64,000 nucleotides of DNA. It comes from a virus. Its lineage: Duplodnaviria > Caudoviricetes. The position numbers were made by a program, and so were the translations under genes. The stretch covers positions 165,449 to 229,448 of IMG/VR virus record IMGVR_UViG_3300010346_000241. One strand, written 5' to 3'. The notes beneath the pieces are model-generated. The model had not been told where the DNA came from. It saw only the letters and a list, made by a program, of their open reading frames with translations, and searched no databases. Of this stretch, positions 1 through 64,000 are shown piece after piece (positions within the stretch are counted from its first letter, which is position 1; each line of letters starts with the position of its first letter).

Positions 1-1
1 G

Positions 2-217
2 CCTGAAAGAGATACAGATCCATGCCCTCCAATTGTCGGTACAGCTCCTATCGCTCCTGACGCCAATGGAGTGATTAGAGATATGTATGGTAAGCCTCTA
101 TTTGATCCTACAAAGGATTTAGCGAGTCAGCTTACAACAGAACAGCAGGATGCATTGACTGAGTACAATATCAATGCTAGACTCGCTCAGTATAAAGCAA
201 TGGGGGAGGAAGTATAG
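2..217 (+). CDS. C-terminal part of a hypothetical protein (runs off the left edge of the window)
   Basis: Frame is open from position 2 (PERDTDPCPP...AMGEEV) to TAG 215-217, which overlaps the GTG start of the next gene. Confidence 0.7.
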   Translation, partial: PERDTDPCPPIVGTAPIAPDANGVIRDMYGKPLFDPTKDLASQLTTEQQDALTEYNINARLAQYKAMGEEV

Positions 218-2643
218 TGAAAGTTAATAGCGAACTTGACAAGATATACTTCGATCCTATAGCGAAGTACAAAGAAGTCCATGGACTCGACCCAGAGATA
301 AACATCGACGATCAGATGATACGTTGGTATGATTCTTGGCAGAGTCCACCATTAGCGAGATGGTTCACACCTCAGGACGTTAAGTTTATTGAGGATGTAG
401 CTGTCTCACCAACGCTTACAACACATCCAATAGAGAAGTATCATCTTCTGGATGAGTTTATGGCGAGCAGAGGGTTCAAGACTGAGATAGGTGGAACCAA
501 TCGTAGGTTCTATTCATCTGTAGAATTCCCTCAGTTTGGTGCTAAGATAAGCACCTCATTAGAAGGGTTTAAGAACAATAAGGACGAGTTCAACGTTCAG
601 CATGTTCTGAAGCCATACTGTACTAAAGTCTATGACGTTACCCAGTCTGGGGCAATAGCTTTGGATGAAGTTGGTATCAGAGTAGATAAGGACAGTATAG
701 TCGATTATGGTGATCAGATCTTCGATATACTTGATATAGTATTCAGAAGAAGAAAGATCGCCATGACTGATGTAGGAATCGCTACTCCTAAGCAGTGGGT
801 CATCAGAAGAAACTTCGGTCCAATCTTATGCGACTTCCCATCAGTAGTTATACTTGATCCTAAGAAGTGCTATTGTACTAAGAGGATCAAAAGACATGGT
901 ATAGAAATGCCATGCAATGGTCTTATTGACTTCGATCTCGGGTTCAATAAGATGGAGTGTACTGTCTGCGGACAGAAGTACGAGATCAAGAGCCTTATGG
1001 CCACAAACACAACCGCAATAAACAATAATACCACCTATGTAAAGGGTGGCTCAAACAGAAAAGGAGAGTTAAGTAATATGAGTATTGAAATTATCTTTGA
1101 GAAGGACGATGTTATCATCGATGGAGTAAGCCAGAAGACAAAGCAGGTTGTTACACCTAGCAGAGCATCAAGCTTTATAGACATGGAGCATGCTCCTAAG
1201 GCAGCATCATCTACACCTATAACACCTGTCCCTGTAGCAGGCTCAATAGACACAAAGGATGATATTAACTCATTCGTTAAGACTATGACAGAGCGTACAG
1301 AATTTATGGCAGACGAAACCTTCTCTTCAGCCCTTAATGTAATGGCAGAAGACGATGAAGCAGAAGACAAGAAGGAAGAAGAGGTTATCGACGTCAAAGA
1401 AAATGAGACAACTCCTGTGGAGCATGTTGAAGCAGAAATCGTTGATGTTCCTGACGATACTGCAATCCTGAATTCCTATTCAGCCACTGCAGAAGTATTG
1501 GCTGACAAGTACAAAGGAAATCTCGAAGGATTAGCAGAGGACGAGGACAATAATGAAGACACTGATGAAGACTACATCACTCGTAGTGAATTCGATATGT
1601 TCGCAACCTCAATCTACAACAAGATCAATGAGATCGAAGGAACTGTAAGCATTCTTAGTGAGAAGGTTGATAATCTCACTACTGGTCTGAAAGACATCAA
1701 CGATGAGTATACCAAAGATGCGGCTAAGATCAATGAGAACTTTGGTATAATCGAAGTAGATTCGAAAAGCTTGAAAGATAAGATCGGAGGAATCGTGTAC
1801 GATTTCGGTGTAAAGTTCGGTAGCCTTGAAGACAAGATCGTAAGACTTAGCAATGCTTTGGCAACTACAGATATCAATAAGAAAGATATCATCGAGGAAG
1901 CAGTTGAGAAGATCATACCTGCAATCTTCAAGCACCTTCCTGAACTTATAAGAGATCAGCTTCAGGAGTCGGAAGGAGAATCAGAGCCTAATGTTCCTGA
2001 TGACGAGATTCCTAAGTCATGGCGATTGGAAGATCCTGTAGTGATTTCTGAAAGCGATGCTGCTGCTTATGCATCATCAGAAGAAGATACTGTTGAAGTA
2101 GAACCTTCAGATAACGACGTTCTTCTGAATAAGTATGATGACGATGGATCATATATAGATGACGAAGGTGCAGATGTAGCTCCCTCCAATGGTCCTATAG
2201 CAGCAAGCATAGAGTTTACATACATAGCGCCATTGAATGAGTTCATCATGGAAAAGGTAAAGATCATCAAAGATGCAGCTGAGAAAGGTCAACTGTTCCC
2301 TTGGACGATGAAGCCTGGTGATACAACTCCTCATCCTGAGAAGCAGGTATACGAAGGATCCACTTTTGCTCCTCAGCCTAAGAAAGAAGATTCTGACTTG
2401 GGCGAAGAGGAACAGTCATTTAGAGACTATGTATACGACAGATATGCTGAAGAAGACGAAGACGATTCAATGACAATCAAGACTTCTTCAGTTATCACAA
2501 ACAACACCCCTGCTGGTTACTATGATCCTGCCAAGGCAGCAAGAGCTAAGAAGTTCGCTAACAAGCAGAACAAGAAGAACAACAGGGACAACGACTATAA
2601 CGGCGGCGGTAAGCACAATAAGAAGAACAAGAAGCATCACTAA
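217..2643 (+). CDS. Degenerate protein-kinase-like domain + Zn ribbon + long acidic/coiled-coil region
   Basis: GGTNR (Gly loop), FGAK (VAIK-like), NKDE (alphaC), TDVG..PKQW and ILCDF (DFG-like) occur in kinase order; Cys pairs (CYC..C..CTVC) follow; strong internal SD AAAGGAGAG before ATG 1078. Confidence 0.55.
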   Translation: MKVNSELDKIYFDPIAKYKEVHGLDPEINIDDQMIRWYDSWQSPPLARWFTPQDVKFIEDVAVSPTLTTHPIEKYHLLDEFMASRGFKTEIGGTNRRFYSSVEFPQFGAKISTSLEGFKNNKDEFNVQHVLKPYCTKVYDVTQSGAIALDEVGIRVDKDSIVDYGDQIFDILDIVFRRRKIAMTDVGIATPKQWVIRRNFGPILCDFPSVVILDPKKCYCTKRIKRHGIEMPCNGLIDFDLGFNKMECTVCGQKYEIKSLMATNTTAINNNTTYVKGGSNRKGELSNMSIEIIFEKDDVIIDGVSQKTKQVVTPSRASSFIDMEHAPKAASSTPITPVPVAGSIDTKDDINSFVKTMTERTEFMADETFSSALNVMAEDDEAEDKKEEEVIDVKENETTPVEHVEAEIVDVPDDTAILNSYSATAEVLADKYKGNLEGLAEDEDNNEDTDEDYITRSEFDMFATSIYNKINEIEGTVSILSEKVDNLTTGLKDINDEYTKDAAKINENFGIIEVDSKSLKDKIGGIVYDFGVKFGSLEDKIVRLSNALATTDINKKDIIEEAVEKIIPAIFKHLPELIRDQLQESEGESEPNVPDDEIPKSWRLEDPVVISESDAAAYASSEEDTVEVEPSDNDVLLNKYDDDGSYIDDEGADVAPSNGPIAASIEFTYIAPLNEFIMEKVKIIKDAAEKGQLFPWTMKPGDTTPHPEKQVYEGSTFAPQPKKEDSDLGEEEQSFRDYVYDRYAEEDEDDSMTIKTSSVITNNTPAGYYDPAKAARAKKFANKQNKKNNRDNDYNGGGKHNKKNKKHH

Positions 2644-2650
2644 GCATTAT

Positions 2651-2672
2651 GGGGGTGATCTTACTCACCCCC
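2651..2672 (+). terminator. Intergenic hairpin
   Basis: GGGGGTGA-tcttac-TCACCCCC just after the stop codon. Confidence 0.5.
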
Positions 2673-2698
2673 TAACACTATAAAAAGGAGGTAATAGT

Positions 2699-3283
2699 AT
2701 GGCACTTGCGTACTACATCAACAACGGCAACGAACTCGCTGCAGTAAGACAGGCTCTTGCTAATAGCGGTCGTAAACATTTTGTGATTCTGCTTGATGAT
2801 CCTATGATCGATCAGGCACAAGTTCAGGCATTAGGAGCTCAGAATATATTGATCGGAAGTATTCTGCTTCCTGATCTGAACTGTTTTGAAATGCTTCAGA
2901 ATGGAGACAGATATAAGTTTGAGATAAACTACATCAACTATCTTGTCAACTCCGATATGACTCCAGGGATAGATGAGTTCATCTCAATAATAGCAGCAAA
3001 GATGGTCTTTGAGGATATTGACTTTATCTTCTATCAGGAAGGTGGAGATAAGATAGTCAATAATCTTGATCCTAAGGCATTTACAAATGTACTTTTTGAC
3101 GTGTTCAGAAAGTACTATGGCATAATGGTATGCACTTTCCCACAGATGCCTAATACATCTAGTATCGATCCTGCATATGTAGGTCAGATACAGAACAAGG
3201 CTTATGCTTACGGTGTATATGCAGTACCTCAGCAGCAGCCACAGCAGCAGATGCTGTTCACACCTATGTGGGGTGGTCAGTAA
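2699..3283 (+). CDS. Hypothetical protein
   Basis: 194 aa ORF with SD AAGGAGG. Confidence 0.8.
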   Translation: MALAYYINNGNELAAVRQALANSGRKHFVILLDDPMIDQAQVQALGAQNILIGSILLPDLNCFEMLQNGDRYKFEINYINYLVNSDMTPGIDEFISIIAAKMVFEDIDFIFYQEGGDKIVNNLDPKAFTNVLFDVFRKYYGIMVCTFPQMPNTSSIDPAYVGQIQNKAYAYGVYAVPQQQPQQQMLFTPMWGGQ

Positions 3284-3765
3284 TGATAGCCTTCTCACAA
3301 TTCCCGTTTACCAGAGGCAATACGGATACAATGATAGTCTCATTGTGTTCGTATAGAGAGGGATTCACGAACATATCTTTCTTAGACCCCTTCAACTATA
3401 GTAGCAACTATGCCATGTATAATGATGATGCTCAGTTCAATCGTTTCTGTTATGACTTGTGGACAGCTAATCCAGAAGCTCATAAAGTGATTGTAGATAT
3501 CATGCGTTATGTTCATTATGGTAATGACGTTGTTATCTTAGTTGACTTCAGCATTCCATATGCAGAGTATCTTGCTGAGACAATGGCAGGTTATCTGTTA
3601 ATGATGTATGGATGCCCAAGCAATATAATCAAAGAACCCGAAGACGTTGAGACAATCAAAGAAGCTACATTCTCTGATAGAGGATTAGAGCAAGTAGAGC
3701 TTGATCTCGGATGGGTTCGACAAAACTTTGCCTGGAGTGATCTTCCTAACGATCCTCCAGACTAA
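3283..3765 (+). CDS. Hypothetical protein, possibly a distant paralog of the upstream gene
   Basis: Start ATG 3283 overlaps the upstream stop (TAATG); similar F..Y..L / D-hydrophobic-strand / YG pattern. Confidence 0.7.
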   Translation: MIAFSQFPFTRGNTDTMIVSLCSYREGFTNISFLDPFNYSSNYAMYNDDAQFNRFCYDLWTANPEAHKVIVDIMRYVHYGNDVVILVDFSIPYAEYLAETMAGYLLMMYGCPSNIIKEPEDVETIKEATFSDRGLEQVELDLGWVRQNFAWSDLPNDPPD

Positions 3766-3777
3766 GGAGGAAACCGT

Positions 3778-4584
3778 ATGAGCATATGGAAGAAGACCAA
3801 TTATACTACTCCACTATGTTACATTCAGACTAGTATATATGAGTATGACATACGAAAGGCAAACATCTCCATCTTGTTAAAGTATGGAGCTATCTCAAAA
3901 GATACCTATAATGAGTTCCTTGTAATGGATAAACAGGAACGTCAGATCAAGATAGGTCTCATGCAAAGGAAAAACCCAAAGCTCAAGCAAGTTCTTGAGA
4001 CTGGGTTTGAGGAAGCTAGAAAACTTCTCATAGAATCCAACTCTATAGAATTGGATGAGATCGTTTCGATAAAGAAAGATGCACTCTTTATCACTCGTCC
4101 ACTACAACATACCTCGTTCTCTCCTATAGAGTTTGTCTTGAAGAATCGATACGACTTGTTTCTCAAGACAGAGTGTCCTAAGTTAGAATTCTTCTTCGGA
4201 GTAGCTACAGATGAAGATTCTATCATAGACGTGAAGGGTGTTAAGGACGAAGCACTTCAGATTCACTATGACACTTGGATTACATTTCTATGTACTCTCT
4301 TCGGTCACCTGATGAACGGAGATATTAAATCTGCGATCAACTACCTAAGTGACATATCGAAGAAGTATATCAATAGATCACTCCCTGTAGAATGGTATAG
4401 GGAGTTCAATAGTCAGTCTCACTTTAGAATCATGCCTGGATTCGTAAGTGAGTTTACTATAGATAGGGCACCAGACCCACCATACATGGGAGCGTTAAAC
4501 ATTGAGTATAACTACAACCTGTTGATGAGTCTGAATACAGTAGTCTCTGAACTGTATCTTATGACAAGGAGGGGAGGGCGCTAG
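3778..4584 (+). CDS. Divergent family-B DNA polymerase-like palm-domain protein
   Basis: EYDIRKANISIL resembles PolB motif A and SIKKDALF resembles motif C; only 268 aa; SD AAGGAGG. Confidence 0.45.
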   Translation: MSIWKKTNYTTPLCYIQTSIYEYDIRKANISILLKYGAISKDTYNEFLVMDKQERQIKIGLMQRKNPKLKQVLETGFEEARKLLIESNSIELDEIVSIKKDALFITRPLQHTSFSPIEFVLKNRYDLFLKTECPKLEFFFGVATDEDSIIDVKGVKDEALQIHYDTWITFLCTLFGHLMNGDIKSAINYLSDISKKYINRSLPVEWYREFNSQSHFRIMPGFVSEFTIDRAPDPPYMGALNIEYNYNLLMSLNTVVSELYLMTRRGGR

Positions 4585-4618
4585 GCTCTCCCCTAGCCCT
4601 TATTTTTTCTTGTTCCGA

Positions 4619-4630
4619 AACATCTAAGTA
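4619..4630 (+). promoter_or_regulatory. Late-type phage promoter AACA-N6-TA
   Basis: AACA TCTAAG TA upstream of the SD; the motif recurs before many genes. Confidence 0.7.
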
Positions 4631-4656
4631 ACAATCAACACAAAGGAGGAAACGTA

Positions 4657-7600
4657 ATGAGTACAGAACTTCTCACTAGACGTATGGACCTTATCCATAC
4701 GCTTACACAAGAGACTGGATCGTCAGGTCCAGCTGTCAATCACCTCACTATGGATACATCTTATCCTGTTAAAGTGAAAGGTATAATCCTTAAAGAATAC
4801 TTAGCAACTGCTACTCTTCCTAACTATCCATATAGCTCTTGGCATAAGGTGTTCGATGTCAAGAACCAGAATAACGATGTAGTTGCTCAGTTTACAGCAG
4901 ACCAATGTTTCGATTTCGATGGTGGCCCATTAGATTCTCTTCCAGATGTAGGAGAGTATGTAATGGCTCTTATAGATCTTGATGCTAACAAGATCTTCAT
5001 AGCTCCTACTAATGAGATAGGTGGAGGATCGTTCAAAGAGTTTCGTAGACAGATAGTCGAAGATGAAAGCGCTACTCTTGTAAGTGATGCTGACCCTATC
5101 ATAGATATGAAGTCTATAAACCCATTGACATTCTACAGCTATAGTACAACTGAAGGAGCAAGCAATACTAAGAGACAGTATCCTGAAGATTACTACGATA
5201 AGTCTGTTTCAGAGCGTATGGTTAGTAGCACTATGCAGATAGTTGCAAATAAGCTTAAGACTAAGAAGGGTAAAGCATCTGCTTTGTTCCTTGTGCAGAA
5301 GAAGACTAACAAAACGTATGGAGTAGTCTCCAGAGATGTCGATAAAGCACATATGTACTTTGTAGACATCAACCCTTCTGAGATGTATATATCAGACAAA
5401 ATAGATCCTCAGCCTACATTGTACTGTGGTACATTCAATGACACCGATAGTAATGCATATAACTATATCTTCCCTGTAGACACCAATGCTCCTGGTACTC
5501 TTAAGATGTACTCTGTAGATCTCGACAGAGAAATAGAAGAAGTTGTTAATTCTGCTGCTGGTACGTCATATAATCTGCTCTCGAGAGCTGCTGCAGCTCA
5601 ACAGAATAACTGTATGAACTACTCTTTCATTCGAAACAATGAAGATCTTGTAGTATATCAGTTCTATCCCTACCAGCCAGAGCACGGTAGTAACGGTCTT
5701 GCAATGGCTCCTATAGCAAACGTCGAGATAGACGACCTCAATCGTCTTCAGTCTAACGTAGCTGTATGTGCATTCATGACTCCTAATGGAGATTCTGGAG
5801 AATATGGATCAGTCTACGGTAAACTTGCTGGAGGATATGCTACTATATTAGCAACTCAGGCTATTGTTCAGACTATAGGTAACCTCTCAGAACCATTCAG
5901 AACAAAATATGCTATACCTTACTCTTCTGACCCTATGTCTGCTTACCAGAGTATCATGGATAGAGAGAATGGTTCTAATCCACTTAGACTTACTCCATAT
6001 CCTGGTGGATATTTTGAGTATATCGAAAAACTGAATGAACTTTCTAAGTATTATCTGACTATAGCCTTTACAGGCAGTGGTGCTAGTGTAGACTATATGA
6101 ACCAACGTATTAAGTTCGTTCCCGTAAGAGATGTAGATAACTATATATCTCTTACGTCTCAGAGACTAATAGATTTCAGAATCAATGGTGTAGGTACCGA
6201 GATCAATATAGAGAACTCTGATTATGCTCCGTATATCACTACTCATTGGTGGAGTACTGGAGCTAATGGTAGTAAGAACTTCGGAATAGATATGTTTACC
6301 AACCCTTCAAACAACCATCTTGTGCTTGCTGGTAACGGTAATGGTCTGTTTGGTGCCAACGACGATCAGTTCGTAGAACTCTCTTCTACAATCGATCCTT
6401 TCACTAAGACATCTGTTACACCTGCTACGGATGATCGTTATTGCACGGCAACTTACTTGATGTCTGACAGTATCATTGAAGAGATCAAGACAGCTACAAG
6501 CATACCTGATGCTGAATGTAGCGAGGTTATGTTTAACTTCAAAGTTGTTCATATCGATAAGGATATTGAAGACATTGTATACAAGCTTGATGACAGTGCT
6601 CATGGTACAACTTTCACTTCCAAGATACAGCTTGATTACTCACAAGGTAACGCTAAGTTCCTCATAGGAACCAATCTTTCTACTCCGAAGTATACATTCG
6701 AGTATGAGATATCCAACTTCGATGTGATACCTCACTACATTAACAACTACGGCGATGCAGGTAGAAACTTCTTCTCAGTACGTAAGCTTCATATAGACTA
6801 TCCTCATATGGTCAACTTTGATACCAAGGAAATACTCTATGAGCGTCTTACAGTATTTATACTTCAAGAGTTTACTCGTGCTGAGTTTGCTGAAAATGGC
6901 AACCCTGCACAGATATTACGTCCTATCAGTGTAGTACAGAATCTTGGTGTAGATGAAATGCACATAGATTCATTCCAGCTCTTTGAGGACAGAGAGTTCA
7001 CTACAGTAGTAACTAAGGCTATGTATGAGGCTTATAAAACCACCGCAGTCGACAAGACTCTCTATTACTACACTGGCCAGAACGACGATGCACATAAGAC
7101 TAGTGGTTGGCAAGAGAGATCTATCACAATTCACTTTACTCCTGCACCTTCTGGTTCTACTGATATACAGCAGAATGATGTATTCTATCAAGAGAATCTC
7201 GTTCAGCATTCATGGAACGCTTCAACAAGTTCTTGGGAGAGTGCTACTTGTGCTAGAAACAAGTATATCATAAGACCTAGAGGTGTAAGACTGTTCCCAT
7301 ACTCTGTAGCTCAGGTAGTTCCTTCATCTATAGCATTCTATCAGCCTAGCTGTCCTTATCCAAGAGTGCCTAGGATGAATGAGTTCCCTCCTCGTCCAGA
7401 TACTCAGTACGGAATCGACTTCCAGAAGTGGTTTAAGACTATAGACTGTTGGAAACTCTTCGACAGAAATGAGACTACTGCTCTTGAGAAGATGGCTATG
7501 TACAACAGAGGTATCGACGAGAAGTTTATCTATACTGATGCAAGTAAGACTAAGTATAGAAGTCTGTATGACTTCATGTATGATCTCTTTACTAAGGACA

Positions 7601-9030
7601 TCGGTAACGGAAAGGGTAAAGCCAAAGTCACAGATAAAAGTAGGAATTTTGAGGCAATCAATACTACGATGAGCTTCTTCGATGCGAATACCGCTATCAC
7701 TTGGCAAGAAGGTAACTCATATTCTACAACGGCAAGGTATGAGTTCAATGTAACATCAGACCATCCTCATGGTGGTATAGATACATACCTCAGAGACAAG
7801 ACTGATCCTACTATAGATTACTCAGTAAACGAGGCTAACAGAATCAATGTAGCTAAGGTTACTACTGGTCTAAAGAAGGTAACTGCTCTTTCGCTGACCG
7901 ATGAGAACGGCGATAAGCTTATTCTTACAGGTACTGGTGTAGATCTTATAGAGGCCGACACTATCAACTGGAAGGATCTTCTGTTAGGACTTAGTTCTAA
8001 TAGAAGTATAGATATAGCTGGTCCTCTTTCAGGAATGAAGCGTTATGCTAAGTCAAACCATAAGCTGGAAGAGCATAATAGGCAGTCTACAACTGGTTAT
8101 GCTATGATCTACAACTCAGACGGTACAAGTACTGGTATGGCTATCGAAGGTTATGATAGATATAACTGGGCTAAGGCATTCTGGTCAGACTCGATGATAA
8201 TAGATCTTCCTAATCTTCCAGCATATTGGTATATCGACGCCAATACTGGAATTGTTGGTAGTGAGATAGATACAGTACTTCCTGTAATCTGTCCTATCTT
8301 AGGAGCATCATTCAAGGGTCTTTCGAATATCGCTAATGCTTATCTTGCTGGAGATTCTGATCCTGTAAGATATGAAGCATTCATGTTTAAGGTAGTTAAA
8401 CAGTCTCATGAAGCCACAAGACTGGCATTCGTTGAGGTTAATACTGAAGACGGACTTATAGAAAGACTAGCTGACATGTCTGTTACTGCTCCTATAGTAT
8501 TCATAGCAGGATATCCAGCTCGTATAGAAATCGATACTGTAAATCACAGATTCTTCATCAAGTCTGGCTTCCAGGAGATACTCAACAGAAAGGTCTTCTA
8601 TCACCACATTGCAGAAAGAGAAGAAACTACTGGTACTATAGAAGGAAGAAAGGCTCCTCTTGCACTGGGATTCTTCAAGATTTCTGGTCACCATACATCT
8701 TCTTCAGCTTCTAAGGTCAGCTCAGTATTCAACACATCGGATACAAAGTTCTCAAACGATTACGTTGATGGACTCTACTATGCAACAGCAGAGGAAGGAA
8801 TCCTTAGATCTACCACAAGAGTCCTCACATTTAGATGGGATGATACTCTCACTATAACTGGTACTAACGATAATAAGGTTCCGATATACAATCCTTCTGC
8901 TTCTGGATATGCAGCACTCTATACTGACACTACTATCGATAGTAATGACGGTAAGGAGTTCGTTTGTGTATTTGATGCTAAGGGAAGAATCACTTCTATG
9001 ACTGTTGTGGGAGACGATCCTTCATTCTAA
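4657..9030 (+). CDS. Large putative virion structural / tail-associated protein
   Basis: 1457 aa, beta-rich T/S/N/D/Y composition, late-type promoter, SD AAGGAGG. Confidence 0.5.
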   Translation: MSTELLTRRMDLIHTLTQETGSSGPAVNHLTMDTSYPVKVKGIILKEYLATATLPNYPYSSWHKVFDVKNQNNDVVAQFTADQCFDFDGGPLDSLPDVGEYVMALIDLDANKIFIAPTNEIGGGSFKEFRRQIVEDESATLVSDADPIIDMKSINPLTFYSYSTTEGASNTKRQYPEDYYDKSVSERMVSSTMQIVANKLKTKKGKASALFLVQKKTNKTYGVVSRDVDKAHMYFVDINPSEMYISDKIDPQPTLYCGTFNDTDSNAYNYIFPVDTNAPGTLKMYSVDLDREIEEVVNSAAGTSYNLLSRAAAAQQNNCMNYSFIRNNEDLVVYQFYPYQPEHGSNGLAMAPIANVEIDDLNRLQSNVAVCAFMTPNGDSGEYGSVYGKLAGGYATILATQAIVQTIGNLSEPFRTKYAIPYSSDPMSAYQSIMDRENGSNPLRLTPYPGGYFEYIEKLNELSKYYLTIAFTGSGASVDYMNQRIKFVPVRDVDNYISLTSQRLIDFRINGVGTEINIENSDYAPYITTHWWSTGANGSKNFGIDMFTNPSNNHLVLAGNGNGLFGANDDQFVELSSTIDPFTKTSVTPATDDRYCTATYLMSDSIIEEIKTATSIPDAECSEVMFNFKVVHIDKDIEDIVYKLDDSAHGTTFTSKIQLDYSQGNAKFLIGTNLSTPKYTFEYEISNFDVIPHYINNYGDAGRNFFSVRKLHIDYPHMVNFDTKEILYERLTVFILQEFTRAEFAENGNPAQILRPISVVQNLGVDEMHIDSFQLFEDREFTTVVTKAMYEAYKTTAVDKTLYYYTGQNDDAHKTSGWQERSITIHFTPAPSGSTDIQQNDVFYQENLVQHSWNASTSSWESATCARNKYIIRPRGVRLFPYSVAQVVPSSIAFYQPSCPYPRVPRMNEFPPRPDTQYGIDFQKWFKTIDCWKLFDRNETTALEKMAMYNRGIDEKFIYTDASKTKYRSLYDFMYDLFTKDIGNGKGKAKVTDKSRNFEAINTTMSFFDANTAITWQEGNSYSTTARYEFNVTSDHPHGGIDTYLRDKTDPTIDYSVNEANRINVAKVTTGLKKVTALSLTDENGDKLILTGTGVDLIEADTINWKDLLLGLSSNRSIDIAGPLSGMKRYAKSNHKLEEHNRQSTTGYAMIYNSDGTSTGMAIEGYDRYNWAKAFWSDSMIIDLPNLPAYWYIDANTGIVGSEIDTVLPVICPILGASFKGLSNIANAYLAGDSDPVRYEAFMFKVVKQSHEATRLAFVEVNTEDGLIERLADMSVTAPIVFIAGYPARIEIDTVNHRFFIKSGFQEILNRKVFYHHIAEREETTGTIEGRKAPLALGFFKISGHHTSSSASKVSSVFNTSDTKFSNDYVDGLYYATAEEGILRSTTRVLTFRWDDTLTITGTNDNKVPIYNPSASGYAALYTDTTIDSNDGKEFVCVFDAKGRITSMTVVGDDPSF

Positions 9031-9064
9031 TCGACATTTAGGGGTCTACCTATGTAGGCCCCTA

Positions 9065-9076
9065 AACATTTATATA
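9065..9076 (+). promoter_or_regulatory. Late-type promoter
   Basis: AACA TTTATA TA directly after hairpin 9037-9066. Confidence 0.7.
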
Positions 9077-9102
9077 ATAATAACCGTAAAGGAGGTTACA
9101 CT

Positions 9103-10239
9103 ATGTACAGAGGTATAGACGTCTCATACTTCCAGGGCAATATAAACTGGAATGCTGTAAAGCAGTCTGGTATTGACTTTGTCATTATTCGTGCTGGATA
9201 TGGTAGACTTATCTCACAAAAGGACGTAAAGTTTGAAGAGTACTATGCTGGTGCTAAAGCTGCTGGCCTTATGGTTGGTACTTACTGGTATTCTTATGCT
9301 ATGTCTGCTGCAGAGGCTCGCATAGAAGCTGACTGTTTCCTTCAGGCTATCAAGGGTAAGACATTCGACTACCCTCTCTTCTACGATGTAGAGGAAGGAA
9401 AACAGAGAGGCATTGTAAACGAGATCATTCCCGCATTCCTTGAGAAGGTTAAAGCTGCAGGATACTACGTAGGACTTTACACATTCTACGATATGTCCAA
9501 GGCGGTATCAACCCAGATCAAGAACACATACGATGTCTGGATAGCTCATACAGGAGTAAACAAGACTCCTTATACTGGCCATACTATGTGGCAGTATAGC
9601 TGGACTCTTAAGATTCCTGGAATTCCTAATAGCTATATCGACGGCGTAGATGGAGACTACTGCTATGTAGATTACCCTGCAAAGATCAAGGGTGCTAAGT
9701 CTGTAGTGGAGCAGCCTAAGGAAGAGCCTAAGCCTGTTCAGCAGCCTACTCAGGCACCTACAACAAACCCGAATCTTCTCCATCTCAACAATACTCCTCT
9801 CTATACATCGTCTACTGCTAAGAATGCTTCTGGTACTAAGACTGGTACATTCTACAAGTATGACGACAAGGTCGTTAACGGACGTATTCGTATCACCAAT
9901 TCGGCAGCTAATGTAGGAAAGACTCCTATTGGTAACTATGTTACTGGTTGGATAGATGCCCCTACATCAACAGCAGCTCCCGTTCAGGAAGCTAAGAAGG
10001 AAGAGACTGCATCTGCTCCCGCTATATCGGCAGGACAGAAGGTTAATCTTTCCAGTGTTGATCTCTTCACATCGTCTACTGCCAAGAATCCTTCTGGTAA
10101 GAAGTCTGGTACTTTCTATCTCTACGATAATAAAGTGCTCAACGGACGTATCAGAATCACCAATACTCCTGGCAACGTAGGCAGAACACCTATCGGCAAT
10201 TATGTAACTGGCTGGATTTCAGTGTCCAATGTCAAGTGA
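9103..10239 (+). CDS. Endolysin: GH25 muramidase with two C-terminal cell-wall-binding repeats
   Basis: GIDVSYFQG, IIRAGYG, FYDVE, MWQYS and VDGD GH25 motifs; duplicated ~60 aa domain (L.TSSTAKN.SG.K.GTFY.YD.KV.NGRIRITN...VG.TPIGNYVTGWI). Confidence 0.92.
   Translation: MYRGIDVSYFQGNINWNAVKQSGIDFVIIRAGYGRLISQKDVKFEEYYAGAKAAGLMVGTYWYSYAMSAAEARIEADCFLQAIKGKTFDYPLFYDVEEGKQRGIVNEIIPAFLEKVKAAGYYVGLYTFYDMSKAVSTQIKNTYDVWIAHTGVNKTPYTGHTMWQYSWTLKIPGIPNSYIDGVDGDYCYVDYPAKIKGAKSVVEQPKEEPKPVQQPTQAPTTNPNLLHLNNTPLYTSSTAKNASGTKTGTFYKYDDKVVNGRIRITNSAANVGKTPIGNYVTGWIDAPTSTAAPVQEAKKEETASAPAISAGQKVNLSSVDLFTSSTAKNPSGKKSGTFYLYDNKVLNGRIRITNTPGNVGRTPIGNYVTGWISVSNVK
9778..10218 (+). repeat. Tandem duplicated cell-wall-binding domain inside the endolysin
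   Basis: Two near-identical ~59 aa units (~9778-9954 and ~10042-10218) separated by a P/A/T/E linker. Confidence 0.8.
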
Positions 10240-10335
10240 CATATATACGGAGGGGGGCAATAGCCTCCCTCTGTCATTGCTGTTCATTACACCCTCCGTA
10301 ACCATTCTATAATCATTTTAAAGGAGGGACAGTTT

Positions 10336-10779
10336 ATGTCTATCAAGAAAACTCATAGCTTCATCGATAAGAACGGTAAAGATTCATTTTTACGTTTTTG
10401 TGTGAAGCGAATGGGATACACACCAACACACAGTTTTGACACATATGAAGAGCAATATGACATCTGCATCACAATACTGGAACGATATCTCAAAGTTAAA
10501 TCTATTCCTCAACTCCAAACGGCCATCATTGATAAGCAAGTAAGTCTGTCATTCTTTAGGGATGATTTGTGGGGAATAGTGAGATTGTTCATGTTCATTA
10601 AGGGGTATAACATCGGACTCCATTGTGAGTTTGATAAGGACGTGTTCAGAGCACTACAAGACTTCAGAAAGATTCATTCTATCTACGTCAGACCTCTCAA
10701 TAGCGATATTGCTGTGTCACCAGTAGAGTTGCTAGCTATTATTGACGAGAAGAAAACTAGTGTTAAAGAGACCGAATAA
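10336..10779 (+). CDS. Hypothetical protein with a degenerate peptidoglycan-binding-like C-terminal domain
   Basis: LFMFIKGY...EFDKDVFRALQDFRKIHSI resembles PG_binding_1; promoter AACC-N6-TA at 10300-10311. Confidence 0.45.
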   Translation: MSIKKTHSFIDKNGKDSFLRFCVKRMGYTPTHSFDTYEEQYDICITILERYLKVKSIPQLQTAIIDKQVSLSFFRDDLWGIVRLFMFIKGYNIGLHCEFDKDVFRALQDFRKIHSIYVRPLNSDIAVSPVELLAIIDEKKTSVKETE

Positions 10780-10805
10780 CACTTTACTATAGACATAACA
10801 CTATA

Positions 10806-11017
10806 GTGAGCGGGATGTTGACGGATTCGTTCCGCTGCGGATTGTTTAACACTATGTATGTATTATTCTAGCTATCGGTTCAGTCATGTATTGCCTATTG
10901 AGCCCTCGGTTGTCGTTTGGCGTAGCGACATCCAATCTTCAAGTGGTGCTCGATTTGGCTCTACAGAACCAATTCTCACCCCCCTTAGAGGAGGCTTAAC
11001 GGCCTCCTCCCTCTTTT
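10806..11017 (+). ncRNA. Candidate structured ncRNA from a late-type promoter
   Basis: Promoters at 10778-10789 and 10797-10808; stems GTGAG/CTCAC, GGATGTTG/CGACATCC, GGTTCAGT/ATTGAGCC; terminator GAGGAGGC..GCCTCCTC + T run at 10988-11017. Confidence 0.5.
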
Positions 11018-11061
11018 GTCTCAAACTATCTTATAATACGTGCTTTAAAGGAGGCATAGAT

Positions 11062-11787
11062 ATGAATGAGACATTAGACCTCACATATGCGGGCAATGGA
11101 CAGCCATTCCCTGATGTAACAGCTTATCTTAATAACGGCAACCCTACGTTGTGTTCTCCTAGTTCACCATATGAACTCCCTATGATGCAGACTAAAGACT
11201 CAATGGTTGACGTTGACCTCTATAACAGATTCATACATAATGCTATCAATCTCTTTAGAGGACTTAAATTCTATAAGAACTATAAAGCATACTTGATGGA
11301 GATGGGTCTTGACCACTGTCAGGTACTGCATAATATCGATTCGAACATGGCTACGTTGGAGATGAACCACTGTATTCTCACAATCTTCGACATTACAGTT
11401 ATGATCACCGAACACTTTCTTAATACCTATGGTTACGTATCGGTACCTCATGTAGTAGCAGAGCTCAGATTCGCTCATACAAACAATCTGGTGCCAATAG
11501 TTATGATGAGTAAAACAGTGCATCAGCTCTATCATAACGCTGATAACTTTTATACTCACCCCAACCAGGTGTTTGGAAAGTGGACAGAGCTATTCAAGAG
11601 ATACTATAACGGCATAACTCCAGACATCTGTACTAAGGTGCTTTATTATATACGCACAGCTTACGAAGAGGGAGACTCAGTAGATGATGGCATCCTCGAA
11701 GTAGCTGAAGAAATAAAGAATTGGAGTGAAAAGACTTATGCCAGCTATATCTCTACACTTCCTGCTCAAAGTCCTTATTGTTTTTAG
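11062..11787 (+). CDS. Hypothetical protein with an HNH-like His pattern
   Basis: Start revised to ATG 11062 (SD AAAGGAGG, promoter AACT-N6-TA 11024-11035); HCQV..LEMNH..SKTVHQLYH. Confidence 0.6.
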   Translation: MNETLDLTYAGNGQPFPDVTAYLNNGNPTLCSPSSPYELPMMQTKDSMVDVDLYNRFIHNAINLFRGLKFYKNYKAYLMEMGLDHCQVLHNIDSNMATLEMNHCILTIFDITVMITEHFLNTYGYVSVPHVVAELRFAHTNNLVPIVMMSKTVHQLYHNADNFYTHPNQVFGKWTELFKRYYNGITPDICTKVLYYIRTAYEEGDSVDDGILEVAEEIKNWSEKTYASYISTLPAQSPYCF

Positions 11788-12190
11788 TATGATCTATCTC
11801 CTGTCACTCAGGAGTATAGCAATGAAAGCTTTAAGAGCATGGGCAGCGACTAAGGACAATCAGATAGCTCTTGAGAAATACAAACACGATACCACAATCG
11901 ACATCGATAACAAGATCGATGAGAAGCTCGATACTGTAGTGGAGCAGTGTTTTCAAGAGTTTTCTATACTCAACCTTGCATATAAGAGCGACTATTACAT
12001 TAAAGAAGAGGAAGAGATACAGATTAACAAGGATATCTGTACTCTCGTATCACAAAGACTTTCAGAAGCTCTCTATGAACAGTTATGTATCCTCTACAAT
12101 GAAGAGGCTATTACTGATATCATAGCTAAGAGAGTGTACTTCAGAGTGACCAACTTCGTTATGGAGCACAATGGTCAAACAGGTATATGA
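11738..12190 (+). CDS. Hypothetical membrane-anchored protein
   Basis: N-terminal hydrophobic helix FLLKVLIVFSMIYLL; SD GGAG before ATG 11738. Confidence 0.65.
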   Translation: MPAISLHFLLKVLIVFSMIYLLSLRSIAMKALRAWAATKDNQIALEKYKHDTTIDIDNKIDEKLDTVVEQCFQEFSILNLAYKSDYYIKEEEEIQINKDICTLVSQRLSEALYEQLCILYNEEAITDIIAKRVYFRVTNFVMEHNGQTGI

Positions 12191-12256
12191 GATAAAACAC
12201 AATCAAGTGAGGGATGCTTAGTGCATCCCTCCATTTGCGTCATTCCTGCTACCCTC

Positions 12257-12268
12257 AACATCTCAGTA
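12257..12268 (+). promoter_or_regulatory. Late-type promoter
   Basis: AACA TCTCAG TA. Confidence 0.7.
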
Positions 12269-12298
12269 AAATCAAACTAGAGAAAGGAGTGCACTGCT

Positions 12299-15200
12299 AT
12301 GGGCGGACATTACTCGTTTCAGTACGACATGAAGTTTACTGATAACCCCTATATAGACCTTGTTGTCAGAGATACCAAGAACATGGCTATCAACTCCGTA
12401 GTCAAGAATGAACGAGATGCTCTCAAACATGAGACACTTGAGTCTCGTAGAAACTCTGACGAGTTGATTCGTTACAAGGCTGGTCTTATCAAAGAGTCAG
12501 ACTATCTCGAAGAAGCTTATGATGAGCTGAATAACTACTATAGACAGCTTAATGGTCAACAGCCATATCCCGAAACTGCAGAAGTGAAAGAATGGATAGC
12601 TACTCATGACTACCATGGTGTTATCTCTGCAGATGAATATGATGCTCTCATGCAAGAGCTGAATGCTACTAAGTATGTACCTCTCCAAAGATATAAGGAA
12701 GAAGGCTACATAACTAAAGAAGCAAACCTTACTGTCTATAATAATGTGGGCATTGGATACTATAATCCTGATACTGGAGTGTATGATCCCGATGCAGTAA
12801 ACAAGTATCAGTACATACATGAGATCCAGAAGGATTACAATGCTGAAGGACCTGATGGTGAGTTAGCTAGGAAGATTCTTGACTGGTTAGACCCTGATCT
12901 GGACCCTGCAGACAATCAAGCCTGGGAGATCTATAGAGATGTCTCAGAGATTGGAGAAAGTTCTAGACGTAATATAAACATACTCGATATTATGAAGCAG
13001 GACTATACTGGTCCTGACTTTAAGTACCTCTATCATCTTAGAGAGAAAGCTATCGATCCTTATACAGCTCGTACAGCACCAGACTTCTCACTTCTGTATT
13101 GTCCTAAGCCTACACTTAAGTTCGGAGCTACCAATACAGAGTTCCCTATCTACTACAAGTTCCTCCGTTACTTTGATCGTAACAGAGAATACACAATCAC
13201 CACTATATATAGTGATGCTTATGCTGTCGGTAGTGAACACTATGAAGACGTTCTTATCATCTTTCTTCTCATTCAGACGATGATAGATCTTATTGCTGAA
13301 GTGCAAGAGTATATCATCAATAAGGATATCTTTGACTCACGTACCATTCGTTATCTCTTTGAGTCTTATGGTATCGAGTACTATAAAGAGATTCCTATGA
13401 ACTATCAGATCAAGCTCATCAAGAATATCAATGAGATTCTGAAGTATAAGAGTACTAACAGAAACATCATGGATATCAAGAACCTCTTTGGCAGAGATGA
13501 TATAGAGATCTACACATACTGGATTCTTAAGTTAAAAAAGAAGGACAGATCCAACTTTAAGTACTATACAGAAGAGGATGTAGGTACATCATTCATATAT
13601 CCTGGAAGTACACATCTTGTAACTGAAGATATGGTAGGTCTTGAGAAGTACTATGAGAACTACGACTTAGCATTCTTGAGAGTTCCTATAGAAGATCAGA
13701 ATGCTGATAAGTATATAGAGAACGCTTCTCTTCGTAGATCGTATGATACTATAACTAGAGAAGATCCATTCTGGGATGGTCTGTCTAGAGATGAGATTAT
13801 GTCTGAGACTGAGAGAGACAATTACCATCAGCGTAAGACCAATGAGATTCTTAATCAAGACTTCTCATGTGAGAGGACTAAGTATATCTGTGTAGACTCT
13901 GCTATAGACAGTACCAAGTATCTCTATCAGACTATGTACTTCATGAATATGATTTTCGACGCTATGAAGAACAGCGGCGAGATTCTTAGGGCTACTGACG
14001 CTCTTATGGTAAACATAGACACATTCATCTCTCCCAACCAAGTAAGATTGAATGACCTTCTAGCATTGATGATAGCTCTAAGCTATCTGTATAATGGCGT
14101 TGAAGCAGATAATGTAGCTAGCTCTATGGAAGCTAATATGACTGTCAACGGCTTCGACTTCTCTCAAGACTGGAGTCAGGTATATGATAGAATCATTGGC
14201 CTCTTCAATACCTATGCTAACTATGTACAGCCTGGTACTGGAGAGAAAGTATATCTCGATGATGTACTTGAGAATCCTGAACAGTTCTTTGAGTATATAG
14301 AAGAGGGAGTAAAGATTAGAGAGAATGCATTCCTCTGTGGTCGTTACGAACCCACCACTATAGATCCAGGAAGTAGAATCTTCCAAGACCTCAAGAATCA
14401 CAAGATAGATGACTTCTTTGAAGGCTTCTATGAGGTGTCTTATCTTGATGGAGGAGTCGTTAAGAAGAAAGCTTACTTCAAGATAAATGAAGACAGTGTA
14501 CAGAGTATTCATGAGAAGGCTCATCCTACTACTGTACATAATGCAGTAGTTGCTGGCAAGTATGATCCTGAGAATATCTTCCCTATAGAAGATACCAGAA
14601 GATTCGGTCATATTGTCGACATCTCTTATCATCCATATGAGTTCGTTAGAAACACTGAAGCGGACTTTATGAATGCTTATCATACCAACGACGAAGACCC
14701 CACAGCTATTCAGACTATACAAACATTCGAGAAGCTTAAGGAGATCTACTATACAAACGTAAAACTTCGTGAGCATCTTGTGTATATGATGAAACATGCT
14801 GAGTCTAAGAAAGAATATGATGTCTACAGAATACTCTATGAATCATTCATGGAGACTCAAAACGACTTCACTTTCTTCACTATAGATGAAGATGGTACTC
14901 CTCGTGTAGCTGAGACTTACTATGAGTTTCTCAGTGATCGTGATGAGCATCTTGCAGATATACTCAATACTGCTCGTAACTACAGTTCTATAGATGATAG
15001 ACGTACATACATCAACCAGGTGTGTGAGTATGTAGTTTACGCACTCGAGGCATACTTTGACTCTGGTGAGTGGGTGTATCTCTACAATCTCATTCCGTCT
15101 CATAACCAAGAGTATGTAAGAGACTGGATCGTTAAGATAATCAATTTCTTTAAGTCTTGGAAGACACAACTCATCGATACATCATCTGTATTCTCTATAG

Positions 15201-15583
15201 ATGATGATTCTGACACTACAGGTAATAGAGTTCATATACTCGACAACCTCAATAAGAATGGAGCTCACTTCTTCTTCGAGAAGTGCTCAGTATATGATAC
15301 TCCTGTATTGAAGTCCACCTTTGGCTTTAGAGATAAAGTTGATGTTACGGAGAGAGTTAAGTTCTTCCGTAAGTTCTCATACTATCAGACTACAGAACTT
15401 GACTTTATCTATTCTATCGAGAATGGTGAAGTTCGTCTTATCCGTTATATTTCTAAGTATAACAAGATCAGACTTCCTGAAGAGATAGAAGGATATCCAT
15501 GTACAATGATAGAAGCTACATGCTTCATGGAAGATGTAGTTGTAGAGTGTGAAATTCCAGACTGTTATCGTACAATCGTATAA
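12299..15583 (+). CDS. Putative baseplate wedge protein with a C-terminal BspA/LRR-type cap
   Basis: Wedge-like segment LFESYGI..LIKNINEILKYKST..IKNLFG; C-terminus GEVRLIRY..IRLPEEIEGYPCTMIEATCF is typical of BspA LRR caps. Confidence 0.5.
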   Translation: MGGHYSFQYDMKFTDNPYIDLVVRDTKNMAINSVVKNERDALKHETLESRRNSDELIRYKAGLIKESDYLEEAYDELNNYYRQLNGQQPYPETAEVKEWIATHDYHGVISADEYDALMQELNATKYVPLQRYKEEGYITKEANLTVYNNVGIGYYNPDTGVYDPDAVNKYQYIHEIQKDYNAEGPDGELARKILDWLDPDLDPADNQAWEIYRDVSEIGESSRRNINILDIMKQDYTGPDFKYLYHLREKAIDPYTARTAPDFSLLYCPKPTLKFGATNTEFPIYYKFLRYFDRNREYTITTIYSDAYAVGSEHYEDVLIIFLLIQTMIDLIAEVQEYIINKDIFDSRTIRYLFESYGIEYYKEIPMNYQIKLIKNINEILKYKSTNRNIMDIKNLFGRDDIEIYTYWILKLKKKDRSNFKYYTEEDVGTSFIYPGSTHLVTEDMVGLEKYYENYDLAFLRVPIEDQNADKYIENASLRRSYDTITREDPFWDGLSRDEIMSETERDNYHQRKTNEILNQDFSCERTKYICVDSAIDSTKYLYQTMYFMNMIFDAMKNSGEILRATDALMVNIDTFISPNQVRLNDLLALMIALSYLYNGVEADNVASSMEANMTVNGFDFSQDWSQVYDRIIGLFNTYANYVQPGTGEKVYLDDVLENPEQFFEYIEEGVKIRENAFLCGRYEPTTIDPGSRIFQDLKNHKIDDFFEGFYEVSYLDGGVVKKKAYFKINEDSVQSIHEKAHPTTVHNAVVAGKYDPENIFPIEDTRRFGHIVDISYHPYEFVRNTEADFMNAYHTNDEDPTAIQTIQTFEKLKEIYYTNVKLREHLVYMMKHAESKKEYDVYRILYESFMETQNDFTFFTIDEDGTPRVAETYYEFLSDRDEHLADILNTARNYSSIDDRRTYINQVCEYVVYALEAYFDSGEWVYLYNLIPSHNQEYVRDWIVKIINFFKSWKTQLIDTSSVFSIDDDSDTTGNRVHILDNLNKNGAHFFFEKCSVYDTPVLKSTFGFRDKVDVTERVKFFRKFSYYQTTELDFIYSIENGEVRLIRYISKYNKIRLPEEIEGYPCTMIEATCFMEDVVVECEIPDCYRTIV

Positions 15584-15595
15584 GGAGGTATACTA

Positions 15596-16642
15596 ATGAA
15601 TAAACAGATACATGCCTTTGATGCAGAACACAAGGCAACTGATGCTGCTGCAATCAAGGGTACAGACATTATACTTAAAGAAACAGGTACTGGTAAGGTT
15701 CTCTTCAGAGGATCTAATAAGGTACTCGTTTCTGGATCGGAGATTGCTGCTAAGAAAGCTATACTCTTTGATCCTTCATTCGACATCACATCATATGATG
15801 AACAGTTCCCTGGCATAAAGAGCTATGATGAAGCTTTCAGCACTTATCATACTCAGTTCGATCAGCCTAATGATAAGAGACTCATGGGTTCATCGGATAA
15901 TACTAACCCTCTTAATGTATTCAGTAATAGTGATTCTGGTGTAGCATATAGTACTGCATCGGCTGCGCTTAAGGCAGTGTATGAATACTTCACTAAGAGA
16001 ATCTGTCTCTTTGCCGTAGGCTTTGACGGATGTGGTATAGACAACTCTAGAGTATTCAGAGTGTCTAATACTAAGTGGATTGCTCCATACGGCTATACCA
16101 ATTACACTATCATCGATGATCCTGGAATGATCAATGATGAAGCTGTAGACAACTGTCTCGTACCATTCAAGGTTAAGGCAGTTAACAGTGATCTCGGAGC
16201 TACAGATAGAGGAATCTACTTCGGTCGTTGTACTACAGGTACATCACCTAACCAGATTATCTCTTACTTCTTCAAGACCTTCGATACTAATCCTATCATC
16301 CATTACAGATGGGCAGATGGTTCTGGTATCATTGACTCCGCTACAGATATCTTCAGAAGTGATAAAGTATCAGATGCTGATGTAGTAGTAGAGCTTCATA
16401 TGACTATCTCTGCATCAGACTGTAGAGAATACTTCAAGAATCTTGATGCTATGAGCTCTGCAAGAATCAACACCATCTCACTCTGTACAGCAGTACCATA
16501 TCTCGGTAAGGATGCTTCTGGAGATGTGGACTACAAGAAGTTCTATCAGGACATCAGACCATTCACTAAGTTCAACTTCCCTAATGAATCCCTCTCTGAT
16601 ACATCTAAGGGAATTGAAATCTCTTACTACCTGTACTTCTAA
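15596..16642 (+). CDS. Putative baseplate/tail structural protein
   Basis: NKVLVSG, FAVG.DG and C-terminal PFTKFNFPNE..IEISYYLYF patterns; same operon as the wedge gene. Confidence 0.45.
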   Translation: MNKQIHAFDAEHKATDAAAIKGTDIILKETGTGKVLFRGSNKVLVSGSEIAAKKAILFDPSFDITSYDEQFPGIKSYDEAFSTYHTQFDQPNDKRLMGSSDNTNPLNVFSNSDSGVAYSTASAALKAVYEYFTKRICLFAVGFDGCGIDNSRVFRVSNTKWIAPYGYTNYTIIDDPGMINDEAVDNCLVPFKVKAVNSDLGATDRGIYFGRCTTGTSPNQIISYFFKTFDTNPIIHYRWADGSGIIDSATDIFRSDKVSDADVVVELHMTISASDCREYFKNLDAMSSARINTISLCTAVPYLGKDASGDVDYKKFYQDIRPFTKFNFPNESLSDTSKGIEISYYLYF

Positions 16643-16652
16643 GAGTAAGAGG

Positions 16653-16682
16653 AATGTCGGTGGGAGAAATCCCACCGACATT
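16653..16682. terminator. Bidirectional hairpin between convergent genes
   Basis: AATGTCGGTGGGA-gaaa-TCCCACCGACATT. Confidence 0.7.
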
Positions 16683-16685
16683 ATC

Positions 16686-17900
16686 TTATGTTCCGAATGC
16701 TTCACCTGGGTCCATCTTGATATACTTATCTGTAGAGTCATGGAAAGCTTTCATTGATATCAGCTTTACACATGATGCAAGCTGAGGAGATGCTGTACCG
16801 ACATTCTTTACTCCCAGTAAGTAGAAGAGATCTCCAGCACACTTGTTACAGATCTTCTTACCCTTACACATAGAAGCGAATCTCATCTTTACAGTCTTTC
16901 CTCTGTACTTGTCCATGTTGGTACTATCGAGTCGAACCAGTTTGCTCCCCTCTACGATGTATGAGTACATCATCATTCTCATACGTGTATTATCAAGGGT
17001 TATCTGGATAGTTCTCGTGGTACCGCAATCTGAGCCCTTCTCGTCAAGTACGACGTGCTGGGTTGCACCCAATAAGAGCTTCTCAGAATATCCTCCTACC
17101 TCTGTATTCTTTGCACGAGCATAAGGACCTGCAGCAAGAGAGTTAGCCATAGCAGAGTAGTCCTCTTTACTTACACCTTCCATATAGTTAGAAGTGATAA
17201 GATTGTATCCCTTTATAGGATCTGGATCTTTCTGAGCTCCCTTGATGACATACATGTTCTTGAAGTTGTTTCCCCAGTCTGCTCCTGCACCAGAGTTGAT
17301 ACCATCCATACATGGATCTCCATCGAGCTTTTCTTTACAGTAGTCAAGAAGCTCCTTCTCGATCTTGTTCATAGTAAGAGCATCTCCAGCAGCAAGTTCT
17401 TTCTCATACTTCTTGAAGAGCTCCTTCTTCTTAGGCTCTATAGTCTTACCGATAGTAAGCATAGCCTCTGATGTAGTAGGACATATGACAGTACTGTATG
17501 GCATCATCTTCTGCATAGCATCGATCATTCTCTTATACTGAGGAACAGTGAGTCTCTCCTCCAGTATAGCATAAGAGAGTTTTGTGAGAAGGCCCTTGAT
17601 GACCTTCTTTGTTACAGGTACGTTGATATAACCAGACTCTTCGAATACTCCACTCCATGAGAGACATCCCTTATTGAAGAGCCAAGCCCCAAGAGTAGTA
17701 GTGAATTCGTTCTTGTTGTTATGGAAAGTTCCCTTCGGAACCTTAAACCAATCGTATGGGTGGAATCTTACCTTACCATTGAACTCCCCGAAGTACTCCA
17801 TTGCTACAGATAACTTCAGACAGTCATGATCACTCAGATTCAGTATCTCGTCGAGATCTTCTTTCTTAGTGATCTCTTTAGCGACACGTTTAACAGCCAT
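16686..17900 (-). CDS. Phage multisubunit RNA polymerase beta-prime C-terminal subunit (probably virion RNAP)
   Basis: Bridge-helix-like YARAKNTEVGGYSEK, DCGT, Zn site RFASMC..ICNKCAG, trigger-loop-like SMKAFH; start revised to ATG 17900 (SD AAGGAGG). Confidence 0.85.
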   Translation of the reverse strand: MAVKRVAKEITKKEDLDEILNLSDHDCLKLSVAMEYFGEFNGKVRFHPYDWFKVPKGTFHNNKNEFTTTLGAWLFNKGCLSWSGVFEESGYINVPVTKKVIKGLLTKLSYAILEERLTVPQYKRMIDAMQKMMPYSTVICPTTSEAMLTIGKTIEPKKKELFKKYEKELAAGDALTMNKIEKELLDYCKEKLDGDPCMDGINSGAGADWGNNFKNMYVIKGAQKDPDPIKGYNLITSNYMEGVSKEDYSAMANSLAAGPYARAKNTEVGGYSEKLLLGATQHVVLDEKGSDCGTTRTIQITLDNTRMRMMMYSYIVEGSKLVRLDSTNMDKYRGKTVKMRFASMCKGKKICNKCAGDLFYLLGVKNVGTASPQLASCVKLISMKAFHDSTDKYIKMDPGEAFGT

Positions 17901-17927
17901 GAATAGACCTCCTTGTTTCAAATTCAT

Positions 17928-17973
17928 TACTTAATTGTTCAACCAGTCAATAATGGTTAGACTTACATACTAT
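17928..17973. promoter_or_regulatory. Divergent promoter cluster: late (-) 17928-17939, late (+) 17941-17952, early (+) 17964-17973
   Basis: AACA ATTAAG TA on the minus strand; AACC AGTCAA TA and TACATACTAT on the plus strand. Confidence 0.6.
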
Positions 17974-17995
17974 AGAACCGTAAGGAGGTAGAATT

Positions 17996-18511
17996 ATGGC
18001 GACAGTCGAACTGATTTTGGAAGGCGAAGAAGAGACACCTAAGCAGCAGAAGCAAGGTTATGTTCTTCTGAGTTCTGTAGACCAAGCTACGAGAGATAAG
18101 ATGCTCTCTAACTATAAGCCACCTAATGTAAAGAAAGAAGATGATGAACCACCAGAGATAGTAAAGTCTAAGGTGATAGTCATCAACAGTATTAAAGTTG
18201 TTGCTGAACAAGATGCCGAAGGTAGCTTCACCTTCGAGATCAAAACAGAGTTCGGCAAGTTATCAGACGGCTCCTCAATCGAAGGCATCGATATCACTGC
18301 GAACGAGGATATCGAGTTCGATGAGAATATGACGCTAAAGAAGTTAAACACAATCGTTCGTAGATGCGGAATACTTGAGAAGTATGGTGAATACTTCGTT
18401 CCTGATCCAGAGATCGTAGTAAACTCATACGAGATTTCAGTAAAGAAGCAGTATAGATTCTTTGAAGAGTTCAATGACGGCATTCAGACCGTTAGTGAGA
18501 TCTTCGAGTAG
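17996..18511 (+). CDS. Hypothetical acidic protein
   Basis: 171 aa ORF with SD AAGGAGG. Confidence 0.8.
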   Translation: MATVELILEGEEETPKQQKQGYVLLSSVDQATRDKMLSNYKPPNVKKEDDEPPEIVKSKVIVINSIKVVAEQDAEGSFTFEIKTEFGKLSDGSSIEGIDITANEDIEFDENMTLKKLNTIVRRCGILEKYGEYFVPDPEIVVNSYEISVKKQYRFFEEFNDGIQTVSEIFE

Positions 18512-18549
18512 TAGGAAGTTATGGAACCCATAACGATTCTATAATATAA

Positions 18550-18619
18550 CACAAGGAGGAATCTAGCCATGTTAAGCGACTACCACAAGGAGGAATCTAG
18601 CCATGTTAAGCGACTACCA
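18550..18619 (+). repeat. Perfect 34-bp tandem duplication of the RBS and first codons of the RNAP gene
   Basis: CACAAGGAGGAATCTAGCCATGTTAAGCGACTAC at 18550-18583 and 18584-18617. Confidence 0.95.
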
Positions 18620-20156
18620 AAGATACGAAAAGAGGACAACTCTTTCCGTAACACCCGTATCATCAAACCCTAAAACCAGACAACAGTACAGATATGAGAC
18701 GTCCCTTGAGATTATAGACCTCGATAAGGAAAGAGAAGCTGACCTTATGAGAGGTAAAGGTATGATCATCGAGAAGCGTCAGGATATCAAGAAAGACCTT
18801 AAGTCAGACAAGAGTATCTTCTCTTCATTCTTCGGTCCCACACTGAATGATCAGGATGCATACTCAAACCGCTACAGATGTAAGTGTAACCACCTCAATG
18901 GCAGATTACACTATGGACAGATCTGTGAGTATTGTCATACTCCAGTAGACTACATGGGTGATGACTTTGAGAAGTTTGGATGGATCTGTATAGACGAGAA
19001 GTATTGTCTGATTCATCCCAATCTGTTCAAGTCTATCTCTGCATTTATTGGAGCCAAAGAGTTCGATACAATCATCGATAATGACGATAAGATAGACGTA
19101 GATGGTAAACCTATTGAGGTAAAGCCTAGTAAGAGTAGTCCATTCGTTGGAATTGGTATACTTGCATTCCGTGATCGTTTTGACGAGATCATGGAGTTCT
19201 ATAAGAACAAGCATGCCAAGAAACCAGAGAAGATGGAATACTATGATCACATCATGAAGTATAAGGATTTAGTGTTCACCCACTCTATTCCTGTATATAC
19301 TACACAGCTGAGACCGTTCAATCTTGACGACAGTCAGTTCAACTTCGACGGTAATAACTCACTGTACAATATTCTTGCAGCTCAGGCTACAAGAGTAAAT
19401 CGTAACCAGCTTGTCTCTAGACGTACTGGTAAACCTGCTAAACAGATTCTGTATAGAATGCAGTCTAAGTGGATGGACATCTATACTGATCTTGAGAAGC
19501 AGCTTTCGCATAAGAAGGGTCTTGTACGTTCTACTATAGGTGGCAGATATAACTTCTGTGCGAGATCAGTAATCGTTCCGAATAGTGATCTTGAGATAGA
19601 TCAGGTTATACTTCCATATGCAACTATGGTAGAGCTTTTTGAGTTCAGGATAGTCAATATCCTCTCAAAGACTATGCCTCGTCATATTGCATATCAGAAG
19701 TGGTTCATGGCAACTATCAATCCCTCTAAAGAGATCTATGATATTATGATGAATATAGTCAACTCCGAGTATGTCGGTGTACTTATCAATCGTAATCCAT
19801 CTATCTGGTCTCTGTCAGTTCTTCAGATGCAGGTTGTTGGTATTCACTTCGACTCTTATGCAATGTCACTGCCGCTTGAGATTCTCTCTGGACTCAATGC
19901 AGACTTCGATGGTGATACTCTGAACTGTATGTACATCATCAATCAGGAGTTCCTCAAGGCTTGTATGGAAGTATTCAATCCACGCTACGTTGGACAGATC
20001 TCCAGAAACACTGGTCTGTTTGAGACTAATGTATCGCTTCAGACTAACAATCTCATCTGTCTCAACAGCTTTGTTAATCTTTCTATGGATTCATATACAC
20101 AGGACGATCTTGACGACATTCAGTCTTGTCTTGATCTTGAGCCAAAGGTTGCATAA
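18603..20156 (+). CDS. Phage RNA polymerase beta-prime N-terminal/catalytic subunit (probably non-virion RNAP)
   Basis: Zn finger RYRCKC..ICEYC, GGRYNFCARSVI, NRNPS and catalytic NADFDGD. Confidence 0.92.
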   Translation: MLSDYQRYEKRTTLSVTPVSSNPKTRQQYRYETSLEIIDLDKEREADLMRGKGMIIEKRQDIKKDLKSDKSIFSSFFGPTLNDQDAYSNRYRCKCNHLNGRLHYGQICEYCHTPVDYMGDDFEKFGWICIDEKYCLIHPNLFKSISAFIGAKEFDTIIDNDDKIDVDGKPIEVKPSKSSPFVGIGILAFRDRFDEIMEFYKNKHAKKPEKMEYYDHIMKYKDLVFTHSIPVYTTQLRPFNLDDSQFNFDGNNSLYNILAAQATRVNRNQLVSRRTGKPAKQILYRMQSKWMDIYTDLEKQLSHKKGLVRSTIGGRYNFCARSVIVPNSDLEIDQVILPYATMVELFEFRIVNILSKTMPRHIAYQKWFMATINPSKEIYDIMMNIVNSEYVGVLINRNPSIWSLSVLQMQVVGIHFDSYAMSLPLEILSGLNADFDGDTLNCMYIINQEFLKACMEVFNPRYVGQISRNTGLFETNVSLQTNNLICLNSFVNLSMDSYTQDDLDDIQSCLDLEPKVA

Positions 20157-20169
20157 TACACTATCATCA

Positions 20170-20201
20170 GGAAGGGATGAGCGTCTCATCCCTTCTTTTT
20201 T
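20170..20201 (+). terminator. Rho-independent terminator
   Basis: GAAGGGATGAG-cgt-CTCATCCCTTC followed by a T run. Confidence 0.8.
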
Positions 20202-20303
20202 GTCAACATATGAGTAAAATAGCAGCGGTGCTATTATCAAAATTCTCCTTTTGATGAGTATAAATACATGCTCTAATCTATCAAGAAAGTGAGGTAATCG
20301 ACT

Positions 20304-20513
20304 ATGGCAACTCCTAAGAATAAGGCTGTTAAGGTTGTCAGAATTGCAGACACGCCTGAGATAGCTACCGAGAACATCAACGACGCAATCGTTGAGATCG
20401 AGAAGGAGCAGGGTTCAAATGTCGTTGTAGAAGCTCTCTGGGGTGATACAGTGATTCTTGCCTATGTTCCTAAGGACGGCAACGACGGTGATGGTTCTAA
20501 CGTTGATCCCTGA
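20304..20513 (+). CDS. Small hypothetical protein with late-type promoter and hairpin-rich leader
   Basis: 69 aa; SD GAGGT; promoter AACA TATGAG TA at 20205-20216. Confidence 0.7.
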   Translation: MATPKNKAVKVVRIADTPEIATENINDAIVEIEKEQGSNVVVEALWGDTVILAYVPKDGNDGDGSNVDP

Positions 20514-20675
20514 TAATCCGTAATCGCATACTCAGCACACAGATCCCCAGAGCAATTTTGCTCTGGGGGTTTCTACTGACAAAAAAAATAATGCCCGAGG
20601 AGAGAACCACTCTCCTCGGACTTGTCATGTGTTGTATTTTGAGAACCTATAGTTTATACGTTTGGGGTTTCTCTC

Positions 20676-21449
20676 TTAGTATGCTGAATTGGCATAGCCC
20701 ATTACAGTTTCTGCATACCAGCTGTATGTACCTGCAGCGTGACCGTAGTAACCTGTATTGTACCCTGCCAGGGCGTCGTAAGTAGAGCCGTTGCCGTAAT
20801 AATTATAGGCTCCGCTAAGACAATATAAAGATATCTCTACATTTTGGTATGGATCTGATGACCAATTATAGTATCCGTTACCTGTAGAGTTGTTGTAGCT
20901 TTGAGCAGCTACATCAGTGATACCGCAAAGATTTGCACATGCAGTACCCATAGTCGACTCAGCCATCATTACACCGTACATGATGGAAGGGTCTATTCCA
21001 TATGCTGCACATCTATCATTCAGATACTGTGCATCGATAGGACTATTGAAAGTCCAACCGTTAACTGTTACAGTTCCATTACCTCCGATAATCTGTCCAT
21101 TACTCTGAGGCTCTGGCTGTGTTGGATCTGGAGCTACTGGTTCAGTCTCTACAATCTGTTCGGTTGTTGTAGCTACTGTAGTAGTCTCTGTGGTTGTAGT
21201 GGATGTAGTCGAAGTAGACGTACTTGTAGTCTTCTTCGTTGTAGTAGAAGTAGAAGTTGTCGTAGTTGCTGTTGTTCTACACTCTTCTGTGGAAGTAGTG
21301 ACAAGATACTCCCCCTCTGCAGTTACTCTATCATTCTTAGCACTACTACTGAAATTTACCAGCAGTACTATGACTGATACGAGTGCTGCTACAAAGATAG
21401 TAGCTTTCACCCTTCTGTTTTTCTTTGCATCCATATTGTTCATTGTCAA
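20676..21449 (-). CDS. Membrane-anchored lytic transglycosylase (SLT-like) with Thr-rich linker
   Basis: N-terminal TM helix, poly-T/S linker, IDPSIMYGVMMAES (catalytic Glu), ALAGYN; early-type promoter at 21494-21503. Confidence 0.7.
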   Translation of the reverse strand: MTMNNMDAKKNRRVKATIFVAALVSVIVLLVNFSSSAKNDRVTAEGEYLVTTSTEECRTTATTTTSTSTTTKKTTSTSTSTTSTTTTETTTVATTTEQIVETEPVAPDPTQPEPQSNGQIIGGNGTVTVNGWTFNSPIDAQYLNDRCAAYGIDPSIMYGVMMAESTMGTACANLCGITDVAAQSYNNSTGNGYYNWSSDPYQNVEISLYCLSGAYNYYGNGSTYDALAGYNTGYYGHAAGTYSWYAETVMGYANSAY

Positions 21450-21566
21450 TCTCTCCTTTCAAGATTGCGAGTGGTTCTCAAGGATACATGACAATAATAT
21501 ATAGTTGTAGGGCCAGTTAGAGATGAAAGAAAGTCCCTACCCGTTAAGGTAGGGGACTCTGTCGCT

Positions 21567-22358
21567 TCATTCTTCGTTTTTCTTTTCCTGATAGTCTGCA
21601 TAATCAAGTACAGGGATGATCTTGAGACTTTCCTCTTTCATCACTTCGATGATAGATTCCATCTCTTCCTCTGTCTTCACTTCTGTGAATTCAGAGACGA
21701 TGATACCAAGCATATTGTTATCATCATCATATAGGGCAAGGAAACCTGCTGACAATACTCCAGACGAGCTGAGCATGTTCTTAATAGCTGGGAAGCAGTC
21801 ATCTTCCTCGTTGTTAAGTATATACCCAACTTGATTGGATACAAGATAGCTTATGCTCTTGTCGAATGTGCTCAAAGGTAATCCTTGATGAAGTAGGACT
21901 TTTCTTGTGACTAATGTTCCCCGTTTCATGACTTCTGTTAGACATGATATCTTGATGAATGGCAGACCGTGACTAGTGTTTATGCCATTATGAAATACAT
22001 ACACTGAGGTTCTATCTGCATTCAACTTGTTTGCTAGGACTTCTAAAGTTGATCTGATAGGGACAGACATTTTGATAAAGATATCAACGAGCTCTTTGTG
22101 CTCTTCTTTATCTTTTATCTTCTCTTCTTTGGAGCTTGCTAGATTGTCAAGGATTGCTTCGAACATTGTTTGGTTCTGAGTTTGAATCAGATTCTGAGTC
22201 TTCTGATAGGACTTCAACATGATCACCATAACAGCAAGTATTACAACCAAGAATACTGCAGCAATAACAATCAATGCACCGTACCTATTTATCAACTCAG
22301 CGTACCTCTCGACAGTATCTGGAGAGGCTGCTTCATTAGCAATTTCAGTAGTAGTCAT
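21567..22358 (-). CDS. Holin-like protein: one TM helix + GAF-like domain (T4 gpT-like architecture)
   Basis: TM segment YGALIVIAAVFLVVILAVMVIML; ADRTSVYVFHNG..LPF..ISCLTE; LGIIVSEF; late-type promoter at 22386-22397. Confidence 0.55.
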   Translation of the reverse strand: MTTTEIANEAASPDTVERYAELINRYGALIVIAAVFLVVILAVMVIMLKSYQKTQNLIQTQNQTMFEAILDNLASSKEEKIKDKEEHKELVDIFIKMSVPIRSTLEVLANKLNADRTSVYVFHNGINTSHGLPFIKISCLTEVMKRGTLVTRKVLLHQGLPLSTFDKSISYLVSNQVGYILNNEEDDCFPAIKNMLSSSGVLSAGFLALYDDDNNMLGIIVSEFTEVKTEEEMESIIEVMKEESLKIIPVLDYADYQEKKNEE

Positions 22359-22438
22359 TTGACACTTTCATCTCCTTTCGTAGATTATTGTATAGTTCTG
22401 AGGTAAGAATGTGGGTGGACTACTCCACCCACATCAAC

Positions 22439-24052
22439 TTATACTTTAAGTAATCTCCACCAATCGTCATCTCCAGCTTCTTTGTTGATATTGTAGAGTC
22501 TCTGAAGTATGACATCGTTTCTAGGATATTTAACTCCTATGAAGTCATCTTCATTCATATCACTTGTAGATACTGGGAAGAGAGTCTCTAGTTTGTCTAT
22601 AGGAAGATTGTAGAGCATCCTGTCAAGTATAGACAACTTGTTGTAAGACTCGAGACACTCGAACGGAACAATGTTTACTTGATCTGGTGAGTGAGAGAGT
22701 CCATCCTTTGAGAATACGAAAGAGTTCACCTTGTGGTTATCCTCAAAGTTGAGAAGCTGTATAGGATAGTGCTTGGTCTCTTCATCGTTAAGGATGTCGA
22801 TAGGCTGTAAGAACTCAGTGATTCTCATAGTAGATGTAGAGACATCATAGATATGATCTATGTCTACCTTCTTACCATTAACAAAGATGAACATCGAATT
22901 CTTGTTACTGAAGTTGTAGAGAGGAGTATTGAGTTTGATGAAACCTTTCTGATCTGCAGGGAGATACTTATAGGGTTCGAGGTATGTATAGTCTTCTATA
23001 ATACCTTCTATCTCATCCTCTGGTGGTTTGTACTGTCCAAAGTTCTCCGCATAGTCATTGATATTGGTAAGTATCTCTGGTATGTAGAAGATGTCAAGAG
23101 AATCACCTTCTTGGGCATTGGGAGTATCTATGTAGATCTCGTACTTGTAGAGAGGTGTTCCATCTACAGGTCTAGACATTACACTTCCATGAGGTATGAG
23201 ACGTCCATTCTTGAAGATCATAAACTGATCATCATTTACACATGTGACAAACTCATCTGGAAGTTGTATCCTGTTAACTTCATGATTTACGTCGACATGA
23301 AAGTATCTGAACTGGCGCTTTGAGCACAGTGTAATATCCGCAGGAGTGTCCAATTCTGCATGCGCAGGTAAAGTATCTGTCCTCTTGTTTAAACCTTCTT
23401 GTAGCCAGAATCCACCGATACCAGACCACGCAAATGCGTAGGCTCCTATAGTCTCGAGAGTAGTTGGTGCATAGAAGATTATAGTCAATGCACTACATCT
23501 AGCGAATGCATATGCATCTATAACCTTAAGTCCTTCTGGGAAGTAACCTTCTGCTTCTCCATCGTATCGACCTATCTGTTCGAGACTAGTACAGTCTTGG
23601 AAAGCAGACATGCCGATATACTCAAGAGCAGAGACATTATCCTCATGTTTGAATCTAACTCTACGAAGTCTTTGACAATCAAAGAACGCACAGTTCTCTA
23701 TTTTCTTAATAGACTTCGGCAAGTCAATAGATCTCAGTATATTGGTCTGAGCGAATGCATAAGGCTCTATCACTTCAAGTGTATCATCTGCATTGATGTT
23801 TATAGACAGTCCAGTAGGAGCCGAACTCTTTATATACTTAACGTATCTGAAAGCTTCCTTTCCGATATTATGAATCTCTTCAAGATTGAATGTAGTAATC
23901 GTGGCTTTGAGCGATAAGACTACATCGATGAACTCTTTACTCAGTGTAAAGTTTGAACCAGCGCCATAGACGGTAAGAGTATCAACGTTATCAGGGATAG
24001 TCGCTCTGATTGCTTCTTCAGAAGCACCACAATATACTCTTGCAGTTGCCAT
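22439..24052 (-). CDS. BspA-type leucine-rich-repeat protein fused to a virion structural domain
   Basis: Repeats LEVIEPYAF, IKKIENCAFFDC, LEYIGMSAFQDC, LKVIDAYAFARC; C-terminal IFKNG and IFVNGKK strands. Confidence 0.75.
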   Translation of the reverse strand: MATARVYCGASEEAIRATIPDNVDTLTVYGAGSNFTLSKEFIDVVLSLKATITTFNLEEIHNIGKEAFRYVKYIKSSAPTGLSININADDTLEVIEPYAFAQTNILRSIDLPKSIKKIENCAFFDCQRLRRVRFKHEDNVSALEYIGMSAFQDCTSLEQIGRYDGEAEGYFPEGLKVIDAYAFARCSALTIIFYAPTTLETIGAYAFAWSGIGGFWLQEGLNKRTDTLPAHAELDTPADITLCSKRQFRYFHVDVNHEVNRIQLPDEFVTCVNDDQFMIFKNGRLIPHGSVMSRPVDGTPLYKYEIYIDTPNAQEGDSLDIFYIPEILTNINDYAENFGQYKPPEDEIEGIIEDYTYLEPYKYLPADQKGFIKLNTPLYNFSNKNSMFIFVNGKKVDIDHIYDVSTSTMRITEFLQPIDILNDEETKHYPIQLLNFEDNHKVNSFVFSKDGLSHSPDQVNIVPFECLESYNKLSILDRMLYNLPIDKLETLFPVSTSDMNEDDFIGVKYPRNDVILQRLYNINKEAGDDDWWRLLKV

Positions 24053-24067
24053 ATGTATTCACCTCCT

Positions 24068-27049
24068 TTATTCTTCTTCTTTGCGTACAACATAGGATGC
24101 AGGAGGATCTTCTCCAGCACAAAGAATGAGTGTGACATTAGTACCATAGAACCAGCTGTTGTCTTTAGCTACCTGTATGATACCATGTACATCTCCTTCG
24201 AATGTAGCATGTTCATTGCTAATATTAGGACAGAATGCGAAGCAGTGAGAACCAAGACCTGGTCTAGCCTTATACTCAGCCATTCTGTCTGGATCTGGAT
24301 TGTTGCTTGTATAACGTACACTTCTACTATTGAGGAAGTTACTTATCAGAGGTTGAATGAAGTATTCTCCACCACCTTGACGAGATATCCTATGAAGACC
24401 ATTAAGTTTATAGTCTTCCATGTACTTGAACACACCGTAGTGTTGCTCATTATGATGAGCTTCATATGAGTACAGCTGATAATAAAGAGGATACTTAGTT
24501 ATAGTAAACTGAGCATCTGTATTCTGTTTGATTCTCTCCTTATACGGGTTAGTATCTATGATATTCGTCATTACCATGAGGTCTTCTGGATCGAATACAG
24601 AAGTATCGCATCCTATTACCTTTCCCCAAGTAGTTTGACTCAGTATATTTCCAGTACTACTATACGTGGTAGCACGTTTATCATCGGTGTTATTGCGATA
24701 GGTGGTCTTGAATACATCGTTGTTTACATTACGGAACCATACGAATTCCCATATGTCGTTAGCATTGTTAGGACAGTCATCTATCCTATTCATCTCGAAG
24801 AAGATGTCAAGGCCATCTTCACGAATAGTATTATACTTGGAATAGAGAAGACCATTCTTAAAGAGCATAAGCTTAGACTCTCTGCTACCACTATTCACCA
24901 TAGGTATTCTGATACTTGATCCATAGTCTGGATCCATGTAGATCATAGACTGCATTTCAGCTCCAGTCTTAGTATAACTGAATGTAGGATGAATGATAGA
25001 CTTCTCAAGCTTATCAGGATCATATCCAAGGATGTAATCTGTAGCTTCATAGAGGTCTCTGAAGTAGTCATTATAGTCTCTATACTTGAAGTCGAATATC
25101 TCTTCCAAAAGACCGATGTTGTTGATGATGAAATCCATGTTATCACCATAGACAAACATCTCTGGAAGATTCTTACGGAGACACCATTCATCAAGAGCAT
25201 CAGGATTGAAATCTGCTACAAAGGCATCGTCTATGATAGAAGAGATAGTCTTCTTTATTATCTCAGTATCAGTAGCGAACATTTCATCTGCTATCTCATG
25301 GAGTTTAAGTTTAGTCTCATAGTTGCTATACCAGATGAACTCGTCTGTAGGAGTAGATCCCTCTTCCATATTGTCGAAGTGCATGATGACTGTATTGATC
25401 TGCCATACTGGGTCTTGAGCAAGGTCATAGATACGATCTATGAAGAGTTTGATATTGGACTCGAGAGTCTCTACATAACGTTCATAGTCTCGATTAACGG
25501 CAGTCTTATTCCAGAGTCTCATAACGTTATCCTGATCGTACACGACTTTCTTGTTATAGAAAGCTCTGAAGTACATACCGTTGATATCGATATTATTGGC
25601 ATTGTAGTATCTCTCTACATAGTCTATAGTGTCAGGATTCACCTTAACGTTGACATGATTGAATGGATGCCATATAAGGTCTATGATATCTGTATTGTCG
25701 AACTGAGCGATGACACCTCTAGCATTAGTATTATCTTTACAATCTTTAGTGAAGAAGAATGAGAAGACATTAGACCTCTTGATCTTGTTTTCATAAGGAA
25801 GATTGCTTGTGGAGAACTTGTAGTTGTAGTATAGAGGATTCATGGTTGTGTTAGACTTACGAAGAGTATTAAAGTTGATATCAAAGTCTTCTACGTATAT
25901 ATCGTCATGTACTGGATATATAGCGTAAAGAAGATAGTTGTAAGCTGACTGTCTCTGATTGCTTGTATGATAGATGTGATCACTCCAAGTATCGTCAAAT
26001 CCTTTCCAACAGAACAGATCGTACTTGCCTTCTATCATACTATCATTCCAGTTATTAGGAGTGAGATAGTATACAGGGAACGGGAATCCAACGCATCTAA
26101 TGTAAGGATCATTAGACACTATATTCTTGAGATTGGTAGTTCTAACTACAAGAGTTACATAAGTATCTCTTTTATCGGAAGTGAATACTACGTTATGCCA
26201 AGCAAGTGGATGACCGTCTATGAAGAACAGGAAGGGGGCAATAATATCTCTTCTCCAAAGTTCCTCTTGTGTGCAAGGTATACCAGTATCGATGATAGTA
26301 CCGAGATCGAGTGGTGTATCACCATCCATCTTAAGTGCTGCTTCATCGTCTAATGTTGGAGCTATATCGATAAGGAAGTTGTCATTAAGCTTAGAAAGCT
26401 TGATAGCCTTATTGACATCAAAGTCGAACACATTAGCTTTAAGACTGTTGAGAGTATCAAGAGTACCCTCATCATTCTCATCTACTGGAGGTACTGCGTA
26501 GCTAGAGACTATATGAATAGTACCATGGATGAACTTCAGAGCATGACCCTCGTGCATAGCTTCAAGATGCTCAGTGTTGTTCATGTATGGATTGAAGTTA
26601 AGACGATAAGTGAATCTCTTAGTAGTTATAACTTCACTACTAGTCACAAGATCCTTATCACTCATGATATGGTCTTCCACTACAAATGCAGAAGCATCAG
26701 GAACGAATGTATTACTATCCTCAGAGTTGACTCTCATGTGAAGTGTATCATCGTTTATTCTCGCTGATACTGGTTCCTGAATGTAGAAAGGAACTGCATT
26801 AGAGTTATGATAGTCGTTCCATGTCTCAGTACAAGTCCTGAGACGTTCTATAGTGTGTCTATAGAGGTTATTATAATAAGTGTCTACCTGCTGTATAGGC
26901 TGTTGATTGAACAGATGACTAGTACTACCGAGCTCTTCGTAGTTGTCGGTATTATATGAAGGGTAGTTATAGTCTTCGTATATAGCAGGAAGCCCGTTCA
27001 AGGGAACATCCCTTGAACGAGCAGACACGTCTCTTATGAAGTTACTCAT
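24068..27049 (-). CDS. Large putative virion structural protein
   Basis: 993 aa; PFLFFIDG and LMLFKNG patterns shared with the neighbouring gene; late operon. Confidence 0.5.
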   Translation of the reverse strand: MSNFIRDVSARSRDVPLNGLPAIYEDYNYPSYNTDNYEELGSTSHLFNQQPIQQVDTYYNNLYRHTIERLRTCTETWNDYHNSNAVPFYIQEPVSARINDDTLHMRVNSEDSNTFVPDASAFVVEDHIMSDKDLVTSSEVITTKRFTYRLNFNPYMNNTEHLEAMHEGHALKFIHGTIHIVSSYAVPPVDENDEGTLDTLNSLKANVFDFDVNKAIKLSKLNDNFLIDIAPTLDDEAALKMDGDTPLDLGTIIDTGIPCTQEELWRRDIIAPFLFFIDGHPLAWHNVVFTSDKRDTYVTLVVRTTNLKNIVSNDPYIRCVGFPFPVYYLTPNNWNDSMIEGKYDLFCWKGFDDTWSDHIYHTSNQRQSAYNYLLYAIYPVHDDIYVEDFDINFNTLRKSNTTMNPLYYNYKFSTSNLPYENKIKRSNVFSFFFTKDCKDNTNARGVIAQFDNTDIIDLIWHPFNHVNVKVNPDTIDYVERYYNANNIDINGMYFRAFYNKKVVYDQDNVMRLWNKTAVNRDYERYVETLESNIKLFIDRIYDLAQDPVWQINTVIMHFDNMEEGSTPTDEFIWYSNYETKLKLHEIADEMFATDTEIIKKTISSIIDDAFVADFNPDALDEWCLRKNLPEMFVYGDNMDFIINNIGLLEEIFDFKYRDYNDYFRDLYEATDYILGYDPDKLEKSIIHPTFSYTKTGAEMQSMIYMDPDYGSSIRIPMVNSGSRESKLMLFKNGLLYSKYNTIREDGLDIFFEMNRIDDCPNNANDIWEFVWFRNVNNDVFKTTYRNNTDDKRATTYSSTGNILSQTTWGKVIGCDTSVFDPEDLMVMTNIIDTNPYKERIKQNTDAQFTITKYPLYYQLYSYEAHHNEQHYGVFKYMEDYKLNGLHRISRQGGGEYFIQPLISNFLNSRSVRYTSNNPDPDRMAEYKARPGLGSHCFAFCPNISNEHATFEGDVHGIIQVAKDNSWFYGTNVTLILCAGEDPPASYVVRKEEE

Positions 27050-27987
27050 ACTAAAACACTGCCTTTCTCAATAACAGATTTTGTATATGATACGAGAACG
27101 TTGCCGATTACCTTTTCAATTGTCTTCTGGTTGTTCATGTAAGCACCAGTGTATGCATCAGTCAGCATAGCTGATAATGCAGGGAAGTACTCCATAGCAA
27201 ACGGTGTGTTTGAGCCGTAGATGAACATCCATTTGTCCACGATGTTATCTACCTTGAGGTTAGGAGCCTTTATAGATCTAGCGATACAGTCGATGAAGAA
27301 CTTGATGTTGATGAAGTCATCTTCCTCGTCTACACTGGCAATTATCATATCCTGCTCTCTTTCAGAGACTCCGCAGATCTTACCAGCTACACGCTTCATA
27401 TTTGTGTCAAAGTTTCTGCAGAGCAAGTTTCTTACGAAGTACATGCAGCAGAGATACTGACACTTACTCTTAGTTGACGGGATAGCAGAGATCTTTGTGA
27501 GATAGTCTACTACGTGAGTCATGAGACTAGAGAAAGCATCCATACCCTGCTCTACAATAGTTACAGTAAGAATCTTATCTTCAGCCTTGTGATAGATAAG
27601 GGTTACCATAGCATTCAGAACATCTGCTATGAGTATGTCGATGTTACGACACTTGAACTCATTACTTTCATGATCTCTATATACAAGACCAGTAACGTCT
27701 ATGAAGACCTTAAGGTCGTTAGACTTACTTCTGACATCCTTGCAACAGAATACACGGAACTGAGTATTTACAGGTCTTCCATCCTTAGCAGAAAGAAGGA
27801 TAACGTTTTTAGATGTAAGAACCTTAGTGAGTGCAGGAGAGAGCTGTCTCTTCTTGAACTCATACTTTACGTCGTCGAATGAGCTGTCCATTACAGGGAT
27901 CTGCTCAGCATTCATGATGAACTTGAAAATTTTCTCCTCATAGGGAAACTTGTTATATAAGTAGGTTGTACCATAGTTCTTAGGCAT
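27046..27987 (-). CDS. Hypothetical protein
   Basis: 313 aa; SD AAAGGAGG; late-type promoter at 28015-28026. Confidence 0.8.
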   Translation of the reverse strand: MPKNYGTTYLYNKFPYEEKIFKFIMNAEQIPVMDSSFDDVKYEFKKRQLSPALTKVLTSKNVILLSAKDGRPVNTQFRVFCCKDVRSKSNDLKVFIDVTGLVYRDHESNEFKCRNIDILIADVLNAMVTLIYHKAEDKILTVTIVEQGMDAFSSLMTHVVDYLTKISAIPSTKSKCQYLCCMYFVRNLLCRNFDTNMKRVAGKICGVSEREQDMIIASVDEEDDFINIKFFIDCIARSIKAPNLKVDNIVDKWMFIYGSNTPFAMEYFPALSAMLTDAYTGAYMNNQKTIEKVIGNVLVSYTKSVIEKGSVLV

Positions 27988-28029
27988 GTTAAGCCCTCCT
28001 TTACGAGATTTGATTATTATAAAGTTCGG

Positions 28030-28086
28030 TCAGTAGTGATCTAGTCCGTCCAGGTAACATAATGATAAGGGTTGAAAAGAGTTCAT
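28030..28086 (-). CDS. Candidate 18-aa small ORF (MNSFQPLSLCYLDGLDHY)
   Basis: SD-like AGAAAGGAAG before ATG 28086; fills the intergenic gap. Confidence 0.3.
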   Translation of the reverse strand: MNSFQPLSLCYLDGLDHY

Positions 28087-28160
28087 GTGTACTTCCTTTC
28101 TAAAAAAAAATAAATGGACGGGCTAGAGCGGTATGCTCTAGCCTATCCTTCGTGCCGTTC

Positions 28161-28823
28161 TTAGTCCTCCATATACATTGCTTCACAAGAATTGGAAGCT
28201 GTAGGAGTCTCGTCTACGTCTACATCTACCTTATCATCGTCTTCGTCTACCTTGTCATCATCCTCTTCCTCGGATGTTTCATCTTCGTATCTCCTTTCAT
28301 ACTTATCGATTAACTTCTGTAATCTGTTGCTTAGTTCAGAGAATCGTATTTGATGATTATCATCATATCTGATCACCTTAGTAGTATCTTCTAAGTCCAT
28401 ATCTGGCATTGTAGATATCTCTAGTATCTGTTTAATGATTTTCAACCTACATGCTATAGTAGATGAAGAAACATTTAGTGCTTTTGCTATAGCCTCTTGA
28501 GTAAGACCCATGTTATAGAGCATCATTATTCTATAAAGGTTGTGGTGTTTTGGAGTATATTCATCAGTAATAAACCAGTTCTTAAACTCTATAGCAAAGC
28601 CATTGTCACATATAAAGTAGTAACTATGACTATACCCCCCATAGTCTATCATGAAACCTCTAATCAGACCACATCGAAGTACATCGCTATATCTCATATC
28701 ATCACTAATCCTAACTCTTGAAAGATCAGTTATACTTACTATGCTTTCAGGATCAATGCCGAGTTTAGTGATTGCGTTTTTGATCCTATCTTGTAATGAT
28801 ATTGATCTATATAACTTCATCAT
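28161..28823 (-). CDS. Helix-turn-helix DNA-binding protein with acidic tail
   Basis: GLTQEAIAKALNVSSSTIACRL HTH. Confidence 0.7.
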   Translation of the reverse strand: MMKLYRSISLQDRIKNAITKLGIDPESIVSITDLSRVRISDDMRYSDVLRCGLIRGFMIDYGGYSHSYYFICDNGFAIEFKNWFITDEYTPKHHNLYRIMMLYNMGLTQEAIAKALNVSSSTIACRLKIIKQILEISTMPDMDLEDTTKVIRYDDNHQIRFSELSNRLQKLIDKYERRYEDETSEEEDDDKVDEDDDKVDVDVDETPTASNSCEAMYMED

Positions 28824-28833
28824 TTTTCTCCTT

Positions 28834-29670
28834 TCAAAACGGTGTTTGATTTAGAATCTCTCTATAGCGCCTCATGATCGCGCTACTGAGGATCATATAG
28901 TCGGAATACCTAACTCCATCGCCCGCTGAGTCATAAACTTTGAAGTTAAGTCCCTTTACTGTGAATTGCATACATGGGTCTCCATTGTCATTGAAGTTGA
29001 TATCGAACCCCTCATTCTGGACCCAATCGCATACGTTGGAAGCTACTCTGTCGACGATGTGATTATACTTCGTCACAAAGACTGCTTCCTTTCTTGTAAT
29101 ATCTGTCTGGTTCGCCTTCTTGTAGTAAGTCATCTGCTCTTCGATGCCACCCTTCTTCCAGGTGTGGCCCTTCACATTGACGAACTGAAGAAAAGTAAAC
29201 CATTCTTCATGGTGAACTATCATACCGATGATAGCACTGATGATCTCGCAGTTCTTTACTGGCGTGCCACATTTAGTGAGCATGTAAGGAACCACGATTC
29301 CATTCCTCTTCTCACAAGTGTAAGTCTTATACCAACCAAAGACCCACTCTGTAAGAGTATGAATAGCATACTCAGAGTCCGAAAAGATCAAGTAGGCGTA
29401 AGTATGATCTTCAGAACTCTTGTACCTTTCAAATGCCTTCTCTATACCAAAGAGAATGGCTGATAACTCTGCGATGTTGTTCGTAGAGTTATTGTGGTAT
29501 TTGGAAAAGATCTCTATCTTATCCAGATAAGGCTCGTTCGTTCCATCATTTCTGAGCAAGCCTATCACTGATGATGCAGAAGATTGACCGTCATGTATAC
29601 CACCATCAGTAAAGATACACACGACATCGTGTTTTGGATGATTACTCCCTTCATCGGCATATGAAATCAT
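28834..29670 (-). CDS. rnhA: Ribonuclease HI
   Basis: IFTDGG, TNNIAEL, FSDSEY, VKGH and NHIVD motifs; early-type promoter at 29730-29739. Confidence 0.88.
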   Translation of the reverse strand: MISYADEGSNHPKHDVVCIFTDGGIHDGQSSASSVIGLLRNDGTNEPYLDKIEIFSKYHNNSTNNIAELSAILFGIEKAFERYKSSEDHTYAYLIFSDSEYAIHTLTEWVFGWYKTYTCEKRNGIVVPYMLTKCGTPVKNCEIISAIIGMIVHHEEWFTFLQFVNVKGHTWKKGGIEEQMTYYKKANQTDITRKEAVFVTKYNHIVDRVASNVCDWVQNEGFDINFNDNGDPCMQFTVKGLNFKVYDSAGDGVRYSDYMILSSAIMRRYREILNQTPF

Positions 29671-29742
29671 GCCTTATTCCTCCTTTCATTAAGAGATACC
29701 CCAAGGACATATCCTTGGGACTCATCTCTATAATATATAATG

Positions 29743-30471
29743 TCAGTCTTGTTTACCGAATGTGGCATTGAAGATATTAAGTGATGTCTCATAAGCCTTA
29801 GAAGCTTCCTCTACATTCTTGTCAGTGATGAGGTTATGATACTTCTCAGCAGCATCATCTGGACTAGTCAGACTGGATGTAGTAAGCATAAGCACTTCCC
29901 AGTCAGTCATTTCATTGGTTGGTTTTTCAAAGAAGCTCTTACTCTCGAGCCATGTCTTACATAAACGTACCTGAACAGCAATGTCGTCTGGTATCTCTCC
30001 TATACCAAGCTCTCCACAGAGTCTCTCCTTTATCACTGGAGCAAGAGGCTGTGCTATAAGGTTAAAGCTCTTCGGAGTAAGTGATTCGACCACTAACTCT
30101 CCATTCTCTCCCTTACTAGTTTTGCTCAAAGTAGCAGCCATACCAAAGGATACATCTCCTTCTTTACGTTTAGACTCATTGAGATTATGTATAGCATCTC
30201 CTATCTTATCAGCCATTTCAAGTATCTCATCATCAGACATTTTGTCGATAGCTGCTTTTCTTAGTTTCATCTGTTCATATTCACTTTCATCAGTGAAGAA
30301 GACTGTAGCGTCTATTACTCTAAGTATGAGATCCTTAGCCCACTCTACTTGTTTCTCCTTAGTTATAGTAGGAGCCTTCTCTTGTGGTATCTTATCCCTG
30401 TCTATACATTCTATCTTGTTCTTGTGTAACTCTGGGAATTTAAGAGTCTCAAAAGGGTTGTTGCTATTCAT
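29743..30471 (-). CDS. Hypothetical protein
   Basis: 242 aa ORF with SD AAGGAGG. Confidence 0.75.
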   Translation of the reverse strand: MNSNNPFETLKFPELHKNKIECIDRDKIPQEKAPTITKEKQVEWAKDLILRVIDATVFFTDESEYEQMKLRKAAIDKMSDDEILEMADKIGDAIHNLNESKRKEGDVSFGMAATLSKTSKGENGELVVESLTPKSFNLIAQPLAPVIKERLCGELGIGEIPDDIAVQVRLCKTWLESKSFFEKPTNEMTDWEVLMLTTSSLTSPDDAAEKYHNLITDKNVEEASKAYETSLNIFNATFGKQD

Positions 30472-30552
30472 AGTGAATCCTCCTTAACGGTAGTATCGGA
30501 CCAAGGGCAACCACCCTTGGTCCCTACTATGATGTCGCCGTTAGTGTAATAA

Positions 30553-31020
30553 TTAACCCTTCTTCATTACACGGATTCCGTGATTAAGAAGATTGCAGAG
30601 ACCTGAGCAATAACGTCTTGCTACGCCGAGTTCTCCAGTCTTAAGTGCATTATTGAGAAGGCCCTTGTTTACTTCGTCACATTCTGCAACTACTACAAGC
30701 TGAGCCTGTTCAAGTGAGTACTCCTCACACAGTGCTGCATGAGCTTCGTACTCTTCGTCGATATTGTTAGCTTCCATGAACTTATAGAGCATGTCGTACT
30801 CTACCATGTAGCTCTCATTACATTCGCCGCACTCTCCACACTCATCACATTCGTCCTTTATGATCGGGACTTCTGATGCTGGGAAAGTTATGCTTCCTAC
30901 TGTAGCCAGACCAGCCAGAGTATCCTGGTAGTCATGTGCTATCTGATCTCTTTCGATATCATCAAGAATCTTCTGATCTGCCTTAGAAGCTTCCTGAAGA
31001 ATCATTGCGCTTAAGTTCAT
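30553..31020 (-). CDS. Hypothetical acidic protein with a CDECGECGEC motif
   Basis: 155 aa; SD AAAGGAGG; late-type promoter at 31049-31060. Confidence 0.75.
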   Translation of the reverse strand: MNLSAMILQEASKADQKILDDIERDQIAHDYQDTLAGLATVGSITFPASEVPIIKDECDECGECGECNESYMVEYDMLYKFMEANNIDEEYEAHAALCEEYSLEQAQLVVVAECDEVNKGLLNNALKTGELGVARRYCSGLCNLLNHGIRVMKKG

Positions 31021-31059
31021 AATGTAACCTCCTTTGGGTTGTAGATTTTACTTATATGT

Positions 31060-32493
31060 TTAGCTCACTGAATCTAGGAGGGATTTGTCGATATCCTCTA
31101 TAGAATCGATGAGTCTAGACCTGGTTTTCGATATAGTGTTCTCCACATAGTATCCACCATCGACACATTCTTTCACGACGAGATTCTTATAGTTTCTCAG
31201 TATGTGTCGACACTGTTCCATCTTGTATGGATCTACTACTGGCACAGAGAGAGTTCTGTTACCAACTAGTTCGTTTACTGCAGTTTCTATGGTAACACAA
31301 AGAGATGTGAACTTCTCTCCGAGTGAAGATATAGAAACTTGTTCAAGGACTGGGGAGTAGTCGAGTTGGTCTGGCGTTAGTATGTCAGACATCTCAGATA
31401 CCAACTTAGCAAAGTAGTCCATTCTTACAGTCTTTTGAGACTTATACTTTGAATAGGCTTCTCTCATGATCTGTTCTCCGTTAGCGCCCTTGTACTTGTA
31501 TATAATACATTCCTTCTGAGCTAGGAGCTTCTTGGTGTTCTTCTTCTTGATCTTACCGTTATCATCCACTGTCAGACAACAATCTGAAGCTATATCGTTG
31601 CAGAGAGCATAGCCCTCATCACCACCTGCAAAGGTATGATAGTTCAACAGGTAAGGGTGTGGATTAACATCCGTAGCACCTGCAGGAGGAAGTGCTCCTC
31701 CAATCAGGCTTTCATGGATCCTAGTTATAGTATACGGATCAGGTTCCATGCTGATCTTTTTGAGCTCAGCGAATATATCGAGCAGTTGAACAAACTCGTT
31801 ATTAGTAAGCCTAATATAGCTATACTCGCCTTGATCAGTAATCATCTTTTCCTTAGCAATTTGCTTAGATCGGTACTCTGGCATCTCTCTGGTGTTCTTG
31901 TTATCTCCACCGTCCTTGATGTCAAAGACGAGGTTATAGGGGAGATAAAGAGCATCAGTGATCCAGACGTGTTCTTCACCATTATGTTCATACTTTAAAG
32001 TAGGACCAGGTGTTACGAGGTCTGAGGAATCTAAGCCAAGAACTCCATCGCAGAACTCAAGGAACTTCTTCTCATAGTTTCCTACGTAAGTTTTGTATGT
32101 TCCGTCTGACCATCTGTACTTACCAGAGATTGATCTATTAGCGAGCATCTTCTCTTGATGATCCATATCATTGAGAAGAGTAGGCTTGTTGTAGACTTTC
32201 ATCATATTCTTTACAGCATTCTGTCTTGCTACAGCTTTACAGCGATCTGAGCAGAAAGCATCGTAACGAACAGTTTTCTCGTTCCACATAGTAGGAGCTT
32301 TACAGATTCTACAAACTCCACGAGCATCTCCTACAGGCTGTTTGTTGTTACATATATCGAACACTACATGATTAGCAGTGAATCCCTTATCAGGATTAAG
32401 CATATCAGAGTGTTCCTTCTCCATATGGGTTACAAGCTTGTCTCTATCGAGAGACTTAGAGCAGTATATACATCTATAGTGTCTACCCATCAT
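31060..32493 (-). CDS. Zn-finger + PD-(D/E)xK (TnsA/head-completion-like) nuclease-domain protein
   Basis: C2H2 CIYC..HMEKEH, CRIC..FCSDRC, WITD..VFDIKD; start revised to ATG 32493 (SD AAAGGAGG); late-type promoter at 32520-32531. Confidence 0.6.
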   Translation of the reverse strand: MMGRHYRCIYCSKSLDRDKLVTHMEKEHSDMLNPDKGFTANHVVFDICNNKQPVGDARGVCRICKAPTMWNEKTVRYDAFCSDRCKAVARQNAVKNMMKVYNKPTLLNDMDHQEKMLANRSISGKYRWSDGTYKTYVGNYEKKFLEFCDGVLGLDSSDLVTPGPTLKYEHNGEEHVWITDALYLPYNLVFDIKDGGDNKNTREMPEYRSKQIAKEKMITDQGEYSYIRLTNNEFVQLLDIFAELKKISMEPDPYTITRIHESLIGGALPPAGATDVNPHPYLLNYHTFAGGDEGYALCNDIASDCCLTVDDNGKIKKKNTKKLLAQKECIIYKYKGANGEQIMREAYSKYKSQKTVRMDYFAKLVSEMSDILTPDQLDYSPVLEQVSISSLGEKFTSLCVTIETAVNELVGNRTLSVPVVDPYKMEQCRHILRNYKNLVVKECVDGGYYVENTISKTRSRLIDSIEDIDKSLLDSVS

Positions 32494-32597
32494 GAGTCCT
32501 CCTTTCAGGGTTGTGTAATTATAGTGATGTTCCAAGACAAAAAATAATCGGTCTGCTGGGGCTGCAGACCGATTATGTAAGGAGGTTTGGGCATGCT

Positions 32598-32849
32598 CTA
32601 GCGCGGGAGCATACCCATTGCATTTGCGTACTGATATACTCCCTGCAGCTCTGTGATTTTATTCTGCAGTTCTGCAATTCTTACCTGAACTGTAGGATCG
32701 TTTGGCGACAGAGTGCCATTGTTAATGCTTGTTGTGATGAATGTGAACTCACTCATAAGACTTTCGAGGCTGATAGGCTGACCTGTCATCTGAGCCTCTC
32801 TTGTTGGCAGTGCAGGTGCTACCTGCTGCGGATTGTAATCATTGATCAT
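32598..32849 (-). CDS. Small coiled-coil hypothetical protein
   Basis: Start revised to ATG 32849 (SD AAAGGAG); early-type promoter at 32917-32926. Confidence 0.65.
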   Translation of the reverse strand: MINDYNPQQVAPALPTREAQMTGQPISLESLMSEFTFITTSINNGTLSPNDPTVQVRIAELQNKITELQGVYQYANAMGMLPR

Positions 32850-32998
32850 TACGATCACTCCTTTAATATAATTAGTTACAAGAGGTATCGAATCACTAAC
32901 TCTCTTGTACACCTTTATAATATATAGTCCACCCTACGTTTGAACCTGATTCTAAAGCGTGAACCATTCTATAATCAAACTTATAAGGAGGTACTACG

Positions 32999-34705
32999 AT
33001 GAGTTCATCAACTAATCATTTCGATATAAACATCCTTGATGTAGAACGCTTTGTTAAAGCTAATGATTGTAAAGAGATTACCAACCCTGTCTTCTTTAAC
33101 GGTCCAACCCCAGCACCAGATGGACTTCTGTCTAATGAAATCTTCGGAATCACTAAAGCTGAGAGAGCTGGAATCTATGCATATATAGATCTCGGCGGAT
33201 GGTTCCTCAATCCTCTGGTCTATAAAACACTCTGCACACTTGATAAGAAAGTAGAAGCTATAGTACATGGCTCAGAGAACTTCTCTATTGATGAGAAAGG
33301 TCAACTTGTTAAAGACCCTAATGGCTCTACTGGTCTGAACTGGTTCAAAGCAAACTATGATAAGATAGACTGGTCTGCTAAAGAGTCTAGCTCTAAAGAC
33401 AGAACTACCAAAATCAAGTTCCTTGAAGCTGTAAAGGGACAGATGTGGGTTAAGAAGTGTCCTGTTATCCCACCGTACTATAGAGACGTTGATACTAAGC
33501 AGGCTAGTATAGGTGTCGGAGAAATCAATAAACTCTATAGTTCTCTTATCATTGCAACTAAAGCTCTCAGAGAGACAACTGAATATGGACTGAGCCTTGC
33601 GGATGCTACTAAGGGCAGAATACAGTCTACCCTGAAACAGATATATGACTGGTTCGGTGCAGGTACAGTAATCAATGGTGAAGAGACTGGTGGTAATCTT
33701 CCTGGAAAGACTGGTATCATAAAGAAGGGTATCATGTACAAGACTGTAGACTATAGTGTACGTCTTGTTATGTCTGCTGCTAATCTGAAGGTAGAGAATA
33801 TAGAAGACCTCATGGTTGACATGGACCATGCAGCATGCCCTCTTGAAGCTGCTATAGTACTTTTCCAGCCATTCATTATCTATTACTGTAGAAGATTCTT
33901 CGAGAACGAATTCGGTGGTAAGACCACATACAGTATAGTCGATAAGAATGGAACGGAAGTATCTATGCCTATAGAAGACTATCAGATCATGTTCTCTGAT
34001 ACGGAGATAGTGAAGCAAATAGAGAGACTCGTTCATGGATACTCTAATCGTTTCCAGCCTATACCTATTCCTATAGATAAGGCAGAGTTTGCTAAATTGG
34101 TAAAAGAGAAGAAGTTACAACTTTCTTTATCTGAACCTGGTATGGCGTTTAAAGGACGTAAAGTTACTTCTGATAAGATCGTAGATCAGAAGGACTACTC
34201 AGGCTATCCTCTTATAGAAAGGCCTATGACCTGGTGTGACCTCTTCTATCTTGCTGCATGTGAGATGACTGCAGATAAGATGTGTCTTATTACTCGATTC
34301 CCTATAGATAGATACCTCAACCAGTATCCATCCAAGATAAACATTAAGTCAACTAATGAGACTGAGCCTATCATGATGGATGGTAAAGTCTACAAATGGT
34401 GGCCTAAGATCAGAATTGAAGATCTTGGAAGAAACACCGCTGCTCTCTTCTCTCCAACCCTTACTATCTCTAATGGTAATATCGATGTAATGGGTATGGA
34501 CTTCGATGGAGATGCTGCTATAGTTAAGGGTATCTATACAATTGAAGCAAATGCCGAACTTGAGAGAGCTGCAAACAGTAAGATCAACCTTATAGGTATG
34601 GATGGTATAAGCCCTCGTAATGTAACGAAGGAATGTATCATGAATCTGTATAGCCTCACCATACAGCCTGATCCATCATTTAAGCCTATTGACCCCGTAT
34701 TCTAG
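32999..34705 (+). CDS. Phage RNA polymerase beta-prime N-terminal/catalytic subunit (probably virion RNAP)
   Basis: PDGLLSNEIFG..YAYIDL, PVIPPYYRD, KTVDYSVRLV, TRFP and catalytic MDFDGD; lacks the N-terminal Zn finger; late-type promoter at 32962-32973. Confidence 0.92.
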   Translation: MSSSTNHFDINILDVERFVKANDCKEITNPVFFNGPTPAPDGLLSNEIFGITKAERAGIYAYIDLGGWFLNPLVYKTLCTLDKKVEAIVHGSENFSIDEKGQLVKDPNGSTGLNWFKANYDKIDWSAKESSSKDRTTKIKFLEAVKGQMWVKKCPVIPPYYRDVDTKQASIGVGEINKLYSSLIIATKALRETTEYGLSLADATKGRIQSTLKQIYDWFGAGTVINGEETGGNLPGKTGIIKKGIMYKTVDYSVRLVMSAANLKVENIEDLMVDMDHAACPLEAAIVLFQPFIIYYCRRFFENEFGGKTTYSIVDKNGTEVSMPIEDYQIMFSDTEIVKQIERLVHGYSNRFQPIPIPIDKAEFAKLVKEKKLQLSLSEPGMAFKGRKVTSDKIVDQKDYSGYPLIERPMTWCDLFYLAACEMTADKMCLITRFPIDRYLNQYPSKINIKSTNETEPIMMDGKVYKWWPKIRIEDLGRNTAALFSPTLTISNGNIDVMGMDFDGDAAIVKGIYTIEANAELERAANSKINLIGMDGISPRNVTKECIMNLYSLTIQPDPSFKPIDPVF

Positions 34706-34757
34706 TTTAAATCGACGGTGGGGAAATCCCACCGTCGTTAAAGTACGCATTTAGAGG

Positions 34758-34972
34758 CATATATTATTAAGATGTCTACAGAAAATGAATTCTGTAGACT
34801 TATATATTCCCTACTTCCTTAAAGGGAATATATGAGTAACGGAAAGGAGGTGTGCAATTGTGGATGATTTTGAAACATGCGGAGTGTGTTTTAAATGCCC
34901 TTCCATAGAAACATTACAGTTAATCTAAGCACAAAATAAAGAACACTGGGATCAAACCCAGTGTTCTTTTTT
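34758..34972 (+). other. Small early transcription unit: two leader hairpins, strong SD, micro-ORF and terminator
   Basis: Promoter CATATATTAT; hairpins GTCTACAGAA/TTCTGTAGAC and TATATTCCC/GGGAATATA; SD AAAGGAGGT; GTG 34860 to TAA 34928 (MDDFETCGVCFKCPSIETLQLI); terminator at 34938-34972. Confidence 0.5.
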
Positions 34973-34985
34973 GTCGAATAGCCGA

Positions 34986-35522
34986 TTAGTCGTTATTGAA
35001 CTCGTCGTCTTCGCCGTCTTCCTTTTCCTCATCGCAGTCATCTTTTGAATCAGAATCGGAATTGGTGTAGTACTTAGCTTCAGGATCTTCCTGAGGACTC
35101 ATGTCGATTTCATCATCTGCAGGATCATCATCTTCCTCAGAAGGTGACTCCTCTTCTGCAGGATCTACAGTCTCCTCTTCCTTATACTCCTCTACTGGTG
35201 CTTCGATAGGAGCAGCTACAGGCTCTTCTGCCTTAGAAGCTTCCTCTTCGACAGTCTCTTCTTTTTTCTCTTCTACCTTTTCCTCTGAAGGATAGTTCAT
35301 GAGAACGTTGATCTTGTCGAAGTTGCTCTTATCAAGCTGAACCTGCTTGCCGTCTGAGCCGATCTCGAATACTCTGATACCGCTGTTCATAGCTACAAGT
35401 ATTTCCTTAGTCGATATGAATTCGATACTCTTTGTGTTAGGCTTGATCTCTTTACCGCTTGATATCTTGAATGTGATATTACAAGGTGTAATGAGCATAC
35501 ATTTCTTTTGTATGATATTCAT
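34986..35522 (-). CDS. Hypothetical protein with a highly acidic C-terminal half
   Basis: 178 aa; D/E-rich tail; SD AAGGAGG. Confidence 0.75.
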   Translation of the reverse strand: MNIIQKKCMLITPCNITFKISSGKEIKPNTKSIEFISTKEILVAMNSGIRVFEIGSDGKQVQLDKSNFDKINVLMNYPSEEKVEEKKEETVEEEASKAEEPVAAPIEAPVEEYKEEETVDPAEEESPSEEDDDPADDEIDMSPQEDPEAKYYTNSDSDSKDDCDEEKEDGEDDEFNND

Positions 35523-35537
35523 GATTCATGTACCTCC

Positions 35538-35912
35538 TTAATCTACGCTTGGTTCGCAATACATAGACTCATCACAATCCAGCTCAAGAACCTCAGGATC
35601 TATGTCTGAGTCAAGTAAAGCATTGATATCTGAAAGTTCTCCTTCATCATCGGAGAATGTCTCAGGTTCATATAAAGAAATCTCGTTTGCTTCGGCATCA
35701 TCTATAAGATCATCGAGTGTACCGTTAAGCTCCTCTTCGCAGAGCTGGCAGCCATCGATCTCTTCCTGTGAGATGAAACCATCGACGAACTTTCCTGCAA
35801 CTGTATTGACTTCAATACCGAGATCTTTCTCAGCCTGAAGATCTTCATCTACAGCTCTCTCAACAACAAGCAGACGCTTACTGTCGATAACGTCTCTGAT
35901 GTATTCGTCCAT
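35538..35912 (-). CDS. Highly acidic hypothetical protein
   Basis: Start revised to ATG 35912 (SD AAGGAGG). Confidence 0.7.
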   Translation of the reverse strand: MDEYIRDVIDSKRLLVVERAVDEDLQAEKDLGIEVNTVAGKFVDGFISQEEIDGCQLCEEELNGTLDDLIDDAEANEISLYEPETFSDDEGELSDINALLDSDIDPEVLELDCDESMYCEPSVD

Positions 35913-35925
35913 TGTTAGTACCTCC

Positions 35926-36345
35926 TTAGTTATCACCGAATATGGAATCATATCCTGTATTGTAATCGCCAGAATCATTTCCGTACCATGTTTTCTCATG
36001 ATCAGGATCGTCTTCATCTACCCAATCGTAAAGGGTTGAAGAGAACCTTCCAGGAAGTTCACTTTCGATTGGGTCCTCTATAACTTCATCTGCTATGTAA
36101 AGTTTAGCTTCTCCAGATTCGGAATCATTCACTTCTGCTTCGAGACGATCAACAAGGTTGATGATAGTCTCATCAAGTGAAAGTCCTTCACCACTGAAGA
36201 TAGAGTTCATATTGTTGTTGATGTCTTCGTCTATGTCTCTGTCAAGAGCAAACTTAAGACTCTCTGAGAAATAACCCTCTTCTATCTCAGCATCTTCTTC
36301 ACATGCTTCAATCAGAAGGTCATCTACTGTTAATACTTCAGCCAT
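35926..36345 (-). CDS. Highly acidic hypothetical protein
   Basis: 139 aa; SD AAGGAGG; late-type promoter at 36374-36385. Confidence 0.75.
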   Translation of the reverse strand: MAEVLTVDDLLIEACEEDAEIEEGYFSESLKFALDRDIDEDINNNMNSIFSGEGLSLDETIINLVDRLEAEVNDSESGEAKLYIADEVIEDPIESELPGRFSSTLYDWVDEDDPDHEKTWYGNDSGDYNTGYDSIFGDN

Positions 36346-36375
36346 TATATTCCCTCCTTAGGTAGGATTTAGTTA

Positions 36376-37581
36376 CTAAGATGTTGAACTCATCAAATTA
36401 CGTATCTGGGATTCAATGCAGAATAAAGCCATTGGAAGACCATAGAATAAGTATGGTGTAGGCTTGTAGTCTATGTTATCGAAAATCTCAACAATCGATG
36501 AGTCAAGAGGTTTATCATGGAAGTAACGGGTAATGATATTATTGAGTGCTTTGGGATCATCATTCTGACGTTCTATACCTTCCTTAGCATCTGATATCAT
36601 CACTGGATCAAGTATAGCATAACCACCCTGGAAGATTGGCTCAGCATAGTCTACCTTGAAATACTTCGTAAGAGTAGTATGAAAGAGACTATAGATGTCT
36701 TCGATGATATTGATATTGGCTGGACGGTTACAGAAGCGATCTATTGACTTAGTCTCAAGAGCTTTGAAGAAAGTCTTATCGTAGTCTAATATCATTGTCT
36801 GCGGTACTTGTATAGCTTGAGAGACATAGATGTACGGATCTGATCCAGTAAGGATAGAATGTCTCATAAGAAACTCTACCATGTAAGGATCATAGATTTC
36901 TCCATACTTTCCAGGATATACAAAGGTCTGAAGAGCCTCCTTGAAGAACATAGCTACGAAGTATGTCTTGATTTGAGAAAGAAGATTGTCGAGAGTCTCT
37001 ATAGCATTGTATGAGTCCTCTCTAATGACAGCAGAGAAGTTAGTACCGATATTGTTCACTACGAACTTGAACCTGTCTACTACCTGCTGCTCGATCTCAT
37101 CTATACCGTAGTTGTCCAGCATAGCCTCAAAGCTATAGACGTTGTTACCATTGTCTATAGTATCGAACGATGTAGCAGTGACCTTATACAGCCACTCCTT
37201 TCCAGCGTGTTGAATGGAGAAATAATCTCCAGCATATGGAATCCATGTATTAGGAAGTACTACACCAGAGATAGCAGGTTGAGAAGCAAGACCGAGACCT
37301 TCTTCGTTGAAGTCTACATCCATGGCAAGTTTGATACCACTAGAATAGAATACAGCACCAGTGATCTTGTTGTATCTTATAGGCGATGCATGACTAAGAC
37401 TAGCATACTCTGCTCTAGTACCTTCATCGAACGTAGTACCAGTAGAGTTCATATTATACCAGTCTGATACGACTGGCTTCTTATCATTGAAGAGATAGTT
37501 GGCGTTCTTGACTCTATTAACCTGACCCTGTTGTAAGGCGTCTATAGTATTGACATAGGACTTGTTAATGAACTTACCCAT
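36376..37581 (-). CDS. Putative virion structural (head-tail/neck-type) protein
   Basis: 401 aa; LPNTWIPYAGDYF..LYKVT beta-barrel pattern; late-type promoter at 37603-37614. Confidence 0.45.
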   Translation of the reverse strand: MGKFINKSYVNTIDALQQGQVNRVKNANYLFNDKKPVVSDWYNMNSTGTTFDEGTRAEYASLSHASPIRYNKITGAVFYSSGIKLAMDVDFNEEGLGLASQPAISGVVLPNTWIPYAGDYFSIQHAGKEWLYKVTATSFDTIDNGNNVYSFEAMLDNYGIDEIEQQVVDRFKFVVNNIGTNFSAVIREDSYNAIETLDNLLSQIKTYFVAMFFKEALQTFVYPGKYGEIYDPYMVEFLMRHSILTGSDPYIYVSQAIQVPQTMILDYDKTFFKALETKSIDRFCNRPANINIIEDIYSLFHTTLTKYFKVDYAEPIFQGGYAILDPVMISDAKEGIERQNDDPKALNNIITRYFHDKPLDSSIVEIFDNIDYKPTPYLFYGLPMALFCIESQIRNLMSSTS

Positions 37582-37666
37582 TCAGATTCCTCCTTTCGTA
37601 ATTATATAGATGTTTCAGCAAAGGTTATCCAGTGGATTTTACTCCACTGGACCTATATATGAACGA

Positions 37667-38005
37667 TCATGTAGTATAGGGGGAGATAGTCACTCCTACT
37701 TCATTCTCGATATTTGTCAAGGCTAGGTTATAGAAACTGCCTGATACTTCTACTGTAGGATTACTCTCAATCAGAGAAGAGAGCTCTGACTTGAAAGCCT
37801 CATAGTCTTCTGTAGAGTTAGTCTTGAAAGTGACAGTGATGATACCATCTGTATCTATCTTGGTATCTATACACTCTCTATCAAACTGATTGATGAGATT
37901 GAAAGTAATCAGCTCATGGTCGATGTAATTGATGATATAGTACGCAACGTCGACCTTGTTATCTAAAGCAGTTTTCTTAGAGTGACTTAAGATGTCCATA
38001 TGCAT
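37667..38005 (-). CDS. Hypothetical protein
   Basis: 112 aa; SD GGAGGAG. Confidence 0.7.
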   Translation of the reverse strand: MHMDILSHSKKTALDNKVDVAYYIINYIDHELITFNLINQFDRECIDTKIDTDGIITVTFKTNSTEDYEAFKSELSSLIESNPTVEVSGSFYNLALTNIENEVGVTISPYTT

Positions 38006-38152
38006 CTACATAGCTCCTCCTTCCTCAATTGCTTCTTCTATTGCATCAGCTTGGGCTTGCTCAGCTAATTCTTTAGCATGTTCTTGTTGCTTTTCCATAG
38101 CAATCATGTAAAGACAGTTAAACCAAGCGGGAGGCATCGTCATGAGTTCCAT
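38006..38152 (-). CDS. Small ORF in the -1 frame of the upstream gene; probable frameshift extension of a tail assembly chaperone
   Basis: MELMTMPPAWFNCLYMIAMEKQQEH...; not in the ORF track; frame is open upstream to ~38257, overlapping the 3' end of 38203-40185. Confidence 0.65.
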   Translation of the reverse strand: MELMTMPPAWFNCLYMIAMEKQQEHAKELAEQAQADAIEEAIEEGGAM

Positions 38153-38202
38153 GAACGACACTCTCCCCTTGTATACATTACTGCAAAGACGTTCAGCTCG
38201 TC

Positions 38203-40185
38203 TTATATCCGCTGATAAACTCCCAGCTGATGACGTGTAAAAAGCATGTCGACAGGATTAGCTACTGCCTCTTTGATCTTGCTCTTGCACTTAGGGCACT
38301 CACACACAGGATAGATGTACTGAATCTCTGGTGTTGTATCCTCATCATCATCGTCGTTGATGTTTCTCTTTGAATCAGGCTTATCATACTTATCTGTCTC
38401 AACAGTAAGTGTCTGAAGCTGGTCTGATGTAAGAGTTCTGATGATAGAAGCACATGTCTTGATACGTCTTCTTACAGTCTTACGAGGATCTGTATGAATA
38501 GGCTGCATATCAACAGGGATGAGTTTCTTGTTAGCTTCATCGATTACGTAGATGCCGTCGATGTAAGTAATGAGTGTAATGAGATCGCCATATGTCTCGA
38601 GTATCTTAGAGTCGAGAAGTGTAGGCTCAAATACTCTCTCATAGAGTGTAGGAGTCTTAAGAGCAAACACATACTCATCACTAGCCTGGAAGAGACCAGC
38701 AGTATAAGTGTCCTTAGATACATTGAGCTCGCCGTTGTGAAGAAGATCAAGATACTCGCTCTTGATAGTTTCATTCTTGTACTTGATCATAGACATTACA
38801 GGTACTTCCTTAAGGAATACATTACCGCACTCTTCCTTGGGACACTCGTAAGTAAGAATGTTTGCAGCACCGAATGTAGCCTTATAAGCAGCGAAGAAGT
38901 AATCATCGATTGCATCTTCGGGAACTGTCTTTAGCCAAGCTTCGAATGTAGCAGGCTTGTTAGGATCAACGATGTGGTTATAGAGAAGCTGATAACGATC
39001 TCTGAGTACTGTATAGAAGTTATTCTGGTTGATGAGAGAAGGATTAAGCTTCTGAATCTCTGTAGCTGTAAACTCAGACACCTCAACTACTTTCTTTGTA
39101 GTGGAGAAGAGAGGTGTAGTAGCTGTTCTTACAGGAGTCTCCTTGATGTGGTTGAGTACCTTAGAAGCAGAGATAGGCTTCTTCTGTATCTCAAACTCAG
39201 CAAGATTGAGCTTATTCTCGATAGGCTTGAAGTTTTCCTTAACAGAAGTTCTGATAGCGTTTCTGAGTTCGTTACGCTTCTCCTTCTCCTCAGCATCGCT
39301 TACTTCTTTAGCCTTATCAGCCTTCTCAACGATCATGTCTTCGTCATCGAGAAGAGCAAGGTCGTCGTCTGACATAACGAAAGTAGCAGTGCCGAAGTCA
39401 GTTTCTGAAGATGAAGGAATACGAGGTAAAACAGGTATAGCTTCCTCTTCTGAAGCTTTGTCAGTAGGCTCAGAATTATCTTTCGGGAAAGGGGGATCAT
39501 TAGCGATAGCTTCAGTTGACTTATCCGAATCAATCACTACTTCACCTGTTACAGCTTCGTATGCTTCCTTAGCCTTCTCAGCAAGCTTCTCCTTGTCTGT
39601 ATCAGTCGGCTCAGGGAACTCTACCTTCTTAGGAGTCTCTGCTGCTGCCTCTGCGATAGCATGAATCTTCTCATTGAGTTCTGTCTGAGGAGTGTTGTTA
39701 TTATTCTCCATGGTGTTTACTTTCCTTTCTACTTTAGTTTTCTTTGATATAGGGAAATCGACTTCATCATCATCTGTGGTGTCATCATCGAAATCTATAC
39801 CATCATCATCGTCGAATGACTGTCTTATAGTATTCGATCGTGATTGCACTGGTTTAGAAGAGTTAGTAGGCATCTCAACTTCATTGAGATCTTCATCTGA
39901 GTCGAGCATCTGCTCTATTCTCTCTTCCTTTCCTTTTTGTACTATAGCAAGAGACTCATTATTGAGTCTCTGTATTGTTGCTGGAATCTGATTGATAGCA
40001 TTCTTGATTACTCCAGGAACCATATCTACTTGTTCTGGCTCTGGAGCTTTCTGAGCTACCTCTGCGATGTTGACGTCTCTAACTGTCTTAGCGTCAAACC
40101 TAGGCAACGGAGGCGGTATAGCTGCCGTATGCTTAGCGCCATTAGAGAGGTCGTCAAGTGTGATCTTCTTGTTCTCGTCTGGCAT
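38203..40185 (-). CDS. Baseplate-hub / tail-assembly chaperone (T4 gp26-like) with a long acidic N-terminus
   Basis: YECPKEECG and CECPKC Zn pairs; C-terminal DMLF; lies next to a gp25-like gene. Confidence 0.55.
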   Translation of the reverse strand: MPDENKKITLDDLSNGAKHTAAIPPPLPRFDAKTVRDVNIAEVAQKAPEPEQVDMVPGVIKNAINQIPATIQRLNNESLAIVQKGKEERIEQMLDSDEDLNEVEMPTNSSKPVQSRSNTIRQSFDDDDGIDFDDDTTDDDEVDFPISKKTKVERKVNTMENNNNTPQTELNEKIHAIAEAAAETPKKVEFPEPTDTDKEKLAEKAKEAYEAVTGEVVIDSDKSTEAIANDPPFPKDNSEPTDKASEEEAIPVLPRIPSSSETDFGTATFVMSDDDLALLDDEDMIVEKADKAKEVSDAEEKEKRNELRNAIRTSVKENFKPIENKLNLAEFEIQKKPISASKVLNHIKETPVRTATTPLFSTTKKVVEVSEFTATEIQKLNPSLINQNNFYTVLRDRYQLLYNHIVDPNKPATFEAWLKTVPEDAIDDYFFAAYKATFGAANILTYECPKEECGNVFLKEVPVMSMIKYKNETIKSEYLDLLHNGELNVSKDTYTAGLFQASDEYVFALKTPTLYERVFEPTLLDSKILETYGDLITLITYIDGIYVIDEANKKLIPVDMQPIHTDPRKTVRRRIKTCASIIRTLTSDQLQTLTVETDKYDKPDSKRNINDDDDEDTTPEIQYIYPVCECPKCKSKIKEAVANPVDMLFTRHQLGVYQRI

Positions 40186-40205
40186 GGTAGTGTCCTCCCT
40201 ATTCG

Positions 40206-40628
40206 TTATACTTTCATATTATCGAGTCCCTGGATAACTGTCAAGTTCTCTGTATCAAACGGTACGAGAGCATTGAGCTGATCTGAATCAATGTAGATAT
40301 AGAGCGTATGCTCGTTTACATTGAGATCTACTCTTACTTGTACCGTAGTGAACATTGGTAAATACCTAGATATCTGTGTCTGTATTCTGTTTCTGAGTTT
40401 ATCGAGGTCCACATCTACAGTATATCTGTATAAAGAGACCAATCCTACACCCATATCAGGATGTGTCTGTATAGTACCAGGATCCAATAGGATCAATCTG
40501 ATGATGAGCATAATCTGTGCATCTGTTCCTTCGAGTTCTATAGGTCTTTGGAACTGGTTGATAGTCATAAGAGGTTCCTTCAACTCACTCCAGTCTACGA
40601 CCTGTCGATACTTGTTATACAGTGGCAT
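40206..40628 (-). CDS. Baseplate wedge subunit, gp25-like
   Basis: IIRLILLDPGTIQTHPDMGVGL..IQTQISRYLP pattern of the gp25/GPW family. Confidence 0.7.
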   Translation of the reverse strand: MPLYNKYRQVVDWSELKEPLMTINQFQRPIELEGTDAQIMLIIRLILLDPGTIQTHPDMGVGLVSLYRYTVDVDLDKLRNRIQTQISRYLPMFTTVQVRVDLNVNEHTLYIYIDSDQLNALVPFDTENLTVIQGLDNMKV

Positions 40629-40678
40629 TGTTATCCCTCCATTTATAGTGATGTAATATGGTTAAAAAAGAAACAGCA

Positions 40679-41737
40679 TTAGAAGCTGCTTCTTCCAAGA
40701 CCTGGAGTGAACTTAGAGCAGATGATTCTGTCTCTAGGAACTCCAAAGTCTTTCTCTCCTTGATAGGTATTGCGGTATATGAACTGTTCAAAACCAAATG
40801 GTTTGAAGATATTCACTACTCTGCTCATTTCATAGTCGTTTACATCCTTATCTGGATAGAAGTTTAGAGTAAGATTCATGAATCCATACCTTGTTATGAT
40901 GAACTCTACTATCTTATCATACGCTTTACCCTTACCAGCAATGTAAATCTGATTAGGAACCTGAGGTCCGACTACGTTATACTTGATTCCCAAGACATCA
41001 AATGGTCCTTCTGCGATGTGAAGTCCTATCGGCTGAAGAGGATCGATTGTTACGGGTAGCAAGTAGTAGTCATTTTCAACTCCTTCATTGAAGAGATTGT
41101 AGTTTACGTACTTCTTATCGATGCCTTCATACACTATTCCCTTCTCATACACAAGGTTTCTCATGTTGAGAGAGGCATTTGAACGCGATAGAAAGCCTAT
41201 GAAGTACTTATCAAGTTGCTGTACGATATTCTCGTGACGAGTGAAACTCTTAATCCATGGGTTTCCTCTATAGAGATCCCCTAGATTTAAGATAATCTTG
41301 TTATCGATACAGTCTTGGTAGGTTAGAGATAACCCTAACCTTTTATTGATATGTGCTAATTTCTGTTGTGTGAGTGGAGCATCTGTAATGAAGCTCCTAT
41401 TCACAGTATAGATTTTGTTAGAAGTACCATTGATAGTCTTTCGATGCTTGCTAGTACCTTTGTTAACCTCGTTAACGTCCTCTGGTACTGCTGTTGCTGT
41501 TCTGTACCTTTCAAGAAAGTCCTTATTGACCACTCCATAGAATGGCCTAGGGCATCTTTTACATTGATATTGAATAGGTTTATCTGAATCATCGAACGGA
41601 CCTATATAGAGATGTCTACTATGGTCATCACAGTTGTGACATCTACACACTATCTGCTTACCTCCAGAGGCAAGCTTAGCGTCTTCCATATTATAAAGAA
41701 GCCATTCCTTGAGTTCTTCTTTGGTCAATTGACTCAC
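40679..41737 (-). CDS. DNA primase (Zn finger + TOPRIM)
   Basis: CHNCDD..HLYIG..CKRC Zn finger; IAEGPFD and YPDKD TOPRIM motifs; KDFG. Confidence 0.85.
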   Translation of the reverse strand: MSQLTKEELKEWLLYNMEDAKLASGGKQIVCRCHNCDDHSRHLYIGPFDDSDKPIQYQCKRCPRPFYGVVNKDFLERYRTATAVPEDVNEVNKGTSKHRKTINGTSNKIYTVNRSFITDAPLTQQKLAHINKRLGLSLTYQDCIDNKIILNLGDLYRGNPWIKSFTRHENIVQQLDKYFIGFLSRSNASLNMRNLVYEKGIVYEGIDKKYVNYNLFNEGVENDYYLLPVTIDPLQPIGLHIAEGPFDVLGIKYNVVGPQVPNQIYIAGKGKAYDKIVEFIITRYGFMNLTLNFYPDKDVNDYEMSRVVNIFKPFGFEQFIYRNTYQGEKDFGVPRDRIICSKFTPGLGRSSF

Positions 41738-41958
41738 CTCTTCTTGTTACGAACATGAGAGTGCTTTTCATCATTAGTGAAAGTTCCTATAGCAAATATT
41801 TCGGCCTTACATGTAGGGCATTCGTCGTATGCAGGTATAGAATGTATTGTCCAATCCTCTTTATACTCATCTGAAAGCCATTCACAGCCACAGATGTCGC
41901 ATCTAAACTTCTTAAGTTTGCTGTTGTCTTTGTTTCCTGGTACTAAGATATGCCTCAT
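41734..41958 (-). CDS. Small Zn-ribbon protein
   Basis: CDICGC..CPTC; SD GAGGTG before ATG 41958. Confidence 0.7.
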   Translation of the reverse strand: MRHILVPGNKDNSKLKKFRCDICGCEWLSDEYKEDWTIHSIPAYDECPTCKAEIFAIGTFTNDEKHSHVRNKKR

Positions 41959-42018
41959 AATAATCACCTCTCTAAAAATAATAATCGGAGGAGATAGACT
42001 CCTCCGATTATTGTATCG

Positions 42019-42276
42019 TTACTCTTCTGGTTCTTCTGTATCTATAATAGGTCCGCCCTTCTTGTGGATAGATACTTCATATCCAAGAGCATCTGCATAC
42101 TTTAGGAGACTAGAAGCCATATAATCTCCCTTACCACTCTCTATATAAGAGACAGTAGAAGCAGAGATATCTGCAAGGTTTGCGGCTTCTTGCTGTGTAA
42201 GTCCCTTAGCTTTGCGTGCCTTACGAAGTTTGTCTCTCAGAAAACCATCCTGGATCTCCTTTTCGATATCATCCAT
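42019..42276 (-). CDS. XRE-family HTH transcriptional regulator
   Basis: LRKARKAKGLTQQEAANLADISASTVSYIESG; start revised to ATG 42276. Confidence 0.85.
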   Translation of the reverse strand: MDDIEKEIQDGFLRDKLRKARKAKGLTQQEAANLADISASTVSYIESGKGDYMASSLLKYADALGYEVSIHKKGGPIIDTEEPEE

Positions 42277-42508
42277 TATTGTATACCTTCTTTTCTTCTG
42301 CATCGAGATAAAGCTTTACTCCTTCGAGCACTTCAAGGTTATTACGAACCACGTTGATACTCTTGAGAAGATTATCTATCTCACTGGAACGAGTGGATGT
42401 AAACATCACGCTCTTGTTAGTATCCTCCTTAAAGGAGTTTGCGAGTTCGATGAAGAGTCTGTTATACTCCTCCCGATTCTCGTAGATTCTTTTTGAAAGT
42501 TCATCCAT
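42269..42508 (-). CDS. Small hypothetical protein
   Basis: Start revised to ATG 42508 (SD AAGGAGG). Confidence 0.65.
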   Translation of the reverse strand: MDELSKRIYENREEYNRLFIELANSFKEDTNKSVMFTSTRSSEIDNLLKSINVVRNNLEVLEGVKLYLDAEEKKVYNNG

Positions 42509-43787
42509 TGTAAGCACCTCCTTCAAATGGTTTAATGGGCATGTTTGTAAGCGCTATAGGAAGATGTAGTGTAAACACATCATCAAGACCTACATCCTCT
42601 ATAGTATCATCATCGAGCACTTCGATATCTGTATGATTGGATATCTCCACACATACACTTGTGATTACATCTTTGACTAGCTTCATAATATCAGACGGTG
42701 TTATCTTCTTAAACGGGAAGATAGGCACAGCGATAGACTTCACTACATGAGGAAGATCAAGCTTCTCATTAGCCAGAAGTGCTTTAACCGACCCAGCCTC
42801 GTTAATAGCAGTTATAATGTCAGAGTATGTGAGGATTTTGGCTGGATGTCTTTGAATAAGAATCTCTATAAGACATGTAGGATCCATCACAATCAGAATC
42901 GGTATGTTAATGATTTCCTTTGTGCTGCTCTTGATCAGCATGTACATAGAAGCTATAAGGTTTCTCATAACATGCTCCGATCCAACAAGATACTCGCATC
43001 TATCTTTGAATAACTCTTCGATAGTAGCATTCTTGTTGAATATATCTACTGCTGTCTGCATAGTCTTGCACTCAAATTGCTTCGTGATAAGTTCATCTCG
43101 CTCTTCATTTCCACTAGATGCTTCCTTATACCATTCTACTATCTCAGCGTTAAGAACAGTGTCTTCGTCGAAATTGACGATGTCTTCACTCATTCCAGCC
43201 TTCATTATATTCTTAGCTATCTCCATAGCAATATCCTTAGAAGCATCTTCTGGAACGAGATCGACTTTTGAATTGGTGATATCTGGTTTGATGTCTCTGG
43301 GGTCTTCATCATCTGTAGCATACTTGTGGAACCTGTCGATGAATACATCTCTTGCTCCAGTCTCCATTTCTCCAGCGATAAATCTCTTAACCTTGCTCAT
43401 GATATAGAGTATATTGCTCTTAGCGAATGAAGTTACATCAAGCATCTCATGCTTTTCCTGATCAGACCTGATGTAATGCTCTAGTCTCTGACTCATAACA
43501 TCAAGAAGATCAAATACCGTGCCGAGTTTGTTTACGTCATTCTCGCTGAACCTTACTCTCGGATAGGATCTCTCTACTATAACGTACGGAGGGTTCCTTT
43601 CATCCATCTGTATAGCATAGAGATACTTGTTTGGAATTACTATCTTCTTCTCTGGATTCATTTGAACCAATATAGTACTCTGATTACGCTCTACCTTGAG
43701 TACAGTTCCTACAGTAGATTCTTTATCTCTCAGTTCAAGTTTATCCTCTGGGTCGATAAGTACGACCTGTCCTATCTTTGGTCTCAT
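42501..43787 (-). CDS. Hypothetical protein with a KOW/SH3-like N-terminus
   Basis: 428 aa; SD AGGAGG; IGQVVLI..VGTVLKV. Confidence 0.7.
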   Translation of the reverse strand: MRPKIGQVVLIDPEDKLELRDKESTVGTVLKVERNQSTILVQMNPEKKIVIPNKYLYAIQMDERNPPYVIVERSYPRVRFSENDVNKLGTVFDLLDVMSQRLEHYIRSDQEKHEMLDVTSFAKSNILYIMSKVKRFIAGEMETGARDVFIDRFHKYATDDEDPRDIKPDITNSKVDLVPEDASKDIAMEIAKNIMKAGMSEDIVNFDEDTVLNAEIVEWYKEASSGNEERDELITKQFECKTMQTAVDIFNKNATIEELFKDRCEYLVGSEHVMRNLIASMYMLIKSSTKEIINIPILIVMDPTCLIEILIQRHPAKILTYSDIITAINEAGSVKALLANEKLDLPHVVKSIAVPIFPFKKITPSDIMKLVKDVITSVCVEISNHTDIEVLDDDTIEDVGLDDVFTLHLPIALTNMPIKPFEGGAYNG

Positions 43788-43847
43788 TCTGAGTCCTCCT
43801 TTTCTATAATAAAGGACAGAGAGAAGATCTCTCTGTCCATAATTTAC

Positions 43848-45527
43848 TCATACCATAAGTTCATACAGTAAGAACTCTTCTACGATTCTGTAGGTTATAG
43901 CAGAGTTGATGATTATCGGCTGACCATTATACTCATCACCTTTTCTTGTGACAGGATCATAATGAATCAGCTGAAAGTCTGATGAAATAATAGCGGCAAA
44001 GTCAGCCTTAATACGAGCAAGTATAACCTGGTTGTCCATATACTTGTGTCTTATTGCTGCCCAATGCTCACTGCTTGTAAGCATATCTTCATGCTTCTTA
44101 CTAAGAACCGTTCTAGTTGAGAGCTTCACTACTCTTCCAGCGATAATCTCAGGAAGGATACAGAAGTTCTGAGCTATGAGATTCTTCTTGGCGGATATCA
44201 TAAGCTCGATATACTCATCGAGATTGATAGTCTTCATAGGAAGTACTGATCCAAACAGCTTTCCGAAGAAGTTTGTTATAAGCTTATACTGGAAAGAGTT
44301 GATGACGGGTTTAGCACCTCTTCCGAGTTCTATCTTATAAAAGTTCAACTGATCCTGTGTGAATGGACCATAATGACTTTCGATGTTCCTCATAACTGTA
44401 TAAGCTACTGCGGTGTTATGTAGGAACTTAGCTTCATCAGCCTTACCAAGTGTAGCCTCAAACTTGTCAAACTGAGAAGTGGAATCTTCGCCATCTCTCT
44501 TAGAGGAAGATAGTGGAACCAAATCATATTCATACGCTATTCCAACAGCATACTGGATAGCAGTATTTCTGATTGAGGTGAAGTTATACATAACCATGTT
44601 CTGGTTATACTTATACTTAGGCATTACCTGAAGTACAAGGGTGTCTACAGCGTCGAGAGAGTTGACAGAGATATCCATACCTCTAATCTCACTCTTATCC
44701 CAGAGGTCTTTATTGGTTCTCTGGTCTCTGGCGATTGTAGTGTTGGCTGTCTCAAACAGCTTAGCTTTCAGATCTACAGTATTGATGTAACGATCAAAGA
44801 GGAACTGATAGATTGTCTGAAAGAGCTCATCGATCTCCTGGGTTGAAGTCGTCTTCTGTTTATAAACGAAGTGACTAATAAGAGGAATGAGCATGTTCAT
44901 GAACACAGAGATCTCCATGAAGATCTTACCATGTGTATCATTATACTGAAGAGCCTGGTTTGTGTTGTTCTTGTAGTTAAGCTTGAGCGAGTAGTTATCC
45001 TCGTTCATCTTAAGTACTTTAGCACACATACTGCTTCCGAGAATATAACGACGGATATCGAGTATAAACTCTTCTTTCTTGTACGGATGTTTCTCACCAG
45101 TCATAGTAGTGAGTCCGAAGTCAATCATGTGCTTTATGCGCACATAGTGACCAGCAAGTTCTTTATCAGGATCATAGAACCTGCAGAAGTAGTTGAGATA
45201 GTGACAGATATGCTGACGCAGATCATCACCATTGTAACACCTCTTAGGAGTTACCATAAAGGAGTTCACGTTAATTGTGTTTGGATCTGCTGGGTTCATT
45301 CCAAAGAACTCAGAGATCGTCGGCATAACTATAGCATTCTTTATCGTGTAGAACACTATGTCATCTTCTGATGGTAACCAGTTATCGATGGCCACCCAAT
45401 GTGGCACTTCGAAGTACTGATTAAACAAATCATATACGGCTTGTTCGTCATTGTTGATTCCTACTACAGCATACTTTTGTGGGTAAAGAAAGTTGTAGTA
45501 GTCATGGGTGTTGTTTGGCTGTATCAT
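43848..45527 (-). CDS. Sigma-like promoter-specificity subunit of the non-virion RNAP (AR9 gp226 / phiKZ gp68-like)
   Basis: LQVMPKYKY..MVMYNFTSIRNTAI resembles sigma regions 2.3-2.4; PLSSSKRDGEDSTSQFDKF resembles the sigma finger; early-type promoter at 45580-45589; two genes from GroEL. Confidence 0.55.
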   Translation of the reverse strand: MIQPNNTHDYYNFLYPQKYAVVGINNDEQAVYDLFNQYFEVPHWVAIDNWLPSEDDIVFYTIKNAIVMPTISEFFGMNPADPNTINVNSFMVTPKRCYNGDDLRQHICHYLNYFCRFYDPDKELAGHYVRIKHMIDFGLTTMTGEKHPYKKEEFILDIRRYILGSSMCAKVLKMNEDNYSLKLNYKNNTNQALQYNDTHGKIFMEISVFMNMLIPLISHFVYKQKTTSTQEIDELFQTIYQFLFDRYINTVDLKAKLFETANTTIARDQRTNKDLWDKSEIRGMDISVNSLDAVDTLVLQVMPKYKYNQNMVMYNFTSIRNTAIQYAVGIAYEYDLVPLSSSKRDGEDSTSQFDKFEATLGKADEAKFLHNTAVAYTVMRNIESHYGPFTQDQLNFYKIELGRGAKPVINSFQYKLITNFFGKLFGSVLPMKTINLDEYIELMISAKKNLIAQNFCILPEIIAGRVVKLSTRTVLSKKHEDMLTSSEHWAAIRHKYMDNQVILARIKADFAAIISSDFQLIHYDPVTRKGDEYNGQPIIINSAITYRIVEEFLLYELMV

Positions 45528-45591
45528 GTGTATATATCCTCCTTAACCAGAGCGGTATAGTGATGCTCTGGGCTCATCTATAGTATATAAT

Positions 45592-46374
45592 CTATCTCCT
45601 CTTTGTAGTCTTAGAGGTTCGAGTATTCTTTATAGCGGAAGATGACTTGGAAGTCTTGGTGATCTTTGAGACTACTGGTATATGAGAGAGGCCATTACCA
45701 ATGAATCTTGATGAAACCACCTTAGGCTTAAGCTCCTCTTTCCCCGTAGGAGTTACTTTCCTTTTCTGTTCATCAATAAACTTATTCTTTTCTCTATCCT
45801 TATCCTTATATGAGAGGACATTCCTAGCGAATCTATTAGCTCCTCCAGCAGTGGCTTTTCTGTCGAGGATCCCCTTGTCGAATAGATTATCCTTTTGCAT
45901 TGTCAGATACGCAAAGTAGATACTCTGTACATATCCTACAGCATTGTCTGGGTTACGAGTGTTTGCTTTAGTTGCCTTCACCTGTAGTGTCAGCTTCTTC
46001 TCAAACTCTGGTATAATCAGACCATGAGAATAGTAAGCATGAGCATGAGTGAAGTTGAAGTTAGGATCGTTTGAATAGAACCTAACTGTATATGTCTTTA
46101 GGTTTCCCTTAGTAGGTGTGTCACCTGGGTTGAGTTCTACTACTGTATCATAACAGAACCCCTTAGTAGAGTTTGACGGGATGTGGAAATGGATGTAGTA
46201 TATATCAGATGCAGTCCTATAGACCTCATACTTCACTAGACCATCTCTAGCTACTAGGGCATCATACTTAGTCTGATAGAACTGGGCGGTAGTATCTCTA
46301 GGGGTGTTAATTGACGAACCCTTACCCGAAGGGTTCTTAATATACTCATCAAATGTGAGCTTCAGTTTACTCAT
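45592..46374 (-). CDS. Hypothetical protein with a basic C-terminal tail
   Basis: Start revised to ATG 46374 (SD GGAGG); late-type promoter at 46399-46410. Confidence 0.75.
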   Translation of the reverse strand: MSKLKLTFDEYIKNPSGKGSSINTPRDTTAQFYQTKYDALVARDGLVKYEVYRTASDIYYIHFHIPSNSTKGFCYDTVVELNPGDTPTKGNLKTYTVRFYSNDPNFNFTHAHAYYSHGLIIPEFEKKLTLQVKATKANTRNPDNAVGYVQSIYFAYLTMQKDNLFDKGILDRKATAGGANRFARNVLSYKDKDREKNKFIDEQKRKVTPTGKEELKPKVVSSRFIGNGLSHIPVVSKITKTSKSSSAIKNTRTSKTTKRR

Positions 46375-46589
46375 ATGGTACACCTCCATTATATAGGTTA
46401 TAGTAAAGTTAGACGTTTAGTAAGACTTGATTGGGGAGAATGGGTAGGGAGATAACTCCCTACCCACCTCTTCGAATGGTGTTGAAAGGACACTAACCCC
46501 AACGATACCCACACATGTCCAAGAGAGGGATATCTGAACAGGTACCCTAGTTTCAACTCATCAGTACCTTATGGGTCGGAGTATGCCAC

Positions 46590-48320
46590 TCAATACTTGT
46601 TGATATTGAGATTAGACATCTGGAACTGGTTAGCAGTAACCATCAGTGAGATGATCTTTGAGATACTGTTGAGTACACAAATATCAGTATCGATAGAGGA
46701 GAGAACGTTCTCACCCTTCTCACCAGTTCTTACATCGAACGGACAATCCTGTTCAAGGGATTCGATAACCTTACCCTCAGGATCATCCATATATCTGTAG
46801 AGATGCTCAGAGATTTCCTTATATGCTTCATAGAAGCACTTAACGATTTCCTCCTTGAGAGAACCATCGTCGAGCGATACATCCATGAGAGCCTTGAATG
46901 CTCTGAGTCCTTCGAAGTTAGCACCGTAGCCGACACCCTCATTTACTGCTGAACGGCAGTTGAGAACAGCGTCTTCAACAAGGTCTCTTACCTGATCTCT
47001 GTCAGCGATAGTGATACCGCCTACGTAGAGTTCTACCATGTTACCGAGAAGTGAGTTTTTCTGCTTCTTGTACTGATAGATCTTGAGAGACTCGTTATGC
47101 TGCTTCTCGAGCTCAGCGATACGAGCATCGAGATCATTCAGAACTGCATTGAAGACGTCTGTATAAGTACCATCTTCATTCTTGTAGTTCTTAGGATCGA
47201 TAAGCTTTGTAGAGAATGCACCAGACTCTACGCAGCCTGCAGTACCATACCACTCCCATACATTCTTAACTGAAGGAGCAGTGCCGTTCTTCTGGTCTCT
47301 CGCTTCAGCTTTAGCGTCGTCATACTTATTGATAGTAGGAACTCCGCAGAGATTGAGTATGTTCTTCAGATATACCTTATCAGTATCCGTAACACCAGTG
47401 ATGATGTTGAGCGGGATAGTGTTAGGAAGGTTAGCCTGAGTGAACTTAGCACAGTAGTTCATTACAACCTCAAGAGTACGAGCATAGTCTCTTACGATCT
47501 TAGGAGCAATGATAACTGTAGGAATGATCTGAGGAATCTCATTGTTGTTAGGACGATTGCTGTTCATCTCATTGATCGGATTGATGATGTTGTGAGCAAT
47601 GATTGTATCAAACAGCTCGCCGTAGTTTACTGTATCAATAGGATCTTCGAAGTAGTAGATACGAGGATTCTCAAGTCTGTTTACAGACTTTTCAGGCATG
47701 TTGATGAAACATGCATCGTGGTAACCACAGTCGAAGAACATGCCGTCGTATGTCTTACGAACGAACTCCTCTCCAGAGCCAGCCATAACGTCGATGTATG
47801 CATTAAGACCAAGGTCTTCGTGAACCTTAACGATCTCTTCTGTAAGCTTCTCATCATTGTTTGTAGAGATGAGTGAGATCTTGCGGATATCGTCAATGGT
47901 AACCTCTCTGCCGTGAGCCTTGATAATAGTAGATGCAGCATCTACTACTTCCTTAAGAGCTCTTACGATATCTGCAGGGGGAGTTTTTGAGAAACGCTCA
48001 TCGATTTTTTCAGTGAGCTTCTTGAATACGAGATAAGAAAGGATAGTAACAGAGGTTGTAGAGTCGCCGACTCTCTTAGCTTGTGCTCTTGTTTCCTCTT
48101 CGATATCTGCAAGAACTGCCTGTTCGATCTCACCGCCGAACTTGATTGACTTAAGAATTGTATGACCATCCTTAGTGTAACGAGGATAGCCTTCTTTCTT
48201 GTACTGGATAGTGTTTGAACCATAAGGTCCAAATGACTGAGAAAGATAATCGTAGAGAGCTTCAAGTGTTTCGAGCTGAACTCTTCTAAGGACATCCTTC
48301 TTGACTATATTGCTTGTCAT
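46590..48320 (-). CDS. groEL: Phage-encoded GroEL-like chaperonin
   Basis: SFGPYG, TKDGHTIL, VGDSTTS, YVGG, VEDAVLNCRSA..EGVGYG. Confidence 0.9.
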   Translation of the reverse strand: MTSNIVKKDVLRRVQLETLEALYDYLSQSFGPYGSNTIQYKKEGYPRYTKDGHTILKSIKFGGEIEQAVLADIEEETRAQAKRVGDSTTSVTILSYLVFKKLTEKIDERFSKTPPADIVRALKEVVDAASTIIKAHGREVTIDDIRKISLISTNNDEKLTEEIVKVHEDLGLNAYIDVMAGSGEEFVRKTYDGMFFDCGYHDACFINMPEKSVNRLENPRIYYFEDPIDTVNYGELFDTIIAHNIINPINEMNSNRPNNNEIPQIIPTVIIAPKIVRDYARTLEVVMNYCAKFTQANLPNTIPLNIITGVTDTDKVYLKNILNLCGVPTINKYDDAKAEARDQKNGTAPSVKNVWEWYGTAGCVESGAFSTKLIDPKNYKNEDGTYTDVFNAVLNDLDARIAELEKQHNESLKIYQYKKQKNSLLGNMVELYVGGITIADRDQVRDLVEDAVLNCRSAVNEGVGYGANFEGLRAFKALMDVSLDDGSLKEEIVKCFYEAYKEISEHLYRYMDDPEGKVIESLEQDCPFDVRTGEKGENVLSSIDTDICVLNSISKIISLMVTANQFQMSNLNINKY

Positions 48321-48345
48321 GGTGGTGTTTCCTCCTTTGAATTGA

Positions 48346-49041
48346 TTATTGATTAGTTTTCTCTTTAGAAAGAGATTCGAGTGTAGTATGATCGTACACC
48401 TCTACAAGTATAGGATAGTTCCCTTCCTTCATCAGAGCCATTGCATACTCTGCATTAGGAACAGGAGTTCCATCAGTATCACGGGTGATATTGAACTCAT
48501 AGTTCTGGAAGAATAAAGTCTTCTTCTCAAGCTTGTAAGGGAGTGCAAAGACATCTCTGATGTCCTTAAACATGAACGCATTGAAGTCTTTGGGATCTAT
48601 AGAGTCGTAGCCGATTACAGTGTTGAAAGACTTGCTACGTCCCTCTATCAGTCCCTTCTCTGTTTCATCTTTGCATACTACAGTTACATCGAACGAACTA
48701 TGCTTTTGCATCATGTAGATGAGCTTACTGGTTCCAGTAAGAGTAATATACTTGAAGATGTCGTAGTCGTTGTTCTTGTAAATGTCGTCGAGGATCTGTT
48801 CGATATTCTCTCTATCCATAGCCTCTTCAGGAATACAGATAGTCAAAGGATTAGCATCCTTACGCTTCACAAGAGCGTTCCTAAGTTGTGCAAGGGAATA
48901 ATGCATAACTTCCTGATCCACATAGTCTGGATGATTATAGTTGAACTGGAAGATCTTCATGATCGTGAGGTCGTAGTCAAGAATACACTTAGCATCAACA
49001 ACCATGTTTGTGATCTTCTGTTGGTGGGCTTTGCTGTCCAT
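48346..49041 (-). CDS. Hypothetical protein, possibly a degenerate HAD-like fold
   Basis: 231 aa; N-terminal MVVDAKCILDYD. Confidence 0.65.
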   Translation of the reverse strand: MDSKAHQQKITNMVVDAKCILDYDLTIMKIFQFNYNHPDYVDQEVMHYSLAQLRNALVKRKDANPLTICIPEEAMDRENIEQILDDIYKNNDYDIFKYITLTGTSKLIYMMQKHSSFDVTVVCKDETEKGLIEGRSKSFNTVIGYDSIDPKDFNAFMFKDIRDVFALPYKLEKKTLFFQNYEFNITRDTDGTPVPNAEYAMALMKEGNYPILVEVYDHTTLESLSKEKTNQ

Positions 49042-49056
49042 AGTATTACCTCCTTG

Positions 49057-49569
49057 TCATTTTACAGTTATGTAAAGCTGATACGATTGAGACTCTTCAG
49101 ATATATGAGTTATTGTACTGTGCTGTAAGAAAGCATCAATTTTATCTGGCTTGACATCTGATAGAACTTCATCGTAAGCATGGTCTACTCTTACATATGA
49201 TCTTGTATGAAGCATACTGTCGTTATACACTTCAAAGTCGTAATGATCGTACACACTACCAGCTATACTTTCTATAAAGTCTATGAAGTCAGATAATGGT
49301 CTTCCTACGAAGTTGGCATTAAGCTGATCTTCATTCTCTTTAATGTATATAGTAATCATGTGCTTTTCAGTTGAATCTATAGCAACAACTTCACTTTCGT
49401 TAAAGTAACTAAGAATCTTTTCATCTGCTATAGGCACTCCGTCCCATAACGTGTTGGTGCAAAGGTCTTCTCCGTACATTCTTTCATATGTACTGATGAA
49501 GAAGTATACCTCTTCATTCTCTTTACCCTTACATGGTTTGAGTAAAGGGATTACGTCTTTAACTTTCAT
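49057..49569 (-). CDS. Hypothetical protein
   Basis: 170 aa ORF with SD AGGAGG. Confidence 0.7.
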   Translation of the reverse strand: MKVKDVIPLLKPCKGKENEEVYFFISTYERMYGEDLCTNTLWDGVPIADEKILSYFNESEVVAIDSTEKHMITIYIKENEDQLNANFVGRPLSDFIDFIESIAGSVYDHYDFEVYNDSMLHTRSYVRVDHAYDEVLSDVKPDKIDAFLQHSTITHISEESQSYQLYITVK

Positions 49570-49581
49570 CCAATCCCTCCT

Positions 49582-50103
49582 TTAAGGTATATAGATATCG
49601 CCATGAGTTCTAGTAACTATCTGAGATAGATACTTTAGGCTTGTAGTTGTTATAGTCATCTCTTTGATTGTATCTATTATCTCTTCAAACTTGACCTTCT
49701 TAACCCTAACATAGAATCCAGATGATAATCCTGTATAGTAGAGTTTGGTGATGATGTAGTCGTCTGGATAGTATGGCACTTTAGTATCACCTTCCCAGAA
49801 GAATATATTTCTACGGTCTTCGTCATACAGCGATATAGTGTCATACTTATACTTCTCGTTCTTATGCATCGCCATGTACTCCATAAAGAACGTTATTGGG
49901 CATCCTTCGAATACAGAACAAAGTTCTTTGGTCTCACTATCGGCGAACCAATAGTGATGCATCTCTTTAAGTTCTTCGAACCTCTCGTTCATACATAGAT
50001 AATCGACGATCTCATCTCGTGTCATACCCCTGTATTTACGCTTAAGTTCTTCCTCTCTGGTTAGAGGTTTTCTTTTGATCTTAGCGAGTATTCTCTTAAA
50101 CAC
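49582..50103 (-). CDS. Hypothetical protein
   Basis: Probable GTG start at 50103 after GGGGTG; hairpin 50129-50154 separates it from the upstream gene. Confidence 0.65.
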   Translation of the reverse strand: MFKRILAKIKRKPLTREEELKRKYRGMTRDEIVDYLCMNERFEELKEMHHYWFADSETKELCSVFEGCPITFFMEYMAMHKNEKYKYDTISLYDEDRRNIFFWEGDTKVPYYPDDYIITKLYYTGLSSGFYVRVKKVKFEEIIDTIKEMTITTTSLKYLSQIVTRTHGDIYIP

Positions 50104-50158
50104 AGTATCACCCCATTTCAAAGAGAAGGATAGGGATGTTTTCACATCCCTATCGCTA

Positions 50159-50989
50159 TTATACGTCCATTATAAGGTCCTGGTAGTCCTCTACTTCTTC
50201 GATCTTGTCACTGTTACGACCAAATGAAGATGATGTAGACTCATTGCCGTTGTTTGAGAAGAATGCTGATGCATTAGACTTTCTCTTGTATCCACTTCCA
50301 GTGTCGATGCCAAGGTTCTCCTGAATGCTTGTCAGCTTGCTGATGATGCTGTTGAATGAGAACCTTGTAGCGTCAACTACTGTAGCTGCAACCGCACTGC
50401 TGTTGCCGTTAACGTACTGAGCAATTGTATTGGTAAAGATATCATAATCAAGGAACTTTGTGTACTCATAGTCCTTGGTGAAGTCTGTACCACCCTTATA
50501 GTCGATGATACCGAAGTTATCCTTATCGGGTGTAGTCTTGAACTGATATCCGATTTCAGAATCGATGTTACCCTTCTCATCAAGGCTCTTTACGATAAGG
50601 AAGAGTCCATTACCGTCCTGTCCTTCGAACTCCTCTGCGCCGTTGGTTACATAGATGATAGAGTTACCTGCAGTAACACCTACGTTAACGTAAGCATTTG
50701 GATCCTTTCTGAACTGTCTGAGATAATTGAGGAAGAGAGCAGCTCTGGTGGGAGTGAGGTATACTTCTATGGAGTTATCCTTATCGAAGCTGTAACCTCC
50801 GTCTGCACCCTTCTTGATGGGGGTGATTGTTATCCTGAGCATTCCCTTCCAGAATGAAAAGGATACGGATGTAGGATCTACAGTAGAGTCAAAGTTAGAG
50901 ATCCTGATGTTTGAGTAGGTTGTAGGAGAGAAGTCGTTCTTCTTTCCATTTGAATTGCCCTTGTTATAAGAGTTATTACCGAGTGGCAT
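50159..50989 (-). CDS. Putative single-stranded DNA-binding protein
   Basis: Aromatic beta-rich core (VSFSFWKGMLRITITP), N/S/G-rich linker, acidic C-terminus EEVEDYQDLIMDV; start revised to ATG 50989 (SD AAGGAGG). Confidence 0.5.
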   Translation of the reverse strand: MPLGNNSYNKGNSNGKKNDFSPTTYSNIRISNFDSTVDPTSVSFSFWKGMLRITITPIKKGADGGYSFDKDNSIEVYLTPTRAALFLNYLRQFRKDPNAYVNVGVTAGNSIIYVTNGAEEFEGQDGNGLFLIVKSLDEKGNIDSEIGYQFKTTPDKDNFGIIDYKGGTDFTKDYEYTKFLDYDIFTNTIAQYVNGNSSAVAATVVDATRFSFNSIISKLTSIQENLGIDTGSGYKRKSNASAFFSNNGNESTSSSFGRNSDKIEEVEDYQDLIMDV

Positions 50990-51074
50990 ATGTGTGTCCT
51001 CCTTTGTTTTAAGTGTCCATATAGGCACTGATTATATATATGTAGGGGATATCGTAAAAGTTAGCTATATGGGT

Positions 51075-51084
51075 TGTATATCAT
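51075..51084 (+). promoter_or_regulatory. Early-type promoter
   Basis: TGTATATCAT-N4-GTG. Confidence 0.55.
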
Positions 51085-51088
51085 TGTA

Positions 51089-51266
51089 GTGTATGAGGAT
51101 CACGATCGAATCTTCATGCACCTGACTGTAAATTATCTATGATCCCATAAGGAGAACGGGATCTCATGCAGCAGGTAAACAAAGGGTGTATCCCAAAGGG
51201 ATGTCTCGAAACGAGACTACATTAGCTCAGCATGACGGCCGTCAACCGTGTAGCACCTACTGAGCA
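51089..51266 (+). ncRNA. Ornate structured 5' leader RNA
   Basis: Stems GTGTATGAGGAT/ATCTTCATGCAC, ACCTG/CAGGT, GATCCC/GGGATC, ATCCC/GGGAT, GTCTCG/CGAGAC, GCTCAG/CTGAGC. Confidence 0.65.
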
Positions 51267-51272
51267 TGAATT

Positions 51273-51803
51273 ATGAAAACTAATAACAACAAGGCTGAAT
51301 CTACACGAACATATTCAACTGAAGAGATCTGCAGCAAGATTGCAGAACTCTTCGTTGAACAAAATGAATACGGCGACATCATGATCGCTGGTATTCCAGA
51401 TTCAGACTCCATACTAGACTCAAGGAAATTCTGCAAGGCTGTTGTGACCTTTGTAGAATCTGTAAAGTCACTCAACCCATATAATGCACTTTCAGCTCTG
51501 ACGTACATTGTGAGCTGGGATGAGGTAGAACACCTTGTCAACTGGCTGGGCAATACTAGACCCACTGACTGCGAGTGGTTAAACGCCATAAAGTGGGAAG
51601 ATGTCGTCTTTGATGACTATCTTTTAAACACTGTATGGCAAGGAAAAAGATTCAATAAAAGAGCCGCTGTTCTGCTTTATGGTATGGTATCATACCTGGC
51701 AGATACAGGGTTCGACCTCCGCATATACAACTACAGAGGTGATATCGCGTCGTTATCTGTAGCAACAGAAAACGCAGCTTACTTCTTTAAAGAAGATTTT
51801 TAA
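51273..51803 (+). CDS. Hypothetical protein lacking an adjacent SD sequence
   Basis: 176 aa with phage-like codon usage; upstream sequence CTACTGAGCATGAATT has no SD. Confidence 0.7.
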   Translation: MKTNNNKAESTRTYSTEEICSKIAELFVEQNEYGDIMIAGIPDSDSILDSRKFCKAVVTFVESVKSLNPYNALSALTYIVSWDEVEHLVNWLGNTRPTDCEWLNAIKWEDVVFDDYLLNTVWQGKRFNKRAAVLLYGMVSYLADTGFDLRIYNYRGDIASLSVATENAAYFFKEDF

Positions 51804-52007
51804 GACAGCTTCTCTGCCGAGGCACAAGGTAGATGAAGCAGCTTAAAACTAGTGTCTACCTGCAGGTTTCCAAATGACCTGTAGTCTCCTTTCCGTGGCG
51901 GCTAGGCTGTCACAACTTTACTTAGTATCCAGCGATATGCGGCATACATGTGGTTCATACTCCACATAGCATATCGCTGGTACTCCTCTTCTAAGAGGTT
52001 ATTTTTT
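51804..52007 (+). ncRNA. Ornate structured 3' RNA domain and terminator
   Basis: Stems GACAGCTT/AGGCTGTC, CTGCC/GGCGG, AGGTAGATG/TGTCTACCT, GCAGGTT/GACCTGT, CCAGCGATATGC/GCATATCGCTGG; CCTCTT/AAGAGG + T run. Confidence 0.65.
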
Positions 52008-52075
52008 CTTGTCGAACATCTCCGTAAAGAGGGCTATTGAACCCACTGTATCAAACTATAGAAAGAGGTGTTACT

Positions 52076-54436
52076 ATGGCAAGTACAATCGAACTAGTTC
52101 TTGAAGATGAAGTCGCTAAAGAAGACCGTACTTATACTGGCTCTAACGAATCAGAGATCTTCTACGATGGAACAGTTCAGACTAATCAATACATTGATCC
52201 TTCACAAATGAAAGCTAAGAAGACTATACCCTTTGTTCCACCTAGTCAGAACAAGAATGTGATGACTGATCCTCTTACAGGACAAAGGTCTACTGTCTAC
52301 TTTCAAATGAATACTAAGAACCAAAGCTTTCTGGATATGCACTACTACCTGAAAGCTATAGGAATCAAGAACAACAAGTTCTTCCTTATACTCTTTGATA
52401 AGGATCTTGCTAATGTAGATCCCTATGATCCTAAGCTTCCTCTGTTCATGAAACAGAAGATCTTTATAGAGTGTCAACGTAACTTCTTCTATTATATCAG
52501 AGAAGTCGTTAGAGTACAGAGCCAAGGTGGACCTTACGTCAGGTACAAGCTTGACAGAGGAAACCTAGCCCTTAACTTCTGCTTTACACTGTCTCTTAAT
52601 GTATACCATGAACAGCCTCGTCAGACTGGTAAAACAGTAGGATGTGAAGTATGGTATTCATGGATATACAACTTCGGTTCTCGAAACGCTAACATGGTCT
52701 TCCTTAATAAGAAGCTGGACGATGCTAAGAGAAACCTTGACGATATGAAGAAGATTATACAGGCTCTGCCGTCTTACCTTAGATTCGACCAGGCATTTGG
52801 TCAGAACGGTAAGAAGCTTAAAGCTCGTAATACTGTATCTTATGTACAGCACCCAATCAACTTCAACAAGATAGAAGCACTCGCTAGAGCAACCTCTAAG
52901 ACTGCTGCTATCTCCCTCCTCAGAGGTCGTACTATCACTAACTGTTGGCTCGACGAGTCTGCATTCTTCCCATTCCTTGGAGAGTCACTCTCTAATGCTA
53001 TGCCTGCCATGACAAGAGCCTTCAGAAACTGTCGTGATAATGGAGCTCCTCATGGACTTTGTCTTACATCTACACCTGGATTTATCTCTGATGAGTTCGG
53101 CAAGTATATGTATGATATGAGAAGCAACATGACTCCGTTCTCAGAACTCTGGTATGACCTTTCACTCCAAGAGCTTACCAATATACTCAACTCCAACGAG
53201 AAGAGTATCTTCGTACATATCAAGACTACTTATCAGCAGCTTGGCTATTCAGAAGAATGGTTCAAAGAGCGTTGTCGTGAACAAGAGTACAAGTGGACAG
53301 ATATCCGTAGAGAGTTCCTTCTCGAGTGGGCTATGTCTGCAGAGAACTCTCCATTCACAAAAGAACAGCTTGATATCGTTGGTAGATTCGTTAAGCAACC
53401 TAAGAAGCAAGTCTATGTCGGAGCATTCCTTCTCAATGTATATGAAGAGCTCAGACCAGGTATTGCTCCTATCGTTGGATGTGACGTTGCTGCTGGTTAC
53501 AATAAGGACTCATCTGCTATGAGCATAACAGACTCTACAACGTCTAAGCTTATGGCAGACTTCAACTGTAACTATATCTCTACTATCGACTTCGCTAGAG
53601 TCATCTATGATGTGGTAACCAACTGGATACCAAATGCTCTGGTAGTGGTCGAGCGTAATGGTGTAGGTACAGGTGTACTAGCAAAGCTTCTCAAGTCTAA
53701 GATCAAGTCTAATCTCTACTATGAGATTAAGGAGAGGACTATAGAAGAGAAGTATGACGGAGTCCATATCAATCGTAAGAAACAGCTCACTAGAGTCTAT
53801 GGACTCGACAACACTAAGATAGTCAGAGAACAGCTTATGGATCTTCTCATGCTTAGAATGGAAGACCATAAGGACAAGTTCGTATCTCCTATCATATATG
53901 AAGAGCTGAAGAACCTTGAGGTGAAGAAGACTGGTAGAATCGATCACTCTGCTCAGAGTCACGATGATGCAGTATTCTCTTATCTTCTTTCACTCTATCC
54001 TCTGTACTACGGTAAGAACGTTACAGAGAACTGGGGTATAAGAATACCTAACCTCCAGACTGAACAGCATGAAGCTGAAGAGCCTATCTTCCAGAGCTTC
54101 GAGGCTACAGAGGGAATCAATATCTCTGGTGACCTTGAGGGAATGCATGGTAGAGTAGAGCAGCAGCTTAAGGATCTGGATGATGGTACTATGCTCTATA
54201 AGGACTGGTTAGAGCAGCAGAGACAAGAAGACCAAGAGGCTCTTCAGAAGATTCTCTCTACTCCAGTAGGTAGAAAGGCATACAGCCAGAAGTTCAACAA
54301 GCCTATAGAAGAGCTGGAGGACCCCGCAAACCAGTACAGTATGCTTGGCACTATAGACCAGTTCTATAAGGATATGAATGATCCATACAGCAGTGTGGAT
54401 GATGATGAAGAAAACGACTTCTACTATGACTATTAA
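52076..54436 (+). CDS. terL: Terminase large subunit
   Basis: Walker A PRQTGKT, Walker B CWLDE, LTSTP, nuclease motifs GCDVAAG, VERN and HDD; start revised to ATG 52076; late-type promoter at 52015-52026. Confidence 0.92.
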   Translation: MASTIELVLEDEVAKEDRTYTGSNESEIFYDGTVQTNQYIDPSQMKAKKTIPFVPPSQNKNVMTDPLTGQRSTVYFQMNTKNQSFLDMHYYLKAIGIKNNKFFLILFDKDLANVDPYDPKLPLFMKQKIFIECQRNFFYYIREVVRVQSQGGPYVRYKLDRGNLALNFCFTLSLNVYHEQPRQTGKTVGCEVWYSWIYNFGSRNANMVFLNKKLDDAKRNLDDMKKIIQALPSYLRFDQAFGQNGKKLKARNTVSYVQHPINFNKIEALARATSKTAAISLLRGRTITNCWLDESAFFPFLGESLSNAMPAMTRAFRNCRDNGAPHGLCLTSTPGFISDEFGKYMYDMRSNMTPFSELWYDLSLQELTNILNSNEKSIFVHIKTTYQQLGYSEEWFKERCREQEYKWTDIRREFLLEWAMSAENSPFTKEQLDIVGRFVKQPKKQVYVGAFLLNVYEELRPGIAPIVGCDVAAGYNKDSSAMSITDSTTSKLMADFNCNYISTIDFARVIYDVVTNWIPNALVVVERNGVGTGVLAKLLKSKIKSNLYYEIKERTIEEKYDGVHINRKKQLTRVYGLDNTKIVREQLMDLLMLRMEDHKDKFVSPIIYEELKNLEVKKTGRIDHSAQSHDDAVFSYLLSLYPLYYGKNVTENWGIRIPNLQTEQHEAEEPIFQSFEATEGINISGDLEGMHGRVEQQLKDLDDGTMLYKDWLEQQRQEDQEALQKILSTPVGRKAYSQKFNKPIEELEDPANQYSMLGTIDQFYKDMNDPYSSVDDDEENDFYYDY

Positions 54437-54482
54437 GAACGGCGGGAGCTTAAGTGCTCCCGTCATTCTATTCTCTCTCTGT

Positions 54483-54492
54483 TATATATTAT
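54483..54492 (+). promoter_or_regulatory. Early-type promoter
   Basis: TATATATTAT-N4-GTG. Confidence 0.65.
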
Positions 54493-54536
54493 AGAAGTGC
54501 GTTCAAATAAAAATCATAGACAAAGGAGGTCTTCTT

Positions 54537-56057
54537 ATGAAACGCAAAGTAACAATAGCAGCGATCATACTGATCACATTCTGTGCTCTCAGAGGAGTAC
54601 AAATAACCTGGAACAACCAGGTTGTAGCAGACTTTGTAGCTAATGGATATAGCAACAGAGTCTTTATATCTCTGATTCTTGTAAATGTAGCATTCTTTGT
54701 CATAGATGCAGTAATGCGTATCTGCGGCAAGGCTGTGAGAACTGGTATCGGAAACGATAACAAGATGTCATTGATAAAGAGAGTTCTTAACTCTTCCATC
54801 AAAGATATCAATTCAACCACTGTAGGCAAGATCAATTCTGTTGTTGATAAGATATCAGATCTTAAGGGACATATCTTTGTCACTACTGCTACGTCTCTAG
54901 CTACTTTAATTCCATTTTTCTCTGCTGTGTTTAAACTCAGAGAACATCCTGTGACTATAGTGATTCTATTTACTTGTGCTATAATAACAGGATTCATATT
55001 CTTCTTTGAGGAGAGAATCTTTAAGTTCTCTGAGAAGGAGACGAAAGCCCAGGCTAAGTTCAGTTCCGTCACCATAGATGGACTGAACAATATAAAGACT
55101 ATAAAATATCTTCGTAAAAGTGCATTCCTTATCAAATCGGCAGAGGAGTCTCAACATGACGCTTATAAGTACAGTGTCAATATTCCTAAGAGACTCTTCG
55201 ATACATTGGGTATGGCAATACTTAGTATACCTACCATAGTATCAGTATTTTTGTTCAGGGAAAACATGGATGTAGTAGCATTCATGTTTATGAACGAATG
55301 GGTCATCTACAATGGTCTCGGCACTATAGTGGATGTAATAGATCTAATCGTTCAGTTAAAAGCAAATGAGAAGATAATAGAGAGTCTTGATGGTACTTCC
55401 GATACTGATATAAAGATCGACATGCCTGAAAGGTTTAGAGTCCATGGTCAGTTTGACCATGGTAAGAACTCACCTCTCTTCATCGTTGACGTGGAGATAA
55501 AGCGCTGCGTGCGCTATCTCATAACAGGTGAGAAAGGAGAAGGTAAGTCTTCATTTGCTAATGTGCTTGTAGGAGCCATTACTAATGATTGGCTCATCGG
55601 CCCTCCAAAAAACCTGAACACATATTATGTGTATCAGGAAACAGAACTCCTGAATGATAGTCTGAGAAACAATATCACTTTTGGTGATAGACGTATCTCA
55701 GATCAGGAGATACTTAAGCTCTTCGAAGAGCTTAATATGTTGAAATGGTATAAGACTCTTGATGAGGGCCTTGATACCATTGTAGGAGAGAAAGGCAACA
55801 AACTCTCCAGTGGTCTCAAACAGAGTATCAATCTCATCAGAGCAATCGTTGAGATGAGACGAAGACCAAATAAGTTATATATCTTTGACGAGATCACATC
55901 TAATATGGATGATGATTCGCGTCATAGAGCTATCAACCTCATTGACAGAGAGTGCCATAGTACACTCGTAGTGATAAGTCATAACGAAGGGTTTGACAAG
56001 ATCTGTGGTCATCACATCAATGTGGCTGATCATAAGATCATTCTTGAAGAGGAATAA
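54537..56057 (+). CDS. ABC exporter, fused permease and ATPase
   Basis: Multiple TM helices; Walker A GEKGEGKS, Q-loop VYQE, signature LSSGLKQ, Walker B IFDE, H-loop VISH. Confidence 0.9.
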   Translation: MKRKVTIAAIILITFCALRGVQITWNNQVVADFVANGYSNRVFISLILVNVAFFVIDAVMRICGKAVRTGIGNDNKMSLIKRVLNSSIKDINSTTVGKINSVVDKISDLKGHIFVTTATSLATLIPFFSAVFKLREHPVTIVILFTCAIITGFIFFFEERIFKFSEKETKAQAKFSSVTIDGLNNIKTIKYLRKSAFLIKSAEESQHDAYKYSVNIPKRLFDTLGMAILSIPTIVSVFLFRENMDVVAFMFMNEWVIYNGLGTIVDVIDLIVQLKANEKIIESLDGTSDTDIKIDMPERFRVHGQFDHGKNSPLFIVDVEIKRCVRYLITGEKGEGKSSFANVLVGAITNDWLIGPPKNLNTYYVYQETELLNDSLRNNITFGDRRISDQEILKLFEELNMLKWYKTLDEGLDTIVGEKGNKLSSGLKQSINLIRAIVEMRRRPNKLYIFDEITSNMDDDSRHRAINLIDRECHSTLVVISHNEGFDKICGHHINVADHKIILEEE

Positions 56058-56067
56058 GGAAACGAAT

Positions 56068-56103
56068 AGGGAGGACGCTTATGCGCCCTCCCGTTTGTTT
56101 TTT
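56068..56103. terminator. Terminator between convergent genes
   Basis: GGGAGGACGC-ttat-GCGCCCTCCC followed by a T run. Confidence 0.7.
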
Positions 56104-56218
56104 ATTAGATGAACTGCGAAGTGATTTCACTGTCGAAGCTTGGATAAAAGAAGTCTTCTTCGAACTGGTTAGTCGCGATACTCTCTTGCTTAGCGAATCC
56201 CGACTCCAGTTCAGCTAT

Positions 56219-57064
56219 TCATTTATCTACTTCCTCGAGTGTAGCAGCCTCTTCAGGCTTCTGCATGAGACCCTCAAGAAGATCCTTTCCGATCTGCTCT
56301 ACGTTTACACCCTTACCGCCGTTAGCTGCTAAGTTCTGCTGTACTGCCTTCTGGAAGAGCTCTTCCTTCTGCTTCTTCATCTCTTCAACAAGCTCTTTGT
56401 AATAGTCTTCCTGATATACTTCCCAAGAGCAGTTGAACATCTCAGGTACAGTTTCCTTCCACGGAACACAGCCGAATCTGCTGGTTACGTAAAGATAAGG
56501 ATGAGTCATCTTGCTGTTCTCATCAGGCCACTGAGTTTTGATGAACACATCGGGCTGCCAGTTAGGAAGTCTCATGATCATACCATTCTTATTAGGATCG
56601 GTGATCAGCTTAAGAGCTTCAGAGAACATAAGTCCCTTATTTGACTTAAAGTCAGACTCTGAGACTGCCTGAATAGCATACTTGGTGACACCGTAGTCGT
56701 TCGTATCCGTGCTCCAGAGCTTTTCCCTGTCTATATCCTTTACTACGACATGAGCGTTTGTACCAAGCTCTATGTCGATAAGCTGGAAGTCCTCAGGAAG
56801 GAACTCTACGAGCCAAGGAGGAATAAAGAAGAGATCTTCCTCTGGTTTTATTCTGAGACCGCCGAATGCAGTGATCTCTTCAGCAGTAAGAGTAGTAGCA
56901 TCCCAGTTCTGATCTGCAAGAAAGTTCTTGTATCCCTTGACCTGGTCAACGAAGTCCTTCTTAACGTCGAATTCGTTATCCTTGTTGTATGCTCCTATGA
57001 GAAAGGAGACAATGTTGGCAAAAGTTGCCATGATGCCTGTGGGTGAAATGTTGTTCTTATTCAT
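56219..57064 (-). CDS. Fusion protein: uncharacterised N-terminal domain + DUF2829/Tad2-like domain + coiled-coil tail
   Basis: LMFSEALK..MRLPNW...SKMTHPYLY..VPWKETVPEMFNCSWEV matches the DUF2829 pattern. Confidence 0.7.
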   Translation of the reverse strand: MNKNNISPTGIMATFANIVSFLIGAYNKDNEFDVKKDFVDQVKGYKNFLADQNWDATTLTAEEITAFGGLRIKPEEDLFFIPPWLVEFLPEDFQLIDIELGTNAHVVVKDIDREKLWSTDTNDYGVTKYAIQAVSESDFKSNKGLMFSEALKLITDPNKNGMIMRLPNWQPDVFIKTQWPDENSKMTHPYLYVTSRFGCVPWKETVPEMFNCSWEVYQEDYYKELVEEMKKQKEELFQKAVQQNLAANGGKGVNVEQIGKDLLEGLMQKPEEAATLEEVDK

Positions 57065-57203
57065 GTGCGTTTACCTCTTTCTTAGTTTCATTTATAGAAC
57101 GAACCGCTTTGATCAACTCTATAAGATTGAGATTGATATTGTGCAGCTCGTCGTCTATGTGTCTTAAAGTAGCAGAAATCTCTGCTTCGGTATACATTCC
57201 CAT
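57057..57203 (-). CDS. Small 48-aa helical protein (not in the ORF track)
   Basis: SD GAGAGG before ATG 57203; MGMYTEAEISATLRHIDDELHNINLNLIELIKAVRSINETKKEVNAHE; overlaps the next start. Confidence 0.6.
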   Translation of the reverse strand: MGMYTEAEISATLRHIDDELHNINLNLIELIKAVRSINETKKEVNAHE

Positions 57204-57221
57204 ACAACTAACCTCTCTTAG

Positions 57222-57785
57222 TTACTCGTTTCCACAGAATAGAGACTTTATAACTTCAAGTCCATCTTCTGGAGTGTGACCGTCCCATCTAGGTGCTTTC
57301 TCCAAGTACTCGATCTCAGCCTTTTCAAATAAGGGGAGATACTTTTCGTCGAAGTGATATGTTACACTACCATAGTCGGTACTCATACCAGCAATGAACA
57401 TTCCAGGAAACATAGTTCCATCTTCATGTTGTTTAGAATACCATGGGCGTGCAAAGATATGAAGACTCTCATAATCAGCGAACTCATTTACATCCTGTAT
57501 AGAACGCAGTAATGCTAAGAACAGAATGCTTCTGTGTTCGTAGAGTTCATTGAATGTGTGATAGCCATCTGATACGTCTCCCATATCAGGAGTGCCATCA
57601 CTGTTTCTCTTAGTACCAGATATCACCTTGTTCCAAGAGTCTGTATCTTTAGAAGCCTCCTCAAGGGTAGCTCCAAGATAGTCATTAGAAAGTTGTTCCA
57701 TACGTGTACCCTTCTTCATGTGGTATTCATCGAGGATTCTATCAGTTGAGGTTTTAGAGCCGTCCTCGTTATAGAATTTAGCCAT
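57222..57785 (-). CDS. WDGH-motif phage protein
   Basis: SDGYHTFNELYEHR..LF, WYSKQHEDG, FIAGM, VTYH, APRWDGHT. Confidence 0.7.
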   Translation of the reverse strand: MAKFYNEDGSKTSTDRILDEYHMKKGTRMEQLSNDYLGATLEEASKDTDSWNKVISGTKRNSDGTPDMGDVSDGYHTFNELYEHRSILFLALLRSIQDVNEFADYESLHIFARPWYSKQHEDGTMFPGMFIAGMSTDYGSVTYHFDEKYLPLFEKAEIEYLEKAPRWDGHTPEDGLEVIKSLFCGNE

Positions 57786-57797
57786 TTCGATCGCCCC

Positions 57798-58220
57798 TTA
57801 CTTAAAGTCTTTGATATCTCTGATAACCTCGAAGTCCTGACCAGGTGCATAGGTCAATCTGATATCACGAATGTCACATACATTGATACTAGTAACACCA
57901 GCTTTACCGTCCTCGGAGTAGTCTATCTTGATAGTATCTACCTCTGCAAGCTTAGCCTGATTAGTCTCCTTATCGTAGTTAACAAAGCCCTTATAGTCAG
58001 GACGATTCCTCATAGTGAATCCTACGATTCTGCAGTTATAAGTCTTCAGACCAGGTGCCTCATCGCTGATGACATCGATCTGATATTCATTGTTAGAGCT
58101 TATCTGGAAGATAGTTCCTTTGGCTCCATTAGTTGTCTGGTTCCATACTGTTAACTGAAGCTGAAAGAAACACTGAGCGTCAGTCTTCAGAAAGGTTAAG
58201 CTTCCTTTTTCGTTTACCAT
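57798..58220 (-). CDS. Hypothetical protein
   Basis: 140 aa; SD AGGAGG; late-type promoter at 58246-58257. Confidence 0.75.
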   Translation of the reverse strand: MVNEKGSLTFLKTDAQCFFQLQLTVWNQTTNGAKGTIFQISSNNEYQIDVISDEAPGLKTYNCRIVGFTMRNRPDYKGFVNYDKETNQAKLAEVDTIKIDYSEDGKAGVTSINVCDIRDIRLTYAPGQDFEVIRDIKDFK

Positions 58221-58268
58221 TAGAGTGAACCTCCTATTCTTAGTTTATAGGATAGTTCAGGGAAGCGA

Positions 58269-59969
58269 TTAACGCTTCCCCTTCTTACCCTTCTTCTTTT
58301 TACCACCGTACTTAGCGTCCTTCATTCTTCTGTTGAGGAACCTTCTGTTGAGGAACTGACGGACTTCTGATACAAGGATAGCAATGTTGTTTCTGATCTC
58401 ACGGATAGTATCACTAGTGTCAGCAGACATAGCGATATTCATTACACCAGTGAGAAGATAGAATGTATAGACGTTTCCTACAAGTGAACCCTTAGGCTGT
58501 TCGTAGCAAGAATCGCCAAGCATTACTACGAGTGTCTCTGCTACCTCTTCATCCACCATTAACCGACGTAACGGGATAGCAAGTGACTCGATGTCTCTGA
58601 TCTTCGGTACAGTACCTTCATAGTAAGCATTGAAGGATGCTGTGTACTGCTTGATCTTACGAGACTTCTTATAGCAGCGGTTAAGATAGGTGTCTCCACC
58701 ATTCTCGATGTGCTTCTTAATGAGTTCGAGTGTGTGAGTGTAACAAAAGTACTTAGCGATTTCTCTGAGCTCTTCTGCTTTCTCAGGATTAGATTCCTGG
58801 ATCTTGTCAGCAGTCTCAAGAAGACCAGTCTCGAACTTCTCCTTTACTTCATCAGTATAAGAGTCAACGATAACGCCAGTTACATTACCTGCAGCTTTAG
58901 CGTATGTGTTCAACTCATTCTGGAAGTTGTTTATCTCAGTACTCATGAAAGCATCAGAGATGATATCATTGATAAGGTTCTTAGCAAAGAACTCAAGAAT
59001 AGCATGTCTTGGTGCTTCTCCAGTCTCTGAAGCTGACTTACGAATCTGCAGCTTGATAGTCTCAGGAAGAGCATTGAATACAGAGAACTTCTCTCCTGCC
59101 TTATAACGTCTCATAATGTCTACAAGAGCCATAGCATCATTGTCCGAGATTGCATCGCCGACAATATTATGCATGTTTGTAAGAACCTGATCGTCTGTAA
59201 CTTCAAGTGTAGATACAGGAACGTCCTCGAGATCTTCATCTGTTATAGGAGCTTGCTGCTCTTCAGCAACCTTCACGGGTTCCATATCATCATTCATCTG
59301 AACAGCTTCGCCAAGACCCTCAACAGTACCGACTTCAGGAGTATACTCAGTAGCTTCAGTGTTGACTGCTTCTGCAGGAAACACTTCGGACTCATCCTCC
59401 TTTACCTCCTCTACGTCTGACTCGACTATTGCTGCGTTGGGATCTTCTGCATCACGGATTCTTGATTCTACTTTGCCAAGGTCAGCCATTATGCTGGCTT
59501 CCATAAAGCCCTCCATAGTATCATATCCATTAGCATTGATCTGGTTCTGAATGTTCTGTTCCATTTCGGCCATTGCCATGTCCTCCTTATTGTATTGTGC
59601 ATTTGCTTTCTGTATTCTGGTGAAGTAGTCGAGATCCTCTATAGACATTCCATTGGGATTTCTGAGAAGACCCTTCACTATTCCGCTAGTGAGAGCTCCC
59701 ATCTCATCCATCTCACTGATTCTCTCAGCTTCTAAAGGATTAGCACTGGCAGCGAAGCCATCATGCCTTCCTTTCATCTCTGGAGCTTTTCCGAGTATAG
59801 GATCCAGTACCTGATTGTCAGCATTCTGTCTCCTCTGTTCATCGAGAGCTCCAATGATCATATCTACTTCAGCACTATGGTCAGCACCATCATATAGAGT
59901 CTTATCTCCAGTAGTGTATGCACCCTCATGAGATAAGTCTATTTCATAACCTCTCTTGCTAGTAGGCAT
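58269..59969 (-). CDS. Hypothetical acidic protein with a Lys-rich C-terminal tail
   Basis: 566 aa; SD AAGGAGG; ends GGKKKKGKKGKR. Confidence 0.8.
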   Translation of the reverse strand: MPTSKRGYEIDLSHEGAYTTGDKTLYDGADHSAEVDMIIGALDEQRRQNADNQVLDPILGKAPEMKGRHDGFAASANPLEAERISEMDEMGALTSGIVKGLLRNPNGMSIEDLDYFTRIQKANAQYNKEDMAMAEMEQNIQNQINANGYDTMEGFMEASIMADLGKVESRIRDAEDPNAAIVESDVEEVKEDESEVFPAEAVNTEATEYTPEVGTVEGLGEAVQMNDDMEPVKVAEEQQAPITDEDLEDVPVSTLEVTDDQVLTNMHNIVGDAISDNDAMALVDIMRRYKAGEKFSVFNALPETIKLQIRKSASETGEAPRHAILEFFAKNLINDIISDAFMSTEINNFQNELNTYAKAAGNVTGVIVDSYTDEVKEKFETGLLETADKIQESNPEKAEELREIAKYFCYTHTLELIKKHIENGGDTYLNRCYKKSRKIKQYTASFNAYYEGTVPKIRDIESLAIPLRRLMVDEEVAETLVVMLGDSCYEQPKGSLVGNVYTFYLLTGVMNIAMSADTSDTIREIRNNIAILVSEVRQFLNRRFLNRRMKDAKYGGKKKKGKKGKR

Positions 59970-59971
59970 TG

Positions 59972-60781
59972 TTATTCCTCCTTACTTACATCATCTCCAT
60001 TCTCTTCTGGCTGAGGAATGAGCATGGAGATATCATTCTGAGTACACAGAGCATTGTGTATCTTGAGCTTGATATCTGTCACTACAGAAGGTACATCTAT
60101 AGCAGATGCTATAAACATCGCATAGAAATTCTCCCCCTTTACATGATCTGCTAAGAGTTGAGCATACTCTATAGGATAGCATGTCTGAAGGTATGTGGGG
60201 AGATCAATGTCAAGTCCCTTAAGGTAATAAAGGACCTCATTCATCTTCGCGCAGATGATAGCCATCTTAATGTCATCGTATGCTTTCTTACCATAGATCG
60301 TAGTAACGTCCTTGTCTTTCTTATAGTTTACCAGTTCAAGTGCATCCCACAGAGCATCCTTGTTAAGCATGATAAAGTTTGCATAGAACTGAGAAACGAA
60401 GAAGTCGAACTTAGAGACAAAGCATTCATACATGTAGAGAGCTATAGTAAACAAGTTAGTATCCTCTGCTGGAGGAATGAACTGGAATCCATAGAACTGA
60501 CAGATTGTATCTATGATCTCCTGATACGAGGCCTGCTCAACCTCTCGTATGTTCTGTGCATCGAGAGGATAAGTCTGTTCAAGGTTTCTGAAGGTCATAT
60601 TGTATGATACAACTATGTTTGGCTTTGTCATCACGGCACTAGAATAGGTGAACCTATTAACCAGGTGATCAAGTATTACAATCATCACATAATCGGAATC
60701 GAAATGCGATAAAATATTGGCAACTTCACCCTCTGCTACCATTGAACAGATCTGAGAGTTGCGAAAGAGATCTTGCGGCAT
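59972..60781 (-). CDS. Hypothetical protein
   Basis: 269 aa; SD AAAGGAG; late-type promoter at 60807-60818. Confidence 0.8.
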   Translation of the reverse strand: MPQDLFRNSQICSMVAEGEVANILSHFDSDYVMIVILDHLVNRFTYSSAVMTKPNIVVSYNMTFRNLEQTYPLDAQNIREVEQASYQEIIDTICQFYGFQFIPPAEDTNLFTIALYMYECFVSKFDFFVSQFYANFIMLNKDALWDALELVNYKKDKDVTTIYGKKAYDDIKMAIICAKMNEVLYYLKGLDIDLPTYLQTCYPIEYAQLLADHVKGENFYAMFIASAIDVPSVVTDIKLKIHNALCTQNDISMLIPQPEENGDDVSKEE

Positions 60782-60878
60782 ATGGCACGCTCCTTTCTTC
60801 TTTGATTACTGTATCGTTGGTGTTTGGGTAGAGATGTACATATGTAAAAGTAACCATGAACAACTGTATACTATAATA

Positions 60879-61111
60879 GTGTGAGAAGATTAAGTTCTCT
60901 CTGTAATAAGAGTTGAGCAGATTGATTGAATCACGTTTAGAGTGCGAGCGGCTAACAGTTCGAGTGGCTCTCAGAAAGAGCTATTAGTCGAGCGCTATGG
61001 GTGCTCCTAACGAGCAAAGCCTATTATCTACGATCCTGATTAGTAGGTAGTATGTTAGGAGACTAATTGAAAAGCGGTGGAGAGTGTCAGGGTTCTCCAC
61101 CATTATTTTTT
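60879..61111 (+). ncRNA. Candidate stand-alone structured ncRNA from an early-type promoter
   Basis: Promoter TGTATACTAT at 60865-60874; stems CGGCTAA/TTAGTCG, TGGCTCT/AGAGCTA, CTCCTAAC/GTTAGGAG, TATTATCTAC/GTAGGTAGTA; terminator GGTGGAGAG/TTCTCCACC + T run; no SD-led ORF. Confidence 0.6.
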
Positions 61112-61181
61112 ATAAAAGATAAGGGTGAGTGGTTCTTCCACTCACCCATCTATCTCTTCCATTACATTCTTTCTTTTTTTC

Positions 61182-61964
61182 TTATACACAGTACAGCAGA
61201 GGCTGGTTCGTGTTAGCTGCAGAGACATGAGTCTCATCCAGATATCTTACACAGTCATCTCTATCAGCAGCAAACTGTTCAAGTCTACTCATAACCTTGT
61301 TGATATCTACCGTAGCAAACACTGTCTCGAGATCAGAGTAGTTATTCAAGAAAGCTACCAGTGTATTTGCTACATCGTCTATAGCCAACCTTTCAAATGT
61401 CTCCATCATTGTAGGAGATATAGTCATCAGATTGTCTGGATGTGGAACGAAGATATCTATAGGGATATCCTTCAGACCTCCAGTGATATCGCCGTTAGTT
61501 ACAGAAGTCAGCTTAACCATGTTAGGCTCTTTGAACTCCACGAAGATACTGTTGTTGAATACAGATGTCATATCTGCTCTAGCCTGAAGCAGCATAACGT
61601 CATCCATACTGTAGTTATTATATGCTCCGAGATAGTCATACATACCAATACCAGACTGCTGGACAAGTCCATCGTTTCCGTAGACATCCCATGCTATATC
61701 CTTTACTCCCAGGATCTCTACTCCTCCTACTAATGAACTGTCGATCATATAGTAGCCGTCTCTCTTGTTCTCAGGTCTAGCGTTTATCATGATACGAACT
61801 TCATGAGGGAAGAAGCGAGAGAACGTTACCAGTGTATCTGGCTTAATAATGCATTCTGCCCAAGAGTCCTTGTCGATTCCTTCTCCCTTTGGCAGATTGA
61901 GAGGTTTTGTACCGAGTCTTCTTTCTATTTTATCAAGAAGAAGTCTCATCTTATTCATAGGCAT
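61182..61964 (-). CDS. Putative neck / head-tail connector protein
   Basis: LLDKIERRLG..TLVTFSRFFP pattern resembling T4 gp13-type neck proteins; late-type promoter at 61995-62006. Confidence 0.45.
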   Translation of the reverse strand: MPMNKMRLLLDKIERRLGTKPLNLPKGEGIDKDSWAECIIKPDTLVTFSRFFPHEVRIMINARPENKRDGYYMIDSSLVGGVEILGVKDIAWDVYGNDGLVQQSGIGMYDYLGAYNNYSMDDVMLLQARADMTSVFNNSIFVEFKEPNMVKLTSVTNGDITGGLKDIPIDIFVPHPDNLMTISPTMMETFERLAIDDVANTLVAFLNNYSDLETVFATVDINKVMSRLEQFAADRDDCVRYLDETHVSAANTNQPLLYCV

Positions 61965-62055
61965 AAGCCCACTCTCCTTTCGGGTGTTATATATTACTCA
62001 GATGTTTCACCACTATTTGAACATTTCTATAATCTAAGAAAGGAGGAGAGTACAC

Positions 62056-62928
62056 ATGTCGTTGACTCCACAAGAGATACTTGATATAGTAGACCCTACT
62101 AGACAACACGAGAACGATACAAGCTTTCCGCATTGGTATATCGTAGATGGCGAATTGGTAAACATCTACAACTTTGAACCAGCAGATGATCCTCTTCTCG
62201 GTAACACTGTTCTGTGGTATGCTAAAGAGACTGAAGATCCCGACACTCACGAGGTGGTTAAAGAACTTGATCATCCAATGCTCCCGTCTCTTGATACTTC
62301 TGATATTGATAAGCCTGGCTATTGGTATATAAAGGAAACTGTTGATCCAGTTACTGGAGAGGTTACTAAGGAACTCACTAACCATGGTATTCCTCAGATA
62401 GATCTCGAGATAAACGGTATATGGTACGTCAAGGATGGCTCCTTGACACATGCTGCTTTCCCTGAGTTGGTTGGGTATGGATCATATATGAACAACCAAG
62501 TTGTAAACAAGGCTATCATCTTCCCCTCTGTAATGGATATAGGAAAATGGGCATTCAAGGATACTCCTTCAATGCTGGAGGTGTATCTTAATCCAGAGTG
62601 CAAGAGATATGATACTTCCTTCCCCGAGGAGTGTGTGGTAAAGGATTGGCCATTAAGAGTGAGAGTTACTCAAATGCCGACGAAGACTATATACAATGTG
62701 GGAGAAGACTTTGATGTCAGTGGTATGAAAGTACTTGTGACATTAGATATGAGTGTTATGGGTAAGGATTATGGTAGTTATGCATATGAAGCAAACAATG
62801 ACTACTTTACAGTAGTACAGTTCGATAATACTTCTCCAGGTGAGAAGGTAGTTATACTAAGATACAAAACGCCCTATTCAGTCGGTCAGTATAGCGTAGT
62901 ACTGCCTGAGCCTGTAATAGTGGTGTAA
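62056..62928 (+). CDS. Putative virion surface protein with one LRR unit and a bacterial Ig-like (Big_3) domain
   Basis: IFPSVMDIGKWAFKDT (BspA LRR); PTKTIYNVGEDFDVSGMKV..FDNTSPGEKVV (Big_3); late-type promoter at 62020-62031. Confidence 0.7.
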   Translation: MSLTPQEILDIVDPTRQHENDTSFPHWYIVDGELVNIYNFEPADDPLLGNTVLWYAKETEDPDTHEVVKELDHPMLPSLDTSDIDKPGYWYIKETVDPVTGEVTKELTNHGIPQIDLEINGIWYVKDGSLTHAAFPELVGYGSYMNNQVVNKAIIFPSVMDIGKWAFKDTPSMLEVYLNPECKRYDTSFPEECVVKDWPLRVRVTQMPTKTIYNVGEDFDVSGMKVLVTLDMSVMGKDYGSYAYEANNDYFTVVQFDNTSPGEKVVILRYKTPYSVGQYSVVLPEPVIVV

Positions 62929-62949
62929 GAAAGGAGGAGAAGATTTAGT

Positions 62950-64000
62950 ATGGCTTCATGGGATACATGGGACTGGGGAAGTGGTACACAAGCTGATCCC
63001 TATAAAGTAATGTCTCTGAAAGAACTTAAACAACTGTTCGCTGACACTGTCGTCGCCAGCGACTCGCCTCTGGATATATACGTAGAATTCGCTACACACA
63101 ATAGACAAGGAAACCCGATACCAGTAAGTGAACGAATAGATGATTGTAGACACAATAATTGGATATTAGAAAGCGACGGATTTAAAACTAACTTCGATGA
63201 TTCTTATTCATATCCTATCAAAGTATACATAAACGGAAATGGGTGGACTATATTAGGTGTAAGTCTAAGACGTAGTCATTTGATCAGTGTAACTTCAACT
63301 TCCAGTGGAGGTTCTCCTTCATATAATATGCGCAATACAGTGTATATAGAGAATCTTATATTCAAGAATGTATACTTGCAAGGAAGTGGAAGATATTCAT
63401 TATTGTACGTAAACGGAGCTACTGTTAGAGCAGAAATATCAAACTGCAAGTTTAGCGGTATACTAGACAATAGCGGTAACAACTCGTACACTAATCATGA
63501 AGGAAACAATGTAAACAATACTTACAGTGGCGGTGTAAATGTATTTACCGCTTGTTCATTCAACTTTAAGTTCGTCGCTCATTTCAAACTGGCACATTCA
63601 AGTGCCAGTGGATATACGACTGAGTTTAACAACTGCCTCTTTAACTTTAGTGGTAAGTATACTGGTACAACTCCCGAGTTTCCACTTAATCTAGGCTTTG
63701 CTTATATGTATGGTGCAATAATGTACTTCTGTAAGTGTCAGGGTCAAATCATAATGGATACAAATGTCGGTAATCTGTATCTTCATATGTTCTATGATTA
63801 CGGCGGAACCCTAAACGTTGTAGATGTAGACATTAGGATCCTTGATAGTCTTGATAAAAGTCTAAAGGTCTTCTATCGACATTCTAATAGCACATCGAAA
63901 GATATCTTCTATATACAACCCGACAAAAGTTATCAAGACTTCGTCGTATCTTGTAGAAATCCAGCTTCGTTCATCGTCCCATCAAATAGAGCTCAACTTG
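62950..64000 (+). CDS. Partial beta-helix-like (GLUG-type) protein, runs off the right edge of the window
   Basis: SD AAGGAGG before ATG 62950; MASWDTWDWGSGTQADPY..INGNGWTI..ISNCKFSG; open to the end of the window. Confidence 0.7.
   Translation, partial: MASWDTWDWGSGTQADPYKVMSLKELKQLFADTVVASDSPLDIYVEFATHNRQGNPIPVSERIDDCRHNNWILESDGFKTNFDDSYSYPIKVYINGNGWTILGVSLRRSHLISVTSTSSGGSPSYNMRNTVYIENLIFKNVYLQGSGRYSLLYVNGATVRAEISNCKFSGILDNSGNNSYTNHEGNNVNNTYSGGVNVFTACSFNFKFVAHFKLAHSSASGYTTEFNNCLFNFSGKYTGTTPEFPLNLGFAYMYGAIMYFCKCQGQIIMDTNVGNLYLHMFYDYGGTLNVVDVDIRILDSLDKSLKVFYRHSNSTSKDIFYIQPDKSYQDFVVSCRNPASFIVPSNRAQL

Follow-up and report, generated by a model that had tools for sequence, protein, structure and literature searches.

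The locus lies in a 64,000-nt window (the whole stretch of DNA that was analysed; positions 165,449 to 229,448 of IMG/VR record IMGVR_UViG_3300010346_000241) from an uncultured giant (jumbo) AR9-like phage of the gut or rumen, with a genome of 229 kb. Window positions 51091–52007 on the + strand make up one self-contained unit of ~917 nt, which runs in the order early-type promoter, 182-nt leader, 176-aa ORF (ORF176), folded 3′ UTR of ~200 nt and intrinsic terminator. As judged from comparison with related phages, it is a small, fast-diverging orphan gene flanked by two real, undescribed folded RNA segments. The genes and signals at the locus are as follows:

51031–51044, − strand: promoter TACATATATATAAT of the divergent 276-aa gene, one mismatch from the phage early motif
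51075–51091, + strand: early-type promoter-like motif TGTATATCAT-TGTAGT-G, predicted +1 at G 51091
51273–51803, + strand: ORF176, 176 aa, an SD-less orphan (dN/dS and family comparison)
51985–52007, + strand: intrinsic terminator Hf, CCUCU/AGAGG plus U-run (hairpin CCTCTTCTAAGAGG at 51985–51998, then TTATTTTTT)
52015–52026, + strand: TerL late promoter AACA-TCTCCG-TA, an AR9-type match invariant in 13 relatives
52076–54436, + strand: terminase large subunit (TerL), 786 aa (phrog_32359, 4.8e-52; phrog_2, 5e-41)

The motif upstream of the leader matches the early consensus TATATATTAT-N6-G, built from ~20 intergenic sites of this phage, at 8 of 10 positions plus the G at +1 (two mismatches), and is invariant among relatives. 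The initial annotation had called this an early transcription unit; the promoter motif makes early timing plausible, with the transcript start and the timing both remaining predictions. In phage AR9, the early consensus, used by the virion RNAP, is AAATATATATTAT-N6-G, and that enzyme is reportedly intolerant of some single promoter changes (PMC5312081). On the other strand, TACATATATATAAT doubles as a TACA-N6-TA late-type variant and overlaps a sigma-70-like TTTACG-16-TATAAT; the region 50990–51090 is nearly invariant across 9 relatives. Downstream, the unit is closed by the terminator, a G+C-rich hairpin followed by a U-run at 51985–52007, and by TerL's own late promoter. In group-2 alleles the hairpin at this position is another one (CUCGC/GCGGG), followed by the same T-run. 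The late consensus of AR9, used by the non-virion RNAP, is AACA-N6-TA/G, the last base being the start site (PMC5312081), and TerL is taken as a separate late unit because it has its own promoter of this type.

TerL is 35% identical to the TerL of the Bacillus phages BpSp, PBS1 and AR9. The neighbours had been named as SSB and terminase genes; the PHROG matches uphold the terminase, but the 276-aa gene has no support as an SSB in Pfam, PHROGs or NCBIfam. A proposed homology of the 276-aa gene with AR9 g120 was rejected, there being no similarity between them. AR9 has no ORF at the position corresponding to the cassette, which is nevertheless not claimed as an insertion relative to AR9 because the 276-aa gene and g120 are dissimilar.

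ORF176 is under purifying selection (dN/dS 0.06–0.15, about 0.1) and, on this comparison, is a real gene. Its family has fifteen members sharing 27–87% amino-acid identity, in genomes whose flanking genes are ~99% identical. The family shows a dS of 0.7–3.2 and a dN of 0.10–0.27, compared with a dS of 0.12–0.23 and a dN of 0.002–0.006 for TerL and the 276-aa gene. By these rates ORF176 is a hypervariable allele, and the genome around it is much younger than its alleles. Its function is probably host interaction. ORF176 had no match in Pfam, PHROG, NCBIfam, PADLOC or an ESM Atlas feature search, and its profile returned a chance row only from PDB sequences. No match to the unit (blastn) or to ORF176 (tblastn) was found among 50,697 phage records, and a search of viral contigs with ORF176 found no related locus. 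An AF2 model built with 15 diverse homologues was mostly helical and reached a pLDDT of 86.3 (10 close homologues gave only 53). Nothing in Foldseek (PDB, BFVD), VIA-align wide or the atlas structure search rose above noise, the best values being Z 5.1, E 0.36 and TM 0.34.

A gene of about this size, mostly helical and directly upstream of TerL, might be the small terminase subunit. We regard that identity as extremely unlikely, since ORF176 has its own early-type promoter, the terminator and the TerL late promoter intervene, and neither Pfam nor PHROGs gives a terminase-small family match. Hypervariability beside a TerL that is 99% conserved would also be unexpected for an essential packaging partner, and in AR9 and BpSp no gene annotated as small terminase directly precedes TerL.

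ORF176 was first singled out for its lack of an adjacent SD, which the pairing energies confirm. The 22 nt upstream of the ORF pair with a Firmicute-type anti-SD at −1.9 kcal/mol at best. The median for 185 ORFs of the genome is −12.0 kcal/mol, compared with −2.4 kcal/mol for random positions, and only 5 of the 185 have upstream pairing as weak as that of ORF176. The segment in front of it, from the predicted start to the base before the ATG (51091–51272), folds with z = −3.0 and its helices covary, in agreement with the multi-stem leader originally proposed. The RNA, with G-U pairs making up 8.5% of paired cells, was placed on the + strand by the orientation of promoter and terminator. The leader consists of these elements:

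51091–51119, + strand: helix P1, the 5′-terminal hairpin (13 pairs, 7 compensatory, 96.9% of cells paired)
51120–51176, + strand: domain P2, with outer helices 51120–51124/51172–51176 and 51127–51130/51167–51170 and apical stem 51141–51145/51159–51163
51187–51221, + strand: three-way junction P3 + P4, closed by UGU/ACA at 51187–51189/51219–51221
51225–51265, + strand: helix P5 GCUCAG/CUGAGC, outer part 51225–51230/51260–51265, inner part CGG/CCG at 51236–51238/51246–51248

Over 15 sequences, 95.8% of cells in the 50-pair structure are paired, 19 pairs show compensatory changes and the covariation score reaches 0.337, compared with 0.03–0.09 in slid controls. Because the relatives fall into no more than two or three deep lineages, the compensatory changes here and in the 3′ domain below stand for few independent events. 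The SD-like AAGGAG that had been placed in a hairpin loop was found there, at 51149–51154 within the hairpin GAUCC(C)/(G)GGAUC, and the P2 loop would pair with the anti-SD at −8.2 kcal/mol. The apical stem of P2 covaries (GAUCC/GGAUC, GGUCUG/CAGACC, GACUC/GAGUC), while its loop sequence GGAGA (51151–51155) is invariant in 15/15 sequences and unchanged in both copies of the leader described below. Both arms of the three-way junction covary as well, with compensatory changes in 3 of 5 pairs of P3 (ATCCC/GGGAT, 51190–51194/51198–51202) and in 2 of 6 pairs of P4 (GTCTCG/CGAGAC, 51203–51208/51212–51217); the closing helix UGU/ACA is invariant in all sequences. The inner hairpin of P5 occurs in three covarying states (CGG/CCG, CGC/GCG and CCU/AGG) and the outer helix is invariant. 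P5 ends 8 nt 5′ of the AUG, and its stretch GUGUAGCACCUACUGAG (51248–51264) is invariant save for one U-to-C change in the second leader copy.

An alternative pairing, GGGUGU (51184–51189) with GCACCU (51253–51258), appears in the MFE and RNAalifold structures, and both of its sides are invariant. Two long-range pairings from RNAalifold, one of the 276-aa-gene start region with the leader and one of CCUUUC with the TerL SD, were dropped because they cross transcript boundaries. The leader is not a transcription attenuator, because no U-run follows P5.

The 19-aa upstream ORF reported earlier (51166–51225, + strand) is present in the window but is not a conserved coding feature. Its frame and length differ among relatives (9–37 aa), and its AUG is replaced by AUU, AUA, CUA or CUG, replacements that keep a helix; the start codon is absent in L018, L041, L045, L016 and L021. 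A second upstream ORF at −72 (20 aa), its length kept in 7 of 9 relatives, was also rejected; its region is free of indels and changes in step with RNA covariation, and several relatives lack the start codon.

Searched with a covariance model of the leader (R1), the genome yields exactly two copies, at 211 and 150 bits. The second copy lies 82 kb away (G000 134660–134858) and directly precedes an unrelated ORF of 295 aa. This ORF is also SD-less (−2.2 kcal/mol), and the copy is preceded by TATATATTCT-AATAGT-G, which matches 9 of 10 positions of the early consensus. In both copies P1 begins exactly at the predicted +1, a position at which a hairpin is common: many other early transcripts of this genome start in this way. 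Homology between ORF176 and the second ORF was considered, as both show a weak N-terminal Y-S/R-T-x-x-I and a C-terminal 'RAA...Y.GDI'. It was rejected because hhalign gave the two families a probability of 0.2–0.5% and there is no nucleotide similarity past the ATG. Among relatives of the second cassette, nucleotide similarity ends within 5 nt of the ATG; past this codon nothing is conserved between the two leader copies, nor between divergent ORF176 alleles. The second cassette is accessory: a complete relative of 231.8 kb lacks both its leader and its gene.

On these alignments the leader constitutes a small RNA family that had not been described before, and each of its two copies in the genome stands before a different hypervariable SD-less ORF. 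Since it recurs before a second, unrelated gene, it looks like a reusable translation-control element and not like a partner of ORF176. Of the functions suggested earlier, 'riboregulated or IRES-like translation' fits best, although its mechanism is inferred. When viral and metagenome collections were searched with the 17-nt leader core, matches beyond this clade were chance ones lacking the upstream helices. Rfam 15 was scanned with cmscan (window 50000–53000, both strands, E ≤ 10, 4227 families), and neither RNA domain matched a known family; the models covered group I and II introns, ROOL, GOLLD, raiA, riboswitches, ribozymes and xrRNAs, among them the three (group I introns, ROOL and GOLLD) that the initial annotation had named for such a search. 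The two rows returned (DLEU2_3, E 0.8; L20_leader, E 9.5) are chance ones outside the + strand RNA domains. A tRNA/tmRNA scan of the window found none.

A multi-helix RNA with invariant junction and loop nucleotides beside covarying stems, immediately upstream of the start codon and common to two unrelated genes, could instead be a riboswitch or protein-responsive sensor by which a host metabolite or factor gates two early accessory genes. We hold this to be very unlikely. The leader matches no known family, no covariation supports an alternative, mutually exclusive structure, and the consensus fold leaves the start codon region unpaired. It is, moreover, known only in one narrow phage clade and absent from AR9 and BpSp.

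The multibranched 3′ domain described at the outset was also recovered: 51801–52010 folds with z = −6.2, starting at the stop codon and ending at the terminator. It contains the following elements:

51814–51888, + strand: module 1, a pseudoknotted three-way junction with helix Ha GAGGC/GUCUC at 51819–51823/51884–51888
51827–51835/51853–51861 and 51862–51867/51877–51882, + strand: module 1 helices Hb and Hc (covariation, single-sequence folding)
51886–51894, + strand: C/U-rich stretch CUCCUUUCC, invariant or nearly so, anti-SD-like
51895–51913, + strand: hairpin Hd (5 of 6 counted pairs compensatory)
51929–51980, + strand: long hairpin He, outer 12 bp and inner 6 bp (7 compensatory pairs)

Its 38 pairs, examined in 13 sequences, have 96.7% of cells paired and compensatory changes in 16, with a covariation score of 0.394. 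The pseudoknot joins CUGC (51814–51817) to GCAG in the Hb loop (51838–51841); pairing is 100% and covariation is seen in 3 of the 4 pairs, CUGC/GCAG being replaced by GGGG/CCCC and by GGC/GCC. Hc covaries when the sequences are folded individually. A covariance model of the 3′ module (R2) finds one copy per genome. The module is present in all alleles, in reduced form in the two most divergent, and He is retained in all, L021 included. The first three bases of CUCCUUUCC are the 3′ end of Ha, the remainder is the Ha–Hd linker, and the stretch is complementary to SD-like sequences, among them the leader loop AAGGAGA, both sides being invariant.

The junction might do more than protect a 3′ end. 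In this alternative the domain would be a functional RNA whose junction, beginning 11 nt past the stop codon, halts RNase J1 as flaviviral xrRNAs do and leaves an RNA of ~190 nt with CUCCUUUCC as an anti-SD seed. A covarying pseudoknot connects the first junction hairpin, through its loop, with the 5′ flank, the domain runs from stop codon to terminator, and CUCCUUUCC, part helix strand and part linker, is (nearly) invariant. In vitro, a flaviviral xrRNA stops purified RNase J1 from bacteria (PMC5760640). The nearest relatives in culture have Bacillus hosts, in which RNase J1 is a 5′–3′ exoribonuclease (PMC5737220). We nevertheless consider such a block unlikely: the domain matches no xrRNA or other family in Rfam, its topology is unlike that of known xrRNAs in that the pseudoknot partner is a hairpin loop, and in the most divergent alleles Ha and Hc are either absent or changed. 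Most of the domain is explicable by ordinary 3′-end stabilising hairpins.

The complementarity of CUCCUUUCC and the leader loop raises the further alternative that the two UTRs pair, as in icaR (PMC3868564) and hbs (PMC5737220) of Firmicutes, and so control translation or RNase access. The match of UCUCCUU (51885–51891) to AAGGAGA (51149–51155) is perfect over 7 nt. Both partners are invariant and hence give no covariation, however, and in relatives with the loop variant AUGGAGAG only 5 nt still match and nothing compensates for the loss. GUCUC doubles as the 3′ strand of Ha, and the second leader copy keeps the loop in a cassette that has no such 3′ domain. Pairing of this kind is, in our view, highly improbable.

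The idea that the RNA and an embedded cognate protein form one system was the principal proposal of the initial annotation. The test suggested there, whether both flanks accompany the gene and covary, favoured the observation: the SD-less start and the leader are kept in all homologues with readable flanks, down to 27–33% protein identity, the 3′ domain persists in them at least in part, and there is covariation in both flanks. The cognate-system proposal is nonetheless weakened overall and is unsupported for the leader, which also serves an unrelated ORF. A version in which the ORF176 protein binds its own leader, the 3′ domain or both, for autoregulation or as a ribonucleoprotein, is quite unlikely. 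The single-copy 3′ module does occur with the ORF family in every allele examined, to 27–38% identity, and both flanks hold invariant single-stranded segments that are potential protein sites. Against this, the confident ORF176 model shows no RNA-binding or other recognisable fold or family, and the protein falls to 27% identity while the RNA sites are invariant, which is unexpected for a co-evolving pair; the 3′ domain is also reduced in the most divergent alleles. Two other earlier suggestions found no support. For a toxin–antitoxin system, there are no tandem repeats in 50900–52200 and ORF176 has no PADLOC or Pfam match, so that the tandem antitoxin repeats and endoribonuclease toxin of a Type III (ToxIN-like) system were not found. 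For a mobile RNA element, the unit lies between divergent genes, none of which is interrupted, and no intron model or endonuclease family was matched.

On balance, the locus is probably best explained as an accessory early-gene cassette in which the leader enables or controls SD-independent translation and the 3′ UTR stabilises or processes the mRNA. The early-type promoter would probably initiate transcription at G 51091, giving an mRNA that opens with a 5′-terminal hairpin inside the 182-nt, five-domain leader. This leader would most likely act in cis as a translation-control element that replaces a local ribosome-binding site. Recruitment of the 30S subunit may occur via the invariant, loop-displayed GGAGA, as a remote or standby SD; remote ribosome loading via a structured leader is known for E. 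coli tisB (PMC7708055). Alternatively, a trans-acting factor common to both cassettes might co-regulate them, with the leader as its operator. The ~200-nt 3′ UTR, which stays with the ORF allele when relatives are compared, would most likely protect or process the 3′ part of the transcript.

Several observations count against this cassette model. The promoter has two mismatches, given the intolerance of the AR9 virion RNAP to some single changes; the GGAGA loop is ~120 nt from the AUG, and their juxtaposition is putative; and the invariant single-stranded segments would suit a protein-binding or ligand-binding site equally well. Recombination could also account for part of the leader conservation, if the leader serves as an anchor for it in genomes with 96% identity elsewhere. 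A bolder form of the model, to which we give a low probability, makes the leader the counterpart of an IRES and the 3′ junction the first phage RNase J1-stalling RNA, yielding an sfRNA-like fragment. Firmicute-type, SD-dependent ribosomes would then start on SD-less ORFs via a GGAGA ~120 nt upstream, and for the phage the leader would serve as a reusable, portable module to express early accessory genes that can be swapped.

Structured regulatory RNAs have hardly been explored in jumbo phages; this locus yields two covariation-supported motifs outside Rfam, one of them a portable leader of two unrelated, SD-less hypervariable early genes. If the leader drives or gates SD-independent initiation in an SD-dependent host, it would represent a new bacterial route of translation initiation and control and a compact expression part. 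The occurrence of old alleles within near-identical genomes makes ORF176 and the second-cassette gene candidate host-interaction or counter-defence genes. The pseudoknotted 3′ junction makes xrRNA-like decay blocks in bacteria and phages directly testable with RNase J1.

Among known systems, the early units of AR9 (PMC5312081) are organised similarly. Both phages have two promoter classes, an identical late motif (AACA-N6-TA) upstream of TerL, similar early motifs (AAATATATATTAT-N6-G in AR9, TATATATTAT-N6-G here) and a divergent gene with an early-type promoter upstream of TerL. AR9 differs in having no ORF between that early gene and TerL, its TerL is just 35% identical, and leader model R1 has no match in AR9 or BpSp. 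The mRNAs of icaR (S. aureus) and hbs (B. subtilis) (PMC3868564, PMC5737220) are likewise Firmicute-type, with long structured UTRs at both ends and a 3′ UTR motif, rich in C and U, that is the complement of an SD-like sequence on the 5′ side. Here, however, the complementarity is 7 nt with both sides invariant and the 3′ side partly in a helix, the SD-like partner is 120 nt from the AUG and not at the RBS, and the same leader occurs at a second locus without such a 3′ UTR.

The tisB toxin mRNA (PMC7708055) resembles the phage unit in its long structured leader, where a proposed entry element ~100 nt upstream acts with a defined structure. It differs in that its RBS is local but sequestered and its standby site is a single-stranded stretch that acts together with protein S1. 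The phage ORF lacks a local SD altogether, the upstream element would be a GGAGA hairpin loop predicted from sequence, the host is probably a Firmicute, and the two leaders have no sequence or Rfam relation. In the flaviviral xrRNAs (PMC5760640) the pseudoknot is made to a junction strand and gives a ring topology, whereas the phage pseudoknot is made to a hairpin loop and has no Rfam match. Both combine a three-way junction with a pseudoknot that ties in the 5′ flank, both open a viral 3′ UTR, and both could leave a stable 3′ fragment, which in the phage is putative.

The record is 229,448 bp long, and the window is its final 64 kb. The TerL gene (52076–54436) matches phrog_32359 and phrog_2, and its product is 35% identical to TerL of the Bacillus phages BpSp, PBS1 and AR9. 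Relatives of ORF176, the 176-aa ORF that precedes TerL, were found on metagenome contigs of 229–233 kb. The TerL similarity and these contig sizes together identify the virus as an uncultured AR9-like jumbo phage. A GroEL-like chaperonin (PF00118, phrog_5725) and an ABC half-transporter-like protein (ABC_membrane plus ABC_tran) are encoded on either side of the region:
46590–48320, (−): GroEL-like chaperonin gene
54537–56057, (+): ABC half-transporter-like gene

Genes of this phage rely on strong Shine-Dalgarno (SD) sequences: across 185 ORFs, the median energy of pairing to the anti-SD is −12 kcal/mol. ORF176 was initially annotated as SD-less, and this was confirmed: pairing between the anti-SD and the 22 nt upstream of its AUG reaches −1.9 kcal/mol, about what random positions give. 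ORF176 (51273–51803) is under purifying selection (dN/dS 0.06–0.15). Its first ~13 codons are A-rich and hypervariable. The family has 15 known members (27–87% identity), and no other relatives were found in Pfam, PHROG, NCBIfam, PADLOC, PDB sequences or the Atlas. With a diverse alignment, the AF2 model was confident (pLDDT 86.3, pTM 0.83), and it had no match above noise in any of the structure libraries searched. The SSB label first given to the 276-aa neighbour (50162–50989 (−)) found no support in Pfam, PHROG or NCBIfam, and this gene has no similarity to AR9 g120, which occupies the same position in AR9.

Promoters of AR9 fall into an early class, AAATATATATTAT-N6-G, and a late one, AACA-N6-TA/G (PMC5312081). 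The early-type motif of the present genome is gT-TATATATTAT-N6-G, clear at ~20 intergenic sites and usually followed by a hairpin beginning at +1 (for example at window positions 54483, 34758, 29739(−) and 21503(−)). A stable +1 hairpin on most early-type transcripts may be a general 5′-end protection device. The signals around ORF176 are as follows:
51031–51044, opposite strand to ORF176: promoter motif of the divergent 276-aa gene, TACATATATATAAT
51075–51091: early-type promoter motif of ORF176, TGTATATCAT-TGTAGT-G, matching 8/10 consensus positions and invariant in relatives
51985–52007: intrinsic terminator after ORF176
52015–52026: late promoter of TerL, AACA-TCTCCG-TA, a perfect match and invariant in 13 relatives

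The predicted +1 of the ORF176 promoter is the first base of leader helix P1; this assignment depends on a motif carrying two mismatches, and the motif suggests early timing. The TerL late promoter begins 8 bases past the ORF176 terminator. This arrangement indicates that ORF176 is probably a separate unit of ~917 nt and that TerL is served by its own late promoter. Relatives show almost no differences in the TerL 5′ leader (52027–52075), except that about half carry a 10-nt indel (CACTCATTAC).

The ORF176 leader, folded from the predicted start (z = −3.0), consists of a 5′ hairpin (P1), two outer helices with an apical hairpin (P2), a P3/P4 junction, and P5 with an inner hairpin. Across 15 sequences its 50 pairs are paired in 95.8% of cells, with a covariation score of 0.337 against 0.183 for shuffles and 0.03–0.09 for slid controls. 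Nineteen pairs changed on both sides, although compensatory changes, here and in the 3′ domain, represent few independent events because the relatives split into just two or three deep lineages. Three segments are invariant: the P2 GGAGA loop, AAAGGGUGUA and, in P5, GUGUAGCACCUACUGAG. The pairings predicted for these segments, among them the UGU/ACA helix that closes the junction and an alternative helix, GGGUGU/GCACCU, likewise show no variation. Frame, length and start codon of the uORF initially proposed within the leader all vary among relatives.

The 3′ domain (z = −6.2) comprises, in order, a three-way junction (Ha, Hb, Hc), CUCCUUUCC, hairpin Hd, long hairpin He and the terminator; CUCCUUUCC is nearly invariant, starting in the 3′ end of Ha and continuing as linker. 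Pairing is kept in 96.7% of cells across 13 sequences, 16/38 pairs are compensatory, and the covariation score is 0.394, compared with ≤0.07 for slid controls. Hc and the terminator also covary when sequences are folded singly. A pseudoknot joins the 5′ flank (51814–51817) to the Hb loop (51838–51841); it is 100% paired, with CUGC/GCAG changing to GGGG/CCCC and to GGC/GCC. The covariance model of this module (R2) finds a single copy per genome, present behind every allele and weak (23–26 bits) in the two most divergent. Within both domains, 8.5% of paired cells are G-U, which, with the promoter and terminator orientation, assigns the RNA to the + strand.

The flanking 276-aa gene and TerL differ little among relatives (DNA identity 96%, protein identity 99%, dS 0.12–0.23, dN 0.002–0.006), whereas ORF176 has dS 0.7–3.2 and dN 0.10–0.27. 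This difference shows that ORF176 and its 3′ domain are a set of old alleles swapped into otherwise near-identical genomes, a pattern typical of accessory host-interaction genes; ORF176 may have such a role. Conservation of the leader beyond the genome background was rejected (77–95% identity), and leader differences cluster in compensatory pairs. The 170-aa and 187-aa genes (49057–50145 (−)), which lie between those of 231 and 276 aa, are kept, missing or swapped among relatives otherwise ~96% identical, and form a second variable accessory slot adjoining the ORF176 cassette.

This genome (G000) holds exactly two matches to the leader covariance model (R1): the ORF176 leader (211 bits) and one at G000 134660–134858 (150 bits). 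AR9 and BpSp have none. The second locus carries:
upstream of the second leader copy: its own early-type motif, TATATATTCT-AATAGT-G
G000:C1:134856–135754 (L058 1057–1955), outside the window, ~30.6 kb before its start: broken second-cassette gene

Compared with the first, the second copy differs in P1 and its P2 and P5 stems covary; the GGAGA loop and P5 core are unchanged. The gene behind it differs from ORF176, is unrelated to it (hhalign probability 0.2–0.5%) and is equally SD-less (−2.2 kcal/mol). It is intact in the relative G002 (295–298 aa, P0017/P0018). In G000 its reading frame runs for 34 aa to an in-frame TGA, continues for another 105 aa, and is then frameshifted into a 159-aa ORF; pseudogenisation, an assembly error or recoding could each account for this. 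Between relatives, similarity at this locus ends ≤5 nt from the ATG and picks up again at the terminator, and a complete 231.8-kb relative lacks both the leader copy and its gene. These features indicate that promoter and leader form a portable module serving accessory early genes that are SD-less, rather than an ORF176-specific partner.

No U-run follows P5 and the leader reaches the AUG, so if regulatory it would work through translation and not attenuation. The 3′ UTR is most simply read as protecting the 3′ end; its junction and 5′-flank pseudoknot might also block RNase J1 in an xrRNA-like manner, an enzyme that a flaviviral xrRNA blocks in vitro (PMC5760640). The leader loop is complementary to a 3′ UCUCCUU over 7 nt, which recalls icaR and hbs (PMC3868564, PMC5737220) and a possible pairing of that kind, but this pairing does not covary, its match is shorter in some relatives, and the second leader locus does without it. 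Both UTRs are real, folded and previously undescribed, with end-to-end pairing unsupported. New here are the second leader copy, the pseudoknot, the hypervariable-allele pattern, the confident orphan fold and the transcription-signal map. Two readings fit the leader. Its invariant segments could act as an operator bound by one trans-acting factor common to both cassettes; alternatively, ribosomes could enter remotely or from standby at the P2 GGAGA loop, whose pairing with the anti-SD is worth −8.2 kcal/mol. Standby entry at the GGAGA loop would be alike in principle to that of the tisB leader (PMC7708055).
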